Under the pieces are notes generated by a model. It was not told the DNA's origin, did not search any database, and saw only the letters and a list, made by a program, of their open reading frames with translations. DNA of 21,506 bases from Abditibacteriaceae bacterium (GTDB lineage: Bacteria; Armatimonadota; Abditibacteriia; Abditibacteriales; Abditibacteriaceae). Shown piece after piece: positions 1-21,506 of the stretch. The number at the start of each line of letters is the position of its first letter. The first letter of the stretch is position 1. The stretch spans positions 1 to 21,506 of the forward strand of contig JANMKN010000330.1 of NCBI GenBank assembly GCA_031372065.1, given 5' to 3'. The translations under genes were made by a program, and so were the position numbers.

Positions 1-285
1 CACGCCCTGAGCGGTCAGAAATCGTTTTACGGACGCGCCGAAGGCATTTTTTACGGCAAATACCAATACAACGACCAAAATAGCGCCGCACAAAATTCTT
101 ATATGCTCGCCAATTTCCGTGCGGGCATCAAAGGCGAAAAATGGTTCGCAGAAGGCTGGCTGCGCAATGCCTTCGATAAGAACTATGTGCCAATTGCTTT
201 GCCTTATGGCTTTGCGCCTTCCGGCTTCATCGGCGAACCCGGCGCGCCGCGCACCTTTGGCATTACGGCTGGTTTTTACTTTTAA
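1..285 (+). CDS. TonB-dependent receptor, C-terminal part (5' truncated by window edge)
   Basis: Frame 1 is open from base 1 to TAA at 283-285. It reads ...SYMLANFRAG...EGWLRNAFDKNY...GAPRTFGITAGFYF, the NxFDxxY / PRTFG signature and terminal Phe typical of TonB-dependent beta-barrels. Confidence 0.88.
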   Translation, partial: HALSGQKSFYGRAEGIFYGKYQYNDQNSAAQNSYMLANFRAGIKGEKWFAEGWLRNAFDKNYVPIALPYGFAPSGFIGEPGAPRTFGITAGFYF

Positions 286-325
286 AAACAAAACGGGAGA
301 GCAAATGCTCTCCCGTTTTTGTTTT
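284..325. terminator. Bidirectional intrinsic terminator
   Basis: AAAACGGGAGAGCA-AA-TGCTCTCCCGTTTT inverted repeat with A/T tracts on both sides, between convergent genes. Confidence 0.85.
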
Positions 326-408
326 ACTCGCCGTTTTCTTCGATGGCGTCTTGAATGCGCCGCTCAACGACTTTCAAATCCAACTTTGCTTGATCGCGCC
401 TGTGCGAT

Positions 409-1947
409 TTAAATTGGGATGGTGCGATCCCAATAATCCTGCACATCCATCAGCGCTATAGGTGCGATACAAGCAATGTAATTATCAGGGCGCACCAACA
501 TGCAAAACGGCTGATTGGTGCCAAAAATTTCTGCCACACGCGGCGTCAAAGCAAAGGCTTGACTTTCCATCCAGCCAGACAATTGCGGTGGCATCTGAAC
601 GAGGGTCAAATCATCAGAAAAAGTTAAAAGATGAAATTTCGGGGCGCGCAACGAATCGTAAATGCTGGCGCCGTTGGTTTCAAAATACGGCATACGATCC
701 CCGGATTTGACGGAGAAATCGTCGAAACTGTGTTCGGTGAGCGAACTTTCCCGATAATTGATGCCGATTTGGGAAATTAGCGGGAAAATCATGTTGCGAA
801 AGCCCGCAAAACCTAACAACTGCTCAAGCAATGACGGCAAAATGGTGACTCGTAAAAAGGCCAGCACGGGATTCGATCCGGCACCGGCTTCAAAAAAGCG
901 GTCAGTCGTTTTGAGAAGGTTTTTGGCGTTTGCCAATCGTTCTTCGTTGTAGGTTTCCAGCAATTCCGGCGCGGCGCGGCCTTTGATGACTATCGCTAAT
1001 TTCCACGCCAGATTATAAGCGTCCTGAATGCCGGTATTCATGCCCTGCGCGCCTGCCGGTGTGTGAATATGCGCCGCGTCTCCTGCTACGAAACAGCGGC
1101 CTGCTTGAAAATTATCCACGCGCCGCGCGTGGACTTTATAGGTTGAAAACCAGCGCACATCCGAAATATCAAGTTGCAGTTTCGCTTCCTTGATAATTTG
1201 CGCTTCAATTGCCTCATACAGCACTTCGCCTTCATTTTTGGAGGCGTTTTCGCTTTCTTCGGGAAAGGTGCCGACAATGCGATAACGTTTTTCGCCGGGC
1301 AGTGGGAAAAACGCGGTGAACACATCGCGTCCCAGACAAACTTGCACCGCATCATGAGGCAATTCCCAATCAATTTGGGCATCAGCGACGTAAAACAAAT
1401 GTGACTGCGTGTTGCCTTCAAACGACAGGCCCAAAGCATGACGAATCGGGCTTTTCGCGCCGTCGCAACCCACCAAATAGCGCGCTTCGATGAATTCTGT
1501 TGCCCCGCTGCCATTGCGGATATTGGCATAAACGCCGGTGGGAGTTTGCGTGAAATTCTCCAGCGTGCTTTGCCACATGACATCTTTGCCGTGCCGGAGC
1601 AAATAATCATACAACAGTTTTTCGTTTTTGCTTTGTTCGAGCATCAACAAAAACGGATAAGGGCTAAGTCCTTCGCCAAAGCGGGAAAGCGGCAATTCGG
1701 CGCGCACTTCGCCGCCTTCGAGCAGGCGCACTTTGTGAGTGATAACGCCCTGTTGCACTGCGTCGTGCGCTAATTCCAATTGGTCATAGATTTCCAGCGT
1801 GCGCGCTTGGACGCCGATAGCTTTTGAATAGGGCGTGAGGGTTTCGTTCTTTTCGATGAGAACGAAGTCCACATCGTAACGCGCGCATTGGCAGGCCAGC
1901 GCCAAACCTGTCGGCCCGGCTCCCACGATAAGGACATCGGTTTTCAT
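409..1947 (-). CDS. FAD-dependent monooxygenase (PheA/TfdB, FAD_binding_3 aromatic hydroxylase family)
   Basis: GAGPTG dinucleotide motif, LVGCDGAKS (DG motif), GDAAHIHTPAGAQGMNTGIQDA (GD motif), C-terminal LVRPD thioredoxin-like domain. Confidence 0.93.
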   Translation of the reverse strand: MKTDVLIVGAGPTGLALACQCARYDVDFVLIEKNETLTPYSKAIGVQARTLEIYDQLELAHDAVQQGVITHKVRLLEGGEVRAELPLSRFGEGLSPYPFLLMLEQSKNEKLLYDYLLRHGKDVMWQSTLENFTQTPTGVYANIRNGSGATEFIEARYLVGCDGAKSPIRHALGLSFEGNTQSHLFYVADAQIDWELPHDAVQVCLGRDVFTAFFPLPGEKRYRIVGTFPEESENASKNEGEVLYEAIEAQIIKEAKLQLDISDVRWFSTYKVHARRVDNFQAGRCFVAGDAAHIHTPAGAQGMNTGIQDAYNLAWKLAIVIKGRAAPELLETYNEERLANAKNLLKTTDRFFEAGAGSNPVLAFLRVTILPSLLEQLLGFAGFRNMIFPLISQIGINYRESSLTEHSFDDFSVKSGDRMPYFETNGASIYDSLRAPKFHLLTFSDDLTLVQMPPQLSGWMESQAFALTPRVAEIFGTNQPFCMLVRPDNYIACIAPIALMDVQDYWDRTIPI

Positions 1948-1962
1948 AAAGCAACTCTGAAT

Positions 1963-2415
1963 CTACTGCAATTTCTGGCGTGCTTCGTTGATAAAGTCCG
2001 ACCAAAATTCGTCGGGCGTCCACGCGCGATGCAAATCGCGCAACGCTTCGGCTTCGTCCACCTCGGTGCAAAGCACGCGATACAAATAAACGAAAGCTGC
2101 CGCGCGCTTATTGGCGACACAATGCACGAAGATTTTTCGCGGGGCGTTGAAGTTCATCAAATCGCAAAAACGCGCGACTTCTTCCATTTGGGGCGCTTCA
2201 AAAGCGACGGCGATTTGGGTGTAAATCATCCCCAAATCGCTGACGACTTTGCGCTCGTCGGGCAACGCTCCGGGCGATTCAAGCAGGCCGAGATTGATGA
2301 CCAATTCGTAACCGGCTGCTTTGATGTCAGCAAACTGTTCGGGCGAGGGCTGCCCCGCTGTGGCAAGTGATTCGGAGATTTGCAGGAACTGCGGAATGTT
2401 TTCGAGGTTGCTCAT
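1963..2415 (-). CDS. Protein-tyrosine-phosphatase-fold protein (DUF442/Blh-like sulfurtransferase or phosphatase)
   Basis: TAGQP, VINL and CX5R active-site loop FVHCVANKR; ends 15 bp upstream of the monooxygenase start. Confidence 0.85.
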   Translation of the reverse strand: MSNLENIPQFLQISESLATAGQPSPEQFADIKAAGYELVINLGLLESPGALPDERKVVSDLGMIYTQIAVAFEAPQMEEVARFCDLMNFNAPRKIFVHCVANKRAAAFVYLYRVLCTEVDEAEALRDLHRAWTPDEFWSDFINEARQKLQ

Positions 2416-2559
2416 AAATTGGACGTTTCCCTGTCAAATAACAACATTAGCTTTTGAACTGATGCATAGTTTCCGTTTTGCCCTATCCCCGTAGCAAGTT
2501 GTCGGGTTGCCTTGTTTGTGGAATCCGCCCAACTAAGTAATCGGACACAATTAATGAGG

Positions 2560-2641
2560 TTATGGAGCGCGGGCGTCCCGCCCGCATTCTGTTTTCGATT
2601 TGCGGGCGAGACGCCGGGTGCCCTCTGGGCAGACTCCATAA
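2560..2641. repeat. REP-like inverted doublet (GGAG-tagged palindrome)
   Basis: GGAGCGCGGGCGTCCCGCCCGCA (2564-2586, internal hairpin GCGGGCG-TCC-CGCCCGC) is followed by a degenerate inverted copy TGCGGGCGAGACGCCGGGTGCCCTC (2601-2625). The outer inverted repeat is TTATGGAG/CTCCATAA. Confidence 0.65.
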
Positions 2642-2719
2642 TGACCTAACTCAAGCGAATTCTGTCCGCCTACTTATGAATCAGCTTCTTTGATTTTGCA
2701 TTTTAATTCGCCTTGCAGC

Positions 2720-2747
2720 TTGACACTTTAATCATTTTTGTTAGAAT
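2720..2747 (+). promoter_or_regulatory. Sigma70-type promoter
   Basis: TTGACA (2720-2725), 16-nt spacer, extended -10 TGnTAGAAT (TAGAAT 2742-2747), in an AT-rich intergenic tract. Confidence 0.7.
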
Positions 2748-2801
2748 GGAAGCAATCAATTTTATTTTGCGTGCGTTTGTTGTTTATTTTCGGGTATCGT
2801 C

Positions 2802-3407
2802 ATGCGTATTCATGGCTCGATTTTCAACTTATTCCTTTTTCGGCCCTCTAATGCGGCCCGTTTTTTGACGTTTGCCCGCTTTGAAAAACCGTCTGCGAAT
2901 ATGCGCTACGACGGCGCCGACGTCAAAACAGCGCCAAAACGAATCCTAACTCACAATTTCTCCGTTCCGCGTTTAATCTGCCGCTCCCTCAGCCTCCCGA
3001 TGGCTCCGCCGAATGATTCTGCGCTGTTGCGAAACGATTCCGCGCTGGCGCGGAGCGATTCCGCGCTGGCGCGGAGCAATTCCGCGCTGGCGCGGAGCAA
3101 TTCCGCGCTGGCGCGGAGCAATTCTGCGCTGGCGCGGAGCAATTCTGCGCTGGCGCGGAGCAATTCTGCGCTGGCGCGGAGCAATTCTGCGCTGGCGCAG
3201 AGTAATTCTGCGCTGTTGCGCAACAGTTCCGCGCTGGCGCAGAATAATTCTGCGCTGTTGCGCTACGATTTCCCGCAGGCGCGAACCCATTGCGCGCCGC
3301 CGCGCCGCGATTGTTCGTGGGCGCTCGACCTTCTCGCGCCGCCGCGAAGCAATTTCGCGCGGTGGCACGGCTCCGGCGCGCTGTTTTGTTGTGGTTTCGC
3401 GCTGTGA
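2802..3407 (+). CDS. Possible heptad-repeat ORF (NSALARS)n spanning the 21-bp array; may be non-coding
   Basis: Open across the whole array, downstream of the promoter. Several unit differences are synonymous in this frame (TCC/TCT, CGG/CGA/CGC, AGC/AGT, AAC/AAT). No Shine-Dalgarno. Confidence 0.3.
   Translation: MRIHGSIFNLFLFRPSNAARFLTFARFEKPSANMRYDGADVKTAPKRILTHNFSVPRLICRSLSLPMAPPNDSALLRNDSALARSDSALARSNSALARSNSALARSNSALARSNSALARSNSALARSNSALAQSNSALLRNSSALAQNNSALLRYDFPQARTHCAPPRRDCSWALDLLAPPRSNFARWHGSGALFCCGFAL
3015..3266. repeat. Tandem array of 12 quasi-palindromic 21-bp units (consensus AATTCYGCGCTGGCGCGGAGC), with an in-register degenerate extension to about 3413
   Basis: Units start at 3015, 3036, 3057, 3078, 3099, 3120, 3141, 3162, 3183, 3204, 3225 and 3246. 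There are no spacers. Degenerate units continue at 3267, 3288, 3330, 3351 and 3393. Confidence 0.97.
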
Positions 3408-3442
3408 GACCGCCTAAATCCTCCTAAGGAAAAGGAAAAACG

Positions 3443-4138
3443 ATGGCAAAGAACTATTTAAAACCCTCCGATGCTGAACGCGTGGAATGGTGGCAGAACT
3501 TCATGCCCAAAGTAGAGGCCTACCAAACCACCCTCGACCTGACTGACCCAGACGTCGCCACAGTCTTGGCTGATGGCGCCATGTTCATTTATTTGGTGAC
3601 CAAACGCGTGCCTGCGATGAACACGGCGGCTAAGGCGCAAAGGAGTTACAAAAACCTGATCGCTGATGGCCCCATCGGCACACCGGCTGGTGCTCCACCG
3701 GCGTTGCCCACCGTGTCGGCGCCGCCCGCGACGGTGCCCGCTGGCATTTGGCCGCGCACGCGCGCTTTGGTGCAACGCATCAAGCGCGCCGCGAATTACA
3801 CCGAAGCCATCGGCACCGATTTATGGATCATCGGCACCGACGAGGAGATTGACCCCAACACGGCCAAACCAACCTTCACCGCCACCGCCTTGTCGGATGG
3901 CGAAGTGCGCTTGAAATGGGTCAAAGGCGCCTTTGATGGTGTTGTCATCGAAGGCCGCGCGCCCGGCGCGGCGACGTGGATTGCGCTGGGCATTGACCAT
4001 TTCAGCCCCTTCGTAGATACTCGCGACAACGCCACACCCGGCCAACCCGAAGTGCGCGAATATCGTATGCGCTATTTGGAAAAAGACGACCAAATCGGCG
4101 AATGGAGCGATGTCGTCAGCGTAACCACCAAGCCGTAA
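3443..4138 (+). CDS. Hypothetical protein: N-terminal helical domain, Pro/Ala linker, C-terminal fibronectin-III-like beta-sandwich
   Basis: Strong RBS (AAGGAAAAGGA) and coding-like codon use; no signal peptide. The C-terminus VRLKW...TW...PFVD...EYRMRY...IGEWSDVVSVT resembles FN3. Confidence 0.85.
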   Translation: MAKNYLKPSDAERVEWWQNFMPKVEAYQTTLDLTDPDVATVLADGAMFIYLVTKRVPAMNTAAKAQRSYKNLIADGPIGTPAGAPPALPTVSAPPATVPAGIWPRTRALVQRIKRAANYTEAIGTDLWIIGTDEEIDPNTAKPTFTATALSDGEVRLKWVKGAFDGVVIEGRAPGAATWIALGIDHFSPFVDTRDNATPGQPEVREYRMRYLEKDDQIGEWSDVVSVTTKP

Positions 4139-4143
4139 CGTGC

Positions 4144-4182
4144 TTTTAGGGAGCGTGGGCAAGTTGCCCGCGCTCCCTAAAA
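4144..4182. terminator. Hairpin, probable terminator, related to the REP-like element at 2564
   Basis: TTTTAGGGAGCGTGGGC-AAGTT-GCCCGCGCTCCCTAAAA; the arm GGAGCGTGGGC matches GGAGCGCGGGC at 2564-2574. Confidence 0.7.
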
Positions 4183-4219
4183 CGCCGCCCTGTGCGGCAA
4201 TATTGTTAAGGAGATTGTA

Positions 4220-6178
4220 ATGTTGAATCAAAGATTGAAAGAAAAACTCGTCTCTATCGCGCGCCCTGCGCTGTGTAGTCTCATCATCCTTGCCACGGCA
4301 GCCCTGAGCGCACCGGCGGAGGCAAAGATCGCTTTTACTTCTGATAGGGATGGACAGGATGGGACCGGTGAAATTTATGTTATGAACGACGATGGCTCAA
4401 ACCAAACGCGATTGACGTTCAATGATTTCGGAGATGTCGAGCCATCTTTCAGCGGTGATGGCAGCAAAATTACGTTCCGTTCTGAGCGCGATGGCAATTG
4501 GGAGATTTACATCATGAACGCCGATGGAACAAATCAGACACGGCTCACGGATAATAGCACTTTGGATTTTGGTCCTAAGCTTAGTCATGATGGCAGCAAA
4601 ATCACTTTCATGAGCGAACAACCGGCTGGCCGACAGATATTCGTCATGGATGCAGATGGTTCCAATCAGGTAAATATCTCAAATGACAACGTTGGCGAGA
4701 GCGAACCAACCTTCAGCCCGGACGACAGCAAAATTTTATTCAGGGCCGACTATGGTGGTGGGCATGATATTACTATAATGGAGGTGGATGGCACCAATCG
4801 TGTGCGTCTGACCTCTACTCCAAGTGGCTCACCCACTCCACAATCTGAAGGGCCTGAAAACAGCCCGGATGGCAGCAAACTCGTGTTTCACTCCAATCGA
4901 GACGGCGATTGGGAGATCTACATTGCTAACTCGGACGGGACAGGAGGAACTCGCCTTACTAATTCTACAGGCTACGACACTCATGCTGTTTTCAGCCCAG
5001 ATAGCGGACGGTTGGCCTTTCACTCCGTCCGCACCGGATTGTATGAGATATTTACCATGAACGTAGATGGAACCGATCTCGTTCAATTAACGGCAGACAC
5101 GGCAACTAACGGTGAACCTTCTTGGGCGTCGGGTAACGTGCCGAATCTTCCAACTGTAACTATCAACAACGTGACATCTACTGAGGGAAACTCCGGCACC
5201 ACCGACGCGACGTTCACGGTGACGCTCAACGCGGCCAAAGCGCAGCCGGTTACGGTGAATTACGCCACAGCCAACAATACGGCCAAACAACCGGCAGACT
5301 ACACCATCATCTCCGGCACGCTGAATTTCGCTGCCGGCGAAACCACGAAAACAATCTTGGTGCCGATTGTGGGCGACACATCAGATGAAGCCAACGAAAC
5401 GTTTTTCGTCAATCTGTCCAGTGCCACCAACGCCACCATCGCTGACAGCTTGGGCGTCGGCATTATCACCGATGATGATGCTTTGCCCACTTTGAGTATC
5501 GGGGACGCTACCGCCGTCATGGAAGACGGTGCGGGTGCACGTAACTCGCTTTATGTCGTCACTCTCAGTGGCGCGACCAATCGCACCGTCAAAGTCAACT
5601 ACGCCACGGGAATATCTGCCGCCGTTGGCAGTGCAACTTCGGGCGTTGACTTCACTGCCGTTAGCGGCACGATGACTTTCGCTCCCGGTCAGACCACAAA
5701 GACCATCGTGGTGCCAGTGCTGCCTGACAATCTGGATGAAACGAACGAAGTCATTCGTGTCAATCTGAGTGGTGTCAGTTTGGCTTCTATCACTAAAGGT
5801 CAAGGAGTGGGCAGCATTACCGACAACGATGCGACTCCCACGCTTTCCATTACTGATGTGATGCAAAACGAAGGCAATTCGGGCACCACCAACTTCGTTT
5901 TCACCGTGAGCCTGTCAGCAGCCAGCGGTCAGACTGTGACAGCGAGTTATCAAACAGACAATGGCACGGCGATCAAGCCGGGCGATTATACCGGTAAAGC
6001 GGGCACCCTAACTTTTGCACCGGGCGAGACTATCAAGACGATTTCCGTTGTCGTCAAGGGTGAAGTCCTCAACGAAGCCGATGAGACGTTTCTGGTGAAT
6101 CTAAGCAATGCTGTCAATGCCAGCTTTGCTAAGAATCAGGGCACCGGCACCATTCTTAACGATGATGCTTCGGGGTAA
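4220..6178 (+). CDS. Secreted protein with TolB-like PD40 beta-propeller and three Calx-beta domains
   Basis: RBS AAGGAG; signal peptide ending AEA-K. Repeated PxFSxDGSKIxFxSxRDGxWEIYxMxxDG blades are followed by three EGNSG/TVNYAT...DY...[14 protein letters not shown]...DExNETFxVNLS...GTIxxDD units. Confidence 0.92.
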
Positions 6179-6182
6179 GAGT

Positions 6183-6235
6183 TAGCAGACAAAAACGGCG
6201 GCAGAATCCGATTCTGCCGCCGTTTTTGTTTGCTA
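6183..6235 (+). terminator. Intrinsic terminator
   Basis: CAAAAACGGCGGCAGAATC-C-GATTCTGCCGCCGTTTTTG inverted repeat with U tract. Confidence 0.88.
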
Positions 6236-6348
6236 CGGCGGCGCTTGGATTTGGTAAATTCTATGAGGTTTTTGGTGTTGTCAGATGTCAAAACAAAGTG
6301 AGCCAAAGCCATTTTGAGGCGTCTGGCGTGCAATTTTCGAGGAGAACA

Positions 6349-7338
6349 ATGATGAAGTTGAAACAATCGCGGCGCGTTTTGGGCGCGTTGCTCATGTGGG
6401 GCTTGCCCATAGGATTCATGGCGGCGCCGCTGCACGCGGAAAGCAAAATCGCCGTAGATGTGAACGGCGACAAAATCTATGTCACCGATGTAGAGCGAGT
6501 GATCACCATGATTAAAGATCGTGAGCCAGCTTTGCAATCGGGCAGCGAGGCCGCGCAGAAATCTCTGAAGGATTTACGCGACAGCATCACAGAAAACTTT
6601 ATTGTGCAAAAGCTCTTGATTCAAGAAGCCAACCGCCAAAAGATCGCCCTGAAAGAAGAAGATGTCGAAGCTGGTTTTAAATCGTTTAAAGCCGATTACG
6701 GCGATGAAGACGCCTTCAAAAAAGCCATCGCTGCCGAGGGCAAATCGCCCGCTGATGTGCGGCGCACGATTCAGGAAGAATTGATGCTGCGCGAATTGAC
6801 CAGCCGTATGACTGCCGACATTCAAGTGACGGATGCCGATATGCAAGCCTATTATAATGCTCATCTTGCCGAGTTCAAGGTGCCGGAAATGGTGAGGGCG
6901 CGGCATATTTTAGTGTCGTATCCTGAAAAAGCTACCGAAGCGCAGAAAAATGAAGCGCGCGCCAGAGCGAGCGATCTATTGAAAAAAGCTCAGGCCAAGG
7001 GCGCCGATTTTGGCAAGTTGGCTCGCGAGAACACCGACGATACCGGCACCAAAGATAGTGGCGGCGATTTAGATTTTGCCACCCGTGGCACCTTTGTCGC
7101 ACCCTTTGAAAAGGCAGTTTTCGGCTCTCCTCTCGGCTTACTGCCTCGCGTAGTCGAAACGGATTATGGCCTGCATATTATCCGCATCGAGCAAAAGGAG
7201 CCAGAGCGCACCCTGACATTTCAAGAAATCAAAGGCGATCAGCAATTGCGCCTTGAATTGCGGCAAGACAAAATCAAAAAGCGCATTGACGACAAAATCG
7301 CGGCGCTACGCAAAAGCGCCAAAATTACGACCTATTGA
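6349..7338 (+). CDS. PpiC-type peptidyl-prolyl isomerase / foldase (PrsA/SurA-like)
   Basis: GAGGAG RBS before ATG 6349 (ORF track start 6226 is likely too long). Signal peptide, VDVNGDKI SurA-N-like region, parvulin motifs VRARHILV, FGKLARE, GGDL, FEKAVF, ETDYGLHII. Confidence 0.92.
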   Translation: MMKLKQSRRVLGALLMWGLPIGFMAAPLHAESKIAVDVNGDKIYVTDVERVITMIKDREPALQSGSEAAQKSLKDLRDSITENFIVQKLLIQEANRQKIALKEEDVEAGFKSFKADYGDEDAFKKAIAAEGKSPADVRRTIQEELMLRELTSRMTADIQVTDADMQAYYNAHLAEFKVPEMVRARHILVSYPEKATEAQKNEARARASDLLKKAQAKGADFGKLARENTDDTGTKDSGGDLDFATRGTFVAPFEKAVFGSPLGLLPRVVETDYGLHIIRIEQKEPERTLTFQEIKGDQQLRLELRQDKIKKRIDDKIAALRKSAKITTY

Positions 7339-7363
7339 AACAGGAAGTAATCCGCAAAAATGA

Positions 7364-7408
7364 GACGCGACGGGAGAATAATTACTTTCTCCCGTCGCGT
7401 TTTGTTTT
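7364..7408 (+). terminator. Intrinsic terminator
   Basis: GACGCGACGGGAGAA...TTCTCCCGTCGCGTT followed by TTGTTTT. Confidence 0.82.
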
Positions 7409-7451
7409 GGATGCCGCTGTCTGCCATCGGGCGCGTAGTTCGTTAAAATAG

Positions 7452-8762
<1,311 letters not shown>

Positions 8763-8765
<3 letters not shown>

Positions 8766-8850
8766 CTTTTAGCGATTAGCGGTTAGCTTTTAGCTGCTTC
8801 GCAGGCCATTTATAAAGAGCTAACCGCTAAAAGCTAACCGCTAAAAGCTG
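8763..8850. repeat. Inverted pair of heptamer tandem repeats (TAGCNNT)x5 / (ANNGCTA)x5
   Basis: Left arm 8763-8797: TAGCTTT TAGCGAT TAGCGGT TAGCTTT TAGCTGC. Right arm 8816-8850: AGAGCTA ACCGCTA AAAGCTA ACCGCTA AAAGCTG. Confidence 0.85.
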
Positions 8851-8864
8851 AAAAAGGGCTAACA

Positions 8865-9413
8865 ATGCACCATCAATCGAAACTCAGCCCGCGCCAGTCG
8901 GAAACCGTGTTCGACGACGCATTGCCGGAATCGCCGGAAAAACTGCGAGACGAACTGTCCGCTGCCAGAACGCGCAAGCGCCGCAAGCGTAATCGTAAAC
9001 GCCATTGGTCGGTTTTGCTTATTACGGGCGCGTCTATTGGTCTGTCCGTCTTGCTGATGGCGACGATTTTTTCGGTGCGCGCCGAATATAATCGCTGGGC
9101 CGTGCACGTTGCCAAGAGCGATGCCGAATTAGCTGCCCTAAAAGCGCAACTGAATACCGGCGAACGTCGCTTGGCATCGCTCAAATCGCCGCAAGGCAGG
9201 CAGGAACTTTTGATTGACAATGGGTATTTGAAACCCGGTGATCGTTATCTTGAATTTCCGCCCGACGCCGACGAAAAACGGGCCGCTACCCTGCCGCCCA
9301 ATGATCTCACGCCGCATACCGAAACGTGGAGCGGTTCACCCATCAAAGATGGCTCCATTTGGCGTGGCGCGTGGGATACTTTGAGCGAAAAGTGGCACAA
9401 ATTGCGGAATTGA
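8865..9413 (+). CDS. Septum formation initiator FtsB/DivIC-like bitopic membrane protein
   Basis: Basic cytoplasmic stretch, one TM helix, coiled coil, then GYLKPGD (DivIC G-x-x-K-P-G-E/D motif). Directly downstream of eno, a conserved gene order. Confidence 0.7.
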   Translation: MHHQSKLSPRQSETVFDDALPESPEKLRDELSAARTRKRRKRNRKRHWSVLLITGASIGLSVLLMATIFSVRAEYNRWAVHVAKSDAELAALKAQLNTGERRLASLKSPQGRQELLIDNGYLKPGDRYLEFPPDADEKRAATLPPNDLTPHTETWSGSPIKDGSIWRGAWDTLSEKWHKLRN

Positions 9414-9425
9414 TGATGTCGGATG

Positions 9426-9472
9426 GAAACGGGACGCCGCCGAAAATATTCGGCGGCGTCCCGTTTCGTTTT
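9426..9472 (+). terminator. Strong hairpin between ftsB-like gene and lnt
   Basis: GAAACGGGACGCCGCCGAA-AATA-TTCGGCGGCGTCCCGTTTC, a perfect 19-bp stem, followed by GTTTT. Confidence 0.75.
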
Positions 9473-9475
9473 GAA

Positions 9476-10957
9476 ATGAAAGTTTTTTTAAAAAACAATT
9501 CAAAATTCTTTTGTGCCCTTCTGACCGCGCTTTTGCTCTGGATTCCGGTGCAAAAATGGGGCTTGTTTCCGCTTGCATGGATTGGCCTAACGCCGCTGTT
9601 TTGGGCAGCAAGCGATATGGATTCCAAAACGCGCCTGTGTTATGGTTGGCGCGCCGGTTTTTTGTTTTATGCACTAACAAACTGGTGGATTTTGCCAACG
9701 ATTATCTATGGCAGCCCGATGATCGGCGCGCCGCCTGCCCTTGGCGTTTTGCTCGGCGTCGTGGCCGTTTCGTTTATTGCCGCTGTTCACGGCTGGCAAT
9801 TCGCCCTTGCCTTGTGGCTGTGGGACACCAAAAAATGGGCGCGGCATTTGTGGCTTTTACCGATTGTCGTGGCGTTGTTTTGGGGCTTTTTCGACTATGT
9901 GCGTTGCATTCCCCCTTTAGCGCATATTTGGGGCGCGCTCGCTTTCACGCAATGGCGCAATATTTCTCTGTTACAAAGTGCACCTTACATCGGTCAGCAC
10001 GGAATTACGATTTTGCTGGTCTGGCTTGGTGCTAACCTGACTTTGTATGCAGTGCGTCGTCGTTTTGTTTTTCTGGCACCGCTTTTTATTTTTATTTTTG
10101 TGGCTTTGCATGGTTGGTTTTGCGAGAACTGGATTTCGGTAGATTATCCTTCTGCGCCACCGAATGTTTTGCTGGTTTCAACGAACGTGCCCAGTTTGAG
10201 CAAAACGCGAGCACAAGCGGGCGAATCGAACTTTCAGCAGGCATTACGCTTGACAAATAAGAATTTGTGGCAATTTCTTCCAGAGGATCGGCGATTCTCT
10301 CCGCAGGAAAGAACTATTGTTTGGCCGGAAACGACATTTGAAGTCTGGAAAGTTGATGACCATATCCGGCCTAATACCGCACAGATTCCCGAATGGAATC
10401 GCCTTCAAAAAATGCTCATTCCAAAAGGCAAAATGCAGTTTTTAAGCGGTATTGCTGTGCATGAATTGGACAATTTAGACGAAAAACTCTATAATTCCGC
10501 TGTTTTGCTGGGAAAAAATCCCAAAATGCAAATGGCGCCCAAAATTCGCACGGTGCCGATGGGCGAAAAAGCGCCATTTGGCGAGTATTTGCCGTTTCTG
10601 CGCCGCCTCGCGCCCGATCCTGAAGTCACGCCGGGCACGACGCCTAAACCTTTGAATTTACACGGCACGCCGATTGGCACGATTATTTGTTTCGAAAGTT
10701 GCTTTCCCGACCCGGCGCGCAGTTTGAAGGCACAAGGCGCCCAAGCGTTGTTTATCGTGACCAACGATGAATATTTCAAAGGCACCAACGCGCCGTGGGA
10801 ACACGCGACGATGGCGATTCTGCGCGCGGCGGAAAACCAAATTCCCGTCGCGCAAGTTGCGAACGGCGGTTACACTTTGCTGATAGATTCGCACGGGCGT
10901 CTATTGCATCAATCGTTTGGTGCAGAGGCTACACCAGTCAATATTCCGCTTCATTAA
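9476..10957 (+). CDS. lnt: Apolipoprotein N-acyltransferase
   Basis: Multiple TM helices, then a nitrilase domain with triad residues VWPET (Glu), PKIRTVPMGE (Lys), ICFES (Cys), plus TND and RAAEN. Start placed at ATG 9476, after the hairpin. Confidence 0.92.
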   Translation: MKVFLKNNSKFFCALLTALLLWIPVQKWGLFPLAWIGLTPLFWAASDMDSKTRLCYGWRAGFLFYALTNWWILPTIIYGSPMIGAPPALGVLLGVVAVSFIAAVHGWQFALALWLWDTKKWARHLWLLPIVVALFWGFFDYVRCIPPLAHIWGALAFTQWRNISLLQSAPYIGQHGITILLVWLGANLTLYAVRRRFVFLAPLFIFIFVALHGWFCENWISVDYPSAPPNVLLVSTNVPSLSKTRAQAGESNFQQALRLTNKNLWQFLPEDRRFSPQERTIVWPETTFEVWKVDDHIRPNTAQIPEWNRLQKMLIPKGKMQFLSGIAVHELDNLDEKLYNSAVLLGKNPKMQMAPKIRTVPMGEKAPFGEYLPFLRRLAPDPEVTPGTTPKPLNLHGTPIGTIICFESCFPDPARSLKAQGAQALFIVTNDEYFKGTNAPWEHATMAILRAAENQIPVAQVANGGYTLLIDSHGRLLHQSFGAEATPVNIPLH

Positions 10958-10960
10958 TTC

Positions 10961-11503
10961 ATGGAAACCATTTGGGCGCCGTGGCGCGTGGGCTACATTT
11001 TGGGCGATACGCCACCGCCGGGCGCCACAGGTTGCATTTTCTGCGACAAACCTGGCGCGGGCGATGACGAAACGCACTTAATCGTGGCGCGGGCGCGGCA
11101 TTGTTTTGTGCTGCTGAATCTGTATCCGTATAACAATGGGCATTTGATGGTGGCGCCTTATCGTCATGTCGCACGTTTGGAAGATTTGCCCGATGAGGAA
11201 ATTGCGGAACTGATGCAAGTCGCGGCGCGCATAGAGCCGGTTTTGCGCAAAACGATGAATCCTGATGGTTTTAATATCGGCATGAATGTCGGACGCGTGG
11301 CTGGTGCGGGCATTGACGCACATTTGCATTTGCATATTGTGCCGCGCTGGGGCGGCGACACGAACTTCATGCCGGTTTTGGGCGATACTAAGGTCATTCC
11401 GCAATCGCTTTTGGCCGTGCGCGACTTATTATGCGGCCCCGTTCAAGACGCATTGAACAGCATGATGCAAGTGGGCAACCAGCCCTTAGACGAAGCGGTC
11501 TAA
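10961..11503 (+). CDS. HIT family protein (Ap4A phosphorylase/hydrolase-like)
   Basis: WAPWR, CIFC, NLYPYNNGHLMV, GFNIGMNVG..AGAG, HLHLHIVPRW.GDTNFMP. Confidence 0.93.
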   Translation: METIWAPWRVGYILGDTPPPGATGCIFCDKPGAGDDETHLIVARARHCFVLLNLYPYNNGHLMVAPYRHVARLEDLPDEEIAELMQVAARIEPVLRKTMNPDGFNIGMNVGRVAGAGIDAHLHLHIVPRWGGDTNFMPVLGDTKVIPQSLLAVRDLLCGPVQDALNSMMQVGNQPLDEAV

Positions 11504-11551
11504 CAGTTTAAAAGGCGCTTGACGGCGCCATTTCGCAGTTTGAGGTTTCTT

Positions 11552-13249
11552 ATGACAAAGCGAAAATTCATTCAAGGTTTGATGGGTGCCGGTTTGCTGA
11601 TGGGCACCGGCATTGCCTACGCGCAGGAACCGAAAATCACGTTTCCAGCCGAAGGTCAAGACGTGCGCGGCGAAATCATCATCACTTGGGAAGGTGTTCC
11701 CGAAGGTGGTTACGCGATGGTCTTTGTCAACGGCCAATTGCGCACGGCGACGGCGGAAACAAGCCTGACGCTAAACACCCTGCCGCCCAACTTCCCCACC
11801 GATGGCCCGCTAACAATCACATTGCGTGGCATCAATGCCGGCGGGCGGCGCACAGGTGAAACCAAAGTCACCTTTAACATTGCCAATAACAAAGTTGACC
11901 CCGATGCCGAAGAAGTGCAGCTTTTGGTTTGGAAACCCGAAGATCGCTTGCTGGATGTGCAGCGTTATCGCATTTTCGCGGAAAGCAACGGCAATGTTTC
12001 CGGCGGAAGTGCGGCGGGAGGTGGCGCCAGCGGTGGCAGCGGCGGAGCCAGTGGCGGCGGTGCAAGCGGTGGCGGCGGCGATGCGGAATGGATTCCTGCA
12101 CCTTTAGATTGGCAAATGACGGCGCTTTTGCGTCGCGTCGTGCGTGATGTGGGCATGATTGATGGCTCGGCCAACATCCGCACCGTAGTAGACCATGCGT
12201 TTCAGCGTCAGCGCCAAAGCGAATATGGCGCGGGCGGAGCCGGTGGAGAAAGCGGCGGCGGCGCATCAACCAAGAAGAAAAGCGCTAAGGCTCCGGCCTT
12301 TCCCACCAAAGCGCCGTGGCATTACGACGAAGATAGTCCTTTGAAATTGCCCTTGTGGGAACAAGCGCCAGAAACCGGCACCTACTTCGTGAAAATGGTG
12401 CATCAAACCGGCGATGAAATCAACGCCACGCGGAAACCAACCACCATTGCGATTGCCGATTTGCTGCCCACCTTTCCCAAAGGCCCGGTAAAACCCGGCA
12501 TCACTTGGACGACGACGATGACGTTTCTCAGCGATTTATCCAACCGCAAACCAATTAACGTCGAGTGGAGGATGCTTTTTACGACGTTTGAAAACATCAA
12601 AACGCCTGCCCAGCGTGAAATTCGCGCCGCTAAATTGGAATCTCGCTTCCAAATGCCGAATAAACAAGCAATGGACATCGCTTTGTCGTTGGCGGCCATG
12701 GCGGGAACTGGTGCCGCTGGCGGTGGTGGCGGCGAAAGTGGCGCCCCTACTGGCGGTGGAACTAACGGAGGCAGCGGCAGAACTCAGGGGGGCGGTGGTG
12801 CAGGCGGAGCCGCTACTGCCAGCGCTGCGACGGAAATTGATCCCGATACCATCAAGAATGCCCGCACTAATGTGGCGCGCGTATTGTGGTTCGATATTGA
12901 AAACCGTCGCGTGCTACGCTGTGAAGATCGCCTCAATACTTACTTTGAAATGGAAAGTCAGGGCGGCGGCACTGAAGGTGGCGCCTCTGGCGGCTCATCG
13001 TCTGGCGGCTCAGGTGAAGGCGGCGCACAGGCAGCCGAACCAACCAGAGTCAGTTATTCGCTGTTCGTTTCAACAATGTTGGACGACACAATTCCAGAGC
13101 CATCCACACTCTTTGATCGTCAACGAGTTATCCCGACGGGCCATGTTGATGCCTCGCGGAATCCTGATGATCCCACTAAGCCCAACAACCGTGATCGCAC
13201 TTTAGTGCGCGACCCTTCGATGGACAAATCTCTGCTTCCGCCCCGATAG
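11552..13249 (+). CDS. Exported hypothetical protein with Ig-like N-terminal domain and Gly/Ser-rich inserts
   Basis: GAGG RBS before ATG 11552; signal peptide MTKRKFIQGLMGAGLLMGTGIAYA. KITFPAEGQDVRG...VFVNG...LN...DG..TITLRGIN looks Ig-like. Four Gly-rich low-complexity tracts. Confidence 0.8.
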   Translation: MTKRKFIQGLMGAGLLMGTGIAYAQEPKITFPAEGQDVRGEIIITWEGVPEGGYAMVFVNGQLRTATAETSLTLNTLPPNFPTDGPLTITLRGINAGGRRTGETKVTFNIANNKVDPDAEEVQLLVWKPEDRLLDVQRYRIFAESNGNVSGGSAAGGGASGGSGGASGGGASGGGGDAEWIPAPLDWQMTALLRRVVRDVGMIDGSANIRTVVDHAFQRQRQSEYGAGGAGGESGGGASTKKKSAKAPAFPTKAPWHYDEDSPLKLPLWEQAPETGTYFVKMVHQTGDEINATRKPTTIAIADLLPTFPKGPVKPGITWTTTMTFLSDLSNRKPINVEWRMLFTTFENIKTPAQREIRAAKLESRFQMPNKQAMDIALSLAAMAGTGAAGGGGGESGAPTGGGTNGGSGRTQGGGGAGGAATASAATEIDPDTIKNARTNVARVLWFDIENRRVLRCEDRLNTYFEMESQGGGTEGGASGGSSSGGSGEGGAQAAEPTRVSYSLFVSTMLDDTIPEPSTLFDRQRVIPTGHVDASRNPDDPTKPNNRDRTLVRDPSMDKSLLPPR

Positions 13250-13259
13250 CGCCCTGCCA

Positions 13260-13306
13260 AAAAATCAAAGCCCCACATTTTAGTAAAATGTGGGGCTTTG
13301 ATTTTT
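13260..13306. terminator. Bidirectional intrinsic terminator
   Basis: AAAAATCAAAGCCCCACATTTTA-G-TAAAATGTGGGGCTTTGATTTTT between convergent genes. Confidence 0.9.
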
Positions 13307-13318
13307 CTATGAGCAAAT

Positions 13319-14239
13319 CTATGCCTCAAGCCGTTTTGCAATAATTTCTTCGCACGCCGCGCGCCAATCGGGAAAGCGAAATTCAAAACCGGAATTTAAT
13401 AATTTGCCCGGCACGACGCGGCGACTTTTCAAGAGGAGTTCGGTTTCGGTGCCCATGAAAAACGTGCCGATAGTGAGCATCCACGCTGTCGCGGGCAAGC
13501 CAAGAGGCGCTTTCACAGTTTCTCGCAAGATTTTCATAAATTCGCGATTGGGAATCGGGTTTGGCGCAGCGCAGTTGATCGCACCATCAAGACTTTCGTG
13601 CTGCAAAATCCATCTGAGAGAGCGGGCAAAATCGGTGGCATGAATCCAACTGACGAACTGATTGCCCTTGCCTAAAGTGCCGCCCAAACCGCGCCGCGCG
13701 ATACTTTCAAAGGCGTCCATGACGCCGCCTTTTTGCGAGCCGAAAACCATTGCCGTGCGAAGCGCGATTTTGCGGGTGTTTGGCGTGTTCGGTGCCTCTA
13801 AAACCGCTTCCCATTTCTGGCACACATCAACCGAAAAACCGTGCCCTATTTCGCCCGTTGCTTCATCCATCGCGCGATCTTCGGCGTGGCGATAAATCGT
13901 CGCCGAACTTGAATTTATCCAAACACGCGGCGCCTTTTGGCATTGCGAAATGACTTCGCCGATGATTTTTGTAGATTTCAAGCGCGAATTGTAAATTTCG
14001 CGCTTATTTGCTGCGTTGTAACGGCAATTGACCGAGCGACCGGCTAAATTGATAATTGCATCGGCGCCATCCAATTCCCGCGCCCAATCACCCGAAGTTT
14101 CGCCATCCCATCGCACCAAACGCGCGCCTTCAGGCGCCGATTGACCGCGCGACAAAACCACGATTTCATGCTCTGGCGCGAAATAATCGGTGATAACACG
14201 CCCTAAAAAACCTGCGCCGCCGGGCAAAATGAGTTTCAT
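13319..14239 (-). CDS. TIGR01777 family NAD-dependent epimerase/oxidoreductase (YfcH/SDR39U1-like)
   Basis: GGAGFLG, INLAGRSV, SRLKST, VCQKWE, GLGGTLGKGNQFVSWIH, C-terminal SRRVVPGKLLNSGFEFRFP (DUF1731-like). Confidence 0.93.
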   Translation of the reverse strand: MKLILPGGAGFLGRVITDYFAPEHEIVVLSRGQSAPEGARLVRWDGETSGDWARELDGADAIINLAGRSVNCRYNAANKREIYNSRLKSTKIIGEVISQCQKAPRVWINSSSATIYRHAEDRAMDEATGEIGHGFSVDVCQKWEAVLEAPNTPNTRKIALRTAMVFGSQKGGVMDAFESIARRGLGGTLGKGNQFVSWIHATDFARSLRWILQHESLDGAINCAAPNPIPNREFMKILRETVKAPLGLPATAWMLTIGTFFMGTETELLLKSRRVVPGKLLNSGFEFRFPDWRAACEEIIAKRLEA

Positions 14240-14266
14240 AAGAAAAATGACAGAAATTAACTTTGG

Positions 14267-15127
14267 TTAATTTCCCGCTAAAACATCGTTCATTTTGCCG
14301 CGCCGATAGCCTTCGAGGTCAAGGAGAACTTTGTTGTAACCGATTTCGCGCAGAGTTTGGGCGATGTTTTGATAATTCTCGAAAATAAGCGGCATTTCGG
14401 CTGGTTCGATTTCGAGGCGCGCGGTGGGTTTTTCGTTTTCAACGTAGTGGCGCACGCGCAATTGTTTGAGGCCCAGACCGCGCAAATGCGCTTCGGCGCG
14501 GCCAATTAAACGCAGCGCTTCGGCAGTAACGGGCGTGCCATAGGGAATGCGCGATGATAAACACGGCATGGCCGGTTTATCCCATGTGGGAAGGCCGATT
14601 TCGCGGCTGAGAGCGCGAATTTCGGCTTTGGCGAGGCCGACTTCACGCAACGGTGAGCGAATGGCGCGTTCGCTTCCGGCCTGAGCGCCGGGACGCCATT
14701 CTTGCATATCGTCTATATTGGTGCCGTCGCAAACCGCGTCGTAGCCATCAATTCGTGACAAACGATTCAAGACATCAAACAATTCGCTTTTGCAAAAATA
14801 GCAACGGTTGGTCGGATTGGAAGCGTAATTCGGGTCTTCGATTTCGTGCGTTGCGACTTGGCGCACCGGCAGGCCAAATTGTGCGGCCAATTGCATCGCT
14901 TCGTCGTGTTCTTCGGGCATCAGCGACGGAGAAATGCCGATAATGCCCTGCGCGCGGGCGCCGATTTCATCGTGCGCGATTTTGAGTAAGTAAGTCGAAT
15001 CCACGCCGCCCGAATAAGCGATGATGACGCATTCAAAGCCGCGCAGAATTTCACGCAGCGCGCTTTCTTTGGCGCGTGTTTCGTCGCTGATTCGCGTGGG
15101 TAGGGAGAGAGATATATTTTGTAGCAT
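14267..15127 (-). CDS. larE: ATP-dependent sulfur transferase LarE (TIGR00268, PP-loop)
   Basis: AYSGGVDS PP-loop, NRCYFCK, DGTNIDD...RPG, WDKPAMPCLSSRIPYG, RVRH, GYRRGKMN. Confidence 0.92.
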   Translation of the reverse strand: MLQNISLSLPTRISDETRAKESALREILRGFECVIIAYSGGVDSTYLLKIAHDEIGARAQGIIGISPSLMPEEHDEAMQLAAQFGLPVRQVATHEIEDPNYASNPTNRCYFCKSELFDVLNRLSRIDGYDAVCDGTNIDDMQEWRPGAQAGSERAIRSPLREVGLAKAEIRALSREIGLPTWDKPAMPCLSSRIPYGTPVTAEALRLIGRAEAHLRGLGLKQLRVRHYVENEKPTARLEIEPAEMPLIFENYQNIAQTLREIGYNKVLLDLEGYRRGKMNDVLAGN

Positions 15128-15216
15128 CTGCTAAAGTATAGTCGGCTCGTCGTCAAGATTTGTCAATGGACGAAAAGGGGCGAACCAGACTACGCTCAAA
15201 TTTGTCCAAAATTCCA

Positions 15217-15810
15217 ATGTCGAAATTAGTAACAGTTTTTTTGCTTGCAGCAAGCATGGGGATTGCCAACGCGATTGCCGCGCCGCGAGGCCCGAAGTCG
15301 CTACCTAACCCGGCAGCGCCCGACGTTACAGGTTTGGCGCGTCACCCTTTAACCGAGGCTCGCAAAGCCAAAAAGCGCGGCGTTGTTTTCTTTTTTGTCA
15401 CTACCGATTGCCCGATTGCCAACCGTTTCGCGCCGGAAATTAACCGCATTTGCAAAGATTATGAAAAACGCAACGTGGCGTTTTATATTGTGCAAACCGA
15501 TGCCGCTTTAAAAGCTGCCAAAGCGCAAGAACACGCCAAGGACTATAAATTCACCTGTCCAGTTTTGTTAGATCGCCAACATGAAATCGTGAAATTCTGC
15601 GGTGCTTCTGTCACGCCCGAATGCACTTTGCTTGCGCCGGATGGCAAAGTGCTTTATCGGGGCCGTATTGATGATCGCTACGCTGCGCTCGGACAATTTC
15701 GCGTGGAACCAAAGCAACGCGATTTGCGCCTTGCGTTAGACGACTTTTTGGAAGGAAAACCCGTTGCCAACGCGCGCACCAAAGCGATTGGCTGCTACAT
15801 TGAAGGATAA
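15217..15810 (+). CDS. Exported redoxin (AhpC/TSA-like thioredoxin fold) protein
   Basis: Signal peptide from ATG 15217 (start uncertain); FFFVTTDCPIANR, PVLLD, GASVTPE, YRGRIDD, TKAIGCYI. Confidence 0.85.
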   Translation: MSKLVTVFLLAASMGIANAIAAPRGPKSLPNPAAPDVTGLARHPLTEARKAKKRGVVFFFVTTDCPIANRFAPEINRICKDYEKRNVAFYIVQTDAALKAAKAQEHAKDYKFTCPVLLDRQHEIVKFCGASVTPECTLLAPDGKVLYRGRIDDRYAALGQFRVEPKQRDLRLALDDFLEGKPVANARTKAIGCYIEG

Positions 15811-15820
15811 ACAGAAAAAC

Positions 15821-17302
15821 ATGAAAAAATGGCCTTTTCTCATCGCCGCGCCGGTTTTCTATGCCTTGGCAAACGGCATCGTGCCGCAAAACAAGCCGCA
15901 GTTTGTGCCTGCCGCGCACGCAGACGCGCCGCCGACTTACGCTAAGGACATCGCGCCGATTTTATTTCAAAACTGCGCGGAATGTCATCGTCCCGGCGAA
16001 GTGGCGCCCTTTTCCTTGCTAAGTTACGAGGATGCCAAAAAGCGCGCCCGCCTGATGGCCGATGCCACCGAGCAGAAACTCATGCCGCCGTGGCACGCCG
16101 ATGAAGGCGCCGAAAAGTTTCGCGACGCGCATTTGCTGACCGCCGAACAAATCGCGCTTTTCCGCAAATGGGCCGAAGCCGGCGCGCCGCAAGGCGACCC
16201 CAAAGAAACGCCGCCTCTGCCCAAATTTACCGAAGGCTGGCGCGCTGGCGAACCCGATTTTATCGCCGATCCGGGCGAAGATTACAAACTTGAGGCCGAA
16301 GGCCGCGATGTTTATCGCTGTTTCGTGGTGAAGACTAATTTCGACGAAGACCGCTACGTTTCGGCTATCGAAGTGCGTCCCGGCAATCGCAAAGTGGTGC
16401 ATCATCTGATTGCCTATTTGGATACTTCGGGCCGCGCGCAGGAATTGGATGCCAAAGACCCCGGCCCCGGCTACACCTCGTTTGGCGGGCCGGGTTTCAC
16501 ACCCAACGGCGCCTTAGGCGGCTGGGCGCCGGGCAATGAAGCCTATCCGACAGCCGCCGGTGTTGGTTGGCTGCTGCCCAAAGGCGCTTCGATCATTTTG
16601 CAGGTGCATTATCACAAATCGGGCAAGCCCGAAACCGACCGCACCCGCATGGGCTTACATTTTGTGCAAGGCCCGGTGGATAAGCGCGTGCGCTGGCTGA
16701 CCGTGGTCAATCCGCTATTTCGCCTAACGCCCGGCGAAACCAAACAAACTGTGCGCGCCGTGCAAATGGTGCCCGTAGACAGCACGGTTTACGCCGTGAT
16801 GCCACATATGCATTTGCTGGGCAAAACCGCCGACGTCACTGCGACTTTGCCCGATGGCACTCAGAAAAAATTAGTGGGCGTGCCGGGTTGGGATTTTAAC
16901 TGGCAGCAAACCTATGCTTTCAACGAACCTGTAAAATTACCTGCCGGAACGCGCATTGATTTGGTGGCGACTTACGACAATTCTGCCGAGAATCCGCGTA
17001 ATCCGTCCACGCCGCCGCGTCCGGTGACGTGGGGAGAACAAACCACCGACGAAATGTGCCTCGCCTTTTTGATTTACACGCCGGATGGCGAACAATTAAC
17101 GCAAGGCAAAAGCGTGGGCCGCTTGCCCGGCGATTTCGGCGGCGGACGCGGTGGCGGCGGTGATGGCGAGCAACTCGGTGCCTTCTTGAAGCAAATGCTC
17201 AAGCAGTTCGACAAAGACGGCGACGGCAAACTCAGCCCCGAAGAACGTCAGGAAGCGTGGAAATACGCCCAACAAATCGTAGGCGGCGCCAAAGAGAATT
17301 GA
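15821..17302 (+). CDS. Cytochrome c / copper type II ascorbate-dependent monooxygenase (PHM/DBH-like) fusion with C-terminal EF-hand
   Basis: Signal peptide from ATG 15821; heme motif CAECH with MPPW; copper ligand motifs VVHH, QVHYH, PHMH, DEMC; EF-hand DKDGDGKLSPEE. Confidence 0.88.
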   Translation: MKKWPFLIAAPVFYALANGIVPQNKPQFVPAAHADAPPTYAKDIAPILFQNCAECHRPGEVAPFSLLSYEDAKKRARLMADATEQKLMPPWHADEGAEKFRDAHLLTAEQIALFRKWAEAGAPQGDPKETPPLPKFTEGWRAGEPDFIADPGEDYKLEAEGRDVYRCFVVKTNFDEDRYVSAIEVRPGNRKVVHHLIAYLDTSGRAQELDAKDPGPGYTSFGGPGFTPNGALGGWAPGNEAYPTAAGVGWLLPKGASIILQVHYHKSGKPETDRTRMGLHFVQGPVDKRVRWLTVVNPLFRLTPGETKQTVRAVQMVPVDSTVYAVMPHMHLLGKTADVTATLPDGTQKKLVGVPGWDFNWQQTYAFNEPVKLPAGTRIDLVATYDNSAENPRNPSTPPRPVTWGEQTTDEMCLAFLIYTPDGEQLTQGKSVGRLPGDFGGGRGGGGDGEQLGAFLKQMLKQFDKDGDGKLSPEERQEAWKYAQQIVGGAKEN

Positions 17303-17324
17303 TTTGCGGCGCACAATCGCCCAA

Positions 17325-17362
17325 CAAAAGAGCCGCTTGCCAAATGGCAAGCGGCTCTTTTG
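17325..17362 (+). terminator. Intrinsic terminator
   Basis: CAAAAGAGCCGCTTGCCA-AA-TGGCAAGCGGCTCTTTTG perfect inverted repeat. Confidence 0.88.
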
Positions 17363-17377
17363 CGATGGTTTTCATCT

Positions 17378-17625
17378 GCGGTCTTCGGCACCAATCACGT
17401 TAAAATTGTCAAAGGTGCCATCGTGGGCGCCAAAAGCGGCGTGATGGACGATAGCCCGACGGTGAATTCGTGGCCGGAACGCCTGCCTTACCGGGCCGCC
17501 AACGCATGAAACTCGAAGATGCCTTTCGCAAAATGCCCGACACCGCCAGATCGGTGCGCGACTTGGAAAAACAAGTCAAGGCGCTGCAAGCACAAATCGA
17601 CGAATTGTCCAAGCGGCTTTCGTGA
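17378..17625 (+). pseudogene. lpxD: C-terminal remnant of UDP-3-O-acyl-glucosamine N-acyltransferase with a frameshift
   Basis: NHVKIVKGAIVGAKSGVMDD (to 17452), then a 1-nt frame change at about 17453-17454. It continues PDGEFVAGTPALPGRQRMKLEDAFRKMPDTARSVRDLEKQVKALQAQIDELSKRLS* (TGA 17623-17625), i.e. the last hexapeptide coils plus the LpxD C-terminal helix. No N-terminus. Confidence 0.78.
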
Positions 17626-17629
17626 ATAA

Positions 17630-17678
17630 GCAAAACAAAAAGGGCGCGGCCAAATTTGGCCGCGCCCTTTTGTTTTGC
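17630..17678. terminator. Bidirectional intrinsic terminator
   Basis: GCAAAACAAAAAGGGCGCGGCCAAA/TTTGGCCGCGCCCTTTTGTTTTGC inverted repeat. Confidence 0.88.
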
Positions 17679-17758
17679 AACAGTTTTTGCGTTCGTTTAG
17701 GTTAGACACGTTACTATTCCATCGAAAACCTCCTTATTTAAAGAGATAAAGCCAATTA

Positions 17759-18928
17759 TTATGATTTTAATATGTTCTGCTTATTCTTAACTTTATCTAA
17801 TTTTTCAAGGACTCGTTCCAGTATGGATTCATATTCCTTTAATTCCTCAATTGGGATTTTTAATTTGTTAATCGGTTCCACCCCAAATGAGGCAAAAGGC
17901 CCTCCAACAATTTCATTCAATTCTCTCTTAAATTCTTTTAATTCTTCCAGCGGCACTTTCAATCTATAAATTGGCTCTGGTCTGAGAATTGGTGATGTGC
18001 TTACAATATAGATAGCAGGTAACTCACCTACAATGGAGATAAGTTCACTTTTGAATTCTTTCAATTTATCAAGAGGCACATTTAACCTATTAATTGGCTC
18101 TACCCCCGAAGAGAAATATGAATTCCCAACTATTGCATCTAACTCACTTTTGAATTCTTTCAATTTATCAAGAGGCACATTTAACCTATTGATTGGCTCG
18201 TTCCCTAACATCGTAGGAAATTCACCAACAATCGAATTGAGTTCATTTTTGAATTCTTTTAGCTTCTCAACAGGGACATAAGCAGAAGCCAAACCGGGTA
18301 ATTCCGTATCATCGAATTTGGAAAGTAAATCGTTCACTATTCCAAAAAACAGTTGCATAGATTCGTTCAGATCACGCAGCGATTTATCGCGCTCCGCAAT
18401 AAATGCAACTTGTTCCGCACCCGTCATTTCAATGTCAAGAAACTCCAACCGTATCCCATAGGCACGAGGCGAATTTAGCAATTGTGTGATCCGCTCTAAG
18501 TGAAAGATTTCCAAACCGGCTTTTGGAGCAATTTCAGCTAAGTTTCTCTTTAATTCAGCACGTTCGCTCACGGATATCTTTTGATCTGTAACAAAAGCTA
18601 TTCCATCAACATCATTTATCTTTATGCCTTTCGCGTCATCTCGAAATTTTTTCTTGATTTGAGCAAAAGTTTGTGGCTCCCGTGGGAAATAAGAGGCTCC
18701 AATCCACTTTTTCCTCTTATATTCACAAACCACATCCTTAACCCCATCTTTGCCGCCTAATGGATGACTGGGGTCAATAGAAGTAAAACCTGCCAATTCT
18801 AGGATTTGCCCAGCAAATCTCTCTGATTCTGCTTGTCCTTTATCCCATTGAATGAGGCGGCGGCGTGCCTCGTTACCACCGCGACTTCTAACACTCTTCA
18901 CACCAGTTTCTTTGCCTCCATATGCCAT
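17759..18928 (-). CDS. Restriction-endonuclease-like (PD-(D/E)xK fold) domain fused to five tandem helical repeats; putative defence protein
   Basis: RBS GAAGGAGAG. N-terminal SERFAGQIL..AGF..IDPSHPLGGKDGVKDVVC...FRDD...IAFVTDQ...IFHLERI resembles Mrr-like REase domains. C-terminal VPLxxLKEFKxELxxIVG..EPINRL repeats. Markedly AT-rich relative to neighbours. Confidence 0.75.
   Translation of the reverse strand: MAYGGKETGVKSVRSRGGNEARRRLIQWDKGQAESERFAGQILELAGFTSIDPSHPLGGKDGVKDVVCEYKRKKWIGASYFPREPQTFAQIKKKFRDDAKGIKINDVDGIAFVTDQKISVSERAELKRNLAEIAPKAGLEIFHLERITQLLNSPRAYGIRLEFLDIEMTGAEQVAFIAERDKSLRDLNESMQLFFGIVNDLLSKFDDTELPGLASAYVPVEKLKEFKNELNSIVGEFPTMLGNEPINRLNVPLDKLKEFKSELDAIVGNSYFSSGVEPINRLNVPLDKLKEFKSELISIVGELPAIYIVSTSPILRPEPIYRLKVPLEELKEFKRELNEIVGGPFASFGVEPINKLKIPIEELKEYESILERVLEKLDKVKNKQNILKS
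17810..18280 (-). repeat. Intragenic coding tandem repeats with periods of 99, 99, 123 and 99 bp
   Basis: 18045-18091 and 18144-18190 are identical 47-bp direct repeats. The repeat-start Val/Ile codons begin (minus strand) at 18277, 18178, 18079, 17956 and 17857. Confidence 0.92.
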
Positions 18929-18973
18929 AAACTCTCCTTCTCACCGTTGCAGATCAAGTTTTTTGTGGTAATT

Positions 18974-19981
18974 TTAGTCCAACTCACCGAGTTCAACGCG
19001 GCGTTTTTCTTTGGCACTTTTGATGGCGGCGAAGACCATCGCCAGTGATTTCAAATTGTCCTGCGCACTGCACTCCGGTTCGCGGTTTTGGTCAATGGCG
19101 GCAAAAAATTCGTCGAGCATCGCTTGTTCCGAACCCGGCACGCTAAGATGTTCAATCGGCTGGCGGTCAACTTTTTCCTTCGTGCGATGCAGATACGAAT
19201 GCCATGTTCCGGCACTGTCCCAATCAATCGAGCCGCCCGCGCCTTCGATGCGCCAATCGCCATTCCATGAGGTTTTCGAGCCAACGGCGCAGCCACAGGA
19301 AACGTGCGTAGCGTGTAGATTATTCGGAAATTCAAAGACAATGGCGTGCGCCGCATCGCCCGCGTGCCAGCCCCACGAGTGATTCCACGTTATCGCTTGC
19401 ACCGCAATGGGGTCGGCGTTTAAAACGTAGCGCATTAAATCGAAATGATGCACCATCATATCGTTGATGAGCATGAACGGCTCGGTCACGTAATGACTGC
19501 CGGGCGCATCGGCCCACGGCATATAAAAGCGCACATCGCATTGTTCGGGCGCGCCGATGATACCATCTGACAGCACTTTGCGCGTGGTGCGCGGCTGCGC
19601 GCCGAAGCGATAATTTTGCGTAATCATGTGCTTGACGCCCGCTTTGGCACCGCTTTGGGCGACACCTTTGGCAATCGAAAAATCATCGCTGAGTGGCTTT
19701 TCGCCCAAAACGTGCAAGCCATTAGCAAAGGCTTTTTCGGCAACCAAATGGTGAATTTTCGGCGGCGTCACGTCCAGCACAAAATCGGCTTCGACATGAC
19801 GCAAAGCGTCGTCCAGCGACGGAAAAATTCTGTCCGCCGCCATGCCTTTTTCGATGGCGATCAATTGATTCGCTTCGCTCGGTTCCACGCCGGCCACGAC
19901 TTCCACATCATCGCGGTTTTGCACCGCACTTAGCCAATGCCGCCCGCGCCCGCCCAAACCTGTCAAAATGCAACGCTTCAT
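18974..19981 (-). CDS. Gfo/Idh/MocA family oxidoreductase
   Basis: GLGGRG Rossmann motif, DVTPPKIH, HVLGEKPL, QNYRF, DMMVHHFD. Confidence 0.93.
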   Translation of the reverse strand: MKRCILTGLGGRGRHWLSAVQNRDDVEVVAGVEPSEANQLIAIEKGMAADRIFPSLDDALRHVEADFVLDVTPPKIHHLVAEKAFANGLHVLGEKPLSDDFSIAKGVAQSGAKAGVKHMITQNYRFGAQPRTTRKVLSDGIIGAPEQCDVRFYMPWADAPGSHYVTEPFMLINDMMVHHFDLMRYVLNADPIAVQAITWNHSWGWHAGDAAHAIVFEFPNNLHATHVSCGCAVGSKTSWNGDWRIEGAGGSIDWDSAGTWHSYLHRTKEKVDRQPIEHLSVPGSEQAMLDEFFAAIDQNREPECSAQDNLKSLAMVFAAIKSAKEKRRVELGELD

Positions 19982-20151
19982 TTTCTTTCTCCCGTTTCTA
20001 AAGTCAAAACTTCATCTTATTAAACCAAAAACGAAGCGGCGACAGCGACTGGGATGAAAAACGCCGAGAGTTCCAGCCATTTATACTCGAAGCATCGCCC
20101 TGATTTCTGGTAGGTCAATCAACACGCGAAGCCATCCAAAGTTTGAATTTT

Positions 20152-21357
20152 ATGCGCCAACGACTGCGCCTTTTGTTGCACGCTTTCGCCATCAACGGCA
20201 AAAATCTGGGCCGTTCACTGCGACAAGCGGGCTTGTGGCGAGGCGAGGCAGTGGGCGCGCCCCGTTTAGTGTTTTATGCCGTCAACGGCGTGGGTTTGGG
20301 CCATGTGATGCGGCTTTTGGGCATCGCGCGGCAAGTGCGAAAACTGCGGCCCGACGCGGAGATTTTGTTTCTCACCTCCAGCGAAGCGACGCATTTGATT
20401 TATCGCGCCGGTTTTGCCAGCGTGAAAATGCCCTCGCACAGTTTGGCGCAGGAAAAACTGCTGGATGAACACACGGTTCAGTCGTTGAATCATCACGCTG
20501 CGCAAACGGCGATTCTCGCCTTTGACCCGCATTGCCTTATCGTGGATTGCTTTCCCGCAGGCATTCAGGACGAATTGTTGCCGACGCTGCACACTTCGCT
20601 GCGCAAGGTTTTCGTGTTTCGCACGCAACGAGAAAGCGCCACGCGCCAAGCGGAATTTCAAAGGGCTTTGCGTCTTTACGATTTGATTTTAGTGCCACAC
20701 GCCGCCGGCAGCGAAAATTTGCCTTTGCCTGCGGACGTTGAAACGCTGTGGACGGGGCCGATGATGTGTCATGAAGTCACAGAAATGCTGGGTCGCGACG
20801 AGGCGCGTAGCGCACTCGGTTTGCCCGCCGATGGCTTCGTCGGCCTCATTACGTTGGGCGGCGGCGGCGAAACGGAAATGCCCGCTGCACGCCTCCACAT
20901 CGCGGCGGCTTTACAGAAAGTCAACGATGGCTCCTTGTGGGTCGAAGCTGTAGGGCCGCTGTCGCGCAAAGAAGCCATCGCGCCGTGGCGTCTTTTGCGC
21001 GAGGCGCAGCCATTGATGCTTTATTTAAACGCCTTCGATGGTGCGATTTCAGCGGCGGGCTACAACACCGTGCAAGAACTGCAATGCGCGCAGGTGCCTG
21101 CGATTTTATGGCCGTTTCCGCGCTTGCTCGACGATCAAAGCGCGCGGGTTCAGGCGTTAGCGCAATCAGGTCGCGCTTTATCCATCGGCGAAGGCGCCAC
21201 TGAGAATCGCGTTGACGAACTGGCTGCTGCCTTGCGCGCTTTGAAGGACGACCAAACGCGCGCCAACTTGCGCCGCGCGATGAGCGCCTCGCCGGAAAGC
21301 CATTGGCCCAATGGCGCTTTGCTCGGCGCGCAAGCTATTTTAAACCTGCTGGGATAA
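20152..21357 (+). CDS. GT-B glycosyltransferase (Glyco_tran_28_C / MurG-like fold, predicted)
   Basis: NGVGLGHVMR, IVDCFPAG, TLGGGG, ISAAGYNTVQE, PR..DDQ..R. The start is uncertain (20143 or 20152). Confidence 0.85.
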   Translation: MRQRLRLLLHAFAINGKNLGRSLRQAGLWRGEAVGAPRLVFYAVNGVGLGHVMRLLGIARQVRKLRPDAEILFLTSSEATHLIYRAGFASVKMPSHSLAQEKLLDEHTVQSLNHHAAQTAILAFDPHCLIVDCFPAGIQDELLPTLHTSLRKVFVFRTQRESATRQAEFQRALRLYDLILVPHAAGSENLPLPADVETLWTGPMMCHEVTEMLGRDEARSALGLPADGFVGLITLGGGGETEMPAARLHIAAALQKVNDGSLWVEAVGPLSRKEAIAPWRLLREAQPLMLYLNAFDGAISAAGYNTVQELQCAQVPAILWPFPRLLDDQSARVQALAQSGRALSIGEGATENRVDELAAALRALKDDQTRANLRRAMSASPESHWPNGALLGAQAILNLLG

Positions 21358-21506
21358 TCGAAATCGTGTCGGAAATGTGCCAGTGCGTCGCGAAGTCGCC
21401 GTTTGAGGACGCGCGCGGCGAGGCATAATGTAATCCAATGATGTTACGCAGTGGGCTTATGGTAGGCACTGGAAAGAGCAGCAAAGCTGCTCGATCCCCT
21501 CACCCG

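Follow-up and report, generated by a model that had tools for sequence, protein, structure and literature searches.

Plasmid iterons with Rep and centromere arrays (parC/ParR, sopC) are two-turn-phased repeats that lie by the gene of their presumed binder, often at its promoter. In TIGR-Tas, the guide RNA of a tandem array is said to be bound by a Nop-domain protein. VIPR arrays, in the accessible part of their description, are guide RNAs with GGY/NN motifs that are bound by a RAMP protein (10.64898/2026.04.26.720920). For the RAYT/REPIN systems, the available portion of the source text describes palindromic extragenic repeats that fall into sequence groups; each group is positionally linked to a gene and has dispersed copies without one (PMC3116915). 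BrickBuilt, a MITE of Porphyromonas gingivalis, is in the excerpted account a dispersed intergenic minisatellite of a single unit family, with a 23-nt unit, a leader, a tail and IS5-like terminal inverted repeats (PMC4596501), and the 7-mer repeats treated in the accessible part of PMC4679880 are of a different class from 21-bp arrays.

Here we describe a locus in the window (the whole 21,506-nt stretch of Abditibacteriaceae DNA that was analysed) at which an array of palindromic 21-bp units precedes a gene for a 231-aa protein (Table 1). Like iterons and centromeres, repeats of this type are phased at whole helical turns beside a gene; unlike them, they are chromosomal and many-copy, with no Rep or motor partner among recurring neighbours and no homologue in plasmid collections. 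As in RAYT/REPIN, a gene-linked repeat group is accompanied by dispersed extragenic copies, the direction of donation here being putative. As far as the excerpted source goes, a REPIN is a hairpin-forming doublet of inverted repeats and the RAYT gene encodes a tyrosine transposase, whereas our arrays consist of head-to-tail 21-bp units and the gene encodes a helical/FN3 protein without a Y1 match (PMC3116915); in a further difference, about 80 families occur within one genome. No Pfam match to a Y1/HUH transposase was obtained for the window protein or its 139 relatives. BrickBuilt, in the part of its description available, differs in its terminal repeats (PMC4596501), of which we found none here; the arrays in this genome have a period of 21 and a partner gene family. 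The locus is like VIPR (10.64898/2026.04.26.720920, accessible part) and TIGR-Tas (PMC12045711), whose arrays are guide RNAs, in that one protein gene adjoins a tandem array in which constant blocks alternate with variable ones; unlike in both, the arrays often lie outside the predicted transcript of the gene and the predicted protein fold is helical plus FN3. The alternating GGY/NN motif of VIPR was not found in the 21-bp units. The original prediction, made from the letters alone, knew of no named system with such a layout, and our literature searches, whose coverage lay mostly outside subscription papers, likewise found no description of a module of 21-bp array and gene. New here are the genome-wide array families, the array-free congener sites and a negative donor test.

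Table 1 Features of the array and gene module in the window
Feature	Position	Strand	Remark
Sigma70-like promoter TTGACA-16-TAGAAT	2720..2747	+	11/12 consensus matches
Leader	2748..2990	+	About 82% identical with leader of paralogue C247
Degenerate terminal unit of array	2991..3015	.	Similar stretch opens gene-less sister at C374
12 conserved palindromic 21-bp units	3016..3267	.	Identity 14-21/21, in register
7 degenerate units	3268..3414	.	Identity 9-15/21, exact 21-bp register kept
201-codon ORF across leader and array	2802..3407	+	Probably no real gene
Ribosome-binding site, two AAGGA motifs	3426..3436	+	From sequence
Gene for 231-aa protein (helical bundle, then Pro/Ala linker and FN3 domain)	3443..4138	+	
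Hairpin 3' of stop, 19-bp arms	4144..4182	.	REP-like or terminator; absent from C247

The promoter, the 12 conserved and 7 decayed units, the strong ribosome-binding site, the gene and the hairpin had all been predicted at this locus, and each was recovered. The 12 + 7 units follow one another in register without an indel, and the array, predicted to stop about 30 bp before the gene, ends 28 bp 5' of the ATG. TRF reported a period of 21 with 11.5 copies and 89% matches (3016-3257), and the units contain the dyad TCCGCG-N4-CGCGGA. Similarity between the window module and its closest paralogue, C247, is confined to the stretch that begins with the -35 box and closes with the stop codon, with the leader about as conserved as the gene; no convincing alignment was obtained between the window leader and those of L001-L004. 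The window array and gene are one of about 75 such pairs in the genome. A strain variant of window positions 3234-3894, on a contig from run X4, carries 51 differences, which, among those listed, cluster in the N-terminal helices with few in the decayed units, and none of the contigs examined contained a junction skipping the window module.

Several other features of the window are recorded here as observations in their own right. The predicted region opens with a hairpin (about 2560-2585) that is a dispersed REP-like repeat with 45 genome matches at no more than 3 mismatches, and positions 2560-2640 and 4144-4182 are both REP-like hairpins. A 7-nt repeat tract lies between an enolase-like gene and the next gene (8763-8853), with 113 lag-7 runs found genome-wide, and a low-GC 389-aa ORF on the reverse strand (17759-18928) has internal 99-bp (33-aa) repeats and no clear Pfam family.

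All sequence features claimed for the protein (YxxPSDAExxEWxxNF, a Pro/Ala linker and RALVQRIK...YTEAIGTDL) are present, and inspection by eye agrees that it lacks a signal peptide. An AlphaFold model built from a 139-sequence alignment (pLDDT 96.4) is built of three main helices and, beyond a Pro/Ala linker, an FN3 domain at the C-terminus, with helices at residues 10-24, 35-75, 102-115 and 121-126 and the FN3 domain at about 137-231; the FN3-like end that had been suggested is borne out by the best structure match (Z 12.0, rmsd 2.2, 87 aligned). Fold searches of the model returned FN3 only, with matches confined to that domain, and Pfam fn3 scored above its cut-off in 2/20 paralogues scanned. 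The N-terminal helical domain folded alone gave a pLDDT of 43. Searches of the window protein and its 139 relatives against Pfam, NCBIfam, PADLOC and PHROGs assigned no family, the PADLOC defence models yielding only four single-member matches among the 139 relatives (E about 0.005-0.008); a PDB sequence search gave a single chance coiled-coil match (E 0.23), and the ESM Atlas gave only unnamed clusters, with nothing usable for residues 1-132. The window subfamily comprises 1,835 representatives (50% identity) at E up to 0.001. Its members have a median net charge of -1, and conserved basic residues (K23, K70, R105, R112, K114, K161 and R208) occur together with conserved aromatics. The window protein is 84% identical to that of C247, with divergence highest in the first quarter (0.33 vs 0.05-0.17); this extra N-terminal divergence recurs in three pairs of the window subfamily and not in other subfamilies, and the divergent first quarter could be a specificity region.

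Across the genome we collected 87 orphan helical or helical plus FN3 genes in about a dozen groups of putative common origin, using gene calls from a simple custom predictor and iterative searches from array-adjacent seeds, with two false seed groups removed. One array-linked gene, C318, is a member of NCBIfam NF052641 (PQLLE family; 113 bits vs a cut-off of 80), a family that has a name and no listed function, whereas the window protein gave no match to NF052641 and lies outside it. A 122-aa orphan behind an array (G000 C51:2181-2549) looks like a family member missed by the searches. Many of the Verrucomicrobia homologues (P0026-P0071, L017-L080) have a possible N-terminal extension that bears a repeated WDxGxWD motif.

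If array and gene form a module, homologues of the protein should be enriched for upstream periodic arrays, as the original prediction proposed. We fetched 80 homologous loci, 71 of which had at least 400 bp upstream, and sought arrays with periods of 20, 21, 41, 42, 62 or 63 within 800 bp. An array was present upstream at 64/71 loci, downstream at 2/76 and farther away at 0/72, in counts that include kin and are not independent; periods of 21 and 42 only gave 60/71, including one N-run artefact. The linkage was seen in Verrucomicrobiota (53/55), Acidobacteriota (4/5), Armatimonadota (4/4) and Gammaproteobacteria (2/5), with 1/1 and 0/1 in the remaining groups. Within the genome, 80 family genes had enough flank, and the array was upstream in 66, downstream in 7 and absent in 7, compared to 128/2150 (6%) of control genes adjoining an array; the share for family genes is biased upward because the seeds were picked next to arrays. 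Each of the seven close paralogues in the genome is accompanied by an array, and the unit differs from one to the next. No recurring partner gene was found among the neighbours of array-linked genes, and no Rep, ParA/ParM or ParB. Period and gene adjacency hold across four phyla and a dozen protein groups whose units are unrelated. The proposal that array and gene make up a conserved, undescribed module is supported. A separate arrangement was observed in a G000 group of seven helical genes encoding 150-162 aa (e.g. C69:7908-8372 and C239:5613-6089), six of which have the array 3' of the gene, beginning at or just past the stop codon.

The genome contains 351-352 non-coding arrays (57/Mb, or about one per 17 kb), comprising 77 gene-linked and 274 gene-less (solo) arrays in about 80 sequence families (81-88). 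This excess is lineage-specific, with congener samples having at most 19/Mb (G003, 372 kb) and 2.5/Mb (G002, 400 kb), several of those arrays being doubtful. A sister array scoring above the null was found for 232 solos and 61 gene-linked arrays. In profile scoring, 55 of 153 clean solos exceeded the 99th percentile of the null in their match to a gene-linked array, and a solo sister was found for 32 of the 41 clean arrays that are gene-linked. The window array has its own gene-less sister by a cmk-like gene (C374:17078-17330; score 23.4, null maximum 10.2), which opens with a stretch resembling the terminal unit of the window array; its flank is also present in public contigs from two samples of one study, one of which is possibly the source sample. 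Some pairs of solo and gene-linked arrays have terminal units and unit order in common, and some solos contain 20-80 bp of additional non-array DNA. Sixty solos lie near contig ends. Solo sisters were also present in 3/3 further genomes, two of Verrucomicrobiota and one of Acidobacteriota. The neighbours of solos look by eye like ordinary genes, and because gene-less copies sit between such genes the array likely represents a DNA repeat of an undescribed type that spreads and that its partner protein probably binds. The gene-linked array is a putative donor of the solos: only 91/274 solos match a gene-linked array directly, about half of the families have no recognised gene, and a test of whether each array family has exactly one gene did not exceed chance (P about 0.10).

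To ask whether solos are insertions, we searched for 11 solo sites in three congeners, of which 8 were syntenic (flanking genes adjacent in at least one congener) and 3 were not. None of the 8 syntenic sites carried a 21-bp array in the congeners, so the arrays appear to have been inserted as gene-less blocks. At two of these sites the flanking genes of the congener have overlapping stop and start codons, and at one the gap is 2 bp. At a ccsA-hemC-like junction (gene names at these sites were assigned by eye) the stop/start overlap is found in two congeners, and in the window genome the final codons give way to the array, which provides the stop; at C88 the congener gap of 2 bp compares to about 240 bp here. 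At both sites the extra DNA is about the length of an array, with host sequence on both sides. Insertion in the window lineage is the simpler reading, although the congeners are distant (about 70-87% in genes) and loss is possible. The window locus is not syntenic in the congeners, which therefore offer no empty site at which to compare the module as such.

These sites bear on the best-surviving alternative, which is that whole modules move or duplicate and later lose the gene, the leftover array perhaps being served in trans by a paralogue. Modules do duplicate whole, from promoter to stop, as in C201/C247; the solo at C298 retains a gene remnant, indicating that gene loss occurs too and that this array is a decayed module; and the families without a gene point the same way. 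Against this, 54 of the 55 assigned solos have no remnant of a family gene within 900 bp, nor of a leader, and the extra DNA at ccsA-hemC and C88 is array-sized rather than module-sized. We therefore consider this alternative unlikely as a general account, and favour the copying of arrays without their gene.

No signature of a familiar transposition route was found. Among 52 solo flank pairs, the longest inverted match (5.98 vs 5.78 in the null) gave no indication of terminal repeats, and the longest direct match (6.31 vs 5.84) none of target duplication; at the empty sites neither was seen, where very short duplications would be missed, and microhomology was noted by eye at two or three insertion sites only. 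Plasmid and phage collections contained no homologues, and neither did viral contigs, which were searched with word patterns from the closer alignment only. No reverse transcriptase (PF00078) was found in the genome, which is 94% complete, and its 7 Y1_Tnp matches are all in other genes, with congeners about equally rich in Y1 transposases. The protein itself has no evident catalytic or copying function. As a separate observation, a palindromic element of about 150 bp (L118:5015-5170; G000 C153 about 14012-14169) is present in many copies in each of the four genomes of the genus.

We next consider what the array is. In 204 arrays of at least 5 units without an indel, column conservation is most strongly periodic at 10.5 nt (share 0.20 vs 0.10 in the null; 0.087 at 3 nt), each unit having two conserved blocks spaced about 10.5 bp apart. 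As the a/d spacing of a heptad also gives a 10.5-nt period, we tested synonymy, and the synonymous share equalled the null in gene-linked arrays (0.32 vs 0.32, n=41) and was close to it in solos (0.32 vs 0.33, n=153), compared to 0.40 vs 0.31 in repeats inside genes (n=16), 14 of which exceeded their own null. Periods that depart from whole multiples of 21 lean to 41 (38 runs, vs none at 43) and 20 (12 runs, vs 2 at 22), which, given the established helix values, is as expected of B-DNA and not of A-form RNA. At 25 of 60 gene-linked arrays, where 4.7 were expected, the interval separating array from gene contains a sigma70-like promoter; at 64 distant loci the scan was weak (between, 6 vs 1.9 expected; before, 3 vs 3.2). 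The array is most likely a double-stranded DNA lattice with one unit per two helical turns. Of the roles that had been suggested originally, a DNA binding platform fits best, the binding itself being putative. Single units or segments are inverted within some arrays (C258:1198-1467, C382:43259-43541, C94:16768-17046 and C374:17078-17330), which suggests template switching at dyads.

The same data address the proposal that the array is transcribed and its RNA coated by the protein, with variable positions serving as a guide or a scaffold, after the manner of VIPR or TIGR systems. Conserved and variable blocks do alternate, and rapid change in the unit leaves the period intact, unit similarity being just 11-13/21 (background about 10) between proteins 82-91% identical. 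A promoter precedes the array at 18/60 loci (10.8 expected), and the window locus is of this type, its array lying inside the predicted transcript with a folding z of -7.5, as expected for palindromic repeats. The frequent promoter between array and gene argues against this proposal, as do the rarity of antisense promoters (4/60), the unbiased orientation of solos (18 vs 13) and the deviation of periods to 20/41 and not 22. Variants also recur from a small pool, by eye, unlike acquired spacers, and no RAMP- or Nop-like fold was among the matches listed, which cover FN3 only. Rfam returned 17 weak hairpin matches, every one under its gathering score. We regard a protein-coated array RNA as quite unlikely. 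The intervening promoters also mean that a structured leader RNA, one of the roles first suggested, is no general role, though the array may act locally as a leader at the window locus. The claim that array and gene form one transcription unit accordingly stands for the window locus and its 84%-identical paralogue and fails for the loci with an intervening promoter; a promoter of the gene's own downstream of the array, which had been named as counting against the idea, is found in much of the family, with the window locus exempt.

It is improbable that the arrays are neutral minisatellites, carried along by hitchhiking on the gene and dispersed through ordinary recombination, with a protein whose job is unrelated. 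Non-core positions do diverge like third codon positions (9-10/21 vs 69/231) and slippage maintains an existing period, but neutral hitchhiking should not retain both period and adjacency in four phyla and a dozen protein groups. Weakest of all is the earlier suggestion of a heptad-repeat partner polypeptide encoded by the array, here taken to pair with the long helix of the protein. Despite the heptad-compatible periodicity, an ORF across the array that is also open in C247 (188 aa) and open frames slightly above a column-shuffled null (2.35 vs 1.89), it is very improbable given the lack of synonymous excess in the gene-linked and solo arrays when coding repeats show it, the closure of all six frames in 22/204 arrays, the occurrence of 41-bp and 20-bp periods, and the 9 synonymous and 19 non-synonymous changes between the window ORF and that of C247 in the first 71 codons.

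Taken together, our leading reading, which we hold tentatively, is that the module consists of a non-coding 21-bp landing lattice for the neighbouring protein, with arrays copied gene-less to intergenic sites. Oligomers of the protein would coat one face of B-DNA, one repeat per two turns, and the bound protein would probably regulate the promoter of its own gene, positioned immediately 5' or 3' of the array. The steps that follow are the most conjectural: protein might bridge and pair the array with unit-like sites, and host repair or template switching might then resolve the pairing such that a block of units is pasted elsewhere. The module would in that case be a semi-selfish repeat system with a RAYT/REPIN-like organisation and without a transposase domain. 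The acidic character of the protein (pI 5.2) speaks against a lattice-binding role, its conserved basic residues notwithstanding, and FN3 is, to our knowledge, not a usual DNA-binding fold; the fast turnover of units is also difficult to reconcile with strict reading of their sequence. A bolder formulation, that non-enzymatic helical (+FN3) proteins read rewritable two-turn lattices, pair look-alike sites and seed copies, and so constitute a new class of mobile repeat, seems to us rather unlikely at present.

A very large orphan protein family is now tied to a specific DNA feature, and an explanation is offered for hundreds of otherwise unexplained intergenic 21-bp arrays. The window protein can be set against its own array, the sister at C374 and the diverged pair of C247, which makes binding and specificity directly testable. 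If the protein binds the array and helps it to spread, this would be a case of repeat dispersal without a transposase or reverse transcriptase domain. The modules would then provide a set of natural protein-lattice pairs, and, on the bolder formulation, the about 80 parallel array families in one genome would represent a library of orthogonal, possibly programmable DNA-binding scaffolds.
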